Shown here in pieces: positions 1-64,000 of a stretch of DNA of 64,000 bases. Numbering within the stretch: position 1 is the first letter of the stretch; every line of letters starts with the position of its first letter. The notes under the pieces were generated by a model. That model saw only the letters and a program-made list of their open reading frames with translations, made no database searches and was not told the DNA's origin. The DNA lies in the NCBI GenBank assembly GCA_965213625.1, contig CBDBZU010000004.1, positions 288,001 through 352,000 of the forward strand, in the 5' to 3' direction. Origin of the DNA: a bacterium. Its GTDB lineage: Bacteria; UBA8248. A program made the translations under genes and the position numbers.

Positions 1-733
1 CGGCGGCGTCGCCGCCCGAAGCGAACGATTTCACCTTGCCCACGATGGTCTGGTAATCCTGGTGGTGGAAGGGCGTGTACTCTTCCATGATGTTCGAGGC
101 GGGAACGCCTTTCGCCAGCAGGAAGGCCCTGAGAATCTTGTTCGCCGTGCGCGGGAACACGTAGTCGGTACCGAGCAGGTAGAACTTCTTGAACCCGCCC
201 CCGTCCTCGCTCATCATGTAGTCGGCCGCCGGTATCAACTGCTGGTTCGGCGTCGCGCCCGTGTAGAAGACGTTCTTCGAGCACTCCTCGCCCTCGTACT
301 GCACCGGGTAGAAGAGAAGGCCGTTGTTCTTCTCATACACAGGAAGAACGGATTTGCGGCTCACCGAGGTCCAGCAGCCGAACGTCACGTCCACCTTGTC
401 CTGCAGTAGAAGCTGCTTCGCCTTCTCGGCGAACAAATCCCAGTCGGACGCCGGGTCGACGACCACGGGCTTGATGGGGCGCTTCATCACGCCGCCCGCC
501 GAGTTGATCTCCTCCACGGCCATCAGAACCACGTCACGCAGCGAAACCTCGCTGATCGCCATGGTTCCGCTCAGCGAATGCAGAATACCGATCTTGATGG
601 GTTCCGCCGCCCGAATCACGTTCGGGAACGGGAGCGTGCTCATCGCCGCGGCGCCGAGCCCCACCGCTCCGGCTTTCTTCAGGAACTTCCTGCGGGATAA
701 CTTTTCCGCGCTAACCAGCTTCTTGCTCTTCAT
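1..733 (-). CDS. urtA: Urea ABC transporter substrate-binding protein (runs off the window's left edge)
   Basis: Manual minus-strand translation from ATG at 733: MKSKK...SRRKFLK (Tat-like)...[20 protein letters not shown]...[15 protein letters not shown]...[26 protein letters not shown]...[11 protein letters not shown], which are hallmark UrtA motifs. Absent from the ORF track because it is truncated. Confidence 0.9.
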
Positions 734-1008
734 TCTCTCAATCTCCCCTTCTTCTATTCGTTAATACGACCGCCTTGTGCGGCCAGAAATCAAATTGAAC
801 ACTGCATATCTTCGTTGACAGGATAAGAATATATTGAGGTTTCTTTACGGGAATCTTGCGGTTCGGTTAAATTGTCGTTTCTGTTTTGTTTCGCCCATGT
901 TTCGAGGATTCACCATTTCATGACCAAAATTTCCACTATCCACCCCCCGCAGGCCGGGCGATCCCTCATCCTTTGGACGCATCCTGCACCCTCGGAGAGG
1001 CCTATATA

Positions 1009-2391
1009 ATGGCGTCCTTAAGCCGCACGCTCGCGAGATGGGCGGCGGGGCTTCGCTTCGAGGATCTGCCGGGCGAAGTCGTCGACCGCGCCAAGGGCGT
1101 TACCTTGCAAGCCCTCGGCTCCGCTCTGTTGGGTTCTCAAACAGAAGACGGGCGAAGAGCCGTCGCCCTCATCACCGGGGAAGAAGCGGGCGTTCTTGGC
1201 GGTGCGACCATCTTGGTGAGCGGGGCCAGGGCGACGAAAGGGGGCGCCGCATTCGCGAACGCGGAAATGGCTCTTGCAGGCGGCAAGTGGGATACCTTCC
1301 GCATGCTCACCCACCCGGGAACCAGCATCATCCCCGCAGCCCTCGCTGCGGCGGAAGCGCGGGGCGCCTCGGGCGCGGAATTCCTGACGGGCGTCACCGC
1401 GGGGTATGAGGTCATGGAGCGTCTGGCGTCGGACTTCATCCCCACGGTGATGTCGCGCGGTTTTCATGCGGGCCCCGTCTTCGGGATTTTCGGGGCCGCC
1501 GTCGCCGCCGGTAAAATCATGGGGCTGAACGAGGAACAGCTGAACAGCGCGGTTGCGCTATGTGTGAATCTCGCGAGTGGCAACCTCGAAGGCCCGCGCA
1601 GCGGCGGACAGGCGCTGAGGGAGGGAGGCGCCGTGCGGAACGCCCTCCTTGCGGCGGACCTGGCCGAGCGCGGCCACGTCGGCGGGGAGACGGTGTTAGA
1701 GGGCGAAGCCGGTTTCTACCACGCCTACGCCGGAAACAACGAAGGCCGCCTCACCTACAGCTTCACGGGCGACACGAAAACAAACTTGGGAAAAATCACC
1801 GAGGGTCTTGGAGAGGAGTGGCTCTTCCTCGAAACGCTGTTCCGTATCTATTCCACCTCGGGCTACAACCTGGCCCACATCGACGTGACGGCGAGCCTCT
1901 GCGAGGAGAACGACATCCGCCCCGAGGAGGTCGAGCGCGTGGAGACCCTCGTGAACTGGCTGGAGACGCAATACCCGAGCCCCGCCTTCCCAAATCGACG
2001 CGAGGACGGCGAACCGCGACCGGGCGGGACGCATTACTACGCGGCCTACGGCGTCGTGGAGCGCGGCTATCCCCTGCTGAACAAGCCCCCAGGGGAGGAT
2101 GATCCCCCCGAGGTGCTCGAGATGATGCAGCGCGTGAGCATCGTCCCCTCTCCCGAGATGGGCCTTTTCGCTCCCAAGGTGAGCATCCACACGAAAGAAA
2201 GAGGGGTTTTCACGAAACAGGCCACCGGGCGGGAGTTCATCTTCAGTTTCGATGAACTCGCGAACCGCATCGGGGGTATCGCCACAGGCCTCCCCATACC
2301 GGAGTCGCGCTACAGGGAAATCATCGAAACCTGCCGTGCTCTGGAAACGGAAGTGAAAGCGGAAAAACTCATCCGCCTTAGCTTGACCTGA
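1009..2391 (+). CDS. MmgE/PrpD family protein
   Basis: LARWAAGLRFEDLPGEVV, AAFANA, THPGTSIIPAALA, RGFHAG and GETVLEGEAGFY motifs. Likely start is ATG 1009. Confidence 0.85.
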   Translation: MASLSRTLARWAAGLRFEDLPGEVVDRAKGVTLQALGSALLGSQTEDGRRAVALITGEEAGVLGGATILVSGARATKGGAAFANAEMALAGGKWDTFRMLTHPGTSIIPAALAAAEARGASGAEFLTGVTAGYEVMERLASDFIPTVMSRGFHAGPVFGIFGAAVAAGKIMGLNEEQLNSAVALCVNLASGNLEGPRSGGQALREGGAVRNALLAADLAERGHVGGETVLEGEAGFYHAYAGNNEGRLTYSFTGDTKTNLGKITEGLGEEWLFLETLFRIYSTSGYNLAHIDVTASLCEENDIRPEEVERVETLVNWLETQYPSPAFPNRREDGEPRPGGTHYYAAYGVVERGYPLLNKPPGEDDPPEVLEMMQRVSIVPSPEMGLFAPKVSIHTKERGVFTKQATGREFIFSFDELANRIGGIATGLPIPESRYREIIETCRALETEVKAEKLIRLSLT

Positions 2392-2416
2392 GAACAGCCT
2401 GTCTCCTGGAAACGCC

Positions 2417-3553
2417 CTACCAGAGCCTTTCAGACGCCAGGGCAGCGCCCTCGGCGAGGGAGGCCATTTTCATCCACACGATGCGGCGGTCCACCTGGAC
2501 ACGGCCGGCAAAGGTGCCGAAACCGCAATCAACGCCTGCGATGACGTTCTCGCGCCCCGCCGCCTCGGCGTAGTTCACGATACGCTCCGCCACCAGTTCT
2601 GGATGCTCCACGAAGTTGGACGTCGAATCGATTACGCCGGGGATGATGCTCTGGCCCTCCGGCAAATCGACCTCGCGCCATACCTTCCACTCGTGGCCGT
2701 GGCGGGGGTTCGCGCCTGGGAACGAGACGGCGCAGGGTTTTCCCTTGAGCACGATATCGATGATGTCCTTTATCGGGACGTCCTCATGGTGCGGCCCCAG
2801 CGTGCTGCCCCAGCAGATGTGCATGCGCATGCGCTCGGGCGCGATGTTCCGCACCGCGTGGTTCAGGGCTTCGACGTGCATCTCGATTTCCTTGCGGAAA
2901 TCCGTGAGGCTCAAATCGCGAAACACGGTGTGGCGACTCAGCGCAAGGTCAGGGCAGTCGAGTTGCAAGAGCAGCCCCGCATCCACAATCGCCTCGTATT
3001 CTCGTCGCATCACGTCTGCGAGCGCGAATATGTATTCCTCCTCGCTCGGGTAGTAGAGATTCCTTAAATAACGCGATATCTGGCCCGGCGAGGGGGAGGT
3101 CATGAACGCCTCCTCCGTATCGGTGCGGCCCAGGGCGCTCTTCGCGCGCTCGATGTCCGCCTCGGCGGCGGGCCAATCCTTCCAGTCCACCGGGCCTGAG
3201 CATGCCGGGCGGTTCTGAAGTGGCGAGGCGAATTGAGAGAGTATCTCGGAGAGTTCGGGGAAACCCTCCTCGCCCGTGCCGAGCGGGGGCGAACTCGGCC
3301 CCTCATAGCCCGTCAACCTGTGCTTGACGTGTGATGTGTAATCGGGCCGGCCCTGCTCCCCATCGTTGATGACGTCGACCCCCGCCTCCACCTGTTTCTC
3401 CACGACGTCCTCAATGGCGCGCGCCACGGCGGCATCGAGGTCGCCGGAATCCGCGCCGCCTTCCTCCTGGGCCAGCAACAGATCGACCACATCCTGGGGA
3501 CGCGGCAGGCTTCCTGTGTGGGTCGTGAGTATTCTCTCGGTGCTGCGCTTCAT
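2417..3553 (-). CDS. Cobalamin-independent methionine synthase II (MetE C-terminal-like) family protein
   Basis: ILTTHTGSLPRP, INDGEQ, LQLDCPDL, HICWG, IPGVID and DCGFGT zinc-ligand motifs. Confidence 0.85.
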   Translation of the reverse strand: MKRSTERILTTHTGSLPRPQDVVDLLLAQEEGGADSGDLDAAVARAIEDVVEKQVEAGVDVINDGEQGRPDYTSHVKHRLTGYEGPSSPPLGTGEEGFPELSEILSQFASPLQNRPACSGPVDWKDWPAAEADIERAKSALGRTDTEEAFMTSPSPGQISRYLRNLYYPSEEEYIFALADVMRREYEAIVDAGLLLQLDCPDLALSRHTVFRDLSLTDFRKEIEMHVEALNHAVRNIAPERMRMHICWGSTLGPHHEDVPIKDIIDIVLKGKPCAVSFPGANPRHGHEWKVWREVDLPEGQSIIPGVIDSTSNFVEHPELVAERIVNYAEAAGRENVIAGVDCGFGTFAGRVQVDRRIVWMKMASLAEGAALASERLW

Positions 3554-3686
3554 GGTTTGGCGCTCCCTCTCTGGAAAAAATTGCTCTCTAGCATTTTATC
3601 CCTTTTTCTTCTTTACAGTCCCTTCTTCGGTGAACCAGAGACCCTCCAGGTCGATCGAATTCTCAATCTCCTGACGTGTGGATATG

Positions 3687-5195
3687 CTATGCCGAGGAAG
3701 GTTCGGACGCCTTCTTGAGCGCATTTTTCTTGACTCTCCACTCGAGATAGAACGGCCAGGTGAAGGAGACCACCGAGAGGCACAGGAAGAACAGACACCA
3801 CGGCGACGTAAAGAAAATCGAGATGTCGCCCTTCGATGCGGCGAGGGCGACCCGCATGTGCTCCTCGAGTTGCCGCCCCAGCACGAGCGCGAGCAGCATG
3901 GGGACGACCGGAATATCGAGCCACTTGAATGAAAGCGCCACGAGGCCGAAGAAGAACATGACGTAGATGTCGAAGAATGAATTTCTGAGCGCATACGTCC
4001 CCAACACGCACAGGGCGACGATGATCGGAAGCAGCAGCGAGCGGGGGATGGACAGCAGCTTCACGATGACGCGCAGCCCCAGGAACGCGACCGTCGCCGT
4101 GCTGCAAATCGCGATGAAATACGAGAAAAGCACGGAAAAGGCGAAGGGACCCTGCTCCACAAACAGCAGCGGCCCCGGCGCCATGCCGTGCACCAGCAAG
4201 GCGCCGATAAGGATCGCGGTTATCGGGTCGCCCGGAATCCCCAGCGTCATCATGGGAATGAGCGCCCCGCCCGCGATGGAACTGTTCGCCGATTCTGGCG
4301 CGGCGACTCCCTCCACGCAGCCCTTTCCGAATTGCTCCGGCTCCTTGCTGACCTTCTGGGCGTAGTCGTAGCTCACGAAAACGGCTATCGGGCCGCCCGC
4401 TCCCGGCAGGATGCCGACGAATGTGCCCACGATGGAGCCGATGGCAACCGGAAGCCGGATTTTCTTGATGTCTTCCCAACTGGGAAACACGCGGCCGAAT
4501 TTCGAGGCGACCGAACGTATGTTCCCCTCCGCCAGGTTCGCCACTATCTCCGGAATGGCGAACAGGCCCACGAGAGCGGCGATGAAGTGGATTCCCGCGA
4601 GCATGTTCGCGTCCCCGAAAGTGAAGCGCGCCGTCCCCACGAGCGGATCCATCCCCACCGTCACGATCATGAGGCCCAAAAAAGTGGACAAGAGGCCCTT
4701 CACGAGCGATTTCGCCGCGAAGGCGGATATGACGGACATGCCGAAAAAGACCAGCCCGAACAGGTCGGCCGCGCGGAACTGGAGCGCTACTTTTGTGAGT
4801 TGGGGAGCGATCAAAATCAGGCAGAAGAAGCTGACGAGCCCGCCGGTGAAGCTCGATACGATGGAAACGCCCAGCGCCCGGCCGGCCTCGCCCTTTTGCG
4901 TGAGAGGGAATCCGTCCATCGTCGTGGCCGAAGCCGACGGCGAGCCGGGAATGTTGATGAGAATCGCGGCGAAGCTCCCCCCCGTCATACCGCCCGCGAA
5001 GACGCCGAGCAGGAGCGCCACGGCGGTGGTCGGCTCCAGGATGAAGGTGACCGGGAACAGGATGATGATGCCCGCGCTCGTCGTAAGCCCCGGCATCATC
5101 CCGCATATGAGGCCGTGCAGCGCGCCCAGGGCGGTGGCCAGAATGCTCGTCGGCGCGAGGGCGAGGTAGAACCCCTGTAGCAAGTCACCGTTCAT
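3687..5195 (-). CDS. tctA: Tripartite tricarboxylate transporter permease TctA
   Basis: Highly hydrophobic 502 aa with ILINIPGSPSASATTMDGFP, APESANS and LTLGIPGD-like motifs. Confidence 0.9.
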   Translation of the reverse strand: MNGDLLQGFYLALAPTSILATALGALHGLICGMMPGLTTSAGIIILFPVTFILEPTTAVALLLGVFAGGMTGGSFAAILINIPGSPSASATTMDGFPLTQKGEAGRALGVSIVSSFTGGLVSFFCLILIAPQLTKVALQFRAADLFGLVFFGMSVISAFAAKSLVKGLLSTFLGLMIVTVGMDPLVGTARFTFGDANMLAGIHFIAALVGLFAIPEIVANLAEGNIRSVASKFGRVFPSWEDIKKIRLPVAIGSIVGTFVGILPGAGGPIAVFVSYDYAQKVSKEPEQFGKGCVEGVAAPESANSSIAGGALIPMMTLGIPGDPITAILIGALLVHGMAPGPLLFVEQGPFAFSVLFSYFIAICSTATVAFLGLRVIVKLLSIPRSLLLPIIVALCVLGTYALRNSFFDIYVMFFFGLVALSFKWLDIPVVPMLLALVLGRQLEEHMRVALAASKGDISIFFTSPWCLFFLCLSVVSFTWPFYLEWRVKKNALKKASEPSSA

Positions 5196-5201
5196 ATGGC
5201 G

Positions 5202-5684
5202 TCATCCGAAAAAACTTCCCCTCGGCAGGGGAAGCTGAAACAGGTCGCGGAACAGGAAGAACAAGAACATGGGAACGACAATCGCAAGCCCCAGGAGAAC
5301 CAGTGGGCGGCGCTCGCCCGTCACCCACATGAGAGCGGCGAAGAAGACGGGCGTGGACCAGAAGAACCCGAAGGTCGAAAGCGCGAAAAAATAAAGCCCC
5401 GTTATTAGCAGGCCGGCCGCCGCGCGGGCGATGCTGAAATTCTCGTTCGAAGAAGGTCTGTCGGGCCTCAGGTCGACGAGGCCGCCTGAGTCCTTGAGCC
5501 CCCTCACTCCCTGGAAAATGAGCATCGCGGAGAGGGCGAGTATCGAGATGGTGATCAGATACGGGAAAAAGTGGGGTCCGGGCGCATCGGTCGTGGTGCG
5601 CTTGGGAAGCAGAGTGGCGAGGCCGCCGTAGTAGAGCGTTAATCCGAGGATGACCACCCCGCCGACTATGTTTCTGAGTCCCAT
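5202..5684 (-). CDS. tctB: Tripartite tricarboxylate transporter small subunit TctB
   Basis: Small multi-TM protein with PGPHFFP and LFQLPLPRG motifs, located between tctC and tctA. Confidence 0.85.
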   Translation of the reverse strand: MGLRNIVGGVVILGLTLYYGGLATLLPKRTTTDAPGPHFFPYLITISILALSAMLIFQGVRGLKDSGGLVDLRPDRPSSNENFSIARAAAGLLITGLYFFALSTFGFFWSTPVFFAALMWVTGERRPLVLLGLAIVVPMFLFFLFRDLFQLPLPRGSFFG

Positions 5685-5779
5685 CCCGAATCCGTCCGAA
5701 GGAGATGAAAACGGTTAGAAAACGAAGGCCGCCCCCTCCCTGGAAGAGGCGGCCCCCGTGTGTCACGCGATTGGCGCGT

Positions 5780-6754
5780 TTATTTCTTCGTCTTGGACTT
5801 GTATACGCCAGTGGCTTTCATGATGTCGGCGACAATCTTGTCGCGCTTGGCGAGCATTTTGCCGAACTCTTCCGGCCCGCTCGGGTCGATCGTGAAGCCC
5901 TTCGTCTTGGCCAGCTTCTTGAAAGCCGCCGAATTGGCGGCCTTTTTCATGGCGTCGACAAGTTTCGCCTTAACAGCGGCGGGCGTTCCCTTCGGCACGC
6001 TGAGGCCGCGGAAATGGTCGAAGTCGATGTCGTGGCCCATTTCCTTCATAGTCGGCACGTCCGGGATTGCCGGGTTCCGCTTGCCCGTGATGTGGGTGAT
6101 GATGCGGAACTTGTTCGCTTTCGCCAGGCGAATCGCCCCAGTGAGAGGCGCACCCATGGCGTCCACCTCGCCGCTCAGAAGCGCCGCGTTGCGCCGCTTG
6201 ACGCCCAGGGGAACGAGGATGGCTTTACAGCCCGTCATGCTCGAGAAAATGACCGCCGTGAGATGCGTGGTGCTGCCGGTGCCTGCGTGGCCGATTTTGA
6301 GCGTGTTTGGCTTTTTCTTGCAGTCCGCCACGAAATCCTTGGCCGTCTTCCATTTCGATTTCGCGTTCACCGCCACCACCAGGGGCTGGAAGTGCACCCG
6401 CCCGATATGGTCGAGTTCCTGATAGCCCCACGGAACGTTGCCGATGTTCGTGGAGGTGAGGACGGAGGTGGAGTTCCAGGCCACGATATAGCCGTCCGGC
6501 TTGGAGTTCTTGACGAACGTGTAGGTGACGGCGCCGCCCGCGCCCGGCTTGTTGATGGCCACCACGGGAACGCCGAGCTCCTTCGCCATTCCCTTGGCGA
6601 GCAGGCGCCCCTCGATGTCCGCGCCGCCGCCCGCACCGAAGGGAATGATGAACTGAATCGGCTTCTCGGGATAGGCGGCCGAAGCAGTCTTGAGCGGCAA
6701 TGCGGCTGCGAAAACGGCTATCAGAACTACACACAGGATGCGATGTACCTTCAT
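5780..6754 (-). CDS. tctC: Tripartite tricarboxylate transporter substrate-binding protein TctC (Bug family)
   Basis: Signal peptide, then YPEKPIQFIIPFGAGGGAD, NKPGAGG, PDGY and PDVPTMKEMG. Confidence 0.9.
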   Translation of the reverse strand: MKVHRILCVVLIAVFAAALPLKTASAAYPEKPIQFIIPFGAGGGADIEGRLLAKGMAKELGVPVVAINKPGAGGAVTYTFVKNSKPDGYIVAWNSTSVLTSTNIGNVPWGYQELDHIGRVHFQPLVVAVNAKSKWKTAKDFVADCKKKPNTLKIGHAGTGSTTHLTAVIFSSMTGCKAILVPLGVKRRNAALLSGEVDAMGAPLTGAIRLAKANKFRIITHITGKRNPAIPDVPTMKEMGHDIDFDHFRGLSVPKGTPAAVKAKLVDAMKKAANSAAFKKLAKTKGFTIDPSGPEEFGKMLAKRDKIVADIMKATGVYKSKTKK

Positions 6755-7059
6755 TTGTTTACCCCCTTGATTGAAAAGATATGCTCCCGATTTATCCGAA
6801 CTGGAAAACCTGAAAATCGTTCCTGACGTTGGAGAATCCTATTATCCCTCATTTTATCGTGAGAATCCATCCCGGATTTATAGAGGATGGACATCGGGCC
6901 GCCGGAGGCGAGTGTATGCGGAGGTCTTACGGGTACAGGCAGGACAGCGCGCCTGTTTGCTCGCAAATTCGGGGAATTGGATGAAGGGTCGATCTTCGCA
7001 GCAGCATCACATGCGACTCGGCAATGGAAAGCGCCACACGATTCATTTCGCCACGGACC

Positions 7060-7270
7060 GGCGGCTGGATATCTCTCCGAGCAGCCGATCGGACTTCCCG
7101 AAAGCAGACCCGAGAAGCTTGGTTGCGCTTGCCATTCAGTGTCGGAACGCCATGCATGGTGAACCCGGTTCGAAGCCGAACATCCCGAACGGCCACCGGC
7201 CACCCCGCCTCGATGTAATCGGTCAAGAAACCGTTTTTGCCGATGGCGATGCCGTCGCCGGTGGCCGGGA
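7060..7270 (-). pseudogene. Possible decayed LysR-type substrate-binding domain remnant
   Basis: The minus strand reads GDGIAIGKNGFLTDYIEAGWPVAVRDVRLRTGFTMHGV, resembling a LysR/GcvA C-terminus. No intact start or HTH is visible. Confidence 0.3.
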
Positions 7271-7410
7271 TAGTGCTGAATTCGCGTTGCCGGATATTTG
7301 TGACACTTGTATAGTTGAGTTACATAATCGCATCGGGCAAGAAGGGAATGCAGAAAGTCCCTAACCGCGTGAGTACGATGCTTAACGGCGCTGGGTAGGA
7401 GGGTATCGCG

Positions 7411-8751
7411 ATGTCTGATGATGACATTCACATCAGCACGAATGAGGACGAAACGCTCACCGGCGGCGACAACTCCGATACCTTCGTTTTCGGTAAAAAC
7501 CACGGAGACGACACCATCACCGACTTCACCAATGGTGAAGACCTCATCGATCTCACGCAGTTTCCTACCATATCGAGCTTCTCCGACCTGACCGTCACTT
7601 CCAATGACGACGGAGTAACCATCGATCTCTCCGCGCATGGAGGCGGAACCATCCTGCTCCAGGGAATCAATATCAATGATCTGGACGCGTCGGATTTCGT
7701 GTTCCCGACCGTGGGCACCACCGGCGACGACACGTTCTATGGCGGAAAAGGGGACAATGTCATCTACGGTGGCGAGGGAGACGACTGGTTCTTCGGCGGC
7801 AAGGGTGACGACACGATATATGGCGGCGAGGGCGACGATACGATCGTCGGCGATGCCGGCGACGACACGATCTACGGCGGAGAAGACGATGACTATATCG
7901 TCGCCAAAACCGGTGAAGACACGATCTACGGCGACGAGGGTGATGACACAATCTGGGGCGGCCGCGGCGACGACACGATATATGGCGGCGCGGACGATGA
8001 TACGCTCAGGGGCGACGAGGGCGACGACACGATAACCGGCGGTGCGGGCGACGACTCGATGGCGGGCGGAGAAGGAGACGACACCTTCGTATTCGGCCTG
8101 AACCACGGCCACGACACCATCACCGACTTCGACACCGATAACGATATAATCGACATCTCCGCCCTCGGAGACGCGATCACCTGGGAGTTGTTGAGCGCAA
8201 AGATTTCGGATATCACGGATGAGCAAGGCAACGTTACGGGTGTGACGGTCGACCTGTCCGATTGGGACGGCGGAACGATCACCATCAATCGCGTTGCTTC
8301 CACCGACCTCACTGCTAGTTTATTCAATCTTCAGGATGAAGACACAAGTGATGAAACATCCGATACTAGCGTGAACATCGACTTCCATGTGGGCACTGAT
8401 GAAGACGACACGCTGACAGGCGGCGAAAACAATGACGCCATTACCGGCGGCGCGGGCGACGACACGCTCTCGGGCGGGGCCGGCGACGATACCTTCGTGT
8501 ATGCGGCAGGCGATGGAAACGACACGATCACAGACTTCACCGATGGAGAAGATACCATCGACCTCTCCGCGATCTCCGGAATAACCGCATTTGCCGACCT
8601 CACGATCACGCAGGACGGTGACAACACGGTGATCAATCTCGGCGATGATGCGGGTAAGATTACGCTCGAAGGTTTTACTTCGACCAATCTGGACGCGGAG
8701 GACTTCAACTTCTACGAGTCGCCGACGGAATCTGTAGACGAAGGCATGTGA
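7411..8751 (+). CDS. RTX/hemolysin-type calcium-binding repeat protein (likely T1SS substrate)
   Basis: Long run of GGxGDDTxY nonapeptides, three DTFVF..G.DTITDF..DxIDLS modules, very acidic, no N-terminal signal peptide. Confidence 0.9.
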   Translation: MSDDDIHISTNEDETLTGGDNSDTFVFGKNHGDDTITDFTNGEDLIDLTQFPTISSFSDLTVTSNDDGVTIDLSAHGGGTILLQGININDLDASDFVFPTVGTTGDDTFYGGKGDNVIYGGEGDDWFFGGKGDDTIYGGEGDDTIVGDAGDDTIYGGEDDDYIVAKTGEDTIYGDEGDDTIWGGRGDDTIYGGADDDTLRGDEGDDTITGGAGDDSMAGGEGDDTFVFGLNHGHDTITDFDTDNDIIDISALGDAITWELLSAKISDITDEQGNVTGVTVDLSDWDGGTITINRVASTDLTASLFNLQDEDTSDETSDTSVNIDFHVGTDEDDTLTGGENNDAITGGAGDDTLSGGAGDDTFVYAAGDGNDTITDFTDGEDTIDLSAISGITAFADLTITQDGDNTVINLGDDAGKITLEGFTSTNLDAEDFNFYESPTESVDEGM

Positions 8752-9219
8752 GGTGCCCTGAATCACTTCTGCGCCGGCGGACAGGAACAGTTGGAAGTCG
8801 TGGAATTAATTCATCGACGAGCTTCTCCAAGAGAAAAAATGAACGGACGCGCACTTCCCTGAGTGACTGCGAAGCCTAGAAGGATTTCCGTAAATCGTTA
8901 TTTCGTTCTCTTGGCGCCGTTGTTTCCGGGCTTGGAGAGGTGGACCCCTGAGTCCGAGGTCAGCGGGAGGCTATTTCGACTCATGCGAGCTCGACCCCGT
9001 GGCTTTTCACCAATTCGCCATGCGCTTGCTCCAATGTAATACCTGCAGGCGCGACGGTGGCCTGGGTGTCTCGTAACCATACTGATATGGGCATATTGGG
9101 TGGGCAATTGAATTTTCCCAGCTTTCCATGGCCCGCGACGCAGACACAAAACACTTGACGCTCTTTTAGGCGCAGTTTTGGCCGGCGGCGTCAGGTTCCA
9201 GACCACCGGGAGCAAGAAT

Positions 9220-10638
9220 ATGTCCGAAAACGAAATCTGCGATCTCACCATCCATGATCTCTCCAATAAAATCGCTCGCCGTGAATTATCCCCCGTTGAG
9301 GTGACCGAAGCGCACCTTTCGCGGGTCGACGCGCTCAACCCGGCCGTCAACGCGTTCACCACCGTTGCTCATGAACGCGCACGCGCCGAGGCGAAGACGG
9401 CCGAGGCGGAAATCGCGTCGGGCAGTATCCGCGGGCCGCTTCACGGGGTGCCCATTGGCGTTAAGGACATCATCGACACGGCGGGCGTGCGCACCACGCA
9501 GGGGTCGAGCTTTTTCCGGGACAACGTGCCGACGCAGGACGCCGAGTGCGTCCGGCGGCTCCGCGATGCCGGCGCCGTCATGATCGGCAAGTGCAACACG
9601 GCGGAGTTCGCCGCCGAGTCGGCGACCAAGAATCCTCACCACGGGGCTTGCCGCAACCCCTGGGACGTCACTCGCGTACCCGCGGGCTCGAGCGGCGGCT
9701 CGGGCGCAGCGGTCGCAGCAAGAATGGCGCCCGGCGCGCTCGGCACCGACACCGGAGGTTCCGTGCGGGGACCGGCGGCGATATGCGGCGTTGTCGGGCT
9801 GAAACCCACCTACGGGCGCATCAGCCTGCGAGGCGTCTATCCGAACGCGCCGAGCCTGGATCATGTTGGACCCCTGACGCGAACGGTGCGCGATTGCGCG
9901 CTTTTGCTCCAGACGCTCGCCGGTTATGACCACGCCGACCCGTTTTCCGCTGATCTGGAAGCGCCCGATTTTTCGGCCGATCTGGAAAAGGGCGTCCAGG
10001 GCATGCGCTTCATGATTTCGTCTGATTTGATAGACGTCGAAATCGATGCGTCGATATTGGAGGCATTCGAAGCGGCTCTCGAAGCGCTGCGCGGGCTGGG
10101 CGCTGAAGTCGAGGAAGTCCCCTGTCCCTTCGCGGCGGAGATAAACCCCCACCGCAGGGCCATCGCGGACGCGGAGTTCTACCGCGTGCACGGCGAGCGC
10201 TACCGCGCGGACCCGGAGGGCTACGGGGTTCGTCTGCAACAGCGAATCGCAAACGCCGAGAAAACCACGCTGGCGATGTATATCGATGCGATCAACCACC
10301 GTAAGGCGCTCAAGCGCTCGATGCTCGACCTCATGACTCCCTACGACGCCATGCTCTCGCCCGGCTATCCCTGCCTCGCAGCGCCCGTCGAGACGACCAC
10401 GGCGCTCGTGAACGGGAAGGAGATGGACTTCATCGGCCTGGGGCGAAACCTGACGGGGATGCAGAGTTTCTGGGGCTTCCCCGGCCTGATGGTTCCGACG
10501 GGTTTCGATTCCGTCCACGGACTCCCGATGGCGATGCAGATAACGACCCGACCCGGCGATGAGGCGCGCGGCTTCCGGATCGGCCACGCGTATGAGGAAG
10601 CGACGCCCGGATTGCGCGAGCGAAAACCCGAGTTGTAG
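9220..10638 (+). CDS. Amidase (amidase-signature family, GatA-like)
   Basis: GPLHGVPIGVKD, NPWD..RVPAGSSGGSGAAVAA and GTDTGGSVRGPAAICGVVGLKPTYGR. Confidence 0.9.
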   Translation: MSENEICDLTIHDLSNKIARRELSPVEVTEAHLSRVDALNPAVNAFTTVAHERARAEAKTAEAEIASGSIRGPLHGVPIGVKDIIDTAGVRTTQGSSFFRDNVPTQDAECVRRLRDAGAVMIGKCNTAEFAAESATKNPHHGACRNPWDVTRVPAGSSGGSGAAVAARMAPGALGTDTGGSVRGPAAICGVVGLKPTYGRISLRGVYPNAPSLDHVGPLTRTVRDCALLLQTLAGYDHADPFSADLEAPDFSADLEKGVQGMRFMISSDLIDVEIDASILEAFEAALEALRGLGAEVEEVPCPFAAEINPHRRAIADAEFYRVHGERYRADPEGYGVRLQQRIANAEKTTLAMYIDAINHRKALKRSMLDLMTPYDAMLSPGYPCLAAPVETTTALVNGKEMDFIGLGRNLTGMQSFWGFPGLMVPTGFDSVHGLPMAMQITTRPGDEARGFRIGHAYEEATPGLRERKPEL

Positions 10639-10948
10639 GGGTTGTTGAAAAAGCCCCCTGATAAGGGGGGTTGAGGGATTCGGAGGGAATAATGCTTCAC
10701 TCGTCCCGCTCACCCTCCCCAAGCTTAATAACCAACCCCCCCTACCCCCCCTTGTCGGGTCTGTTGAAAAACCCGGTGTTGGAAGCGGGCGTTTTGGCGG
10801 CTCACGCGCCAATTGGGCTGCCTCCCCGCCGCCGCGTGAGCCGCCAAAACGCCCGCTTCCAACACCGGGTTTTTCAACAGACCCCTCAAGGGGGGACCTT
10901 CCCGCTTGAGGCGATGTCCCCCGACAAGGAGTTTTTTCAACGGACCCC
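10638..10948. repeat. Nested MITE/REP-like composite, with an inner element of about 52 bp perfect inverted arms at 10757-10884
   Basis: Outer ends GGGTTGTTGAAAAA...TTTTTCAACGGACCC. The inner GGGTCTGTTGAAAAACCCGGTGTTGGAAGCGGGCGTTTTGGCGGCTCACGCG and its exact reverse complement interrupt a CCCCCTTGTC|AAGGGGG palindrome. Confidence 0.8.
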
Positions 10949-11139
10949 TTTAGACCGGCGCGGCCTCGTTCGACCCGCCCCGATGAGGTTTGACCCGACC
11001 TCCCGAACCTGCTCTAATTAACGCAATCGAAAAATTTTGGGGAGCAGCAGCGCAACAGCGCCGGAAATACTCGCACTGAACGAGTCCTCATAAGACTTGT
11101 TCTTAGGGCTATTCGTTCCACCATCAGGGAGAGACAAAC

Positions 11140-12150
11140 ATGAAACTTAACCTCAAGTCGATTCTCGCGAGTTTGGTTGTTGTCGGGTTCGTGGCGTTCA
11201 CGTCCCAGGCGGCCGTGGCGCAAAAAGCCAACCTCATCTTCTACTCCTCGCTCACCACCGCTGCACAAGCGACACTGGTGAAGGGCATCGAAAAGAAATT
11301 CCCGGACATCAAGGTGCAGTCCATCACCGCAGGCGGCGTGAGCCTCTACCAGCGGTTCGTGGCCGAGCGTTCGGTCGGCAAGGGCAAGATCGATCTGCTG
11401 CACTTCAGCTACACGCCGGGCTGGTATGACCTCGCCAAGAGAGGTTACGTGAAGAACGTCACGCAATTCCCCGAAGCCAAAAAATTCCCGGCCTGGGGCA
11501 AGGACGAAAATGCCCAGTGGGTGGGGCTGCGCGCGCCGACGCTGCAGGTCATCTACAACACCGACAACGTGAAGCCCGGCGAGGCGCCGACGAGCTTTGC
11601 GGAACTGACGGGGCCGAAATGGAAGAACCGCCTCGTGCTGGTCGACCCGTTCCAGTCCGCCGGCCTGTGGGATTTCTTCTACGGCGCGGATGGTTTCGGA
11701 GAGAAATACATCAAGGGCCTGCTCTATAACGGCGCGCTGGTGCAATCGCGCATGGGCGCCTCCACAGAGCGTGTCGCCACGGGCGAGCGCGACGTGACGA
11801 TGGTGTTCGAATACATCGCGATACGCCGCATCAACAAGGGCGCCAAGATCAAGATCGCCAAGATGAAGGAAGGCACGCCGGTCATCCCGGCTTCGTTCGG
11901 CATGGTGAAGGACGGCCCGAACCCCAAGAACGCGGAGCGGGTGTACCGCTGGATCCTTTCCAAGGAAGGCCAGACGGTCATCACCCAGAACGTGAAGATC
12001 AACTCCGCGCGCTCGGACGTGCCGCACGTGAAGGGCATTCCCTACCCCTTCACGCCGCTGTATGCGAACTGGGAGAAGGTGTTCAAGGATCAGAAGAAAT
12101 ACCGCTCCTTCATGACCAAGCACATTCGTGAAGCGAAGAGAAAGAAATAA
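11140..12150 (+). CDS. ABC transporter substrate-binding protein (Fe3+/thiamine/polyamine-type)
   Basis: Signal peptide, LIFYSS, IYNTDNV..PTSFAELT.PKWK and PNPKNAE..RWILSKEGQ. Confidence 0.85.
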   Translation: MKLNLKSILASLVVVGFVAFTSQAAVAQKANLIFYSSLTTAAQATLVKGIEKKFPDIKVQSITAGGVSLYQRFVAERSVGKGKIDLLHFSYTPGWYDLAKRGYVKNVTQFPEAKKFPAWGKDENAQWVGLRAPTLQVIYNTDNVKPGEAPTSFAELTGPKWKNRLVLVDPFQSAGLWDFFYGADGFGEKYIKGLLYNGALVQSRMGASTERVATGERDVTMVFEYIAIRRINKGAKIKIAKMKEGTPVIPASFGMVKDGPNPKNAERVYRWILSKEGQTVITQNVKINSARSDVPHVKGIPYPFTPLYANWEKVFKDQKKYRSFMTKHIREAKRKK

Positions 12151-12168
12151 CCGGCTTTTGTCCGGTCG

Positions 12169-13893
12169 GTGACTGAGATGCGTCCCCGTTCGTTTGCCAT
12201 GTTCAGGCTGCCAAGCACCGTTCGGGTACTCGAATGGGGATGTCTTCTCGTCATCGGCTTCGTCGTGCTGTACCCGCTGTTCTGGCTGGTGCTGGGCAGC
12301 TTCAGACCCGACCCGATAAGTTCGGAGTTCACCCTCGACGCCTACTACGCCATCTTCGAGGCGGAGTACATGGGCGAGGTTTTGTGGAACACAGCCGTCA
12401 TGTCGGTCGGGGTTACGAGTCTGTCCGTACTCATCGGCGTTCCGCTCGCCTGGATCGTCGGGCGCACCGACACGCCGCTCAAAAACTACATCAACATGAT
12501 AGCAATTCTGCCCTTCATCATGCCGCCCGTCGTGGTAGCGGTGGCCTGGGCCTATCTCGGCACGCCGCGAGTCGGCTTCGTGAACCTGTTCTGGAAGTGG
12601 CTGGTCGGCACGAAGGAGCCGCTGTTCGACATATTCACCATGGGCGGGCTCATCTTCGTGATGGCGCTCTCCTTAGCGCCCTACGTGTTCATCTTCACGG
12701 TCACGGCGTTCAAGAACATGGACCCGACGCTGGAGAACGCCGCCCACGTGAGCGGCGCCAACCAGTGGAAAACGACGCTCCGGATCACGCTGCCCATGGC
12801 GGCGCCGGCCATCCTCTCCGGCGCGCTGCTGACGTTCATCCAGTCGCTGGAGGTCTTCGCCATACCGGCGACCATCGGTGTCTCGGGCGGCATATACGTG
12901 TTCTCGACCCAGCTATGGCGCATGATGCTCGGCATCCCGCCGAACTTCTCGCACGCCGCCGCCATGTCGATCCCCATTCTGCTGATTTGTGGGCTGGCGC
13001 TTTGGGGCCAGACCAGGGCGCTGGGCCGAAGCGCCAGATACACCACCGTCGCGGGCAAGAGCTTCCGGCCGCGGCTCGTGGAACTGGGTCCGTGGAAATA
13101 CGTCGCGCTGGCCTTCGCCTCCTTCTACCTCCTTGTGTCGGCAATCCTGCCCGTGTTGACGCTGATTTACGGGACTTTCATCTCTAATCGCGGACGACCG
13201 CCGACTTTTGAATACCTCACCCTGGGTCACATCCATGAGATCATCACCGGCGACGGGGGGGCGGTCATCCTGCGCTCCATCCAGAACAGCCTTTTCCTGA
13301 GTTTCATGGGCGCGACTATCGGCATCGCGCTTTCCGCCGTGGTCGCCTATTTCGTGGTGCGCAGCACCTGGAAGGGCCGGGGAACGCTCGATTTTCTGGC
13401 GCTCATTCCGGTGGCCATTCCGGGCGCGGTCATCGCCATCGCCATGCTCTGGGCCTACATCCGCGAACCGTTCAACCTGTATCACACGCTGTGGATCATC
13501 CTGATCGCATACATCACGCGCTTCCTGCCCTTCGGCGTGCGATCGGTTTCGAATTCCATCACGCAGATCCATGAGGAGTTGGAGCGAGCCGCCGCCGTGA
13601 GCGGCGCGAACTGGGGCGTCGTCTTCTGGAAGATCCTCGTGCCCCTGGCCATGCCGGGCATCGTGGCCGGCTGGATTATTCTTTTCGTATCGATGATGCG
13701 TGAACTGTCGGCCTCCATCATGCTGTTCAGCTCGAACAAGGAGGTGATCAGCACGATCCTCATCCAGCTCTATGACGAGGGGCTCTTCTCGCACGTGTGC
13801 ATTCTTTCGCTCATCATTGTTATCTTGTCACTGGGTTCGGTGGCTCTGGTGCGCTGGCTCACGAAACAAAAAGACGTGGAGGGCCTCACCTGA
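12169..13893 (+). CDS. ABC transporter permease (FbpB/ThiP-like, two fused TM domains)
   Basis: Two EAA-type loops (LENAAHVSGA, LERAAAVSGA) and about 12 TM segments. Confidence 0.85.
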   Translation: MTEMRPRSFAMFRLPSTVRVLEWGCLLVIGFVVLYPLFWLVLGSFRPDPISSEFTLDAYYAIFEAEYMGEVLWNTAVMSVGVTSLSVLIGVPLAWIVGRTDTPLKNYINMIAILPFIMPPVVVAVAWAYLGTPRVGFVNLFWKWLVGTKEPLFDIFTMGGLIFVMALSLAPYVFIFTVTAFKNMDPTLENAAHVSGANQWKTTLRITLPMAAPAILSGALLTFIQSLEVFAIPATIGVSGGIYVFSTQLWRMMLGIPPNFSHAAAMSIPILLICGLALWGQTRALGRSARYTTVAGKSFRPRLVELGPWKYVALAFASFYLLVSAILPVLTLIYGTFISNRGRPPTFEYLTLGHIHEIITGDGGAVILRSIQNSLFLSFMGATIGIALSAVVAYFVVRSTWKGRGTLDFLALIPVAIPGAVIAIAMLWAYIREPFNLYHTLWIILIAYITRFLPFGVRSVSNSITQIHEELERAAAVSGANWGVVFWKILVPLAMPGIVAGWIILFVSMMRELSASIMLFSSNKEVISTILIQLYDEGLFSHVCILSLIIVILSLGSVALVRWLTKQKDVEGLT

Positions 13894-14987
13894 TGCAAAA
13901 CGTACGGGTCGAGAAACTGGTGAAGAGATTCGGCGACGTGGTAGCCGTCGACGGAATTTCCTTCGAGGTGCCCAAGGGAAAGCTGCTGACCCTGCTGGGG
14001 CCGAGTGGCTGTGGCAAGACGACCACCCTGAACATTATCGCCGGTTTCGAAACCCCCGACGACGGTGACGTCCACGTCGGCGAGCGGCTGATATCGAGCG
14101 CGACGGAAAACGTGCTGATTCCCGCGCACAAGCGAAACCTGGGCATGGTCTTTCAGTCCTACGGGCTGTGGCCGCATTTGAGGGTGCGCGACAACGTCGC
14201 CTTCGGCCTGCAGATGCGGAATACACCCAAAAACGAAATCGCAGGCGCCGTGGACCGGGCCCTGGGCCTGGTTCGGCTCGACGGCCTGGGGGAGCGCTAC
14301 CCCTCGCAGCTCTCGGGCGGCCAGCAGCAGCGCGTCGCTTTCGCCCGCGCGCTTGTGTACGAGCCCGACGTGCTGCTCCTCGACGAACCTCTCTCGAACC
14401 TCGATGCGGCGCTGCGCGAGGAGATGCGCCTGGAGCTCAAGGAACTGCAAACCGAATCCGGCATCACCACCATATTCGTCACACACGACCAGGTCGAAGC
14501 CATGGTGATGAGCGACATCATCGTGGTGATGAACCACGGGCGCATCGAACAGATGGGCTCGCCGAGCGACATCTACCAGCATCCCGCCAATCAGTTCGTC
14601 GCCGGTTTCGTCGGCATCTCGAACTTCCTGGAAGGCGACGTCGTCGCCACTGGGTTGGGCGATGAGCAGACGGCGGTCAAGGTTGGCGAGGTAACGCTGT
14701 ACTGCAAGGCCGCAGGCATCCCGGAAGGCTCGAAAGTGCTGCTTTCGATCCGGCCCGAGGATTGCGTCGCAAGCACCGAGGCACCTCCGGAAGGAACGCC
14801 GAACGTCATCGAGTGCAGCGTCGACAAGGCGGTGTACATGGGCGGCGTGCTGGAGCTCTGGCTGAACGCCTCCGGCCAGAAAATCCGCGTCCACGGACAC
14901 CGGCTGCCGCTGCTCGAATCAGGCGCGAACGTTTACGTTTCCATCGAACCCGGTTCCATCAACGCGGTTGAAAACAAGCCTTCGTGA
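13893..14987 (+). CDS. ABC transporter ATP-binding protein (FbpC/PotA-like)
   Basis: GPSGCGKTT, LSGGQQQR, LLLDEPLSNLD and VTHDQ. The ATG overlaps the permease TGA. Confidence 0.9.
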   Translation: MQNVRVEKLVKRFGDVVAVDGISFEVPKGKLLTLLGPSGCGKTTTLNIIAGFETPDDGDVHVGERLISSATENVLIPAHKRNLGMVFQSYGLWPHLRVRDNVAFGLQMRNTPKNEIAGAVDRALGLVRLDGLGERYPSQLSGGQQQRVAFARALVYEPDVLLLDEPLSNLDAALREEMRLELKELQTESGITTIFVTHDQVEAMVMSDIIVVMNHGRIEQMGSPSDIYQHPANQFVAGFVGISNFLEGDVVATGLGDEQTAVKVGEVTLYCKAAGIPEGSKVLLSIRPEDCVASTEAPPEGTPNVIECSVDKAVYMGGVLELWLNASGQKIRVHGHRLPLLESGANVYVSIEPGSINAVENKPS

Positions 14988-15171
14988 CGAAGAAGCAGGG
15001 CGCAACTCAGCGGATTACCGGGAGCGGGAAAGTGAAAATACCGGCCCCCCGAAACCTTTGACCTGAACGAACCACCTTTTCCAATCATCACCCTCATCCT
15101 CGCGGAGCCACCGGCGCGGTATCGCGACGTTGCGCTATACTTGTCTGCGAAATTCTTGCAAAATATAATCC

Positions 15172-17760
15172 ATGGCATGCAGTCCAAAGTACGGCGACCG
15201 GCGGGAGCGGTCGAATGAGCCGGAAAGCGGCATGATAATTGCGCGACGAAAAAAATGCCGTGAAGAAACCGGGGTATTGAACCGGCTTGAAGGTGAGTGG
15301 TGCGCCCGCGCCGGGTTCACGCTGAACCGGGCCTCGATCTGCGCCATCGTTCTTTGCGCCATGTTCGTCCTCACGAACTGTGGGGGCGGGGGCGGCGGCT
15401 CAAGAGTGCAAACGCAACCCTCGGTTATGCCCGAACCGCAAACTTGTCCTCCAGGGCAAGTCGGAACGCCCCCGAACTGCACGACTCCTCCTCCGCAAAC
15501 CTGTCCTCCAGGGCAAGTCGGGACGCCCCCGAATTGCACGACTCCGCCACCGCCTACCTGCCCGGCGGGGCAAGTCGGGACGCTTCCGAACTGCACCACA
15601 CCGCCGCCGCAACAATGCATTCCGCTTCACGACGGGACTTGCGCCACTACCGGAGATTTCAATACGCAGGCGGCGCAGCTTGCCGGGCAATACCGCATCG
15701 AGGATCCCTTCAAGAACCAGTGGAGTCTCGCGACCATCGGCGCGGACCGGGCCTACGCACACGTCAACCTGCTCAAGGGTGAAAACACCGCGCCGGGCGC
15801 CGGGGTGACCATCGGCTTCATAGACTCCGGCATTGATGCGGCGCACTCGATGTTCGCCGGAAAAACGGTTACGGAAGTGTTCATGAGCGGCGCCACGGAC
15901 GAGACGGGCCTCCCGCGGTTTTCTCACGGCACGGCCGTCGCGAGCGTCGCCGCCGGCGTTTACTCATCCGTTAACTCATCCAGCCCGCAAGGCGTTGCGC
16001 CGGGCGCCGACATCGCCATGTTCGCGATTACCCTCGGAACCGGGGGCGGCGAATATAGGCCCATATCACTCACGAGTTTGGCAAATCGAGACGCCGAGTG
16101 GGCGTCGCGATTCAATCAGGTCTTCGCATGGCGAGACGGCCAAAAGCGCGTCGACATCTTGAATCTAAGCATCGGCAATCACGGAATCATCAACGATTAC
16201 AGCGAAACCGAACTTCGCGCTAATTTCGGGCAGGCAATTTCAGCCATGACGCAGACTGGAGCAACTGATAAGGCGATTCTTATCTGGGCGGCCGGCAACG
16301 CACATGGAAGGTCATGCGCTTCGCTCACGGCCAACTGCGAGAACAACAAAATCAATGCGGTCTCAGTCGAAGTGCAGCCGGGTCTCGCCGCACGCGTCCC
16401 GGAGCTTAAAGGACATACTATCGTCGTCGTGGCGCTGAGACCCGGTGACGAGACGATCACCTCATTTTCCAATCGCTGCGGTATCGCGGCGGATTATTGC
16501 ATCGCGGCGCCAGGACAGAATATTAAGACTGCTTATTTCGGCCCCGACCCGAACGACGACACCAAAACGATTCGAGGTATCGCCCAGAACTCTAGAGGAA
16601 CATCCTTCGCCGCGCCGATGGTATCCGGTGGGCTCGCGATCATGAAACAACTCTTCCGGGATCAGCTCTCGAACACCAAACTGGTGACACGACTCTTCGA
16701 AACAGCCGACGATACCGGCGCATACGCGAACAGCGCCATCTACGGCAGGGGCAAGCTCGACCTCACAGCCGCCACGCACCCCGTGGGCGTCCTGGAAGTT
16801 CCGGCAGGCACGAACACGAACCAGGCCGGGAAAAGTCTGCACACGACGAGCCTGAGTCTCGGGGCGCCGTTCGGCAGCGGCCTCGCCCGCTCGCTCACGA
16901 ACCGCGAAATCATGTCCCTAGACGATCTGGGCGCGCCGTTCTGGTACAGGCTGGGCGGTTTCGTGGCGACGGCGAAGGGTCCGCCGGTGGACGCGCGGGT
17001 GCGGGGCTTCCTGGCCGACCCCTCCGGTGAATCCCACAAGCCCGGGATGTCGGTCCGTGAGACTTCCTCGGAAGCGGTTGGCGGACACCTCTCACTTGCC
17101 GAAGGCGGGATGATGGCGACATTCACGAACCAGGCGGGTCTTTCCGCCTCCGTTTTTGGCTCCCACCAGGATTACGACGCAGTGGGTGGCGCGCTCGGTT
17201 GGCGGCCCGAAGGCTCGCCGCTCGGTCTTCGCCTCGGATGGATAAGCGAGGATGAGACCATTCTGGGAGGCGAAGGACGAGGGGCCTTCGGGTCGCTGGC
17301 GGCGGACACCGCCTTCATCCGCCTCGAGGGAGACGTGAGACTCGGCGCATGGCGTCTCGGAGCAGACGCGGAATGGGGAAGCGTGCGCCCGCTGGCCCGG
17401 GGCGGACTCATCGATGAGGTCTCGCCCATGACGACCAGCGCGTTCGCGCTCCACGCGCACGCCGCCGTGACGGATAATGATGTGTTGCGTTTCTCCCTGG
17501 CGCAGCCCTTGCGCGTCGAGGACGGCCGGGCGTCGCTGACGATTCCGGTGGCGCGTACCAAAACCGGGCAGGTGCTGCGCTCGTCAATCGCGTCGCACCT
17601 CGCGCCCGATGAGCGTCAGTTCGACGTCGCCGCGAGCTGGGAGAGACCGCTGGCGGACGGACGCCTCCGCCTCGGCGTCGTCTGGAGCCTCCATCCCGGC
17701 CACAGTGGCTCCACCGAGCCTCAATTTACTTTCCTCGCCGGCTGGCGCCGGGCGTTTTGA
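15172..17760 (+). CDS. S8 (subtilisin-like) serine peptidase with lipoprotein-like N-terminus, Cys/Pro repeats and a C-terminal beta-barrel-like domain (start uncertain)
   Basis: Catalytic motifs FIDSGID, SHGTAVAS, WAAGN and GTSFAAP. LTNCGGGG lipobox-like segment. C-terminus ends in F (GWRRAF). Confidence 0.85.
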   Translation: MACSPKYGDRRERSNEPESGMIIARRKKCREETGVLNRLEGEWCARAGFTLNRASICAIVLCAMFVLTNCGGGGGGSRVQTQPSVMPEPQTCPPGQVGTPPNCTTPPPQTCPPGQVGTPPNCTTPPPPTCPAGQVGTLPNCTTPPPQQCIPLHDGTCATTGDFNTQAAQLAGQYRIEDPFKNQWSLATIGADRAYAHVNLLKGENTAPGAGVTIGFIDSGIDAAHSMFAGKTVTEVFMSGATDETGLPRFSHGTAVASVAAGVYSSVNSSSPQGVAPGADIAMFAITLGTGGGEYRPISLTSLANRDAEWASRFNQVFAWRDGQKRVDILNLSIGNHGIINDYSETELRANFGQAISAMTQTGATDKAILIWAAGNAHGRSCASLTANCENNKINAVSVEVQPGLAARVPELKGHTIVVVALRPGDETITSFSNRCGIAADYCIAAPGQNIKTAYFGPDPNDDTKTIRGIAQNSRGTSFAAPMVSGGLAIMKQLFRDQLSNTKLVTRLFETADDTGAYANSAIYGRGKLDLTAATHPVGVLEVPAGTNTNQAGKSLHTTSLSLGAPFGSGLARSLTNREIMSLDDLGAPFWYRLGGFVATAKGPPVDARVRGFLADPSGESHKPGMSVRETSSEAVGGHLSLAEGGMMATFTNQAGLSASVFGSHQDYDAVGGALGWRPEGSPLGLRLGWISEDETILGGEGRGAFGSLAADTAFIRLEGDVRLGAWRLGADAEWGSVRPLARGGLIDEVSPMTTSAFALHAHAAVTDNDVLRFSLAQPLRVEDGRASLTIPVARTKTGQVLRSSIASHLAPDERQFDVAASWERPLADGRLRLGVVWSLHPGHSGSTEPQFTFLAGWRRAF
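15438..15612 (+). repeat. Three tandem 57-bp coding repeats (TCPPGQVGTPPNCTTPPPQ)
   Basis: Directly visible in the DNA (GGGCAAGTCGG.ACG three times) and in the protein. Confidence 0.9.
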
Positions 17761-17871
17761 ATGGCGTCACCTGAATCTAAAAATCCGCAAAAAGCATGCG
17801 CAGGGATGATGATTTTCCGCAAGGAGTATAGCCACCGCCCCTTCTCGTGATATAGAATAGCGGCCCCTCGC

Positions 17872-17963
17872 GGAGAGATGGCCGAGTGGCTGAAGGCGCT
17901 CGCCTGCTAAGCGAGTAGGCTGGGAAACCGGCCTCGAGGGTTCGAATCCCTCTCTCTCCGCCA
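17872..17963 (+). tRNA. tRNA-Ser (GCT)
   Basis: GGAGAGATGGCCGAGTGGCTGAAGGCG, anticodon arm CTCGC-CT GCT AA-GCGAG, long variable arm, GGTTCGAATCC T-arm, encoded CCA. Confidence 0.95.
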
Positions 17964-18239
17964 TTTTTATACGGGCCGGGTCGGTGAACACCCAAGCCTC
18001 TCGTAGCCTGTTTCAATCAGCGTTGCAGACCCTCCCTCCTCGGTCGAGTCTGACTCCTATCTCAGTCGGAACTGATTCCTTTATTAATCGGCTCCCCGAC
18101 ACCGCAATGACGGACAAGGCCGCACCACCCCGTAACGGACAGGCCCCTGCGCTCCTCCTGTCTCCTGTGCCCGGAAAGCACTCCCTACCCCCCCCCTTGA
18201 CGGCTTAAACGTCCAAATTCAGGAATCTCACGCCCGGCG

Positions 18240-18719
18240 TCAACCAGTGGCCTCAAGTTCCTTTCCGTTGATGACGACGGGATCGGCGGCGAGCAGGACG
18301 AACGCGATAACACAGGGCTCCGCGCCGTTATTGACCCAGTTGTGTATCGTGCCGCGCTGCACACACACGTCTCCTTCTTTCAGATGCACGACGACGCCAT
18401 CATCGAGCGCCATGTCTATCTCGCCCTTCAGTACCACCAGGTAGTCGAGCGAGTGGGTCCGGTGCATTCGGGACGCGACGCCGGGACCATATTGCGTGAC
18501 CCTGATCTTCGAGGCCGTCGAACCCGGCAGACCGGGCTCGATGGCTTTCCCGTCGGCTTCGGTGTTCAGGTCGGCCGGATATACGTCAGTAGCCCATACG
18601 CCATGCCCCTCGTGTCCGGGCCTGGTCGACCGGGGCTCGCTCATCAACTCGTCGATCTTGACGACCGCCTTGCCGTTCTCATCGTGCCCGGTAACGACCC
18701 GTCTTAGCGAAAATTCCAC
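18240..18719 (-). CDS. Cupin domain protein
   Basis: RRVVTGHDENGKAV, MHRTHSLDY..VLKGEI and GDVCVQRGTIHNW. Confidence 0.85.
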   Translation of the reverse strand: MEFSLRRVVTGHDENGKAVVKIDELMSEPRSTRPGHEGHGVWATDVYPADLNTEADGKAIEPGLPGSTASKIRVTQYGPGVASRMHRTHSLDYLVVLKGEIDMALDDGVVVHLKEGDVCVQRGTIHNWVNNGAEPCVIAFVLLAADPVVINGKELEATG

Positions 18720-18765
18720 TTTGTATCTCCTCGTTCTTTATAAGCCGGTCATCGGCGCTTCTCCG

Positions 18766-19707
18766 TTATCGCGCCCTCACTGGAGCCAGGCGCGCCATTA
18801 GCGGAAAACGCGATTGATTCCTGAATGGCGGCATATACCTTTCCCTTAGGTGCCTGAGGCCCGGGCCAAACGATTTTTCCAGGATTTTGCTATGCCTCCC
18901 GTAAATTTCCGCCAAGTAGAATTCATGAAGAAAATATCCTTCGAGCACATAAACCATGGACTGGTTGCGAGAATAGGAGCCTTCCCATTCCTCTCCCGAA
19001 ACGGCCACCAGCATATCGGTGGAATCCACAGACATCGAAATTTTCGTGTTGGACAATGAGGTGAACTTGATGCCGATATTCTCGTGAGGAATAACGATTA
19101 ACTCAGGGTTCCGTTCGATCTTTTCGGCGGCGTCATTATAGAGGAGCAGTATGATCTCAACCCCGCGGCCCGCCGCAGCCTTGAGATCTTCCAGATAATT
19201 ATCGACCGCTCCCTCGAACGCTTTTATCCAGACGTGGCGTTTTGCACCTGAGATCAAATCTAAAATCTTGTTTTGAATTTTCTGTTTCCCGGCCAGCGTC
19301 CAGATATACATCTGCTCATTCGAATCGGACTTCTTCAAGGCCGCGGAAAGTTCATCGCAGATTTTCCGCGTATTATCGGCGACGCCCAGGAGATATTCCT
19401 CGGGGTCGCGGGGAATGTACCGCACGGGGTCTTCGCTGATGGGCTGAACGGCTCCTTTCGACTCCAGGGATTTGAGAACGTCATAGGCATTGCTACGGGG
19501 TAGGCGGGCGGCCTTGCTGATCTCGTAGCGGGTCGCCGGATGGCATTCACAAATGGCGAGATAAACACGGGATTCATGATCGGTGAAACCGAGTTGTCTC
19601 AGGCTGTTCAGAATCTCCTGCGACAGCGGCGGGGTCTCAGCAACAACATTGACGACCTTTCCATTCGACCGGACCATTTGGATTCTCCGCTTTTCAATAT
19701 ATTTCAT
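18766..19707 (-). CDS. TrmB family transcriptional regulator
   Basis: LRQLGFTDHESRVYLAI...YEISKAARLPRSNAYDVLKSLESKG wHTH followed by a TrmB effector-like domain. Confidence 0.85.
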   Translation of the reverse strand: MKYIEKRRIQMVRSNGKVVNVVAETPPLSQEILNSLRQLGFTDHESRVYLAICECHPATRYEISKAARLPRSNAYDVLKSLESKGAVQPISEDPVRYIPRDPEEYLLGVADNTRKICDELSAALKKSDSNEQMYIWTLAGKQKIQNKILDLISGAKRHVWIKAFEGAVDNYLEDLKAAAGRGVEIILLLYNDAAEKIERNPELIVIPHENIGIKFTSLSNTKISMSVDSTDMLVAVSGEEWEGSYSRNQSMVYVLEGYFLHEFYLAEIYGRHSKILEKSFGPGLRHLRERYMPPFRNQSRFPLMARLAPVRAR

Positions 19708-19908
19708 TCCCGTCGCAATCCGTCTAAAAATTCAAACGAATTCCCAACCTCCTGCGTTTTCGATATTTCCCCGATGAGGCCGCCCTGAAAATCTGTTGCC
19801 AAAACATCTTGCGTCTTGCGGATGCCTCGACTCATCTCTCCAATTACACGCCAATGACTCACGCCCCGGCGACTTCTCGACTGCGATAAATAAAAACTAA
19901 CTATATTC

Positions 19909-19925
19909 GTAGTATTTACAACTAC
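19909..19925. promoter_or_regulatory. Candidate operator palindrome GTAGT-N7-ACTAC upstream of the trmB gene
   Basis: GTAGTATTTACAACTAC in the AT-rich upstream region, with a partial copy (GTAGTATACAAACT) near 20247. Confidence 0.35.
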
Positions 19926-20480
19926 TACACAATAAATCTATCTATTCCTCTCCTCTATGTAATGAACACCCAGGCCAGACAATATCTTCAAGGAAAATTA
20001 CTCTGGAACACCCAAGACTACCTGGATGGAAGTGCCAAAGGAAAAAGCCTTTATTTTTTACTAATTATTCCAGCATGTAGAACAAAATATCATTCGAAAA
20101 TTTGACAGAAACCTCCCTGACCTTCGACATAAGTGAAAAACCCGGTAGGGAGTGTGCACCAAGGTTTCATAGTCAGACATCGCTATGTTGGCCCAAGCTC
20201 TGATTGTTTGAAATTATAAAAAATAGCCTAGAGAAAAACCCTTGAAGTAGTATACAAACTGGCATGCAATGCACCGAGTTTCTGAATGTCACCAATGATT
20301 ACAGTGCTTCAGAATCAAACGGTTAAGAGAAAGGGGTATGCAACAAGAGTCTCTCTCCGCCATACGCAAGCCCGCCTGATGTTACACTAGTTCCCGGCAC
20401 ATCACCGGCGCCGCCTAGTTCTTCCCGGTGGTTCGGATGAAATCAATGCTTTGCACGGAACCGACAAAAGGGAGAATACG

Positions 20481-20951
20481 ATGCAGCGTAACTTCTTCCG
20501 CCTGAACGCTACACAGCAATTACCCATCGATCTTGACGCCGCCTGGGATTTTTTCTCGAATCCGCTGAATTTGAAAGAGATCACGCCGCCCGAGCTTCAC
20601 CTCGTCGTCGAGAACGAGTTGCCTTCCAGGCTGCACCCCGGCACCCTAATTTGCTACCGGGTAAGGCCCTTTCTGGGGATTCCGGTTCACTGGGTCACGG
20701 AAATAACGCACGTGGAAGAGGGCCGTCTCTTCGTGGACGAGCAGCGCTTCGGTCCCTATCGCTTCTGGCACCACCAGCACCATTTTCAGCCGATCAATGG
20801 AGGTGTGGAGATACGCGACATCATCCATTACAAGCTGCCTTTGGGACCCTTCTCGTTCCTCGCCGACAGCTTCGTGGTAAGCCGGCAATTGCGCCGCATA
20901 TTCTCCTACCGTGAAGAGGCGCTCGCGCAGCGCTTCGGCCAGATGAATTGA
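20481..20951 (+). CDS. SRPBCC family protein
   Basis: AWDFFSNPLNLKEITPP, WVTEITHV and FVDEQRFGPYRFWHHQH. Confidence 0.85.
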   Translation: MQRNFFRLNATQQLPIDLDAAWDFFSNPLNLKEITPPELHLVVENELPSRLHPGTLICYRVRPFLGIPVHWVTEITHVEEGRLFVDEQRFGPYRFWHHQHHFQPINGGVEIRDIIHYKLPLGPFSFLADSFVVSRQLRRIFSYREEALAQRFGQMN

Positions 20952-21082
20952 ATTGCCCCTTTCTATAGACTTGGAGCACGACACACTATAGAACATGAAC
21001 CACCCGAGCGGACTCACCTTTACCGAGTTGCCCGGGAGGATGGGAAAACGCACCTTTTCACGCAACCACCCGGAGAAACACA

Positions 21083-21913
21083 ATGAAAATCATACTCGCA
21101 ATCGCCCTCTCGCTCTTCATGACTTCAGCCTCTTTCGCGCAAGAGATCGTAAAGGAAAAGCCCTCCAACCCGGTTCTTTTGATGAAGACGAATTTCGGCG
21201 ACCTCTACATCGAAATGTTCCCCGAGGAAGCGCCCAAGACGGTGGCGAACTTCATGGACCTCGCCACGGGCAAGCGTGTCTTCGCCGACCACAAGACCAG
21301 CAAGAAAGTGAAACGCCCGTTCTATGACGGTCTGAAGTTTCACCGTGTCATCAAGGAGTTCATGATCCAGGGAGGCGACCCCAAGGGAAACGGTACTGGA
21401 GGCCCCGGCTACAACTTCGAGGATGAGATCAACGCCGAAGCCCTGGGTCTCCATAATCAAAAGGCTTTGAAGGACGGCCGCCCGCATGCTTATTTGCCCA
21501 TCAGGAACCAGAGCGATTTTCAGCGCACCCTGGTGCAGCCCCTGTTACAGAAGATGGGCATCCGCTCCCAGGCCGACCTCGACAAGCGCAGGGAAGAGGT
21601 GAAGAAGCGTATCAACGAGCTCACGCTCAAGGATGCGTATGAGAACATGGGCTATCGCTTCAACGAGAAACTCAAGTCACGCCCACCCAAGAAGGGCGTG
21701 CTCGCGATGGCGAACTCGGGCCCCAACACGAACGGTTCGCAATTTTTCATCAACCTGATCGACACCCCTTGGCTAGCGGGCAAACACACGGTATTCGGAA
21801 AAGTAGTGAAGGGGATGGACGTGGTGGAGAAAATCGGCGAAACGCCCGTGGGGGCGGGGAGCACGCCTCAGAAAGAGGTGAAAATCATCTCGGTCCGGCT
21901 TCATACTCCCTGA
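21083..21913 (+). CDS. Exported cyclophilin-type peptidyl-prolyl isomerase with an internal insertion
   Basis: Signal peptide, APKTVANF, FYDGLKFHRVIKEFMIQGGDP and LAMANSGPNTNGSQFFI...HTVFGKV. Confidence 0.9.
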   Translation: MKIILAIALSLFMTSASFAQEIVKEKPSNPVLLMKTNFGDLYIEMFPEEAPKTVANFMDLATGKRVFADHKTSKKVKRPFYDGLKFHRVIKEFMIQGGDPKGNGTGGPGYNFEDEINAEALGLHNQKALKDGRPHAYLPIRNQSDFQRTLVQPLLQKMGIRSQADLDKRREEVKKRINELTLKDAYENMGYRFNEKLKSRPPKKGVLAMANSGPNTNGSQFFINLIDTPWLAGKHTVFGKVVKGMDVVEKIGETPVGAGSTPQKEVKIISVRLHTP

Positions 21914-21969
21914 TTTCCAGGAGAAAGAACTGGAACGGCGCGTTCATCAAGCAACGCCCTCGTGTAAGG

Positions 21970-22578
21970 TTACATCTCGCGGCGGCCCTCTAGCGATCGG
22001 GTAAGCGTCATCTCATCCGCGTATTCGAGATGGCTGCCCATGGGCAAGCCGTGCGCCAACTGGGTGACGCGCACGCCGAGCGGTTTGAGCACCTGGGCGA
22101 GATACAGGGAAGTTCCCTCGCCCGCCATATTGGGATTCAGAGCCAGAATCACCTCATTCACATCTCCCGTCTTTACACGCTCAATGAGCTTGGCGATGGT
22201 GAGGTCCTCGGGCTCCACGCCATCGAGAGGGGAAATGACGCCCATCAGCACGTGATAGCGTCCCTTCACGCCTCCCGCGCGCTCGATGGCGAACACGTCG
22301 GCGGGCTCTTCCACTACGCAAATGACGCTCGCGTCGCGTGCGCCGCACACCGAGCAGTCAATCCCGCCCGCTTCACCCTCCACGAGCATCGAACACGTGC
22401 CGCACAGGCCCACTTTGTCATGCAGCGCCTCGCACGAGGCGGCGATTTTATCGGCGGCTTCGGGGTCCTTGCCCAACAGGTGAAAAACGAATCGCTGCGC
22501 GCTTTTCGGCCCCACTCCTGGAAGACGACGAAACGCTTCGATGCACTCTTCTATGGCGGGAAACCGACTTAGCTGCAT
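21970..22578 (-). CDS. recR: Recombination mediator RecR
   Basis: LPGVGPKSAQR, C4 zinc finger, ICVVEEPAD, YHVLMG.ISPLDG and GLPMGSHLEYADE. Confidence 0.95.
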   Translation of the reverse strand: MQLSRFPAIEECIEAFRRLPGVGPKSAQRFVFHLLGKDPEAADKIAASCEALHDKVGLCGTCSMLVEGEAGGIDCSVCGARDASVICVVEEPADVFAIERAGGVKGRYHVLMGVISPLDGVEPEDLTIAKLIERVKTGDVNEVILALNPNMAGEGTSLYLAQVLKPLGVRVTQLAHGLPMGSHLEYADEMTLTRSLEGRREM

Positions 22579-22669
22579 GGTGTATTCTCAGTTACGTTTC
22601 AGGCCGCGGCCTAAAATGACGAAAAAGACGATATGAAAACGATGCGCGGCGCAGAGGCCGCGCACCGAC

Positions 22670-22987
22670 TCAGAACATACCGGGAATGGGCAGACCACCG
22701 GTGAGTTTCTTCATCTCCTCGGACATCATGTCCTTGCCTTTACGGGACGCCTCGTTGCACGCGGCGCGCACCAGATCCTCGAGCATCTCCACATCATCGG
22801 GGTCGACCACTTGCGGGTCTATTTTCACCGAGATCACGTCGCCCGCGCCGTTGGCGGTCACGCTCACCATGCCGCCGCCGGCGGAGGCCTCCACCGTCTT
22901 CGCCGCCATCTCCTCCTGAAGCTTGGCCATCTTGTCCTGGAGTTGGCGCGCCTGTTTCATTAAACCTCCGATGCCACCTTTTAACAT
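22670..22987 (-). CDS. ybaB: YbaB/EbfC nucleoid-associated protein
   Basis: LMKQA..LQ, ASAGGGMV and DDVEMLEDLV; located between dnaX and recR. Confidence 0.95.
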   Translation of the reverse strand: MLKGGIGGLMKQARQLQDKMAKLQEEMAAKTVEASAGGGMVSVTANGAGDVISVKIDPQVVDPDDVEMLEDLVRAACNEASRKGKDMMSEEMKKLTGGLPIPGMF

Positions 22988-23018
22988 GAGAATCTCCCCG
23001 AGGTATTTCCCTCACCAC

Positions 23019-24749
23019 TCAAGCGAATGAATTTCCACCCGATTTTCGCATCCGCCCGTGGCGAATGTCGACTATCTTTCCGTTGAACAAATCCACGATT
23101 TCCTGAACCACCGCCTCTTCATTCTCATCAAGTTTCTGGCCACGCACATTGCTTGTTTCCCCAGCCCCTTGCCTGGTTTGCGAATGCGCTCCATTTTTCA
23201 CGCCCGCTATCTCGACTTTGGCGCTCCAGGGGGAATGCTCTCGGAAGAATTTTTCGATTTCGGGCAGCACCTCCTCCGCCATGTGCAGACTCTGCGCGTT
23301 CCGGTTCTCCAGCGCGAGAATCACGCGGATGATTCCTTCTGTTTCAAGATCAAGCTCAACGCCATGAAAAAGCGGACGCCTCATCGGGCGCAAGGTCTTC
23401 ACCGCGCCAGTCCATACGCGCCTCGCCTCGACGGTGTTCCACTCCTGCGCTTCCACCTGCGCGACGGGAGAGCCCCCCGAATCAGGTTCAGTCGCAGGCG
23501 GAGCCGAGGCGGGCGCCGTGGTTTTCAGAGGAGCCGGAGGCGCTGCGCCGCCGGCAGGTTCCTCTTTCTGCGATGGGGTAAGGGTGGGAAGTGGAGCCGC
23601 TCCCCCGCCCATGGTCTCGAGCTTCTCCATCAATGCGCCCAAATCCGCTATCGGCTCAATCTGGCACATGCGCAGAATCGCAACCTCGAGCGTCATGCGG
23701 GGGTGATCCGATGTCCTGAGTTCGAACTCCGCTCCCTGCAGAATGGAATACGCTTGATGCGCCTCGGCGAAGCTCATCTTCGCAGCCACCTGATTGCGCT
23801 CTTCGATTTCTGAGGCCGCCACGTCGAAGAGCGCCTCGTTGTCACTGGCCGATAAGAGCACCATGCAGTCGCGCAAATACTCGAGGAGGTTCGCGGAGAA
23901 GAGCTTGAGGTCGTGACCCGCGTCGAAGAGGCTCTTGAGTTCGGTAAGCGCCTTGTTGCCGTCGCGCGCGATCACCGCCTCGACCACTGCTTTGTGGATG
24001 CTGCCCGAGGGCACCCCGAGCACTTTTTCCACTTCCTCGTTCGACACCGGATCCTCGGCGGCGAAAGCGAGCACCTGATCGAGCAAAGACTGCGCATCGC
24101 GAATGCTGCCCTCCCCCATCCGCGCCAACAGCTTGACGGCCGACTCGTCCATCTTCCTGCCCTGCGCCTCGACGATCTTTGAGAGATGCGCCGCGATGAC
24201 CGAGGTCGTGATCCTCCTGAATTCAAACACCTGGCAGCGGCTCAAAATGGTGTCGGGGACGTTCTTGATCTCCGTGGTGGCCAGAATGAATACGACGTGG
24301 GGCGGTGGTTCTTCGAGCGTCTTGAGCAACGCGTTGAAAGAGCTTTTTGAGAGCATGTGCACTTCATCGAATATCACCGTCTTGTAGCGCCCGCGCGCGG
24401 GTTGGTAGCGCAGCCCCTCGCGCAGTTCACGCACGTTGTCCACCCCCGTATAGGTGGCGGCGTCGATTTCCAGAATGTCGGGATGGCTCCCTCTTGTGAT
24501 CTCCTCGCAAGATGAACACTCATTGCAAGGTTCGGGCAGAGACCCATCTTCCGATTCGCAATTGAGCGCCTTTGCAAGAATACGGGCGGTGGTCGTCTTA
24601 CCTACTCCGCGCGTACCGCTGAACAGATATGCGGATGCGACGCGCCCCGAGGCGAGCGCGTTCGTGAGCGTGCGCTGGATGTGCTCCTGGCCGATGAGTT
24701 CCTCGAAACGCTGCGGACGCCATTTCCTGGCGCTGCCGATGAAGGACAT
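23019..24749 (-). CDS. dnaX: DNA polymerase III subunit gamma/tau
   Basis: ARKWRPQRF, GTRGVGKTT, DEVHMLS, NALLKTLEEPP and TILSRCQ. The true start is ATG 24749; the ORF-track extension overlaps ffs. Confidence 0.95.
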   Translation of the reverse strand: MSFIGSARKWRPQRFEELIGQEHIQRTLTNALASGRVASAYLFSGTRGVGKTTTARILAKALNCESEDGSLPEPCNECSSCEEITRGSHPDILEIDAATYTGVDNVRELREGLRYQPARGRYKTVIFDEVHMLSKSSFNALLKTLEEPPPHVVFILATTEIKNVPDTILSRCQVFEFRRITTSVIAAHLSKIVEAQGRKMDESAVKLLARMGEGSIRDAQSLLDQVLAFAAEDPVSNEEVEKVLGVPSGSIHKAVVEAVIARDGNKALTELKSLFDAGHDLKLFSANLLEYLRDCMVLLSASDNEALFDVAASEIEERNQVAAKMSFAEAHQAYSILQGAEFELRTSDHPRMTLEVAILRMCQIEPIADLGALMEKLETMGGGAAPLPTLTPSQKEEPAGGAAPPAPLKTTAPASAPPATEPDSGGSPVAQVEAQEWNTVEARRVWTGAVKTLRPMRRPLFHGVELDLETEGIIRVILALENRNAQSLHMAEEVLPEIEKFFREHSPWSAKVEIAGVKNGAHSQTRQGAGETSNVRGQKLDENEEAVVQEIVDLFNGKIVDIRHGRMRKSGGNSFA

Positions 24750-24825
24750 CAAGAATCCATCCCAAGGATTTACGCCATAAAAGGGCCCCATACCCCATGA
24801 GCGGCGCAGACCCTGCGATGGAGTC

Positions 24826-24930
24826 GACCGGCCAGGCGCCCTCGTGGCACCCGGGAGTATCCACTTACCGCTGCTTCCTTCCGGACCTGACGGGGTTCGC
24901 GGGCTCCCGCCGCACGAGACCCAACCGGCC
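24826..24930 (-). ncRNA. ffs: Signal recognition particle 4.5S RNA
   Basis: The reverse complement contains GAACCCCGTCAGGTCCGGAAGGAAGCAGCGGTAAG within a long hairpin, at the canonical position upstream of dnaX. Confidence 0.9.
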
Positions 24931-25235
24931 GAATCCATCGCAGGCTCTTAATGAAATCCTACCTCGTCCCCCGGCCTTTTGGAAGCGGAAGCATCGCCAT
25001 TTTAATGAGGGCGAACCGCGTGACGGATAACCATCCAAATAACATGGCGTTAGGAGGGCATCTCCTTCAGAAAGGCAACATCCATGAGAGGGAACCAACC
25101 CTTAGAATAAATGCCGACTTGCATCGCCATATAACTCGGAATGGGGTTACAATACACCGGTTCAGCTTCAAACTACTAGAAGCCCTCTCGGTACCGTATT
25201 TTTTTCGGGTCAAACACGGAAAGGCCAACGGACGC

Positions 25236-26099
25236 ATGTCTTACTCGAAAGTCGTCGAACTTACTGAGGGAAAGGTTTACGTCCTCCACAATACATTTCC
25301 TCTGGATGGTCGCATAAGCGCATATCCCATCAGCGCGCGCGGGCACAGCGTCTCAAACTGCTATCTTTTGAAAGATGATTCAGGTGCGGTTCTGCTTGAT
25401 ACCGGCTACGCCACTCACGAGGCCGAAATCCTGGCGCAGCTGGAATCCCTCATCGAACCGGATACGCCCCTGCATCTGCTACCGCTGCGCATCAATGAAT
25501 TCATGTCGGTGGGCAACGCCATGGCGATCGCCAAACGCTTCAACGTGGTGGAGTGCCTCGCCCCCGTGCCGGAAATCAACGAATGGCTCGAGTTCGAAGC
25601 GCTCGAACCTAACGGTGGGAACAACGGCAATCCCATTCTTCCCACCACGATATTGAAACCGCTCCATCCCATCGAAATCGGAGATAGATATATCGAGGTG
25701 ATGATCGCGCCGATTCGCCTCATCAGCACCCGCTGGATTTACGATGCCGCCACACGCACGCTGTTCACCTCGGACTTGTTCAGTCACCTTTGGGCGGATA
25801 GCGCGGAAGGCCCATGGCTGCTGGATGAAGACAAGGTGACGACGACTTCTTTCGTTCGCTCTTTCTTGCTAAACACGCGCTACTGGTGGCTCGAAGGCGC
25901 GAGGACGGACTCCATCCGCAAAGGAATCGCCGAAGTCTTCGAGCGCTATGAGATCGAGACCATCGCTCCGGGCTACGGCGCCATCCTGCGCGGGCGTCAT
26001 CTGGTAGAGCAGCAATTCGCCGTGCTGGATGAGGTTCTGGCGGGTCTCGACCGGAGCGTCGTCAAGCCAGGGTACGTCGCGCTGGGCTTGGAGAGATAG
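25236..26099 (+). CDS. MBL-fold (flavodiiron/ODP-like) protein with a degenerate metal motif
   Basis: NCYLL, VLLDTG, TLFTSDLF and IAPGYG scaffold. The HxExDH-type site is replaced by LRINEFMS. Confidence 0.65.
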   Translation: MSYSKVVELTEGKVYVLHNTFPLDGRISAYPISARGHSVSNCYLLKDDSGAVLLDTGYATHEAEILAQLESLIEPDTPLHLLPLRINEFMSVGNAMAIAKRFNVVECLAPVPEINEWLEFEALEPNGGNNGNPILPTTILKPLHPIEIGDRYIEVMIAPIRLISTRWIYDAATRTLFTSDLFSHLWADSAEGPWLLDEDKVTTTSFVRSFLLNTRYWWLEGARTDSIRKGIAEVFERYEIETIAPGYGAILRGRHLVEQQFAVLDEVLAGLDRSVVKPGYVALGLER

Positions 26100-26107
26100 G
26101 AGCGCGC

Positions 26108-26869
26108 ATGAGTCATCCCCTGCCCCGTGAAGTCTCGCCCGGCGTCTTCTGGCTAGGTGACTGCCTCGTACAGCACTCTCAGGGCAAAATCTATCACTCC
26201 TACAACGCGGCCTTCCTCATTATCGGCTCAGAGGCCTCCATGCTCGTGGAGACGGGACATCCCAAAGATTTCCCCATTATCGAACGACAGATGAGAGATA
26301 TCCTTGCCAAAGGCGGCGGGCCGCTCAAACACCTTTTCCTCACCCATCAGGAAACGCCCCACTCGGGTGGTCTGGGCCGCGTGCTCGACAGATACCCCGA
26401 CCTCACCATCCACGGGGACATGTGCGACTACCATCTCGCATTTCCCGAGCACGAAGGCCGCTTTAAGGAAATGCGCGTGGGAGACGCCATCGACTTAGGC
26501 GATACGAAATTCATGGCCGTGGAGCCGGTGATCAGGGATTTGAGGAGTTCTCTCTGGGGATACGAGACCAAAGGTCGCGTACTGTTTCCCGGAGACGGCT
26601 TCGCCTACAGCCACTACCATACCGATGGTCACTGCGGGATGTTCGCCGAGGAGGCCACCTCTCTCGATCTGGTCGACGTGCTGGGCGTTTTCGCCGAACG
26701 CGCCCTGTTCTGGACCACCTTCACCGACATGAACATCTACGCCGATAAACTCGAAGAGTTGATGGCCGAGTTAAACGTCGAAGTTGTTGCACCGACGCAC
26801 GGCCTCCCCATCCGGGACATAGCGCAAACGATGCCCAAGGTGAGAGAGGGCCTCGTCCAGGGCAATTGA
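26108..26869 (+). CDS. MBL-fold (flavodiiron/ODP-like) metalloprotein
   Basis: YNAAFLI, LVETG, LFLTHQETPHSGG, LFPGDGF and VAPTHG. Confidence 0.75.
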   Translation: MSHPLPREVSPGVFWLGDCLVQHSQGKIYHSYNAAFLIIGSEASMLVETGHPKDFPIIERQMRDILAKGGGPLKHLFLTHQETPHSGGLGRVLDRYPDLTIHGDMCDYHLAFPEHEGRFKEMRVGDAIDLGDTKFMAVEPVIRDLRSSLWGYETKGRVLFPGDGFAYSHYHTDGHCGMFAEEATSLDLVDVLGVFAERALFWTTFTDMNIYADKLEELMAELNVEVVAPTHGLPIRDIAQTMPKVREGLVQGN

Positions 26870-26906
26870 AACGCAAGGTTTCCCCTGTGTCTGCCCAAAT
26901 CAAATC

Positions 26907-27305
26907 CTAGACGTCCTCCACCAGTTCCCACAGCGTGCCCATGGTGCTCTTGGGCTTGATAAAAGCGATGAGATGCCCGCCGAAGCCGGGCCTTGATTTC
27001 TCATCGATGAGTTCGAAGCCCTGCGCCTTCATGTCAGCCAGCACGCCGTCGATGTTCTTCACGTCGAAGGCCACGTGATGGAGACCCTCGCCCCGCTCTT
27101 CGATAAACTTGGCGAGAGGCGTATCCTGCTTGATGGGCGAAATGGGCTCGATGAGGTCGCCGCCCAGGTCCATCATGGCCAGATCGGTCGCACCGTCGGC
27201 GGAAGTCTCCCTCGCGAGCAGTTTCGCACCCATGCCTTCATAAAGAGCGATGGCGGCGTCCATGTCTTTCACCGCGACGCCGATGTGATGAAATTTGTTG
27301 AACAT
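26907..27305 (-). CDS. mce: Methylmalonyl-CoA epimerase-like VOC family protein
   Basis: HHIGVAV, KFIEERGEGLHHVAF and IAFIKPKSTMGTLWELVE. Confidence 0.75.
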   Translation of the reverse strand: MFNKFHHIGVAVKDMDAAIALYEGMGAKLLARETSADGATDLAMMDLGGDLIEPISPIKQDTPLAKFIEERGEGLHHVAFDVKNIDGVLADMKAQGFELIDEKSRPGFGGHLIAFIKPKSTMGTLWELVEDV

Positions 27306-27498
27306 ATCCTTATTTCCTCCTTGTCAGGCGCAGCGAGGGGATTCATCCTCCTCGCCGCATCGATGTTTCGAAGATGTTTAGCAGGCTTCCCGGTATTCCA
27401 CAATCAAACCCGCCCGGGAAACTATACTTGGCAAAGCGTTTGCCGTATCCTGCGCGCATCAGCGAAATCATGCGAAACACATTTATGAGGAGAAATCC

Positions 27499-28059
27499 AT
27501 GACAGATCCCATCGACGGACACAGCACCTCCACCGTGCCGGGCGAGCGCGTCATCGACAAGCCGGAACTCCCCAAAGGTGGACTGTATACGGACAATACC
27601 GTCCACACCGAGATGCACGAAGGCTCCCTCCAGCTCAAACGCGGTACGGCGGGCGATTTCGAGATTTTCTGCGACGAGGGCGCGCACATCGGCGGTTCGG
27701 CCCAATACCCCACGCCTATGGCTTATCTCGCCATGGCGACAGGCTTCTGACTGCTTACCCAGGTGTCGCGGTACGCGCACATGATGAAAATGGAAATCAA
27801 GGGGGCGAGCGTCTCGGTCCGGTTCCGCAAGCTGCTGGGCGGCTCCGTGCTCAAGGGCACAGTCTTCAACAAGTGGGAGGCCGTGGACACGCACTTGAAA
27901 GTCGAATCGGACGAGCCTGCCGAGAAACTCGCGCATCTCATCAAGAACGCCAAGAACGGCTGCTTCGCCGAGGCCCTCATAACCGAGCCCGTGCCGCTCA
28001 ACTCCACCGTGGAGGTGAACGGCGAACCCTTCAATATAGAGGGCGTGACGGCGGATTAA
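27499..28059 (+). CDS. OsmC-like peroxiredoxin, predicted selenoprotein (UGA at 27748-27750 read as Sec84)
   Basis: ORFs 27499-27750 and 27763-28059 are in the same frame. Read-through gives DEGAHIGG...PTPMAYLAMATGF-U-LLTQ...KNGCFAE, with U at the OsmC peroxidatic Cys position. SECIS-like hairpin at 27763-27780. Confidence 0.8.
27763..27780 (+). promoter_or_regulatory. Putative bacterial SECIS element
   Basis: GUG-(bulged U)-CGCG-[GUA]-CGCG-CAC starts 12 nt after the UGA. The bulged U and apical GU resemble the E. coli fdhF SECIS layout. Confidence 0.65.
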
Positions 28060-28082
28060 CACCCATATATGGAGTTTTTGGT

Positions 28083-28535
28083 ATGGAATATTTCAACGCA
28101 TCAGACGACGTCGCCTTCGGCTCACAGCCTGAGCCCGCCGACCTTGAATCCCTCGCGGCCAGAGGTGTGAAGACCATCATCAACACGCGTTTTCCCGAAG
28201 AAGACCAGGGCGATCTCCCGCCCGATCGCGCCAAAACCGAGGCGGAAGCGCTGGGAATGCGCTACATGAACATCCCCGTCTCGCCGGTCGAGTTCAGCCC
28301 CGCTTCGCTGGCCGAGGTAAGCCGCGCGCTCTCGGAAGCCAAGGCCCACGGGCCTGCGTTCGTACACTGAAAGGCCACTGGGCGAGCCGGGATTTGCTCG
28401 CTGAACCATCTGGCTGATGAGAACGACTGGTCGGCGGGGGATATGGAAGCCGCCGCCGACGCCACAGGCTTCGACTGGCGCGAGGCGCCGCTCGCGCCCA
28501 AGTACCGTGAGTTCTTCGCGCAGAGGCCCGGGTAG
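28083..28535 (+). CDS. DUF442/TIGR01244-like sulfurtransferase (PTP/rhodanese-like fold), predicted selenoprotein (UGA at 28368-28370 read as Sec96)
   Basis: GSQPEPADLESLAARGVKTIINTRFPEE...GMRYMNIPV...PAFVH-U-KATGRA matches the HCxxxxR active loop. The frame stays open for 54 more codons to TAG 28533-28535. Confidence 0.8.
28381..28402 (+). promoter_or_regulatory. Putative bacterial SECIS element
   Basis: GGCGAGC-[CGGGAUUU]-GCUCGCU hairpin starting 10 nt after the UGA, with a G-containing apical loop. Confidence 0.55.
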
Positions 28536-28961
28536 ACGCAAAGAGGCCGCCGTAGCGCTCTGCCGCAGAGACGCGCTACCCCGCAACTACGCGCATTTGC
28601 CGTAGCTGATCGGCTCGCGGGCCATGGCAGAATTCCCCTGCGCAGCTACCGCTGCGTCCATTCCAGAGCAAATAATTTGTCGGTAATTTACCGATTAACC
28701 CCGTGAATTTATCGGTATTTATCGATATATCCAGAAACCCTTGGATATCGAGCCTTTCTCGCCTTTTCCCCTTCACTGAAAACAATCCCCTATTTAGTTG
28801 ATATTATTTCAGTTTAATCATTTTTCAGACTTCTCTCGAACCGAGCCTGCACCGATTCCGGATCGGCCCGGCGGAGTCTGTAATCAAGCCGAAAGCGGAT
28901 TCATTACAACGTCTGCGCGCCCGGGCGCAGGCGGGTCGGCGGTAAGGATGTAAGCGATGGG

Positions 28962-29804
28962 GTGTGTGCCAGGCTAACTGGTGCCAGTGCAGCCGGTGAA
29001 AGTCCGGCAGGAAGGAGAAGGTGAACCGCCACCTCCACCCCGAGTCATGGGCCGCCACTCGCGAGGGTGGGAGTCAAGCGTTGACAGGGGCGCGGGCGGG
29101 GCTATTGAGCATCGAAAGAATTATTGTCCGGGATGTCGAGGTTTTCCCCTCAGCCGAAGACAGCATCCGACCCGCCGATACGGCGAGGCGGGCCGGAATC
29201 CCGCGGTGTCAAAGAACCCACGCACGTACGTACGTACTTCACCGGGACCTGGGAGGTTTCCATGCCATCCCGCCGTAGTGGCGGGGCCGCAGAGGGAAGG
29301 AGGAATCCGTAGTCGATGATGAACGGCATGGAGAAGTCAGACTCAGGGCTAGTAGCCGAGAAGCCGACGAACAAGGGGACGCGAGTTCTGGCGGAGGCGG
29401 TGGAGCGAAGGGCCGGGCCCGAGGGGAATCCGGGAAGCCAAAGCACGCGCCGGACACAGGGCCGGGAAAGCGTGTCACAAGCGGTCGACCGGATACGGCA
29501 ATTCGTTGTACAGGAGCCACGGAGCGTCTGACGACGCTTCTCCACCACGTGACTCCCGATGCGCTGCGCAGGGCGTTCCTCGAGTTAAAGAGGGATGCTA
29601 CGGCATGCGCGGACGGAGTGACGTGGCGGATGTACGCGGAAGGGCTGGAAGGCCGACTGGCCGACCTGCACGAGCGCGTGCACTCGGAAGCTTACCGGGC
29701 GACGCCGTCACGGCGGGTGAACATCTCCAAGCCCGACGGCGGGACACGACCGCTCGGCGTCGCAGCCATCGAGGACAAGATAGTCCAGAAGGCCGTGACG
29801 GAGC
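28962..29804 (+). mobile_element. ltrA: Truncated group II intron (5' ribozyme domains plus the N-terminal part of the RT/maturase, frameshifted)
   Basis: GTGTG 5' end, GGTGAAAGTCC domain I motif, then MEKSDSGLVAEKPTNK...ERRAGPEGN...QAVDRIRQ / ERLTTLLHHVT...DGVTW..Y / YRATPSRRVNISKPDGGTRPLGVAAIEDKIVQKAV. Frameshift near 29520; no YADD and no domain V/VI. Confidence 0.85.
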
Positions 29805-30010
29805 GAAACATCGCCGTTCACAAGTTCCGAGAGCGTCGCGTGGCGTACGCCGAGTATCCGCGCCGCCGCCGTAACGCTCAACCCGAATTCCTCAAGTATT
29901 TCCAGGCAGATGAAGGCTCTGGGGTGCGAGGGTGGCATCCCCATCTTGATGCCGCCGCTGTTCATCAGTGGTAGTCCTCCAGATTCAGACGCTCAATCCC
30001 GCCGTCTCGT
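29802..30010 (-). pseudogene. higA: higBA toxin-antitoxin remnant (HigB C-terminus plus HigA N-terminal HTH)
   Basis: Minus strand reads ...DGGIERLNLEDYH* overlapping (TGATG, 29967-29963) with MNSGGIKMGMPPSHPRAFICLEILEEFGLSVTAAARILGVRHATLSELVNG, which is cut at about 29802. Confidence 0.75.
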
Positions 30011-30110
30011 GGAGGCCCCGATCGCCGAGCGGGCATACGGCTCGTATTTGCGGGAGAATTCGCGTTTCGCGGAGTTGCGCTCAGGCTTGGAGTGTGAATA
30101 TTATGAATCT

Positions 30111-30425
30111 ATGAGACCTAACGCGATGGCTCTAAAGACGATAGCGGCAGTGGTGGCACTGGCGGTGACTTTCATGAGCGCACCGGCAACCGCGCACATT
30201 CCGAAATCCTGCCATGCAAAATACAACCAACAAATAAAGGCAGCTCATTATGACGTGAAATCTGTGGGACGTGTCGTGAAGAAACGTTTGAAAACAGAAG
30301 GATGGAGCGAAGACAAAGAAAAAATGAAAAAGATTGTACAATTGCTGCTCCTGGAAAGAAAAAGAATATCCAATCTTGCGAATTTGGTTATCAAACTCGC
30401 GGCGTGCGCCAATAAGAAAAAATAG
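30111..30425 (+). CDS. Small secreted basic hypothetical protein
   Basis: Signal-peptide-like MALKTIAAVVALAVTFMSAPATA, Lys-rich helical body, two Cys. Confidence 0.5.
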   Translation: MRPNAMALKTIAAVVALAVTFMSAPATAHIPKSCHAKYNQQIKAAHYDVKSVGRVVKKRLKTEGWSEDKEKMKKIVQLLLLERKRISNLANLVIKLAACANKKK

Positions 30426-30858
30426 AAACCACGGCTTTCGAACCAGAGGATTCCGATGAGTTGGATTGTCGGACCGGGAGATGGACAATGTTAAAAAATC
30501 TGAATTCATACCCATGTAATAACTGCGCAAGTCCTCCCCCCCCCCCCCCCGAGAATCTCGGTACTAACTTTTTTCAGATCGGCATCGGAAAAGAACCACA
30601 TGGAAATTCCGGCGCCGATACCTTTCCAGGTTCCATTTCAAACCGTCCAGGCCACAGTTCGGCTTCGAACTTACGTCTCGGAAACCCTCTTGAGAACGGG
30701 CATCCATCAACCCTTGCGCCCAAGTTACGGGCAGAAAAATGCTTTAGGCTGTTGAAATCAGGGTCTGTTCCTGGTCATTCGAGTTCAAGTATTCGGGAGC
30801 CTATCTTGTTCGTTCTTGCTGATGTGGTTGCCGAATTAACCACAACCAAGAGAATAAA

Positions 30859-32262
30859 ATGACGCGACACAATAAGAAAGTAAACCATAAAACCTTTTTT
30901 TCTTTCATGATGATTTTGATAAAAATTGCTTGCGTTTACACATTATCGGGCTGTGGTGGAGGGTGTGGCGGTAGCATGCCCGGCACTGGCCCAATGGTAA
31001 TGCCGGAACAGCCGGAAATGCCCGAGCAGCCGCCAATGGATACTGTCACGCTCCCAATGGATTTCGTCACCCACGCAAATCCTGGTGCGTTGGACCCGCT
31101 GCTGTCGTTCCGCGCCGAGTCAGCTCCCGCGTCCAGCAGGTTCGATTACCAACGCGAAGCTCCCTCTGGTGCTCCCGCGCTTGAGATCACCCGCTACACG
31201 GCACCCGGAACAATTGCGCCCGCTGATCTGACACCAATGTTAGAACGCGCGGCCAAGCTCTGGACCAGGCGCTTCTTGGGTCTCCGAGCCCCTGGTAGGG
31301 AGCATCAATTCTTCCCGCATGCGGAACCAGGCGCCGATATCCGGATTGAACTGGATTTCCTCGTCGGCTATGAGCAACCTCGCTGTCCAGACACTGCTGC
31401 CTGTGGGAACCATTACGGTGATCGCCTGATGCTGCCCTCCGGGCGCGCAAATGGCGGTGAGAATCCGCACGTTACCGTCATGACTGCGTTTCTGACCCGG
31501 AATGTACGCGATGGAAAACTCACGATCGGCGGTTTTCGTACACTGGCGCACGAGTTCGGACATATTTTCGACCACGGCGACCAGAGCAACGATGGTAATT
31601 ACCATTCGGATTGCCGTGGCGGTGCTATCATGTGCGATATCTGGGACTCGAACGTACCTGCGGTCCCGGTAGAACAAGACTTCGACGGTATTCGTCACCA
31701 TTACGATTTGAGGCCCCACCTCGACTACGAACAGTTCGGCATCTGGGCCGAAGTTCCGGGAGAAAATTCTAACCTCGAGCGCTTCGGCGTGTATGTAAGG
31801 CGAATGCTGACGGTCAAGGATGCCATCGATATTTGGGATGTATCGGCCTCCGAATTCATCAGCGATCTGGTCTCGAGCTAGACCATCGTCTTGGGCGTCG
31901 CGAGCAGCGGACCGCACCCCGGCATTGGAACAGTGACGTGGAGCGGCGACCTGATCGCGGTCGATACGACTCGTTTCCAACCGATCCTTGGCACGGCTCG
32001 CTTGAATATGGACCTGACGTCTGTCGAATCACTTGATGTGTCGTTCACTGGCTTGCGCCGGACCGATGACGCTCGCGGGACCCACAATATCCCGAATCTG
32101 GACTACACGCTTGTGCGAATCGGAACAACCTTGGTCGACGCACGTGGTACCGTAGCCGCCAACTTCTACGCCGTTGACTCGGATCCTGGCGGCGCTGTCG
32201 CTGGCAAGCTTCATGATGACACGCAGAACCTGATGGGGGCCTTTGGGGCGCTTCGCGATTAA
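30859..32262 (+). pseudogene. Lipoprotein with an HExxH metallopeptidase motif and a TbpB-like barrel C-terminus, interrupted by an in-frame TAG (31879-31881)
   Basis: LSGCGGG lipobox, TLAHEFGHIF, and an in-frame continuation VTWSGDLIAVD...ANFY...AVAGKL...MGAFGALRD. Confidence 0.6.
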
Positions 32263-32452
32263 TTGGTGGTTAAATTGGGGATGGATACAACTCATTTATT
32301 GACTTGAGCGCACAGAGCGGAGGATTGGTCACCCTATCAGGAAGAGAAAAAGATGGAATAGAAGCAGGGCTTGTCGAACTGATCAGTAGTGGCGTCTCCG
32401 ATGAGTCGCCCAACATAAATTTCCGCTCACCTGAATTGAGGAGGAATCGCCA

Positions 32453-33781
32453 ATGTCCGATTTGAAACACATTCTTGCTTTTACAGTTGCCGCATCCTTT
32501 GCACTACTCCTGGCCGGATGTGGCGGTGGCGACAACAACAAGGCACAGCCTCCTGCCCAAATGCCGCCGACTACCGGTACCGTAACCGAATTCGCCGGTT
32601 TGAATCCCACAAACGCCGACTACGCGGCGACTGCCGCTAGCAGAGCCGCTGATGCCAGACCCCGCTCGGGCAGTATCACACAGTCATCGAACGTCAATAA
32701 CGGCATCACGGTGGATCGCGTATCGGTGACGGCTCAGCATGGAGCTGGCCGGAACAACTACTCGATTCACAACGGGTCATCGTGGTCCATCAGCACAAGC
32801 GACGGCAATCCCGTAACGATTTCCGCTAACGCACCATTCGATGGCCAGGAACTGTACAAGCGCATCAATGGGGGCATACTCTACGTCGATGTCTATTCCG
32901 ATATCGAGGCGCCCAAAACTACTACCATCACCACGACGATGCCCGGTCAGCCCCAGGATGTCGGGTCCGGAGACCGAATAGTAGGTCTTTCCTGCTTGGG
33001 ACCGAGTTGTGCGGCGGACTCTCAAGAAGGGACACTGAATGGCGTAAGCGGTACGTTCAGCTGCCCTTCCGGTTGCAGCATTCAATTCGGAGGATTGTCA
33101 CTCTCTAGTGGCAGCAACATTTCCTTTCAGGGAGCCACATTCAATGGCCTGGTAGTCGGAGAGGACGAATTTAGGGTCACTTCCGCGACAGGCATAACGT
33201 TTACGCCAGCGCAATCGACACAGCCGTCTGAGCAGACGACTCCCGACACAGACTATCTGGCGGGTGGTGTCTGGCTGTTCGTACCCGACGACGCGACGAG
33301 CGCCGACGATGTAGTGATCGGAGCCTTCGGGGATGGCAACGACCCGTTCGACCAGAACAACCTGATGGCGGTGCAAGGCTCGGCGGACTATGTCGGTTTG
33401 GCGACAGGCGTCTACGCGGACAAATTAGAAAATGAAGTCGGATATTGGGGCGGCAACGTGACCCTGACGGCTGACTTCGGGGGGCGAAGCGACCTGGGAT
33501 CGATTAGCGGTACGATCACTGGCATCGAAGCAGACGGCGAAAGCCAATCAGGCTCCGTGAGCCTGGGTCGGGCCAATATCGGGTCTTCGAACAGCGGTTT
33601 CTTTGAGGGGCAGTTGAGCGGCGCCGTCAACGGGAGCGGTTTGACCGGCCGATGGGGCGGACAGTTCTTCGGAAACAGCGAGACGGACGGCAAGCCCGGG
33701 TCCATCGGCGGGACGCTGGGCGCACGATCTCAAGACCACAGCCTGAGCTTCGTGGGAGTCTTCGGCGCCTACAAGCAGTGA
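32453..33781 (+). CDS. Surface lipoprotein with a transferrin-binding-protein-like C-terminal beta-barrel
   Basis: LLAGCGGG lipobox, DYLAGGVWL, ADYVGLATGVY, VTLTADFG, GRWGGQFFG and FVGVFGAYKQ. Confidence 0.7.
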   Translation: MSDLKHILAFTVAASFALLLAGCGGGDNNKAQPPAQMPPTTGTVTEFAGLNPTNADYAATAASRAADARPRSGSITQSSNVNNGITVDRVSVTAQHGAGRNNYSIHNGSSWSISTSDGNPVTISANAPFDGQELYKRINGGILYVDVYSDIEAPKTTTITTTMPGQPQDVGSGDRIVGLSCLGPSCAADSQEGTLNGVSGTFSCPSGCSIQFGGLSLSSGSNISFQGATFNGLVVGEDEFRVTSATGITFTPAQSTQPSEQTTPDTDYLAGGVWLFVPDDATSADDVVIGAFGDGNDPFDQNNLMAVQGSADYVGLATGVYADKLENEVGYWGGNVTLTADFGGRSDLGSISGTITGIEADGESQSGSVSLGRANIGSSNSGFFEGQLSGAVNGSGLTGRWGGQFFGNSETDGKPGSIGGTLGARSQDHSLSFVGVFGAYKQ

Positions 33782-33809
33782 TGGACTAGCACGTTCGCCT
33801 TCTAGCGCA

Positions 33810-34340
33810 CCCAGCAACGCTCGCCACTGATTTCTGCGTTTGTGGAACGACTCACGACGCTGCACCGTGAGCGCAAGCGAATGGCGAGATTGCTGATCAA
33901 GGACGTCACCCTGGCCAAGGGCGAAGAGTTGCTCTTGGGAGTGCGTCTGCGCTCCGGCGCCGGAGCGGCCCGCGCATGAAGTTTACAAAACCCCCGGCGA
34001 AGTCTTTGCCGAGATCGACAGATTGCTCGAAGACCACACTGACCCCGAGATCGCGACAATCCTCAATGAGCGAGATTACCGGAGCGGATACGGCCACGCC
34101 TTCCACAAGGGGATAGTCTGGAAGATCCGCACCAACCATGCCCTGAGGTCGCGCTATGAGCGCCTGCGGTTACGCGGGCTGTTGCCCATCGAAGAGATCG
34201 CTGAACTGCTCACCGTCTCGACATGGGCAATCAAGAAATGGCGCGCAAGCGCGAGTTTTTTACACGGACACGCCTATAACGATAAACCCTGCCGCCTGTA
34301 CGATCTTCCGGAGTATCCGCCGATCAAACGAGAGGGGGCA
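33810..34340 (+). pseudogene. C-terminal remnant of a large serine recombinase-family gene
   Basis: Fragments LWNDSR..RERKRMARLLIKDVTL and LLEDHTDPEIATILNERDYRSG...SRYERLRLRGLL..EIAELL in different frames. Confidence 0.55.
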
Positions 34341-34825
34341 GTATCTCGCGACAGCTTCTGCGAACGTCGGTGGTGTAACCATGTGTAACATTCGGTAATA
34401 AGGTGATGGAGGTTGGCCAAGCGTGGGTACAAACAGAGCACACTACACAAAATCAACAAACGCATCTAGTATCGGTGATGACCCAAATGATTGAAGAAAA
34501 TCATTACTGCTAAAACAATCGTGAAACCATCAAGAGCACAGAATATAAAACCGAAATATCATCTTGTTTAATACTCGCCAACTTCTTCCTCGTTAAGTCA
34601 ATAGGACTTGCCCGATATCGTATCATCCAGGATTGTGTGTGTTGTGAGAAATCGCATTCCGAGAGAGGCAAACATCGCTACCTATATGGCTCAGGAGCCA
34701 AAGGGACTGAACACCGGTCGATCGAACTTTTTAGCAAACTACGAAACACGATCGTAAATTTCTCCTTAGAAACTTCAAATCTTTACACCATTACTAATTG
34801 TGGGATGATGTCCACGCCGGATAGA

Positions 34826-35160
34826 TCAATTCGGCTGGTTTGTCGCTAATCTGCCCGGTAATTCCGGCATGACTTGGGAATTATTCCTGCTGATTTTCTT
34901 TCCTCCGCGAGCTTCCATGTCACGCATAATGGCCTGCGCAGTGAACATTGCCGAACGCAAGAGGTGGGTATCCGCCTCCGTGCGGGGCCATTCGCGGTGC
35001 TCTAGGGCTTCCATCACGAACTCTACCACTGTCGGTTGGGCGACATTTCGCGCTTTTCGGCCTCATTTTCAATTCGTTTCCACTGCTCGGACGTGAAGCG
35101 GATGTTCTTCTGTGTTGTCTGCGCCATTTGTTTTGCCGCTCCTATCGTGAATGTTTTCAT
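34826..35160 (-). pseudogene. Small putative DNA-binding (RHH-like) protein, frameshifted near 35031
   Basis: MAQTTQKNIRFTSEQWKRIENEAEKREMSPNR / VVEFVMEALEHREWPRT in two frames. Confidence 0.4.
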
Positions 35161-35853
35161 CGATTCAGGTCGCAAAATGAACGCAAAATTCCAGTTTTAC
35201 TTTTAGGCCGAACACACTCGTCGCGAACCAGGAAGGTCTCGAATTGGTGCTGGAACTCGACAATACCAAATCGGTATCCATCATAGCGCAGCGCGTGTCT
35301 GGATGCTACCAATTTGGTATCCAGTAGGAAATCCCCGTATTACGCCGAGTTACAATGAGCATACGCCACCTTTAAATGCAGGGATTTCAAGGGGTTCGTG
35401 TGCTACCAGATTGGTATTGCTTTTCCGGTGTGAAGGAGGGGGTATTTAGCGTCGTTTGCGCAAGGAACTGCATGCCGGGCGCGCGCCTGTCCTGCACCTG
35501 CACCGAGGTGCGTTCCGGTGTGCTGAAAGAAGCGCCGAAGGGCGGCAAGCGTAGGGATCTTCGGGGATGCGAGTCGGGGGAATTTTGCCGGCGAGATTGG
35601 CGAGCGGGAGCGGTCGCGGCGATTGAGCGGGAAGAAGCGAGAGGCAAGAGAGTGTGAGAGCGCTGGAACTTGTACTTCCCATCACAAGCGAGAGGCGTAC
35701 GGAGACGCGGGTCTTGCGCATCGAATCATAAGCGGCGGGCGAGCAGGACGCATTAGCTTGTGTTTTTTTCACAAGCAGACGGACGACACGGGAGGTGAAG
35801 GGCCGCGCCGCCATGTTGACGGGAATGGCGACGCGACCCGTTGAGCGTTCGCA

Positions 35854-36807
35854 TCAGGCGACGATTTTCTGGACGGGGATGCCGAGGGTTTTAGCTTTGT
35901 CGACGAGGTTGTCGGTGATGCCCGAGCCGGGGAACGCGATCACGCCCTTTGGCAGGAGAGCGAGCAGCTCGTCGTTGCGCCTGAAGGGAGCGGCCCGTCC
36001 ATGCGCTTCCCAGTCCGGCTTGCATACCACCTGATGAACGCCGTTTCGCTCGGCCCATCCCGCCGCTATCTTCTCCGCACCCGGGCCGCCACCGTGGACG
36101 AGGACGACGTCGGCGTACTTGGCCTTGACCTTGTCGAGGTGGCCGATGATTTTGCCCGCATCGTTCGCCTCCTTCCCGCCCGCGACGGCGACGAGGGTTC
36201 CCTGGGGCAAGTGGGCGGTGTTCGCGCGGTCTTTTCTGGCGCGCTGGAAGTCGCGCGCCTCAATGACGGCGGAGGTGAGCTTGCCGGTCTGTGAGACGTG
36301 GGAACCTCGCCTCGGCCGCCATACCTCGCCGGTCTCGATGCGGTAGGCCTCTGCGGCCGTGTCCCTGAGTCCCTCGAACGCATCGCGCCTGTCATTCAAG
36401 TTCTGTGCGCGGTCGGTCTTGAGTTCGAGTTCGCGCGATCTGATCTCGGAGCCGTCCTGCTCGCGCTGGAGTTCGCGGATGCCGGGGATGAGTCTGTCGG
36501 CGGCGCGGTCGAGCCGCTGTGTCTGGGCGTCGAGGGCGTTGACGAAGCCCCAGAGGAGGCTCGCCCGCTCGTCGGCGAGTTGGGTGCCGTCGGGTGCTGC
36601 TTCCGCGAGCGCGCCGAAGGCCCTGATGACGGCGGCGGTTGCCTCGCCCTCGTCCCACACGGGGCGGTTGTCGAACTCGTCCGGCCCAGGCGTTGCGCCG
36701 AACAGGGCGGCCTGTTCGCAGACCATGGCGGTGAAGGATTCGTTCTGCGCTTCGTGTTCCGTGTGCTCGTGCATGATCATCTCCTTGTGGTCGTGTGTAG
36801 CGGTCAT
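35854..36807 (-). CDS. DUF2493 (YspA-like SLOG) domain protein of plasmid/ICE type
   Basis: C-terminal LVAVAGG...VLVHGGGPGAEKIAAGWA...DWEAHGRAAPFRRN...IAFPGSGIT..LVDKAKTLGIPV. Confidence 0.8.
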   Translation of the reverse strand: MTATHDHKEMIMHEHTEHEAQNESFTAMVCEQAALFGATPGPDEFDNRPVWDEGEATAAVIRAFGALAEAAPDGTQLADERASLLWGFVNALDAQTQRLDRAADRLIPGIRELQREQDGSEIRSRELELKTDRAQNLNDRRDAFEGLRDTAAEAYRIETGEVWRPRRGSHVSQTGKLTSAVIEARDFQRARKDRANTAHLPQGTLVAVAGGKEANDAGKIIGHLDKVKAKYADVVLVHGGGPGAEKIAAGWAERNGVHQVVCKPDWEAHGRAAPFRRNDELLALLPKGVIAFPGSGITDNLVDKAKTLGIPVQKIVA

Positions 36808-36828
36808 CGTTCACTCCTTCGGTTGTCC

Positions 36829-37200
36829 TCAAGCGAGGGGATGGTTGAATTCAGGAAGAGCGTAGCCACGCTCGTTGCGCCCCACTTCCCTGGGCATCTC
36901 GTCGAGATATTTGGCTGCCCACTCGGCGGCGCGCGCGAGTACGTCGCCGTGGCACGGGAGGGGATGGCAGTGGCAACCGAGTTCGCAGCCTTGGAGGTCG
37001 GCGAGTTCGTGGAGGTCCAGTTCCTGGCGCTGGATTTTTTCCCACAGCCATTGGCGGTATTTTTCGATGACGGCGTCGCGGTCGCCGTCGGGGCCGACAC
37101 GGAAGGGATTTCCCCACTTCGTCATGCGGTCGATCCTCACCAGCAAGCCGCTGCCGGGTTCATCGACATATGTGTTCAGGTTCACCACGGTGGTATCCAT
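36829..37200 (-). CDS. DUF4326 domain protein
   Basis: RIDRMTKWGNPF, DRDAVIEKYRQWL and LQGCELGCHCHPLPCHGDVL. Confidence 0.85.
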   Translation of the reverse strand: MDTTVVNLNTYVDEPGSGLLVRIDRMTKWGNPFRVGPDGDRDAVIEKYRQWLWEKIQRQELDLHELADLQGCELGCHCHPLPCHGDVLARAAEWAAKYLDEMPREVGRNERGYALPEFNHPLA

Positions 37201-37760
37201 GCCTTTCTCCTTTCGAGAGAGTTAACGGATGCGCTTCTTGGCGCCTCATTTTCAGCACGTAAGGGCATCGGGTGGTGTTGCCGATGCCCGTAGGCGGGCG
37301 AATCAAGGGCCTGTCATTTTCCGGGGGGTTCCCGAAAAACACGTTTCATCGTTTTTTGGGGGGGTACCGGCAAATGATGGCCGCTTGCGGCCACCCTTTA
37401 TTCGCCCGGCGTTCGTGCTAAAATGAGGACGCTAAGAGAGAGACACCAGTACCGCCACCGGGACACAAGAGCTTCTGGGTGTTTCACGATGAAGGCGAAG
37501 CTCATCGGGAAACAATCTCTCATGCTGCGGAAAGGGTCATTTCGGGCCGTTTTTTCCGGCCCGAAATTCCCGCAGCGGGGGGTGGACCGAGCCACTGTCT
37601 TGAGCATGGAATGATTACAGGCGCATGCCGATCTTCCGTGAACATGGTTCATCGTTCACGGAACCGGAGATTCTTCAGGAGTTCCCTGTAGACGAGAGAA
37701 GCAGGCAGGGCGGGAAAGGCGCGGGCGCTTCGGCGGTGGACTTCCTCTGGATAACGAGCG

Positions 37761-37791
37761 AAAAAAAAGGCCGACGCCGAAGCGCCGGCCC
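37761..37791 (-). terminator. Intrinsic terminator after ssb
   Basis: Reverse complement GGGCCGGCGC-TTCG-GCGTCGGCC-TTTTTTTT. Confidence 0.75.
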
Positions 37792-37800
37792 TTGAAGCAC

Positions 37801-38235
37801 TCAAAATGGGATGTCTTCCCCGACTACGCCTGCGGGCACCGCCGCCGCCTCGGCGTGTGCGCCGTTGCCATTCCCGTTCCCGTTCACCTTGTCCAGGAAC
37901 TGCACCCGCCCGCCGGGTGCTACGAGGATCTCGGTCGAGAACCGGTCCGAGTCCTCCTCGTCCTTCTTCCATCGGCGGGTCTGGAGTTTGCCCGCGACGT
38001 AGACCAGGCGGCCCTTTTTCGCGTGCCGCTCGAACATGTCCACCAGGCCGGGCTGGAAGGTCACGACCCGGTGCCACTCCACCTTCTCCACCCGATCACC
38101 CGTCTGTTTGTCCACGTAGCCCTCGTCGGTGGCGATGGATAGATTCGCGACGCGCCCCCCGCTCGCGAGATGATTGATGGTGACGTCGGCGCCGAGACGC
38201 CCGATCAGTTCCGCACGGTTCAGTCCGAATGCCAT
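37801..38235 (-). CDS. ssb: Single-stranded DNA-binding protein (mobile-element copy)
   Basis: LNRAELIGRLGAD, EWHRVV, KKGRLVYVAGKLQTRRW and C-terminal EDIPF. Confidence 0.9.
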   Translation of the reverse strand: MAFGLNRAELIGRLGADVTINHLASGGRVANLSIATDEGYVDKQTGDRVEKVEWHRVVTFQPGLVDMFERHAKKGRLVYVAGKLQTRRWKKDEEDSDRFSTEILVAPGGRVQFLDKVNGNGNGNGAHAEAAAVPAGVVGEDIPF

Positions 38236-38312
38236 GGTGATTCTCCTTCGTGGTGTGAGTGTGAAAAAGTGACGGGAGGGAGAGAGCCTTTCTCTCACCC
38301 CCCCGGTTCGCC

Positions 38313-38447
38313 CTAGACGCTACAGAACTCCTCCGTCTCGCCTTGCGCCTCGTCGCGCAGCTTGCGGATCGTGTACGCGTCGAGTCCGAGTTCTGCGAGC
38401 AGTTCGTCTGTGCTGGGAACGTCGACGTCGTAGTCGTTCTCGTACAT
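38313..38447 (-). CDS. 44-aa highly acidic small protein (below the ORF-track size cutoff)
   Basis: AGGAGG RBS 7 nt before the ATG. MYENDYDVDVPSTDELLAELGLDAYTIRKLRDEAQGETEEFCSV*, co-oriented just upstream of ssb. Confidence 0.6.
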   Translation of the reverse strand: MYENDYDVDVPSTDELLAELGLDAYTIRKLRDEAQGETEEFCSV

Positions 38448-38633
38448 GGCCGTGCCTCCTCTCGGGTTGTCGCCGGCGGCGGGAGCTGGAGACCGTCTCC
38501 CTCTCCCTACCGGGCATTTGCCCGGCTCTCCGCTTCGCTCTGCCTCTCCAACGGAGGGCCACGACCGGTGAGGGATGCTCGCAGACCACGAGCCGGAACT
38601 TGCGTCCGGTCCGGAATTCGTGTCAGATGGGGC

Positions 38634-38993
38634 ATGGACAACCGCAGACGCATCAGGCGGTGCGGCTTATGGGCGCTGGCGCTCCTGTGGCTGCCGCTCG
38701 GGGTGTTCGTGACCGCCGCCGTGCTCTTCTTGACGGCGCCCGAGGCTTGGACGCCGATGCTGCCGTCCTCGGCGCTGTCCCTGGCGCCGTGCGGTCTGTC
38801 CCTCGCCCTGGCTTGCCGACAGCTTTGGATGCTGGGTTACCGCCTGTCCGCCTGGGCGATGGGGGCGGGGCTCGGCGCGGTGACGGCGCTGCTGGTGGCG
38901 GGACTGTCCGGCCCGCTCGCGATAGCCGCCTGGGCGGTCGTGCTCAGCCTCCCGGCCTGGATGATGTGGTGGTGGCTCGCCGGGCGGAACTGA
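38634..38993 (+). CDS. Small multi-pass membrane hypothetical protein
   Basis: About four hydrophobic segments after MDNRRRIRR. Confidence 0.55.
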   Translation: MDNRRRIRRCGLWALALLWLPLGVFVTAAVLFLTAPEAWTPMLPSSALSLAPCGLSLALACRQLWMLGYRLSAWAMGAGLGAVTALLVAGLSGPLAIAAWAVVLSLPAWMMWWWLAGRN

Positions 38994-39059
38994 AGCCGGC
39001 CAGCGCCGGGCCGGCTGCGGAGCAGAGCGAGCGGCGATCCCTCCCTCCCCGCTCGGTTC

Positions 39060-39365
39060 CGGTCCGCCGTCGGGCGGGCGCTCGAGTCCCTGCTCGATAC
39101 CGTGACCCGTTCCCTGAAGGAAGGGGAGCGCGTTTCCCTCGCCGGATTCGGCACGTTTTCCGTATCGAGGCGGGCCGCGCGCAATGGCCATAACCCCCGG
39201 ACCGGCGAGAGGGTCGCGATCAAGGCGCGCAATGCGCCGAGGATCTCGGCGGCCAATGGCCTCAGGGACGCGGTAAAAAAAACGCAGGGGATCGCAAGAG
39301 AAGGCCCCGGCCATACGCATGGGGGCCGGCGGCACGTGCCCGGCGACCCGCCGGAGGGCTTCTAG
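39060..39365 (+). pseudogene. HU/IHF-family DNA-binding protein lacking its N-terminal helix
   Basis: ALESLLDTVTRSLKEGERVSLAGFGTFSVSRRAARNGHNPRTGERVAIKA; no upstream ATG in frame. Confidence 0.7.
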
Positions 39366-40171
39366 TACCCCGTCATGCTCGACATGAGAGGCTTGTCTGA
39401 CAGGACCTCGACTTCTTCCCGGGAGAGCCTTTCGAAGGCGAGGCACATGGCGACTTCTTCCCAGGAGTCCCAAGGACCGTGCTCGGCGCCCGTGGCGAGT
39501 TCAACCACGGTGTAGCGCGTCGGATGGATGGGCATTCCCTTGTGCTCGCCCGAGGAGAAATACGATCGGCGGGCGCAACACTCGCATCTCGCGGCTCCGT
39601 TCGCCGGTTCGGCGCAGTCCACGCAAAGCGACCGGGCCCGCCTGTCGGCGTACCGCACCCGGCTCGCGGCGTTCTTTCGCGGACGGCGCCTTGAATCCCT
39701 TGCGGCGCACGAAGCGCAAGTAGAAGCGTTGTCGATGACTTCCGCCCCGCACCGTCCGCATCGCCCCCCGGCGCGCCTTTCGGCGTAGAGCTTCCTCTCG
39801 GCCGCCCGGCGATCTTCGCGGCAGGGCGCGCAGACCGCGCTCCCTTCGACGGGCGCCTGCCGTCCGCACATCGCACAGAGGCCCGCCTCGCGTCGTTCGC
39901 GCCTTCGCCTCCTGTTCCTCTCCCGCGCCATGCGCCGGCGGCTCTCGGGATCCCGCCCGCCATATCGAGTACCCTCTGATTTGGCTCTGGCGTATCGGGC
40001 TTGTTCGGACTTGCGTCCTCTCTCGAGGCAGTTCGCGCAGAGGCTTCGCCCGGGCGCGGGAGGATGTTTGCCGCACCTGGGGCACATGCCCCGCGCGCGG
40101 CGCTCGGCCGCCCGCCTCCTGTGGCGTTCGCGTTCTCTCTCGCGTCGAATAACCGGATCCTTGTAGGGCAT
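39362..40171 (-). CDS. Arg-rich protein with four CxxC-x(10-12)-CxxC zinc-finger-like repeats
   Basis: CPRC..CANC, CAMC..CAPC, CGRC..CASC and CVDC..CECC, separated by basic helices. GGAG RBS before ATG 40171. Confidence 0.7.
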   Translation of the reverse strand: MPYKDPVIRRERERERHRRRAAERRARGMCPRCGKHPPAPGRSLCANCLERGRKSEQARYARAKSEGTRYGGRDPESRRRMARERNRRRRRERREAGLCAMCGRQAPVEGSAVCAPCREDRRAAERKLYAERRAGGRCGRCGAEVIDNASTCASCAARDSRRRPRKNAASRVRYADRRARSLCVDCAEPANGAARCECCARRSYFSSGEHKGMPIHPTRYTVVELATGAEHGPWDSWEEVAMCLAFERLSREEVEVLSDKPLMSSMTGY

Positions 40172-41357
40172 GCCGTCTCCCTCTCTGGGTGGATGGAATC
40201 CGTGCGGCCGGCGCCGGGCCGGGAACACTCACCGGCACAGCATCTTTCCCCAGACGAGGTTTTCGCCCCACAGTTGAAGCCCGCTATCGGGAACCTTGAG
40301 CCCCGTGCAGACGATGAGTTCGTCCCGCGCGGGCCGCATCTCCCGGACCGCCCGGCGCGAGGCGGTCGCGCGCTTGCTCCTGCGCCCGCCCTCCTCCCCG
40401 GCGGGCAGGGGCATGAGCTCGCCCCCTCCCGAGGATTTGTAGCGCCTGACCTCGTATCGATCATCCGCCAGGCCAAGGCCTGAGAGATGGGTGAGGAAGG
40501 TGTTCGCCGGTGGATTGGGTGTCTTGATCGCGTGAGCCTCCTTGCTGTGGGTGGTCGGGAAGGCGAAGAACGCTCTCCGGGCGCCCTTCCGCCACCCCCT
40601 GACGGCCCGGCTCCGCCTCTCGCCGGAGCGAGGCCCGGGGGAGATGCGCGATGAACGGCCGTCCGCGACCTACGGCGTTTCGTTTCGGGCGCGCGGCGAA
40701 AAAAAAGATCATACCCCCGCGCAACCTGTCGCATGCGAGGGCGCGTATGGCGAGAAAACGCAGGAAACTGGATATATAAAATCCTTGCAAACGGTTTTTT
40801 TTTGCTTATTTTGTCATAGATGCGGGCGACGCGAGCCCCCAACCGCATGACGCCGGAGGATCGGAGCGAAAGGTTCGAACGCAAAGGAAGAGACGCATAT
40901 GAAAGAAAGCGGCGGGAGTTGTCCGGCTTCACAGGAACACTGCCGCCCCAAAAGGCGAGGTACCGAAATTCCGCCATCTCGATTCCCAGGCGCATGGCCG
41001 GGCATCTTCGCGAATGGGGCCGTTGAAAAAGGACTGGGTCCGTGATTCGGCTCGTGGACACTTTACGCCCGGGAGGGGAGGTCCAGAGATACCGGGACGC
41101 AAGCAACCGGATTTGTTCTCGGCCGGTTCGCTTGAGGAGTTGATTTTCGAGGATCATGTATTGCCCGCGTGAACCTCATTCTCGATTCGGGTTGTCTGAG
41201 TGAGGCGCTGGTTCACCGGATTCGGTCCTGAGGAAAGGTTGTTGGAGCATTCACTGAAACCAATTTATCATTCGGAAATAACCTCCTTGCTTTTTGTATA
41301 TCGGGTCTCTATACTCGCTTAATCACATATTTGAACTTTCCAGAACATTGAGGAGAC

Positions 41358-41567
41358 GTGAATTTGCTCCGTAATGGGCGTGTGTATCTTCTAGCCTCTC
41401 TTCTCTGTTTTTTCATCTTCAGCGCCAGCGTGGCGATTGGCGCGGCGGGGTTCGGCGCAGTGCTCGACGACGTGCCGGAGATGCTGACGCTGCTGGTCGC
41501 CGTGCTCCTGTTCGTTGCTGCCATTTTGATACTGGAAGCAGCGGATAATCGCAGCAACGACACCTGA
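41358..41567 (+). CDS. Small two-TM protein preceding the TRAP operon
   Basis: GAGGAG RBS and a GTG start; two hydrophobic segments. Confidence 0.55.
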   Translation: MNLLRNGRVYLLASLLCFFIFSASVAIGAAGFGAVLDDVPEMLTLLVAVLLFVAAILILEAADNRSNDT

Positions 41568-41609
41568 TAGTCGTCTCAAGGCAACATCATTCAAAAAAGG
41601 GGAAGCAAC

Positions 41610-42764
41610 ATGACGGATCAGAAGACGAAGACCGAGATCGCATCGGTCGAACGCCGCAATTTCCTCAAGCTGGCGGGGGCAAGCGGCATCACGGCGGCGC
41701 TGGTGGCGGCCGGAACCGGGGCGCTCACTTCGAGCAAGGCCATGGCGCAGTCGTCCAGGGAGGAAGCCCAGCGCCGTCGCACCGCGAAGTACACCATGAC
41801 GATGGCGACAGCCTACGTTCTGACGGCGGACCGCAGCTATCCCATCATGCAGCTCGACTTCAAGGAGAACATCCAAAACGCGACCAACGGCAAGGTCTAC
41901 GTCAAGCTGGCGCCGGGAGGCCAGCTGGGTGCCGGCGGGGCGTTGGCCCAGAAGGTGCAGAGCGGCACGATCCAGGCGGCCCAGCATTCACTTTCGAATT
42001 TCGCTCCCTTCGCGCCGGTCGTCGACCTCATCAACCTGCCCTACCTGTGCGGAGCCAACCAGCGCTTCGTGAACCTGGTGAGCTCGGACCACTGGAAAAA
42101 GACTATCCACCAGAAGGTCGAGGCGCGGGGATTCAAGCCGCTCTACTATATCGTCATCGACCCGCGGGTCGTGGCGGTCCGTAAGGGCGGAGCGGGCGCG
42201 GTCATCAAGCCCGCCGACCTGAAAGGCGTGAAGTTCCGGGTTCCCGGCTCGAAAATGCTGCAGCAATACTACCGCCTGGTCGGCGCCAACCCGACGCCGG
42301 TCGCCTGGGGCGAGACTCCCTCGGCGATCAAACAAGGCGTGGCGGACGCGCTCGATCCGGCGGTCGGCGCGCTTTTCGTCTTCGGTTTCAAGGACATCCT
42401 GAGCCATGTCACCTTCACCCAGGCGGTTCCCGACAGCCAGGTCTTTTCGTGCAATCTCAAGTGGTTCAACTCGCTTCCGGGCGACGTGAAAGACGGAATC
42501 GAGTTCGCCTCTGAGATTACGTCGCAGCAGAACCTCGCCAAGGTGCCGGCGGCGCGCAACTACGCGATGGCGGAGCTGAGAAAGTCCGGCGTCAAATTCC
42601 ATTCGCTCAGCGAAGAGCAACTGAAGGTCTGGAAAGAGGCGGGCGGCTACCAGCGCTCCGAGTGGGACGGGTTCAAGACGAAGCTGGCCGGCTCCATGGA
42701 CTCGTTCAATAAACTGGTCGAAGCCGCCGACACGCAGAGCCGCCACTACGTTCACGACGCCTAA
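41610..42764 (+). CDS. dctP: TRAP transporter substrate-binding protein DctP (Tat signal)
   Basis: ERRNFLK Tat motif, GGQLG, DLKGVKFRVPGS, NPTPVAWGET..AIKQGVAD. Confidence 0.9.
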   Translation: MTDQKTKTEIASVERRNFLKLAGASGITAALVAAGTGALTSSKAMAQSSREEAQRRRTAKYTMTMATAYVLTADRSYPIMQLDFKENIQNATNGKVYVKLAPGGQLGAGGALAQKVQSGTIQAAQHSLSNFAPFAPVVDLINLPYLCGANQRFVNLVSSDHWKKTIHQKVEARGFKPLYYIVIDPRVVAVRKGGAGAVIKPADLKGVKFRVPGSKMLQQYYRLVGANPTPVAWGETPSAIKQGVADALDPAVGALFVFGFKDILSHVTFTQAVPDSQVFSCNLKWFNSLPGDVKDGIEFASEITSQQNLAKVPAARNYAMAELRKSGVKFHSLSEEQLKVWKEAGGYQRSEWDGFKTKLAGSMDSFNKLVEAADTQSRHYVHDA

Positions 42765-42768
42765 ACAG

Positions 42769-42800
42769 AAGAGCCCGGCGGCGCGCGCCGCCGGGCTCTT
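42769..42800. terminator. Perfect GC-rich palindrome between dctP and dctQ (mRNA stabiliser or partial terminator)
   Basis: AAGAGCCCGGCGGCGCGCGCCGCCGGGCTCTT. Confidence 0.6.
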
Positions 42801-42833
42801 TCGCTCCATTGAACTCCGGAAGGAGGGGCGACC

Positions 42834-43340
42834 TTGCTCGACTCGCTGAACAGGAACATCGAGCGTCTGGCGCTGCTGTTTTTCTACACAATGCTGGTCG
42901 CCACCATGGCGGTAGAGGTGGTGCGCCGCGAGGTCTTCGCATATTCGTCCATCTGGGGCGAGGAGATCGTCCGCTACGCGTTCATTTACCTCGTCTGGAT
43001 TGGAGCAGCTTCGGCGGTGCGGGAGCGGGCGCATATCCGCATCGACGTCATCTTCAACTACGTCGGGCCGCGCACCAAGTCCGTGCTCTACATCTTCGGC
43101 GACCTGGTGATGCTGGCCATCGCCGTCATCTCCGTTTGGTGGTCGTTCGAGACCGTTACGGTGTCCTGGAAATTCGGCTCGGTCAGCCATGGCCTTCGAA
43201 TGTCGATGGTCTGGTTCCTCGCCGCCGTGCCAATCGGTTTTTCGCTGCTGGTTTTTCGTCTCATCCAGTCGCTCATTCGCGATATCGCAGACTTGCGCGC
43301 AGGCTCCTCCCTCTACGAGGGCGGCAAGCTGTTCGACTAA
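42834..43340 (+). CDS. dctQ: TRAP transporter small permease DctQ
   Basis: WGEEIVRYAFIYLVWIGA...HIRID; four TM segments. Confidence 0.9.
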   Translation: MLDSLNRNIERLALLFFYTMLVATMAVEVVRREVFAYSSIWGEEIVRYAFIYLVWIGAASAVRERAHIRIDVIFNYVGPRTKSVLYIFGDLVMLAIAVISVWWSFETVTVSWKFGSVSHGLRMSMVWFLAAVPIGFSLLVFRLIQSLIRDIADLRAGSSLYEGGKLFD

Positions 43341-43361
43341 GGGGGTCCGGGGGAGACGCCG

Positions 43362-44693
43362 ATGCTCTGGAACCAGATGCAGCAAGCACATCAGGCGATT
43401 GGTTGGGATTTCTACGGCCCGGTCATCTTCTTTGTGGTCCTGGTTGCGCTGGGCGTCCCCATCTGGGCCGCGATCGGCGGCGGCGCGGTGGCGATGCTCC
43501 TCGTTTCGGGCGTTCTCCCCCTGTCGCTGCTCGGCGAGAGCCTCTTCGACGGAATCGACCATTTCGCCTTGACCGCCGTGCCCCTGTTCATCCTGACGGG
43601 CGACGTGCTGGTGCGCACCGGCCTCAGCCGCAAGTTCCTCGACGTGGCGGAAGCCCTGACCTGCTGGGCGAGAGGCGGCTTCGGCTCCGCCACGGTGCTG
43701 GTGTGCGGCATGTTCTCGGCCATTTCGGGTTCTGATGCGGCGGGCGCCGCCGCGGTGGGCCGCATGACGATCGCGCGACTGGTCGAATCGGGCTACCCGC
43801 GTCCCTACGCCTGCGCGCTCGTGGCGGCGGGCGCGTGCACGGGCATCCTCATTCCGCCTTCTATCGCCTATATCATCATCGGGCTCGTGCTCGGCATATC
43901 CGCCTCCACGCTCTTCCAGGCGGCGCTGATCCCCGGCATTCTGATTCTCGCGTCCATTCTCATCACGAACATCATCGTCAACCGGCGCTACGCCTATGAG
44001 GGCGGCGGACAGATCTCGGTGGCCGAATGGGCCGCCAATCTCAAGAAGGCGCTCAAGAACGGCTGGTACGCCTTCATCGTCCCCGGCGTGATTTTCTGGG
44101 GAATATTTTCGGGCCAGTTGACGCCGACCGAGGCGGGCGCGACCGCCGTGGTCATCACAATCATCATGGGCTTCATCCTAGGCACGCTGAAGTTCTCGGA
44201 CTTCCCGGCGATGCTGGTGAGTTCGGCGAAGGTCAACGGCGTCATCCTGCCTATCATCGCCTTCTCCCTGCCGCTCGCCCAGACCATGGCGGCGCTCGGC
44301 GTGCCCCAGGGGTTCGTCCATACGGTCACGTCGGTGACGGACAATCCCTATGTGCTGGTCCTGCTGATGATCGCCATCCTCATTGCGGCCGGTTGCGTGA
44401 TGGAGACCACGCCCAACATCGTCATCCTGGCGCCTATCCTGAAGCCCCTGGCCGATGAAATCGGAATGAACGAGATACAGTTCTGCGTGATGATGATCAC
44501 CGCGCTCGGCGTGGGCTTCATCACGCCTCCGCTCGGCCTCAACCTGTTCGTCGTCTCCGGCCTGACGGGCGACTCAATCCTCGATATCGCCGCGCGCGCG
44601 GTGCCCTTCGTCTTCTTCATGCTGCTGGTGGTGTTGCTGATCGCCTACGTCCCGTGGGTCTCCACCGTGCTACTGTCCGCAGCATACAAATGA
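43362..44693 (+). CDS. dctM: TRAP transporter large permease DctM
   Basis: AVPLFIL, FSAISGS, GILIPPSI, TPTEAG and GFITPPLGLNLFV. Confidence 0.9.
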   Translation: MLWNQMQQAHQAIGWDFYGPVIFFVVLVALGVPIWAAIGGGAVAMLLVSGVLPLSLLGESLFDGIDHFALTAVPLFILTGDVLVRTGLSRKFLDVAEALTCWARGGFGSATVLVCGMFSAISGSDAAGAAAVGRMTIARLVESGYPRPYACALVAAGACTGILIPPSIAYIIIGLVLGISASTLFQAALIPGILILASILITNIIVNRRYAYEGGGQISVAEWAANLKKALKNGWYAFIVPGVIFWGIFSGQLTPTEAGATAVVITIIMGFILGTLKFSDFPAMLVSSAKVNGVILPIIAFSLPLAQTMAALGVPQGFVHTVTSVTDNPYVLVLLMIAILIAAGCVMETTPNIVILAPILKPLADEIGMNEIQFCVMMITALGVGFITPPLGLNLFVVSGLTGDSILDIAARAVPFVFFMLLVVLLIAYVPWVSTVLLSAAYK

Positions 44694-44699
44694 GCGCAC

Positions 44700-44990
44700 G
44701 ATGCTCCTGAACTGTCCTGGGCATTCGGGTGATCGTTCGGCCGAGGACGCTTGAGAGTGGGAGCAATCGTGTCGGAAATCCTCGGCGAGACCGGAGCGGG
44801 CGGCGATCCGTTAGCGTTCAACTCGGCGCTGTCTGATTCTACGGAGACAGTGACGCGCGCGACGAACCACGAGTCCAGACCTGTAACGATCCGAACAGAA
44901 CACTCGAATATCTGCTCGGTCCTGCGCTTTTTCTCAGTTTGGCTGCGGCCGGCCATGTCACCGGTCATGTCCACTGCTTCGATAGAAGGC
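44700..44990 (+). pseudogene. Possible eroded universal stress protein remnant
   Basis: Residual VTIRTEHSNI.SVLRFFSV...MSPVMST resembles a USP C-terminus, and USP genes often follow TRAP dctM. Confidence 0.25.
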
Positions 44991-45000
44991 GCCCCGTGAG

Positions 45001-45987
45001 ATGAAAGCGCTCGTCTATACCGGTCCCGAAACTCTTGAATACCGCGATGAGCCGGATCCCGATATTGGCGAAAACGCGTTGATCCGAGTCGCTCATGTAG
45101 GCGTCTGCGGTTCGGACATGCATGCATGGGCCGGCCATGACGAACGCCGCCCGGCGCCCCTGATCCTCGGCCACGAAGTGTCCGGATCCGTGGTGGAGGG
45201 ACCAGGCGCCGGCAGTCGCGTCGCGGTCAATCCACTTGTGACCTGCGGCGCTTGCGTAGTCTGCCGCTCGGGACGGGAGAATCTTTGCGCGACACGACAG
45301 ATCATCTCCATGCCGCCGCGCGAGGGGGCTTTCGCCGAACTGCTCGCGATGCCGGTTGAAAACCTCATCTCGATCCCGGACGGAGTTCCGACCGAGAAAG
45401 CCGTTCTCACCGAGCCTTTGTCATGTGGATGGCATGCGGTGCGCCTGGCGCAGAGGTTTTTGGACAGGCCGATCAGCGAAGCGCGCTGCCTCGTCATTGG
45501 GGGCGGCGCGATCGGCCTCGGCGCCGCACTCGTGCTGAACGACCGGTCTGCGGCCGAAATCCACATCGGAGAAATCAACCCCTCGCGTCGTGACATCCTC
45601 TCTCGCGCCGGGGAGTTTCGGGTCTACGACCCATCGTCGGGAAAGGACCCGGAAGCCGTCGATCTGGTCATCGACGCGGTTGGGTTCGAGGCGACTCGCG
45701 CATTGGCGTCCGCCGCTGTACGGCCTGGAGGCGCGATCCTCCATATCGGCTTGGGCTCTGCGGCGGGCGGCCTCGACATCCGCCGCATGACGCTTCAGGA
45801 AATCGCCTTCATCGGCGCCTATACCTACAGCACCGCGGATTTTCGCGAAACCGCGGAGGCGATCTTCTCAGGCCGCCTCGGAGCGCTCGACTGGACCGAT
45901 ATCCGTCCGCTGTCGGAGGGCGCCCGCGCCTTCTCCGATATCAGTTCAGGCCGCGCAGCCGCGCCCAAAATAGTTCTTGCGCCTTAA
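45001..45987 (+). CDS. Zinc-dependent (MDR family) alcohol/polyol dehydrogenase
   Basis: GVCGSDMH, ILGHE, CGACVVC..C, TEPLSC and GGGAIG. Confidence 0.9.
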   Translation: MKALVYTGPETLEYRDEPDPDIGENALIRVAHVGVCGSDMHAWAGHDERRPAPLILGHEVSGSVVEGPGAGSRVAVNPLVTCGACVVCRSGRENLCATRQIISMPPREGAFAELLAMPVENLISIPDGVPTEKAVLTEPLSCGWHAVRLAQRFLDRPISEARCLVIGGGAIGLGAALVLNDRSAAEIHIGEINPSRRDILSRAGEFRVYDPSSGKDPEAVDLVIDAVGFEATRALASAAVRPGGAILHIGLGSAAGGLDIRRMTLQEIAFIGAYTYSTADFRETAEAIFSGRLGALDWTDIRPLSEGARAFSDISSGRAAAPKIVLAP

Positions 45988-46432
45988 GAACGCCGGTGTT
46001 TTACGACTGTACGATGCTCAATGTAATGCGTTCGCAAGTGCCCCTTTGCTCGAAGATCACCCTGCGTTACGGTGCGGCAATCGAGGCTCCTGGTGTGGCG
46101 GGAACAAGCTTGGTGCGGGCGGGGTGCTTTGTTGTTGATGTTCCCCTTATGGAGAGCGCCTTGGATAAGCATGGCCACCTCATGGGTGCGTATCGCTGCT
46201 GACATGGTTTGAGGAGGCTGGGTAGTGCGCGCTCAGGATCGGTTGCCTGTCGAAGGCGTTAACGGACACGGAGGTGTTGGTGCTTCATGAGAAACCTGCG
46301 CTCTTAGGAGCGCATCGACGCGATTCGTGATGGGGCGAGGAGCGGCGATGTATGTAACGGCACGATAAGTGGTGCTGTGAGAACTATCTGAGCGAGGCGA
46401 AGAGTTGGAACGGGCTGGGGAGCAACGTAAAG

Positions 46433-47669
46433 TTATTTCCTGCCTAACCGTGGTGACGCTGACCCCGGAGACGGCGGGCGGCGCTCCCGCCAGCCTTCCA
46501 GCATGTTCTCCGCGATGCTCCCGGTGACCCGCTCGGCCGCCTCCTGCGCCGAGTCGCGCGCGAGGTGCGCGTAGCGCGCCGTCGTTTCCATCTTGCTGTG
46601 GCCCAGGAGCTTCCCTATCACGGGGAGCGCCTCGCCGAGCGCGAGGGCCCGCGAGGCCCAGGAGTGGCGCAGGTCGTGCAGCCTCACGTCCCCGAGGCCC
46701 GCGCGCTCCCTGATGAGATGCCAGGCCTCGTCGATGTTCACAAGGTGCGTCCCGGGCTTCCTGCCCGGAATGACCCAGGGGCCGTCGTGGGTGCCAAGGA
46801 GACTTCTGAGGAGTTCGACCGCCTCAGGCGGCAGCGGGATCACCCGCGCGCCCGTCTTGGAATCGGGCAGCCTGAGCTCGCCCGCTTCGAGCGCTACGTC
46901 CTCCCGGCGCAGCTTGAGTATCTCGCTCCTGCGGCACCCGGTAAGGGCCAGGAGCCGGATCGCCGCCACCGCGACGCGGACGCGTCGCCCCGGGCCTCCG
47001 CCTCCTCGAGTGCGCGTCCCAGGCGGGTGAACTCAGAATCCGTCAGGAACCGCTCGCGCCTGCGCTCGGGGTATTTCACGAGAGCCTTGCAGGGGTTCGA
47101 GGTTCCCTCGGGAACCATTCCCCAGCCCGCGGCCAGGCGGTACATCGAGGAGAGGATGCGGAGCGCCATGTTCGCCACCGCGGGCGTCTCGTACAGGCTC
47201 TCGTGGAACTCCGCCACCTGCGCGCGCGAGAGCGCAGCGATCGGCGCCCTGCCCAGGGCGGGCAGGACGTGGCGGTGATCACCGAGCGGTAGAGCGCGGC
47301 GGTGGCCGGCTTGCACCGCACCGCGACGTATTCGGCGAGGTAGCGCGCGCACACCTCATTCACCGTGGGGCCGCCCACAGGCTTCATCGGCTTTGGAACC
47401 GCCTCCTCGCCCGCCTTGATCCTCGCGATGATGTGGGCGGCGCGTTTCCTCGCCTCATCGGCGTTGATCACCCCGTGGCGGCCCACCGCCACCCTCTTGG
47501 GACCCTCAGGCCCCCGCGCCTGGGCGATGTAGACTTTTGAGCCTGTGGGATAAACCCGCACACCGAAGCCGGTGAGTTCCCGGTCCCAGAAGACCGTGTC
47601 CTTCTCCACCGCGAGTTTCGCGACCGCGCGGTTGGAAAGCGTCCCGTATTTCGTCTTCGCCATCTTCAC
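46433..47669 (-). pseudogene. Tyrosine recombinase/integrase with Arm DNA-binding domain; two frameshifts (about 47280 and 46972)
   Basis: Three overlapping ORFs join into VFWDRELTGFGVRV...RHVLPALG...RERFLT...LTGCRRSEIL...HDLRHSWAS...LLGHSKMETTARYAH. Confidence 0.85.
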
Positions 47670-48844
47670 CCGGCCCTCCCGTTGGTGATGTGAATCCCGA
47701 TGCTCCCGCCCACCCTTACCGCCGCCTCCCTCTCGGCCTCTCGCATCAGGTGCGCGTAGCGCGCGCTCGTCGCCACGCTCGTGTGGCCGAGCAGTTTGCC
47801 TATCGTGTATAAACTCTCGCCCAGCGCCAGCGCCCTCGACGCGTAGGAATGCCTGAGGTCGTGGATGCGCACGTCATGGAGTCCCGCCCGCTCCCTTACG
47901 GGCCGCCAGTAGTGGTGCAGGCCCGTGAGATGCTTCCCGGCCCTCTGGCCCGCTATCACCCAGGGATTGTCCTCAGAGCGGGGGATGGCGTCCAGTATCC
48001 TGAGGGCGGGCCTCGTCAGGGGGACCATGCGGGGACCCGCCTTGGCGTCCCTCAAGCGCAGATCCCCCGCCGTGCGGTCCACGTCGTCCCAGCGCAACGA
48101 GAGGATCTCGCCCCTGCGGCACCCGGTCAGGACGAGCAGCCGGATGGCCGCGATAGCGGGCGGCCATATCCCGTCCTCGTCCTCGGCTTGCCTGAGCGCA
48201 CGGCCCAGGCGCCGGTATTCCTCAGGCGTCAAAAACCGCTCGCGCACCCGCGTCCTGTAGCGGCGCACGGCTAGGCAGGGGTTCCGCCCGGGGGGGACCA
48301 GTTCCCACGCCTCGGCAAGGGTGTACATCCGCGAGAGCAGATGGACGGCCGCATTGGCCCGGGCGGGCGTGTCCCTGAGCCTGTGATGGAGCGCCGTGAC
48401 TTGCGCCCCGCCCACTTCTTCCAGTCCCATCCCGCCCAGGGCGGGCAGGATGTATTTGCCCAGCACCGTGCGGTACGCCGAGGCGGTGGCCGGCTTGAGA
48501 TGCCGCTCCACGTGGGTGCGCATGAAGCGCTCGGCGAGTCCCGCCACGGTGGACTCCGCTTCTGGCAGTTGAGTTACCAGCTCCTCGCCCCGCTTGATTC
48601 GGTCGATAATGAGGGCGGCCTGTTTCCTGGCCTCGTCGACGGTCAACTCCCCGTGGCGGCCGAGCGTCACGCGTTTGGGACCCGATGGTCCTCTGGACTG
48701 CACCACCCAGGTCTTCCGGCCCGTGGTGTGGACGCGCACACCCAGGCCCGCCAGTTCCCGGTCCCAGAAGACCGCGTCCTTCCCGTCGGCCTCGAGCGCG
48801 TCGACGGTGCGCTTGGTGAGCTTCAGTTCGCTTCGCTTCGGCAT
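47666..48844 (-). CDS. Tyrosine recombinase/integrase with Arm DNA-binding domain (intact)
   Basis: WDRELAGLGVRV, LTGCRRGEI, HDLRHSYAS and LLGHTSVATSARYAH give the full R-H-R-H-Y set. Confidence 0.9.
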   Translation of the reverse strand: MPKRSELKLTKRTVDALEADGKDAVFWDRELAGLGVRVHTTGRKTWVVQSRGPSGPKRVTLGRHGELTVDEARKQAALIIDRIKRGEELVTQLPEAESTVAGLAERFMRTHVERHLKPATASAYRTVLGKYILPALGGMGLEEVGGAQVTALHHRLRDTPARANAAVHLLSRMYTLAEAWELVPPGRNPCLAVRRYRTRVRERFLTPEEYRRLGRALRQAEDEDGIWPPAIAAIRLLVLTGCRRGEILSLRWDDVDRTAGDLRLRDAKAGPRMVPLTRPALRILDAIPRSEDNPWVIAGQRAGKHLTGLHHYWRPVRERAGLHDVRIHDLRHSYASRALALGESLYTIGKLLGHTSVATSARYAHLMREAEREAAVRVGGSIGIHITNGRAG

Positions 48845-49188
48845 CCTTCCTCCAATATATGTAATCATAACGCATACGTACGGCATGATACAGGAGGGTA
48901 TCAGAGCATACGTGTGACGAAAGCGCAAGGGGGGGTCGGGGTGAGGAATAACAGAAATATAGTATTATAAACAATCAGTTATCGTAGACAAACAGAGTCA
49001 ATCGTACTATTGCGCGGCCACGGGGTTCATGACAATAATTAATCGAAATTTTCAGAAATTCCGACTCATCCCGACTCAGCGCCTCACGCGTCGATCGCAA
49101 CCGAAGAGGGAGTGTGTTTCTCCCGTTCCGTCTTCACCGATTCAGACTGCCGAGGGAGGGATTGACGATGAAGCATGAGAGTCCGCGG

Positions 49189-51321
49189 CTAGCGTCGTCG
49201 TTTCGTCCGGCTCGTTTTCTTTCGCGTCATCACCAGCCGGCCCAGTGAATCCACCTCGGCGCGGAACGAGGGTGGGATGAGCACCGTGGAATCGGGTTGT
49301 TCGATGACCGCGGGGCCTTGAACCTGGTTTCCGCCTTTCAGCAGCTCCCGTTCATAGATGGGGCAGTCGATAGAGTTTCCGGTCTCCTGGAAATGCACCT
49401 TCCGCTCGCCCTTGAGCGCCGCTCTGGGGCTTCGGGAGCCTGAGGCGATTTTTTTCGGGCGAATCCGGTCCGTGAGGCCGATGGCCGAGACACGAAGGGT
49501 GACGGCCTGAACGCTTTCCGCCTCATCGCAATAGCTGTACTGGCGCAAGTGCGCATCGTGAAACGCCCTTTGCGCCTTCCCGAGCCACGAGGTGTTCACC
49601 TTTCCGCCGGGAAGCGGCACATTGATCTCATAGTTCTGAAGCGGGTAGCGCAGATCGGCCGAGCGCACGAGGGTGCGCTTCGTGCGGGGCGCCTTCTCGG
49701 CCTTGAGCCATTCGTCCGCCGCAGCTTCCAGGTCGGCCATGATAGAGGCGATTCGCTCCGCGTTCTCACCATCGAGGCTCAAGCGCGTCGTGGCCGTGAA
49801 GTCTGCTCTCATGTCCGCCCAAAGCAGGCCGAGTGCGGAGAAAACGCCCGGCGCCTCGGGGATGATGATGCGCGGAACCCCGAGTTCGTTCGCCAGATCG
49901 GCCGCGTGCAGGGGTCCCGCGCCGCCGAAACCGATGAGCGCGAAATCGCGTGGGTCATATCCCCTGGCGACCGAGACCACGCGCAGGGTGCGAACCATGT
50001 GCGCGTTCACGACTTCGATGATCCCGGCGGCGGCCTCCATGGTGGATAGACCGAGTGGCCCGGCTATCTTCTCCTCGATGGCATTTTCCGCATATTCCAG
50101 GTTGAGGCGAGATGCTCCCCCGACGAAATAATCCGGGTTCAGGCGGCCCAGGACAAGGTTCGCGTCCGTGACGGTGGGCTCCTCGCCCCCGCGCCCGTAG
50201 CAGACCGGGCCGGGTTCCGATCCCGCGCTGTGGGGGCCGACTTTCAGAACGCCCACGCCGTCCACCGAGGCGATGGAACCGCCGCCCGCGCCGCATTCGG
50301 TCAGGTCGATGACGGGCGTCTTTACCGGATACCCCGTGAAGCGGACCGCCAGGGACTGGTGCATGCCCATCCCGATCTCGTATTCCGTGGTGGTCTTGTA
50401 CGCGCCGCCTTCGATGAGGCTCGCCTTGGCCGTGGTGCCTCCCATGTCGAAAGAGATAACGTCGGGTTCTTCGAGTTCTCTCGCGAGAACGGCCGCGGCG
50501 ATGACGCCCGCCGCGGGACCCGATTCGATGAGCGTGTGGGGGCGTTCGCGCGCCGAAGCGGGCGACATCAGCCCGCCGGCGGAGTTCATAATGAGGAGCT
50601 TTTCGGGACGGTGGCCGAGCCTGGATACTTCATCGTGCAGCTTTTCCGTGTAATTCGCAAAAATGGGCTTCAGGTAGCCGACGAGCGCGGTCGTACTGGT
50701 GCGTTCGAACTCGCGGAATTCGGGCGTGATGTCAGAAGATGCGACGATGTGGCGGCCCGGTAGCGCGCGAACGAGGTGTTCTTTCACTCGCTGCTCGTGA
50801 GCGGGGTTCACATGGGAAAAGAGCAGCGCGATCACCACCGATTCGGCGCCCGAAGCGTCGAGCACATCCGCGAGCCGGTCGAGTTCCGCTTTCGTGAGTT
50901 TGGCGACGACTTCGCCGTTCCACGCAAGCCGCTCGTTCACCTCGAAACATAGCCGCCGGGGGATGAGGGGCTTGGCCTTCACTTCCTGTAAGTTGTACAG
51001 GCTCGGCCTGCGCTGGCGGGCGATCTCGAGGATGTCCCGGAACCCCTTAGTTGCCACCAGGGCGGTGCGCGCGCCTTTTGATTCCAGGACGGTGTTGGTG
51101 GCCACGGTGGTGGCGTGGAGGATGCGCCCCACCTCTTCGGGCGATATCCCCTGGGTCGCTCTCACGAGACCGCTGACGAAACAACCCTCCAGATTCACCG
51201 GCGTGGTATCCACCTTGTAGGAGGCGATGAGTCCCTCTTGCTCTCCCATGAGGACGACGTCGGTGAACGTGCCGCCGATGTCGACCCCGACGCGGTATTT
51301 TTCTTTCTTTCCAGAAGCCAT
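49189..51321 (-). CDS. Hydantoinase/oxoprolinase subunit A (HyuA-like)
   Basis: GVDIGGTFTD, HATTVATN, ESGPAAGV, DMGGTT, SAGSEPGPVCYG and FGGAGPLH. Confidence 0.9.
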   Translation of the reverse strand: MASGKKEKYRVGVDIGGTFTDVVLMGEQEGLIASYKVDTTPVNLEGCFVSGLVRATQGISPEEVGRILHATTVATNTVLESKGARTALVATKGFRDILEIARQRRPSLYNLQEVKAKPLIPRRLCFEVNERLAWNGEVVAKLTKAELDRLADVLDASGAESVVIALLFSHVNPAHEQRVKEHLVRALPGRHIVASSDITPEFREFERTSTTALVGYLKPIFANYTEKLHDEVSRLGHRPEKLLIMNSAGGLMSPASARERPHTLIESGPAAGVIAAAVLARELEEPDVISFDMGGTTAKASLIEGGAYKTTTEYEIGMGMHQSLAVRFTGYPVKTPVIDLTECGAGGGSIASVDGVGVLKVGPHSAGSEPGPVCYGRGGEEPTVTDANLVLGRLNPDYFVGGASRLNLEYAENAIEEKIAGPLGLSTMEAAAGIIEVVNAHMVRTLRVVSVARGYDPRDFALIGFGGAGPLHAADLANELGVPRIIIPEAPGVFSALGLLWADMRADFTATTRLSLDGENAERIASIMADLEAAADEWLKAEKAPRTKRTLVRSADLRYPLQNYEINVPLPGGKVNTSWLGKAQRAFHDAHLRQYSYCDEAESVQAVTLRVSAIGLTDRIRPKKIASGSRSPRAALKGERKVHFQETGNSIDCPIYERELLKGGNQVQGPAVIEQPDSTVLIPPSFRAEVDSLGRLVMTRKKTSRTKRRR

Positions 51322-51323
51322 GG

Positions 51324-53108
51324 CTAGAGCGTCCCCTTGCGTTTCAGCGCTTCATTCACCAGGGCCGCCGGGTAGGACGCTTTGGCGTATTCGAGCGAGA
51401 TTTTCCCGTCCGCGAGGTCGGTCGCCAAATCATCTGCGGAATGCTTGGCGGGGTCGCCGTATCCACCGGCCCCGGCCGACTGGCACCTGAGTACCTCGCC
51501 CTTTCTGAATTCATGGGGGCCTCCCTTGCTCGGCAGCTTCTCCTCACCGGGCTCCCCGGGATTTTTCAGATGGACTCCCCTCGCCCCCTCTTTACCGCCG
51601 TAAAGCGGCCAGGGAGAAAAGTCGTGCCTGTCGGCATGGGCGATGAAGCCCGTGTCGCTCAGCATCAGGAAATCCTTGCGCGTGGCGAGCCCGCCCCGGC
51701 GGCGTCCCGCGCCGCCGCTGTCGGGCACGAGTTCGAAGCGCTCCACCCGGATGGGGTATTCACTCTCCAGAATCTCGACGGGCAGGTTCGGTATGTTGTT
51801 CGTGTGTATCTGTACGGCGTCCATGCCGTTGCTGGTGTCGCGACCGCCCATGCCGCCGCCGATGCCGTCGATGCAGATGAACGGCCTCCCCCGTATGGCG
51901 TCGAAACCGTGGATGTTGATGGAGGTGGTGCCGTGCCCGCAGGCGCACACGCGCTCCAGCGCCACCTTCGACATGACGCCAATGAGCAAGTCGGCCAGCC
52001 GCTGGCAGGTGGTGCCGCGACCGCCAACGGGCGCGGGCGGATTCGGGTTCACGATGCTCTCCTCGGGCGCGACCAGCCTCACCACGCGCTCGAAAGCAGC
52101 GTTCGACCACAGTTCGGGGTCGATGGTCGCTTTGAGCGCGTAGGCGACGGTAGCGAACAGCGCTTCGTATACGACGTTCACGCCGCCCGTCCGCTGCCGG
52201 CTCGACCCCGTGAAATCGAAAACCATGTGAGGCTCCGGGCGATGCGAGATGATGAGCGTCACCTTGAGCGGGACCGGGCCGGGCACGTGGGCGTCGTCGT
52301 CGAGCTGGTCCTCGAAGTCCCATTTCCCCTCGGGCAGTTCCTTTATCTTCGAGCGAATCGTGCGCTCGTTGTAGTCGAGCACGCCTTCCACGAGTTCGAG
52401 AAAGCGCTCGGCGCCGTATTTCTCGCTCAGTTCCTGAAGACGCCGGACGCCGAGCTGGTTGCATGCAGCCTGCGCGCGCAGGTCGGCCGGCCTGTCTTCT
52501 GAAAAGCGCATGTTCAAGAGGATGAATGAGAAGAGGTCTTCCTGCAGTTCGCCCTCTTTGAAAATCTTCATGGGCGGTATCCGCAGGCCTTCCTGGTATA
52601 TCTCGTTGCAGCCCTCGGTCATCGCGGCCCCCGGCTTGATGCCGCCCACGTCCGGCCAGTGGCCCATGTTGGCGACGAAGCCGATGAGCCTTTTGCCGTC
52701 GAACACCGGAGAGGCCACCGTGACGTCGGCGAGGTGGGTTCCGCCGCCGTGGTAGGCGTCGTTCGCGAGAAAGGCGTCGCCGGGCTTCAGATCCTCGAGC
52801 GGGTAGCGCTTCAGGATGTTGCGGATGATGCTCAGCATCGCGCCCAGGTGCATGGGGATGTGCTCGGCCTGGGCGATGAGGCGGCCTTCCGCGTCGAATA
52901 TGGCCGTCGAGGCGTCCTGGCGTTCTTTAATGTTCGTAGAATAGGCCGTGCGGATGAGCGCAGCGCCCATCTCCTCGGCGACCGAGAGCAGGGCGTTCGA
53001 GAAGACCTCGAGCGCGACCGGATCGGTTATCGCCGAAGCGCGCCGCTTCGTGGTTTTTCGGCGCGAGGCCGCTTTTTTCGAACCCGCTTTCGTACGTACG
53101 TCCGGCAT
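51324..53108 (-). CDS. Hydantoinase B/oxoprolinase subunit (HyuB-like)
   Basis: RTAYSTNIKE..D.S, HIPMHLG, NDAYHGGGTHLAD, HWPDVGG and PDSGGAG. Start ATG 53108. Confidence 0.9.
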   Translation of the reverse strand: MPDVRTKAGSKKAASRRKTTKRRASAITDPVALEVFSNALLSVAEEMGAALIRTAYSTNIKERQDASTAIFDAEGRLIAQAEHIPMHLGAMLSIIRNILKRYPLEDLKPGDAFLANDAYHGGGTHLADVTVASPVFDGKRLIGFVANMGHWPDVGGIKPGAAMTEGCNEIYQEGLRIPPMKIFKEGELQEDLFSFILLNMRFSEDRPADLRAQAACNQLGVRRLQELSEKYGAERFLELVEGVLDYNERTIRSKIKELPEGKWDFEDQLDDDAHVPGPVPLKVTLIISHRPEPHMVFDFTGSSRQRTGGVNVVYEALFATVAYALKATIDPELWSNAAFERVVRLVAPEESIVNPNPPAPVGGRGTTCQRLADLLIGVMSKVALERVCACGHGTTSINIHGFDAIRGRPFICIDGIGGGMGGRDTSNGMDAVQIHTNNIPNLPVEILESEYPIRVERFELVPDSGGAGRRRGGLATRKDFLMLSDTGFIAHADRHDFSPWPLYGGKEGARGVHLKNPGEPGEEKLPSKGGPHEFRKGEVLRCQSAGAGGYGDPAKHSADDLATDLADGKISLEYAKASYPAALVNEALKRKGTL

Positions 53109-53289
53109 GAAAATATCTCTCCTTCGCTTTGGTGTACGGAAAGGGCGGAAAACACGCCCCCTCATTCCGCGATACGGGGAATTTGAGTGCAAGTTTTACA
53201 TGAGTTTCCCGCTTTTTGGTAAAGGTGTTGGCGGATCGACTCAACCCCGCATGCGTGGGGCAATCGCGAGGAGGAATTGTCCTTTACAC

Positions 53290-53597
53290 CCCTCCCCCCC
53301 CGACAAGGGGCTGTTGAAAACCCCGTTTCGGAAACAGCCGGCATGGAGATTCACGTGGCGTGGGCGAGCGCGATGGTTTGTAGGGACAACCCTCCGTGGT
53401 TGTCCTGCCTTCCGTGGTTATCTTTTACCAGGACAGGCACGGAGGCCTGTCCCTACGGTGAACAATTCGATAATTGGAATTCCCTCCTCACTTGAGGGTT
53501 TTTCAACAACCCTGACAAGGGGGGACAGGGGGGTTGCCTTTCCCGTCGAGAGGGGCGACCCCTCCACCCCCTGAAAAAGGGACTGTTTCAACAGCCC
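53290..53597. repeat. Composite MITE/REP cluster, same family as 10638-10948, containing a GTAG-type REP pair
   Basis: GGGCTGTTGAAAA...TTTTTCAACAACCC ends enclose GTAGGGACAACC...GTCCCTAC. GACAAGGGGGG..GGGGGGTTG matches the reverse complement of 10733-10756. Confidence 0.7.
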
Positions 53598-53727
53598 TTC
53601 TATACTTCGATTCCTTGGTGCGGTTCTCCCGGCGTTGGTGGTACTGTGGCTATTCATTGCGAGAAGCCGGGCCACTAAAATGCCGCTCGAAGTTCCCGGA
53701 TACGGCTGAGCCATTGCTCCATGGAGG

Positions 53728-55779
53728 ATGCATCGGTTGTTTACGTTAGGCGTCGACATCGGTGGAACGTTCACCGACCTCGTGGCGGTCGATCACGGGC
53801 GCGGGGAGGTGCGGACGGGCAAGATCCCCTCGGTTTCGGATGAACCCGCAGGGGCCATTATGGCGTGCCTCCGTGACCTCGGGCTCGAAGATGAGGAACT
53901 GGACCGGATAATTCATGGAACCACCGTCGCCACCAATGCGCTCCTGGAGCGGCGCGGCGCCGTTACGGCGCTGGTGACAACGCGCGGGTTCCGGGATGTG
54001 GTCGAAATCGGTAGGTGCCGTCGGCTGGTCGAGGGCGGCATGTTCAACATCGGGTTCCGCCGCCTGCCGCCTCTGGTCCCTCGAAACCTTCGAGAGGAAG
54101 TTGACGAGCGCGTCCGGGCGAACGGGAGCGTCGAAGCCTCGCCCCGGCCGGAAGAGTTCCAGAGAGTCGTGGAGAATTTGAGACGGGAGGGGGTCGAAGC
54201 GGTGGCGGTATGCTTCCTCCATTCCTACGAGAATCCGGGTCACGAGGAAGCGGTCGGGCAGTGGTTGCGAGACCAGTTGGGACCTGAGGTCTACGTCTCT
54301 CTCTCAAGCTCCGTGAACCCCCAGTACCGCGAGTTCGAGCGGTTCTCCACGACTGTAGTGAACGCCTATGTCGGTCCGGCGGTGGGGCGATATCTCTCGA
54401 AACTCAGAAACGGCGAAATCGGGAAGCTGAATACCCGGAGAATTTACGTCATGGGCTCGACCGGCGGCGTGATGGATATCGACACGGCGGAGGCCTTCCC
54501 TGTACGTACCATCTTATCGGGCCCTGCCGGCGGGGTCACCGCGGGGCGTTTCATCTCTGAAGAACTCGATCTCCCGAACCTCATCACCTGCGATATGGGC
54601 GGGACGAGCGCGGACGTCGCACTCCTCCTCGGGGACCGGATTCTTTACGCCGGAGATGCCGTTATCTCGGGGGTGCCCATCCGCGCCGCCCAGCTCGAAA
54701 TTAAAACCGTCGGTGCGGGAGCAGGGAGCATCGTGTGGGTCGATGTCGACGGGGCGCTTTGCGTGGGCCCCAGGAGCGCGGGCTCCTCTCCGGGTCCCGC
54801 CTGTTACGGGTTCGGGGGCGTGGAGCCCACCGTCACCGACGCGAACGTCATCCTGAACCGGATCGGGGACGGCGCCCTTCTCGGCGGAAAAATACGGGTG
54901 GACGCCTCGTTGGCGCGAGAGGCGATGGCCCCGTTGCAGAGAAGGCTTGAATTTCGCTCGCCCGAGGAGCTGGCCGAAGGGTCATTGAAAATCCTCGTGG
55001 CCCGGACGGTCCGACTTATCCGCGAGATTTCGCTCGAACGGGGATTCGACCCGCGCGAATTCGCTTTCGTGGCCTTCGGCGGGGCGGGGCCCATGCACGC
55101 CACGGCCATCGCGGATGAACTCGACATCGAAACGGTTGTGGTACCGAGTCACCCGGGTAATTTTTCCGCCATGGGGCTCGTGATGGCGAAGATGCGCCGG
55201 GATGCGACCGCCACCTATCTCGCCCGCTCCTCCACCTTCGATTTGGCGGACTTGCGCGAACGGCTCACAGGTATGGCCGAGGGGGTCGAGGACCGCCTCC
55301 GGGCAGACGGCGTCAGGAAAGATAGCATCTCCTTGTCGTGTTTCCTGGAGATGCGCTGTCTCGGGCAGGCTCATGAGATTCCCGTTCCCTTAGGGTCGTC
55401 TCCAAGCCAAGTGGATTTGCCGGCTATAGAAGACGCCTTCCAGAAGATTTACGCCGAACGCTACGGCCGCAACCCGGATCCCGCGACCGAATGGGAGGTG
55501 ATCTCGATCAGGATTATCGGTGAGGGAGAGGTCCAGGCGTATCCGGCGAACACCTGGCGGGCAAAGCCCGGTGGCGGCGAGGGTCCCGGGGAGGTCCGGA
55601 AAGTCTGGTTCGAGGGGGAGTGGCGCGAAACTTGCGTATATGATCGAAACGAGGTCGGGACCGGGAAGAGCGTGGAAGGTCCCGCCATTATGGAAGAGAG
55701 CGGAGCCACGACGGTGATTCCACCGGGGTGGCGCGCCACTGTCCACGCGAGCGGGCATCTGTTGCTTCGGCGCCGGTAG
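53728..55779 (+). CDS. Hydantoinase/oxoprolinase subunit A (second paralog)
   Basis: GVDIGGTFTD, HGTTVATN, LSGPAGGV, DMGGTS and FGGAGPMH. Confidence 0.9.
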   Translation: MHRLFTLGVDIGGTFTDLVAVDHGRGEVRTGKIPSVSDEPAGAIMACLRDLGLEDEELDRIIHGTTVATNALLERRGAVTALVTTRGFRDVVEIGRCRRLVEGGMFNIGFRRLPPLVPRNLREEVDERVRANGSVEASPRPEEFQRVVENLRREGVEAVAVCFLHSYENPGHEEAVGQWLRDQLGPEVYVSLSSSVNPQYREFERFSTTVVNAYVGPAVGRYLSKLRNGEIGKLNTRRIYVMGSTGGVMDIDTAEAFPVRTILSGPAGGVTAGRFISEELDLPNLITCDMGGTSADVALLLGDRILYAGDAVISGVPIRAAQLEIKTVGAGAGSIVWVDVDGALCVGPRSAGSSPGPACYGFGGVEPTVTDANVILNRIGDGALLGGKIRVDASLAREAMAPLQRRLEFRSPEELAEGSLKILVARTVRLIREISLERGFDPREFAFVAFGGAGPMHATAIADELDIETVVVPSHPGNFSAMGLVMAKMRRDATATYLARSSTFDLADLRERLTGMAEGVEDRLRADGVRKDSISLSCFLEMRCLGQAHEIPVPLGSSPSQVDLPAIEDAFQKIYAERYGRNPDPATEWEVISIRIIGEGEVQAYPANTWRAKPGGGEGPGEVRKVWFEGEWRETCVYDRNEVGTGKSVEGPAIMEESGATTVIPPGWRATVHASGHLLLRRR

Positions 55780-55796
55780 GACGGGCAAAGACGAGA

Positions 55797-56050
55797 TTCA
55801 TTCCCCCCTTGAGGGGTCGGGCATCCCGAGGGGAATGCCCGATGGAAAAGCTCTCCTGACCTCATCCTGAGTAGCGGTGAAGCCGCGTATCGAAGGATGC
55901 CCTCTCGCCCGGCGCGAGGCGTTCGACTCCCCTCGCCCTTCGATACGCCGCCTTCGGCGGCTACTCAGGGTGAGGAAAGAGGCGTTGGCGGTTTGCGTGA
56001 TTTGAACGCGACTGGGGAGGGGCCGTAGGGACAGGCCTCCGTGCCTGTCC
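55797..56050. repeat. Intergenic REP-like palindrome cluster
   Basis: CCTCATCCTGAGTAGC..GCGTATCGAAGG pairs with CCTTCGATACGC..GCTACTCAGGGTGAGG. GTAGGGACAGGCCTCCGTGCCTGTCC (56025-56050) is the exact reverse complement of 53431-53456. Confidence 0.75.
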
Positions 56051-56156
56051 GAGGTCGCTCTCGATGGAGGGTCAACAGCCCCTCATGAAACGATATCGAG
56101 GCTCGCCGAAAACTTATCCCGGGCTTGCGGCCTGCGATGAATAAAGAGGTGGAGAG

Positions 56157-57445
56157 ATGACTTCAGATAAGGGAGCGGACTTCCTCAAAAGGGCCCGCGA
56201 CAGCCTCCCGGGCGGCTGGCTCGGGGACCTGACGCTTCCCGATGAGATGATGCTCATCGCCTCTCGCGGAGAGGGGAGCCGCCTTTATGACGTGGATGGG
56301 CGTGGTTTCCTCGATTTCACGATGGGCGGGGGCTCCCTGATTCTGGGCCACGCCCATCCGTCCATCCTCGAGGCGGTTCGAAGGCAGATGGAACTCGGCT
56401 CGACTTACTATACGCTGAGCGATCGCTCCATCGAATTGGCCGAGGAAATGGTCAAGGCGATTCCCTGCGCGGAACTGGTGCGTTTCGCCTCAACGGGCGG
56501 GGAGGCCACGTTCTACGCGCTGCGGCTGGCGCGCGCCTTCACCGGCAAGGAGAAAATCCTGAAATTCGAAGGGAGCTACATCGGCCACAGCGACTACGGT
56601 ATGGTGAGCGTTTCCCCGCCGCGCCCGAACATATATCCGTCCCACCACCCGGATTCGGCCGGCGTTCCATCCGCGGTTCAGGAACTGGTGATCACGGCTC
56701 CCTTCAATAATGCCGATATCGCCTGCGGGCTGGTGGAAGAGTACGCCGGGGAACTTGCCGCCGTAATCGTCGAGCCCGTTCAGCGGTCGATTCCCCCGGC
56801 CCCGGGATTTTTGGAGCAACTCCGCCAGGTGACGACCGAGCGCGGGGTGTTGCTCGTATATGACGAGGTGGTGACCGGGTTCCGGCTGGCCTACGGAGGG
56901 GCGCAGGAGTATTTCGGCGTCGTTCCCGATCTGGCGGCTTACGGAAAAGCGGTCGCGTGCGGGTTTCCCTTGTCGGCGGTGGCGGGAGAGCGGATGTGAT
57001 GGAACTGGCGGACCCCGCCCGCAAGGGGGAGCCGGAGTACGTCTACGTGAGCGGCACGCTCTCGGGTAATCCGATGTGCGCCGCCGCGGCGCTCGCCACC
57101 TTGAAAGAATTGTCCCGGCCCGGCGTCTACGACGGCTTACGCGACATGGGGGAGCGATACCGGAGGGAACTGGCGGCGATATTCGACGAACACGGGGTTC
57201 CGGCCCAGGTGCAAGGCATCGGGCCCTTTTTCCAGGTCTTTTTCACGCCGAATCCGGTCACGGACTATCGGGGCCAGACGCAGGCCGACCGGAAGCGGTT
57301 CGAATCGTTCGTACGAAAAATGTTCGCGCAAGGTATTTTCATGAGCCGCAGGGCCAAGAACTATCTTTCCACGGTCCACGACGAATCGGACTTAAAAGAA
57401 TTCCTCGAAGCGGCGCGAACCGTATGCGCCGGAGGCATCGACTGA
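56157..57445 (+). pseudogene. Class III aminotransferase (glutamate-1-semialdehyde aminomutase-like), split by a 1-bp deletion near 56985
   Basis: GSRLYDVDG, ILGHAHP, KFEGSYIG, AVIVEP, DEVVTGFR, AYGKAVACGFP / SGTLSGNP. One extra G in GCGGGAGAG restores AVAGRADVME. Confidence 0.8.
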
Positions 57446-57447
57446 CC

Positions 57448-59508
57448 ATGGACGAGAGCCGGAAGTTTCAGGAGAGCGGCTCGGCGGACGCCGTCACGAT
57501 CTCGGTCATTCAGGAACTCCTCATCTCCGTGGTCCGCGAGATGCGGGTTACTTTTTCGAGAAGCGCGTTCTCGTCGATCATCAACGAAGGACACGATTTT
57601 TCCTGCGCGCTTCTTTCGCCGGAGGGAGACCTGGTCGCCCAGTCCGAAGATCATCCAGGCCACATCTTCCCGATCTCCTACGCCGCCGGAGCGGTTTTCG
57701 AGCGCTACGCAGGCGATATTCATCCGGGCGACGTTTTTCTCCTGAACGACCCCTATATCTGCGGAACCCATATGAATGACATGGCGATGTTCTGCCCCCG
57801 GTTTCATGAGGGGCGCGCGCTTGCCTTCCCGGCGCTTCGCGCTCATTGGGGGGATGTCGGCGGCTCCGTGGCCGGCAGTCTTTCGGGCGACGCCTCCCAC
57901 ATCTTCATGGAGGGCATGATCGTCCCGCCCATCCGGCTCTATTCACGGGGTGAACTGAACCAGGAATGCCTGGAAATCGTTCTCCGCAACATGCGGGGCA
58001 GGGAGGACAGGCATGGCGACCTGATGGCCATGCTCGGCACCTGCCAGTTGGCGCAGCGTCGCCTGGACGAGATCGAGGAGCGATACGGACGCGAATCCTT
58101 CCAGGCGGTGAACGACAGCCTCCTCGCCCGGGCGGAGAAACGGATGCGGGCGGCCATCAGCGCGCTTCCAGGCGGAACGTTTCACTTCGAGAACTACATC
58201 GACAACAGCGGCACGGGCGCCGAGCCGCTCCGGATATCGCTTCGCCTCCAGATTCAGGAAGATCAAATCCACTGTGATTTCGGCGGGACATCCGGGCAGG
58301 TGAAAGGGCCGACGAACGCGGGGCCGGCCACGGTGGCCACCTCCTGCTTCATGGTGCTGAAATCGCTCCTCGATCCCGCTTTAAGCGTGAACGCGGGCTG
58401 TTTCCGCCCCCTCACGATGGAAGCGCCTAAAGGGTCCATTCTCAATGCCGGGTTTCCTGCTCCTTTCGGCGGCGCTTCCGATGTGCGGCGCACGATAGAA
58501 TCGTGCGTTCTGGGCGCTGCGGTCCAGGCGATGCCCGACCTTTCGGTGGGCGACACCAAAGGGGCGGCCAACCATTGCTACATCGCCGGAAGCCAACCGG
58601 ACTCGGGCGAGACCTTCCTTTACTATGAATATCCGGCGGGGGGCACGGGCGCTCTCGCGGGAAGCGATGGAGACCACGCCATCAGAACCTACACCGAAGG
58701 AGATTTTAACGCCGTCCAGCCGATAGAAAGCCTGGAAGCGACGCTTCCCCTCCTCGTGGAGGAGAGCGGCCTCAGGACTCGCTCCTGCGGTCACGGGGAG
58801 TGGCGCGGCGGTCTGGGCATGGAGCGGAGGGTCCGCCTGGAGGCCGGTGGCGCGGGTCTCACCGTTTTGACGGACCGCGTGATCATTCCTCCTTACGGGG
58901 TGGACGGCGGGACCTCGGGCGGAGGAAACCGGTTCACGGTGCACCGGGAAGGTTCGGAGCTGGAGCCTTCCGGCGTGCCGGGAAAGGCCACGGCCTTTCC
59001 GCTCAGAGGAGGTGACGCCGTCGTACTGCGCTCCGCCGGTGGAGGCGGCTGGGGAGATCCGCTCGTCCGCGCGCCCGAGTCGGTGCTGGCTGACCTCCGG
59101 CAGGGATACATCAGTGAGGAAGATGCGCGGGAAGTCTATGGCGTGGTCATAAAGGGCGGGGTGACCGATGCGGCCGCGACATCCTCTGCGCGAGACCGGC
59201 TCAGAAAAGCCAGGGTTTATCTCAACGTCCGCGAGAGCGGGGAAGACGCCTACAGCGGCGCTCGGCGAATTTGCATGATGTCTCCTGAAACTGCGGGGGA
59301 ATACGGATTTTCAGAGGGGATGCTCGTCGAGTACGTTCCGGTGCGGGGAGCGCCGCTCAGAGCCTGGGTGAAGATTACGCCGGGGCTGGAAACGGGGGAG
59401 ACTTCCCTCGGACCCGTCGCGGCGAGCATTCTGAAACTACGGGATAAAGAGCGAATTTGGCTCCGCCCGATTGCGACGCCCTATTCGCATCCCCCGTTGG
59501 CCTCTTGA
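57448..59508 (+). CDS. Hydantoinase B/oxoprolinase subunit with a C-terminal extension of about 100 aa
   Basis: RSAFSSIINEGHDFSC, LNDPYICGTHMND, HWGDVGG, GHGEWRGGLG and AGGGGWGDP. Start ATG 57448. Confidence 0.9.
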   Translation: MDESRKFQESGSADAVTISVIQELLISVVREMRVTFSRSAFSSIINEGHDFSCALLSPEGDLVAQSEDHPGHIFPISYAAGAVFERYAGDIHPGDVFLLNDPYICGTHMNDMAMFCPRFHEGRALAFPALRAHWGDVGGSVAGSLSGDASHIFMEGMIVPPIRLYSRGELNQECLEIVLRNMRGREDRHGDLMAMLGTCQLAQRRLDEIEERYGRESFQAVNDSLLARAEKRMRAAISALPGGTFHFENYIDNSGTGAEPLRISLRLQIQEDQIHCDFGGTSGQVKGPTNAGPATVATSCFMVLKSLLDPALSVNAGCFRPLTMEAPKGSILNAGFPAPFGGASDVRRTIESCVLGAAVQAMPDLSVGDTKGAANHCYIAGSQPDSGETFLYYEYPAGGTGALAGSDGDHAIRTYTEGDFNAVQPIESLEATLPLLVEESGLRTRSCGHGEWRGGLGMERRVRLEAGGAGLTVLTDRVIIPPYGVDGGTSGGGNRFTVHREGSELEPSGVPGKATAFPLRGGDAVVLRSAGGGGWGDPLVRAPESVLADLRQGYISEEDAREVYGVVIKGGVTDAAATSSARDRLRKARVYLNVRESGEDAYSGARRICMMSPETAGEYGFSEGMLVEYVPVRGAPLRAWVKITPGLETGETSLGPVAASILKLRDKERIWLRPIATPYSHPPLAS

Positions 59509-59992
59509 GCGCGGAGCTCCAACCATCTCATCATCGCTATCTCCCGCGGCGGGATGCACGCCTTTCTGCGCAGTGCGATGCGCCTGCTCACAGAAGATCT
59601 TCGTTACACTGCCGAATCTATCTTCAATCCGATCCGGGTGGTTGTCGAAACGCCCGAGGTAAGCCCGGCGCATTCGAGGGGCCGGGCGGAATATCTGTCC
59701 GGGTATAACTATTCGCCGGATGATGCAAGGCCATCGCTTCCCGGCATCTGCCCGCTAGGCTTCTCGCCTCGGAACCGGGCATCGAGGTTGGCCGGCACGG
59801 GCGAGCGCGTCGCAATGAATGCCTCCTTGCAAACCGGCGCGCAAAAAATTCTTGACACGAGACGCCGGATTTCATACACAAATTTCATGGGGCGCGGTGG
59901 AATGAGCACTCCACTGTCGCGCAGTGTGTTACTGATCACGTACATGCCATATCCACCCACGGCCGCGTCAGTGGCGAAAGGGGTATACGGTC

Positions 59993-61129
59993 ATGGTCCA
60001 ATGGCTCGGCATCGGCCATCTTTTCGAGCTTTCACGCTCAGAAGCGATCGCGGGGTTTTTCACGCCATTGCTCGTCTTCGCCGCCTTTTTCGTGGTGCAG
60101 CTCGTGCTGCCGGGAAGATGGGTTCCCGGCTACGTGATTGACCCCAAGACGGGCGAACCCCGCAAATACCGCCTGAACGGTCTTCTGGTATTCATAGTCG
60201 CCGAGATCGTGTGGGCTTTCGAACTCACCGGGATGCCGCGTGATTGGTTCTACCGCTCCACGATCTACGCCGTGGCCGGCGGAACGGTATTCACCGCCGT
60301 ATTCGCCCTCATCGCGGTGTACAGCCGGCCTGTGGGGGAGGAAAAGAATCCGCTCCTGGCGCTGTGGGACGGGCGGGCGCAGGAGTTTTCGTTTTTCGGC
60401 GACCGCTTCGACGTAAAGATGTATCTCTACGTCGTCGGCGGAACGATGCTCTCACTGAACGCCCTCTCCGGAATGGCTTACCACCTGGAGCGCTTCGGCG
60501 CGGACGCCAACCCCGGCGTTATCCTGTATGCGGGGTTCTTCACGTTCTACGTTCTGGACTACTTCATCTTCGAGCGCGTCCAGCTCTACACTTACGATCT
60601 GATCCACGAGCGCCTCGGCTTCAAGCTGCTCTGGGGCGGCCTCGTGGTCTACGGGTGGATGTTCATCCTCCCGCTCTGGGGGATGGCCGCTCACCCGAAC
60701 CCCGGGTTCTCGCCGGGATGGACTTACTTTTGGATCTTTGGAACGACTGCGCTGTTCCTGCTCGGGTGGGGTATCGGGCGCGGCGCCAACCTGCAGAAGT
60801 ACACTTTCAAAAGGTGGCCCGAGCGCAAGTTCCTTGGCATCGAGCCCGTCTACATCGAGGCCGGCGACCGCAAGATTCTCTGCAGCGGCCTGTGGGGCGT
60901 CGCCCGGCACTTCAACTACATGGGCGAGGGGTTCCTCGCCCTCTCCATCGCCCTGGTGTTCGGTCATTTCACGAATCCCTGGGCCTGGACCTACTTCGTC
61001 TTCATCGTCTCGTTCTTCACCTGCCGCCAGCGTTATGACGAAGCCTACTGCGCCGAGAAATACGGCCCCGAGAAGTGGGCGGAGTACCAGGCGCGGGTGA
61101 AGTACCGGATTTTCCCCGGCGTTTATTGA
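59993..61129 (+). CDS. ERG4/ERG24-like (sterol reductase family) membrane protein
   Basis: VPGY...KYRLNGL, YDLIHERLGFKLLWG, RGANLQKYTFK, SGLWGVARHFNYMGE, RQRYDEAYCAEKYG and YQARVKYRIFPGVY. Confidence 0.85.
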   Translation: MVQWLGIGHLFELSRSEAIAGFFTPLLVFAAFFVVQLVLPGRWVPGYVIDPKTGEPRKYRLNGLLVFIVAEIVWAFELTGMPRDWFYRSTIYAVAGGTVFTAVFALIAVYSRPVGEEKNPLLALWDGRAQEFSFFGDRFDVKMYLYVVGGTMLSLNALSGMAYHLERFGADANPGVILYAGFFTFYVLDYFIFERVQLYTYDLIHERLGFKLLWGGLVVYGWMFILPLWGMAAHPNPGFSPGWTYFWIFGTTALFLLGWGIGRGANLQKYTFKRWPERKFLGIEPVYIEAGDRKILCSGLWGVARHFNYMGEGFLALSIALVFGHFTNPWAWTYFVFIVSFFTCRQRYDEAYCAEKYGPEKWAEYQARVKYRIFPGVY

Positions 61130-61512
61130 TAGCGCTTCGCGCGCATGTCGGCGATTCTTTACTCCTGAGCGCGCCGCCAGAAACTGCGAATTCTTCTTCA
61201 TGAGGCGCAGGCGCGCGCAAAACCACCGCCAATCAACAGCGAAAAATACCAGCCAAGGAATGAGCGGGCTTTTCAGCCGGCTCAAATTCGACATGGTTAT
61301 CCCTGGCTCTCACTCTCATCGGACGGGAGCCACGGCCTAAAACTCCCCTCCCACCCCCCCATTCAAGCGGGTTGCGCCGCACCTACACTCTCAATTGCGG
61401 ACAGGGGTCGCTCATGCTATCCTCACCGCAAAAATCAGGACATTTTATTCTGCTTTCCGGGGAACGGACTTGCCCTGGAACCAATCCTCCAATTCGTAAA
61501 AGGAGCACTGCA

Positions 61513-62535
61513 ATGTGGCGTAAATGGAAACGGATTCTCCCGGTTATCGCAGCGCTTGCGCTTTCGCTCACGCTCACCAGCGCCGCCCCCGCCGCTGATA
61601 AGGTCATCCTCACCCAGCCGGTGGACAGCCTGAGCTTCTTCCCCATCTACGTGGGGCGGATAAAAGGGTTTTTCAAGGAAGAGGGCCTCACCCTGGACGT
61701 GAAGGCCACGGCGGGCGGCGGACCGCACCTGACGGCCGTCCTGGCGGGCAAGGCCGAGTTCACCGCCAGCCCGGGCACCTACCAGTTGAACGCGCTGAAC
61801 TCCGGCAAGCGGGCCATCGGCTTCGTGGACCTCTTAAGGCGCAACATCATCGGTATGGTCATCCACAAGGACGCCGCCAAGAAAGCGGGCATCAAGGACG
61901 GCATGCCGCTCATGGAGAAGGTCAAGCGCGCGAAGGGCCTCAAGGTCGGCGTGACGCGGCCGGGCGCCCTCACCGACGTGCTCGCCCGCAACCTGCTGGG
62001 CCGCGCCATGATGAAGGTACCCGCGGACGTGCGCATCCTCGCCGTGGGCGGCGGCGGCACCATGCTGCCGGCATTCAAGAACCGCAAGATCGACATCTTC
62101 ACCATCTCCACGCCGCATCCCGAACGCATGCTCTCCCAGGGGCTCGGCATCTGGTTCGTGAACTGGGCGGCCGGCGAGGACAAGGCCATCAAGGAGTTCA
62201 TGATGACGGCCGTCATGGCCACGCCCAAGCTCATGAAGGAGCGCCCCCGCCTCGTCAAGCGGATGGCGCGCGCGGTCATGAAGTCCCAGAAATACATCCA
62301 GAAGACGTCCATCGAGCAGCTCACCAAGGACATGACGCCCTTCTTCGGCAAGCGCGTCACGCCCGAGGCCCTGCGCATCTCGGTCGCCACGGTGAAGGGC
62401 GCGGTCAACCCGACCGGCAAGATGACGGATGAAGCCGTCCAGACCACGTTCAACATCATGAAGAGCGGCGGCAAGCTCAAGAACCTCAAGAGCGTCAAGC
62501 GCAGCGACGTGTGGACGGACGAGTTTTTGAAGTAA
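61513..62535 (+). CDS. ABC transporter substrate-binding protein (NitT/TauT/SsuA type)
   Basis: Signal peptide, FFPIYVG..KGFFKEEGL, AVLAG.AEF and KGLKVGVTRPG. Confidence 0.85.
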   Translation: MWRKWKRILPVIAALALSLTLTSAAPAADKVILTQPVDSLSFFPIYVGRIKGFFKEEGLTLDVKATAGGGPHLTAVLAGKAEFTASPGTYQLNALNSGKRAIGFVDLLRRNIIGMVIHKDAAKKAGIKDGMPLMEKVKRAKGLKVGVTRPGALTDVLARNLLGRAMMKVPADVRILAVGGGGTMLPAFKNRKIDIFTISTPHPERMLSQGLGIWFVNWAAGEDKAIKEFMMTAVMATPKLMKERPRLVKRMARAVMKSQKYIQKTSIEQLTKDMTPFFGKRVTPEALRISVATVKGAVNPTGKMTDEAVQTTFNIMKSGGKLKNLKSVKRSDVWTDEFLK

Positions 62536-62634
62536 GCGGGTTTATTTGGCATTTAGAACAGCCCCCTACCGGTTAGGGGGTTGATGAAAAAGCTTCAGGA
62601 AGTGATGTTGGGTTGTACGCTCGCTTTTGACGTT

Positions 62635-62783
62635 CACTCCCCCCTTGAGGGGGAGTCGATGAAGCCGAGCGAATTTTGCGAAGGCTGAATCGGTGGGGGG
62701 ACATGCCACAGAAAAGCTCCCCCCACCAGCGCGGCTTCGGGCTAAAGCCCTCGACTTGCTGACTCCCCCTCAAGGGGGGAGTG
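62635..62783. repeat. REP-like inverted pair inside the ABC operon
   Basis: CACTCCCCCCTTGAGGGGGAGTC ... GACTCCCCCTCAAGGGGGGAGTG, with a related core at 55801-55816. Confidence 0.75.
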
Positions 62784-62818
62784 GTTGTTGGGGGACTCTG
62801 CAATGGGAGCATGATTTC

Positions 62819-63598
62819 GTGACGGCGTCTTTGTCCATCCGGCAGGTCGGCAAGCGGTTCCTCTCGCGGGGGACCATCGTCCATGCGATGTCCGACGTGA
62901 ACCTCGAAGTTGGCGAGGGGGAGTTCGTGACCATCGTCGGGCCGAGCGGGTGCGGCAAGAGCACCCTGCTGAACATCCTGGCCGGGCTCTTCCCCCCCAG
63001 TGGCGGGGAGGTGCATTTCCGGGGCGAGCGCACCCGCGGGCTGAACCCCGAGATCGGCTACGTGACCCAGCAGGACAACCTGCTGCCCTGGCGGACCTTG
63101 CGCAAGAACGTGCTGCTCCCCCTGGAGTTCCGCGGGGTGTCCGTCTCGAACGGCGTCGCCGAACGCGTGCAGAACCTCATCGACAAGGTGGGCCTCTCGG
63201 GCTTCGAGAACCACTACCCGCATGAGCTCTCAGGCGGCATGCGCCAACGCGTGAACATCATCCGCACCCTGATATGCGACCCCCGCGTCATCCTGATGGA
63301 CGAACCCTTCGGCCCCCTGGACGCCCAGACGCGCCTGACGCTCCAGAACCAGTTGCTCGAGCTCTGGCGCGAAGAACGAAAGACCATCGTCTTCATCACG
63401 CACGACCTGGCCGAAGCCATCACGCTGGCCGACCGCGTGGTCGTGATGACGGGCCGCCCCGGAACCATCAAGAGCGTCACTCCGGTGACTATCCCCCGGC
63501 CGCGCGACGTCTACCACATCCATGACTCGCAGGCCTACCGCGAAATCTACGACAAGCTCTGGGAAGAACTCAGAGACGAAGTGGCAAAGGTGATGTAA
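62819..63598 (+). CDS. ABC transporter ATP-binding protein (TauB/SsuB type)
   Basis: [27 protein letters not shown] and ITHDL. Likely GTG start at 62819. Confidence 0.9.
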
Positions 63599-64000
63599 TG
63601 GCTAAAACCGACGAAGTGAAATCCGCGCCCCCCGAGGATCTGGACCTCCTCCTGCCTCCCGAAGTAACGGGTCTGCGCCTGCTGTGGTGGCGGGTGCGCA
63701 ACGCCGAGGAACTCCGGTGGGTGCGCGTGGCGGCCCTGCGCGTCATCTTCGGCGTCATCATGATCGTACTGTGGGAATCCGCATCGGGCACCCTGATCGA
63801 CCACCGCACCATCTCCAGCCCGAGTCTGCTCGTAACGTCTTTCTTCGAGATATCGGACCCGGCCAACCCGGACGGCTCCTTGTGGGTTCATTTCTCCTAC
63901 ACGGTGGAGAATACCTTCTGGGGCTATCTCCTCGGCGCCCTGGCCGGGATCATGTTCGGCTTCCTGCTGGCGGAAATCGAGGTCGTGGCCCTGGTCATCG
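63598..64000 (+). CDS. ABC transporter permease (TauC/SsuC type, runs off the window)
   Basis: ATG overlaps the previous stop. VIFGVIMIVLWESAS...ISSPS...LWVHFSYTVENTFWGYLLGALAG. Confidence 0.8.
   Translation, partial: MAKTDEVKSAPPEDLDLLLPPEVTGLRLLWWRVRNAEELRWVRVAALRVIFGVIMIVLWESASGTLIDHRTISSPSLLVTSFFEISDPANPDGSLWVHFSYTVENTFWGYLLGALAGIMFGFLLAEIEVVALVI

What the first reader, a model, noticed from the sequence alone, without database searches (positions are those of the whole stretch)
27499..28535. Hidden tandem selenoprotein operon: Sec-OsmC plus Sec-DUF442-like sulfurtransferase
Seen in the sequence: two adjacent co-oriented genes, 23 bp apart, each broken by a single in-frame TGA (27748 and 28368). 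The frame stays open and homologous after each TGA, and each is followed 10-12 nt later by a hairpin. Established knowledge: the first TGA falls where OsmC/Ohr proteins have the peroxidatic Cys (with the second Cys kept in NGCF), and the second falls at the HCxxxxR catalytic Cys of DUF442/Blh-type sulfurtransferases. Bacterial SECIS elements lie immediately 3' of the UGA. Two independent nonsense mutations both landing on catalytic Cys codons, both as TGA, is unlikely. Inference: a coupled selenium-based peroxide/persulfide (or Se-transfer) redox module that standard gene callers would truncate. I do not know of this pairing being described.
Basis: partly seen in the sequence, partly recalled or inferred. 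Interest (0 to 1): 0.9.

Follow-up and report, generated by a model that had tools for sequence, protein, structure and literature searches.

The report
Two adjacent selenoprotein genes, one uncatalogued
Two neighbouring genes in an uncultured marine-type bacterium each use a stop codon to insert selenocysteine at the catalytic site; one belongs to a known selenoprotein family, and the other is a sulfur-transferase-like protein that did not appear in the selenoprotein catalogues I could read.

Summary
Gene 1 (27499-28059) and gene 2 (28083-28535) are 23 nt apart, and each has one in-frame TGA (27748, 28368).

Both are genuine selenocysteine codons:
- The genome carries selA, selB, selD and tRNA-Sec.
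- TGA is otherwise its commonest stop codon.
- The TGAs are conserved in dozens of related genomes, with full conservation downstream.
- Cys-containing homologs have Cys opposite each U.
- Each TGA is followed by a hairpin under RNA-level selection.

Gene 1 is not new. It scores 166.7 bits against NCBIfam NF041052, "OsmC-related (seleno)protein" (cut-off 95). That family is multi-copy in this phylum.

Gene 2 is a DUF442/PTP-fold protein with Sec at the H-C-x4-R nucleophile. Public databases hold it only as a truncated 95-aa "sulfur transferase domain" protein. No NCBIfam selenoprotein model matched it. It is absent from the 119-family table of a 2026 review. I read it as a new selenoprotein family of a familiar kind.

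The "coupled operon" idea is only partly supported. Close adjacency holds within one genus. In sister genera, and for a second paralog in this genome, the Sec-DUF442 gene sits beside ilvD with no OsmC gene found nearby.

The parts
27499..28059 (+). Gene 1: OsmC-related selenoprotein, 186 aa, U84 in GF-U-LLT (UxxT motif), second Cys155 in NGCF
   Evidence: NCBIfam NF041052 at 166.7 bits against a cut-off of 95. Pfam OsmC at 49.5 bits. U84 and C155 align to the Cys residues of PDB 3cje and 2onf.
27748..27750 (+). TGA read as Sec84 of gene 1
   Evidence: The TGA is conserved in all 150 listed family matches in the phylum.
27763..27780 (+). bSECIS-like hairpin of gene 1: stem around CGCG / CGCG, apical loop GUA
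   Evidence: Fold. On 25 family members, 94.7% of cells are paired, 3 of 6 pairs show compensatory changes, and 14 cells are changed on both sides against 2.7 in shuffles (0 of 500 shuffles reach it).
28060..28082 (+). 23-nt spacer with GGAG (28071-28074) before the gene-2 ATG
   Evidence: The spacer is 22-25 nt with conserved GGAGTT in 14 orthologous loci.
28083..28535 (+). Gene 2: DUF442/PTP-fold sulfurtransferase-like selenoprotein, 150 aa, U96 in VH-U-KATG-R (C-x4-R loop)
   Evidence: Pfam PF04273 at 45.7 bits against a cut-off of 26.1. AlphaFold2 model with pLDDT 95.3. Foldseek top hits are the DUF442 structures 3gxg and 2f46. H95, C96 and R101 are invariant in 32 sequences.
28368..28370 (+). 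TGA read as Sec96 of gene 2
   Evidence: The codon is TGA in 35 of 35 distinct genes and in 3 further genes.
28382..28401 (+). bSECIS-like hairpin of gene 2: stem GCGAGC / GCUCGC, 8-nt loop CGGGAUUU
   Evidence: Fold. Codons 100, 102, 103, 105 and 106 each use a single codon in 35 of 35 genes. Arg101 uses only CGA or CGG, which gives A-U or G-U with the partner base. Other invariant Gly codons use 3-4 different codons.

Best explanation
These are two genuine selenoprotein genes in a selenoprotein-rich, Nitrospinota-labelled uncultured bacterium.

Shown here:
- UGA-84 of gene 1 and UGA-96 of gene 2 sit in contexts typical of SelB-dependent recoding. Each is followed by a conserved hairpin, and the genome has selA, selB, selD and tRNA-Sec.
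- Gene 1 is a member of the curated OsmC-related selenoprotein family.
- Gene 2 is a Sec form of the DUF442 (BLH_phosphatase, PTP-fold) domain, with Sec in place of the loop nucleophile.

Inferred:
- In gene 1, Sec84 attacks a hydroperoxide to give a selenenic acid. Cys155 resolves this to a selenenylsulfide, and a thiol reductant regenerates the enzyme. This is the OsmC/Ohr scheme with Se at the peroxidatic position.
- In gene 2, Sec96 lies at the N-terminus of helix 100-114, with Arg101 positioned to hold an anionic substrate. It accepts sulfane sulfur from thiosulfate, persulfide or polysulfide as a Se-S adduct and passes it to a thiol acceptor, as the Cys of characterised DUF442 domains does. 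Cys105 is conserved in the Sec forms and could form a protective or resolving Se-S bond.

The tight two-gene arrangement is a genus-level acquisition, not an ancient module. A functional link between the two genes is possible but unproven.
For: Sec machinery in the own genome: selD 333.5 bits (itself with one in-frame TGA), selA 564.4 bits, selB 388.1 bits, tRNA-Sec 75.9 bits, all over their cut-offs.

TGA is a normal stop here. It ends 26 of 53 ORFs of 250 aa or more in the window, including dnaX, ybaB and the PPIase gene.

Gene 2:
- 32 of 61 genomes searched have a match, including 22 of 22 relatives in the same genus. 52 of 56 rows carry exactly one TGA, with identity down to 39% over residues 1-148.
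- Two paralogs per genome both keep the TGA.
- 30 of 30 Cys homologs have H-C-x4-R opposite U96.
- Synonymous sites in the hairpin are frozen in 35 of 35 genes, and the same hairpin is present in 3 more.
- Fold: pLDDT 95.3, with DUF442 crystal structures as the top matches.
- Close Cys homologs are fused to rhodanese, to MBL plus rhodanese, and to AhpC/Redoxin domains.
- DUF442 domains have measured sulfurtransferase activity that depends on the loop Cys (PMC5823870 and PMC9163753, passages read).

Gene 1:
- NF041052 at 166.7 bits against a cut-off of 95.
- Cys alignment to 3cje and 2onf.
- Compensatory changes in the hairpin.

Independent Logan assemblies of 4 runs, at depth 60-105, read the same letters. 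They come from one study and may be the source sample.
Against: - There is no protein-level evidence of selenium incorporation.
- The gene-2 stem shows no compensatory double changes, only A-U to G-U, so its RNA structure rests on frozen synonymous sites and not on covariation.
- Single-sequence folds are not exceptional against shuffles: z = -0.51 for gene 1 and -1.14 for gene 2.
- Gene 2 scores below the TIGR01244 sulfurtransferase cut-off (46.2 against 85.85). Its paralog scores slightly higher on a PTP model (PTP-NADK 36.6) than on BLH_phosphatase (33.5). A phosphatase or reductase chemistry is therefore not excluded.
- The neighbourhoods give no sulfur-metabolism hint. Here the neighbours are a glyoxalase-like gene and ODP/MBL-like genes. 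At the other site they are ilvD and a transglutaminase-like gene.
Confidence: 0.8

Rival explanations
1. The two proteins form an obligate selenium-based redox relay. The Sec-DUF442 would be the dedicated partner of this OsmC-Se copy, either as its reductant or as a persulfide or perselenide donor or acceptor, and the pair would be co-transcribed.
For: The spacer is 22-25 nt with a conserved GGAG in 14 orthologous loci. The genes are adjacent in 21 of 23 genomes of the genus. Cys homologs of gene 2 are fused to AhpC-TSA/Redoxin domains (P0081, P0127), which links this domain to thiol peroxidase-type proteins.
Against: No OsmC gene was found in the fetched flanks of 10 loci from six other genera, nor of the 6 paralog-2 loci. 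There the gene lies between ilvD and a transglutaminase-like gene. Within the genus the spacer is 59, 73, 205 and 697 nt in four species and 6.9 kb in a fifth. OsmC-Se has several other copies per genome that have no DUF442 partner.
Confidence: 0.2
2. Gene 2 is a phosphatase or a reductase, not a sulfurtransferase. It would be a PTP-fold enzyme whose Sec nucleophile attacks a phosphate or arsenate-type ester, or that cycles through a Sec96-Cys105 selenenylsulfide.
For: The PTP/DSP fold, with many phosphatases among the Foldseek and profile hits. Paralog 2 scores best on the PTP-NADK model. Cys105 is kept in 35 of 35 Sec forms but varies among the Cys homologs.
Against: The loop is C-x4-R, as in the DUF442 structures 2f46 and 3gxg. 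The classical C-x5-R is seen in TpbA in the same profile alignments. The characterised DUF442 domains are sulfurtransferases. The fusions are to rhodanese and persulfide-dioxygenase-type MBL domains. The Cys105 codon lies in the SECIS stem, so its invariance may reflect the RNA and not the protein.
Confidence: 0.15
3. The TGAs are true stops. The genes would be truncated or decaying, or the TGAs would be assembly errors.
For: Gene callers truncate gene 2 at 95 aa in 39 of 41 database homologs.
Against: The TGA and the downstream frame are conserved down to 39% identity in two paralogs and several genera. Cys stands opposite U in the homologs. A complete Sec machinery is present. The hairpins are under selection. 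Other assemblies read identical letters.
Confidence: 0.02

Closest known systems
OsmC-related (seleno)protein, NCBIfam NF041052. This is the 'OsmC-like protein, UxxT' entry of the prokaryotic selenoprotein catalogues, first reported from Sargasso Sea metagenomes.
   Same: Gene 1 scores well over the family cut-off. It has the U-x-x-T motif, the second Cys, and a hairpin after the UGA.
   Different: Nothing essential differs. It is one of three TGA-bearing copies in this genome, and it is the copy that acquired a DUF442 neighbour in this genus.
DUF442 / BLH_phosphatase (PF04273) sulfurtransferase domains: the Blh N-terminal domain of Xylella and Agrobacterium, the DUF442 of Cupriavidus SQR, and the structures 2f46 and 3gxg.
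   Same: The same fold and the same C-x4-R loop after a beta strand, in a stand-alone size of about 150 aa. The active-site residue lies at a similar position: Cys94 in the SQR DUF442 and U96 here.
   Different: The nucleophile is Sec, not Cys. The protein scores below the TIGR01244 cut-off and has no fused dioxygenase or SQR. There are no sqr or pdo neighbours among the genes I annotated.
Rhodanese-like selenoproteins, forms 1-5 in Table 1 of PMC13188914.
   Same: Sec replaces the catalytic Cys of an anion-binding loop in a small sulfurtransferase-type protein.
   Different: The fold and the Pfam family differ: PF00581 rhodanese there, PF04273 PTP-fold here. No rhodanese model matched gene 2.

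Membership tests
NF041052 OsmC-related (seleno)protein (gene 1) | HMM score over the curated cut-off | tested here: met
   166.7 bits against a cut-off of 95, covering model positions 3-144 of 144.
NF041052 OsmC-related (seleno)protein (gene 1) | In-frame UGA at the first conserved Cys (UxxT), with the second Cys retained | tested here: met
   U84 lies in GF-U-LLT and C155 in NGCF. Both align to Cys residues in 3cje and 2onf. Both columns are invariant in 16 family members.
NF041052 OsmC-related (seleno)protein (gene 1) | bSECIS hairpin 3' of the UGA | tested here: met
   A 6-bp stem with GUA loop. 3 of 6 pairs show compensatory changes, and 0 of 500 shuffles reach the observed covariation.
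PF04273 BLH_phosphatase / DUF442 (gene 2) | HMM score over the Pfam gathering threshold | tested here: met
   45.7 bits against 26.1. Paralog 2 scores 33.5 bits.
PF04273 BLH_phosphatase / DUF442 (gene 2) | PTP-like fold with a C-x4-R loop between a beta strand and a helix | tested here: met
   The loop is H-U-K-A-T-G-R. H, C/U and R are invariant in 32 sequences. The model has strand 92-96 and helix 100-114. The best structural matches are 3gxg and 2f46.
PF04273 BLH_phosphatase / DUF442 (gene 2) | Sulfurtransferase activity dependent on the loop nucleophile | not testable with these tools
   Known only for the Blh and SQR DUF442 domains.
TIGR01244 family sulfur transferase | Score over the curated cut-off | tested here: not met
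   46.2 bits against 85.85.
NF040641 bifunctional sulfur transferase/dioxygenase Blh | Full-length match including the ETHE1-type dioxygenase domain | tested here: not met
   53.6 bits against 625. Only model positions 3-130 of 423 are matched.
Classical PTP/DSP phosphatases | C-x5-R signature | tested here: not met
   Four residues, not five, lie between U96 and R101. That C-x5-R defines the classical family is recalled knowledge. It is seen here in the TpbA alignment.
Bacterial selenoprotein (both genes) | selA, selB, selD and tRNA-Sec in the genome | tested here: met
   All four are over their cut-offs.
Bacterial selenoprotein (both genes) | Selenium in the protein | not testable with these tools
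   This needs 75Se labelling or mass spectrometry.

The most novel reading that the evidence does not exclude
Sec-DUF442 would be the first natural selenoenzyme with a protein-tyrosine-phosphatase fold. It would be a lineage-specific, duplicated family in which Sec96 and Cys105 form a selenenylsulfide redox couple. In one genus it would have been recruited next to an OsmC selenoprotein to form a two-selenoprotein relay, either handling peroxide and persulfide stress or trafficking selenium itself towards SelD.
Probability: 0.15. Interest if true: 0.65.

Novelty: new member of a known kind. Interest (0 to 1): 0.45.

Why it matters
Gene 2 would add a fold class (PTP-like DUF442) to the list of bacterial selenoproteins. 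Every public copy I saw is mis-annotated as a 95-aa fragment, so selenoproteome counts for this lineage, and any functional reading of these genes, are incomplete.

A Sec nucleophile in a sulfurtransferase loop is also a natural experiment on why Se replaces S in sulfane-sulfur chemistry.

For annotation, the very conserved hairpin GGGCGRGCCGGG-N4-GCUCGC gives a simple signature for finding the family. Gene 1 and the presence of Sec machinery are ordinary for this selenoprotein-rich lineage.

Tried and rejected
- Global reassignment of TGA (code 4 or 25) is rejected. TGA ends 26 of 53 long ORFs in the window.
- A sequencing error is rejected by cross-species conservation and by identical Logan contigs. 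Those contigs come from one study and may be the source sample.
- RNA evidence for expression or co-transcription: no RNA holder was listed.
- A sequence-only PDB search with P0002 found nothing at E <= 0.01. The profile search did find relatives.
- Rfam at gathering thresholds reports no SECIS family in the window. I do not count this as evidence, because these hairpins are gene-specific.
- The consensus scan found no promoter, and no terminator between or directly after the two genes.
- Conserved functional neighbours of Sec-DUF442: the ancestral site is flanked by ilvD, a transglutaminase-like gene, an acetolactate-synthase-like TPP enzyme and squalene/hopanoid-type genes. I see no functional link there.
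- The upstream MBL-fold genes are ODP/flavodiiron-like, not persulfide dioxygenase. They are separated from the pair by a gene on the opposite strand.
- L059, a Clostridia MAG hit, is an ordinary Cys C-x5-R phosphatase.
- Literature. 'DUF442' + 'selenoprotein' returned 0 papers. 'selenocysteine' + 'TIGR01244' returned 0 papers. In a four-term search, none of the 15 papers listed out of 883 held PF04273 or DUF442. Table 1 of PMC13188914 was read in full. The BSepDB paper PMC13326102 was read as passages only. Haft & Tolstoy 2025 (PMC12013261) is not held, and supplements are closed. The family could therefore be listed in material I could not see.
- Three of the 20 extra OsmC loci (L092-L094) were missed by my first motif script and recovered. 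Seven OsmC loci gave no start codon and were left out of alignment A3.
- The spacer could not be measured in L036-L038, because the script read through a TGA stop.

Full report
**What is there.** The window is G000:C4:288001-352000 of a 4.15-Mb, 4-contig genome. Near-identical relatives bear titles such as 'Nitrospinota bacterium' and 'uncultured Nitrospinaceae bacterium' MAGs. ORF1 runs 27499-28059 (+) with a single in-frame TGA at 27748-27750. ORF2 runs 28083-28535 (+) with a single in-frame TGA at 28368-28370. The spacer is 23 nt and carries a GGAG. Read through, ORF1 matches Pfam OsmC (49.5 bits, residues 66-168) and ORF2 matches BLH_phosphatase/DUF442 (45.7 bits against a cut-off of 26.1, residues 8-102). 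Both matches span the TGA.

**Are the TGAs selenocysteine codons?**
- The genome encodes selD (333.5 bits, itself with one in-frame TGA), selA (564.4 bits), selB (388.1 bits) and tRNA-Sec (75.9 bits), all over their cut-offs.
- TGA is not reassigned. It ends 26 of 53 ORFs of 250 aa or more in the window, including dnaX, ybaB and the PPIase gene. The two genes in question end in TAA and TAG.
- Logan contigs of four runs, at depth 60-105, read the stretch without a single difference. They come from one study and may be the source sample.

**Gene 1 is a known selenoprotein.**
- It scores 166.7 bits on NCBIfam NF041052, 'OsmC-related (seleno)protein' (cut-off 95). 'OsmC-like protein, PF02566, UxxT' is listed in Table 1 of the 2026 review PMC13188914. 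The local motif is U-L-L-T.
- U84 and C155 align with the two Cys of the solved OsmC-like proteins 3cje and 2onf. Both are invariant in 16 family members.
- The family is multi-copy in this phylum. 48 of 51 genomes have a match over the cut-off. All 150 listed matches carry one TGA, and 193 further matches were not listed. This genome has three TGA-bearing copies.
- On 25 family members, the hairpin after the TGA (6-bp stem, GUA loop) has 94.7% of cells paired. Three of its six pairs show compensatory changes, such as C-G / A-U / G-C at one pair, where an amino-acid-changing base covaries with an Ala wobble base. There are 14 both-side changes against 2.7 in shuffles, and 0 of 500 shuffles reach the observed value.
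- In the window's own copy, the outer part of the stem pairs in a register shifted by a bulged U.

**Gene 2 is a Sec form of DUF442.**
- *Distribution.* A six-frame search of 61 genomes found matches in 32. These include 22 of 22 relatives in the same genus and 31 of 36 in the same family. None of the 24 genomes outside that family matched. Of 56 match rows, 52 carry exactly one TGA and one carries two. The other three are a contig-end fragment and two weak partial hits.
- *Paralogs.* Identity falls to 39% while the match still covers residues 1-148, so the frame is conserved through and beyond the TGA. Each genome of the genus has two paralogs. The second in G000 lies at C4:3626688-3627128, at about 42% identity.
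- *Cys homologs.* In an alignment with 30 Cys-containing homologs from a 1.8-billion-protein library, H95, C96 and R101 are invariant. That library search gave 1414 hits at E <= 0.001. U96 therefore stands opposite the Cys of H-C-x4-R.
- *RNA-level constraint.* In 35 distinct Sec-DUF442 genes, codons 100 (Gly), 102 (Ala), 103 (Gly), 105 (Cys) and 106 (Ser) each use one codon in 35 of 35. Arg101 uses only CGA or CGG, which pair as A-U or G-U with the partner base. Other invariant Gly codons (13, 28, 58, 90) use 3-4 different codons. Three more genes found with a looser pattern carry the same hairpin. The frozen bases form the stem GCGAGC/GCUCGC, with an 8-nt G-rich loop, starting 11 nt after the UGA. 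Because the stem never varies, covariation cannot be scored. The argument rests on synonymous-site invariance.
- *Fold.* The AlphaFold2 model is confident (pLDDT 95.3, pTM 0.90). U96 lies at the end of strand 92-96, before helix 100-114. The best structural matches are the DUF442 structures 3gxg and 2f46, followed by PTP/DSP phosphatases. A profile search gives the same order.

**Is it catalogued?**
- Public protein databases hold the gene as a 95-aa fragment in 39 of 41 homologs. The only name given is 'sulfur transferase domain-containing protein'. Several library representatives end exactly at '...VH'.
- NCBIfam release 20.0 gives only two sub-threshold hits, Blh and TIGR01244, and no selenoprotein model.
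- The 119-entry table of PMC13188914 has no PF04273, TIGR01244 or phosphatase-fold entry.
- Text searches for DUF442 with selenoprotein, and for TIGR01244 with selenocysteine, found nothing.
- BSepDB (PMC13326102, passages only) lists Nitrospinota-labelled MAGs among the richest selenoproteomes, at 48-54 genes. A large selenoproteome in this lineage is therefore already known.
- I could not read supplements or Haft & Tolstoy 2025. 'Not described' is provisional.

**Function.**
- DUF442 domains of Blh and of a Cupriavidus SQR are experimentally sulfurtransferases that depend on the loop Cys (PMC5823870 and PMC9163753, passages read).
- The loop here is C-x4-R, as in 2f46 and 3gxg. It is not the C-x5-R seen in TpbA.
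- Close Cys homologs are fused to two rhodanese domains (P0048), to MBL plus rhodanese (P0049), to AhpC/Redoxin (P0081, P0127) and to YHS (P0094).
- I therefore favour sulfane-sulfur (or selenium) transfer through a Se-S adduct on Sec96. A phosphatase or reductase chemistry is a minority alternative.
- Cys105 is invariant in the Sec forms but lies in the SECIS stem, so its meaning is ambiguous.

**Is it a coupled operon?**
- The two genes are less than 0.7 kb apart in 21 of 23 genomes of the genus (G000 plus 22 relatives). The spacer is 22-25 nt in 14 loci, unmeasured in 3, and 59, 73, 205 and 697 nt in four others.
- In G015 the genes are about 6.9 kb apart. In G017 the gene lies at a contig end, so adjacency cannot be determined.
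- None of 10 loci from six other genera, and none of the 6 paralog-2 loci, has an OsmC gene in the fetched flanks. The flanks reach up to 4 kb, and some contigs are shorter. There the gene sits between ilvD and a transglutaminase-like gene, which looks like the ancestral site.
- The pairing is thus a genus-level event. The AhpC/Redoxin-DUF442 fusions are the only independent hint of a peroxidase link.

**Verdict.** Both genes are real selenoprotein genes. Gene 1 is already known. Gene 2 is, as far as I could check, an uncatalogued selenoprotein family of a familiar kind. The coupled-module reading is weakly supported.

Noticed in passing
window 28999-29218 (+): A group II intron D1-D4 RNA (Rfam RF02005, 163.7 bits against 49) lies about 460 nt downstream of gene 2. 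I found no recognisable reverse-transcriptase ORF after it. Eight ORFs tested between 29316 and 33781 have no Pfam match.
   Followed up: partly
G000:C4:3626688-3627128 (-), = L078:9977-10441: A second Sec-DUF442 paralog, about 42% identical, has the same TGA and the same hairpin. It lies between ilvD and a transglutaminase-like gene, near TPP-enzyme and squalene/hopanoid-type genes. This is the position occupied by the gene in sister genera, although those copies are more similar to the window's copy, at 50-65% identity.
   Followed up: partly
G000:C4:3821953-3822381 (-) and C4:1340336-1340737 (-): Two further OsmC-related selenoprotein genes with in-frame TGA lie in the same genome. One search reports up to 17 matches to this family in one related genome (G035), of which I saw 9 listed, all over the cut-off with one TGA. 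This suggests a marked paralog expansion in the phylum.
   Followed up: partly
G000:C4:1518852-1519814 (+), L001: The selD gene of this genome itself contains one in-frame TGA, so it is a Sec-type SelD.
   Followed up: no
window 24951-26869 (+): Two tandem metallo-beta-lactamase-fold genes lie upstream. The second resembles the diiron ODP/flavorubredoxin N-terminal domain without a flavodoxin part. Both score below the family cut-offs.
   Followed up: no
window 21970-24938 (-): An SRP RNA (24827-24926) overlaps the 5' end of the dnaX ORF as called, and is followed by ybaB and recR on the minus strand. This looks like a typical housekeeping cluster.
   Followed up: no
proteins P0048, P0049, P0081, P0127, P0094 (metagenome homologs): Cys-type relatives of gene 2 occur fused to rhodanese, to MBL plus rhodanese, to AhpC/Redoxin and to YHS domains.
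   Followed up: partly
L042 and L043 spacers (genomes G001, G007): In two species of the genus, the OsmC-DUF442 spacer is 59-73 nt. By my reading of the printed sequence it contains a GC-rich inverted repeat followed by T runs, which suggests separate transcription there. No terminator scan was run on these loci.
   Followed up: no
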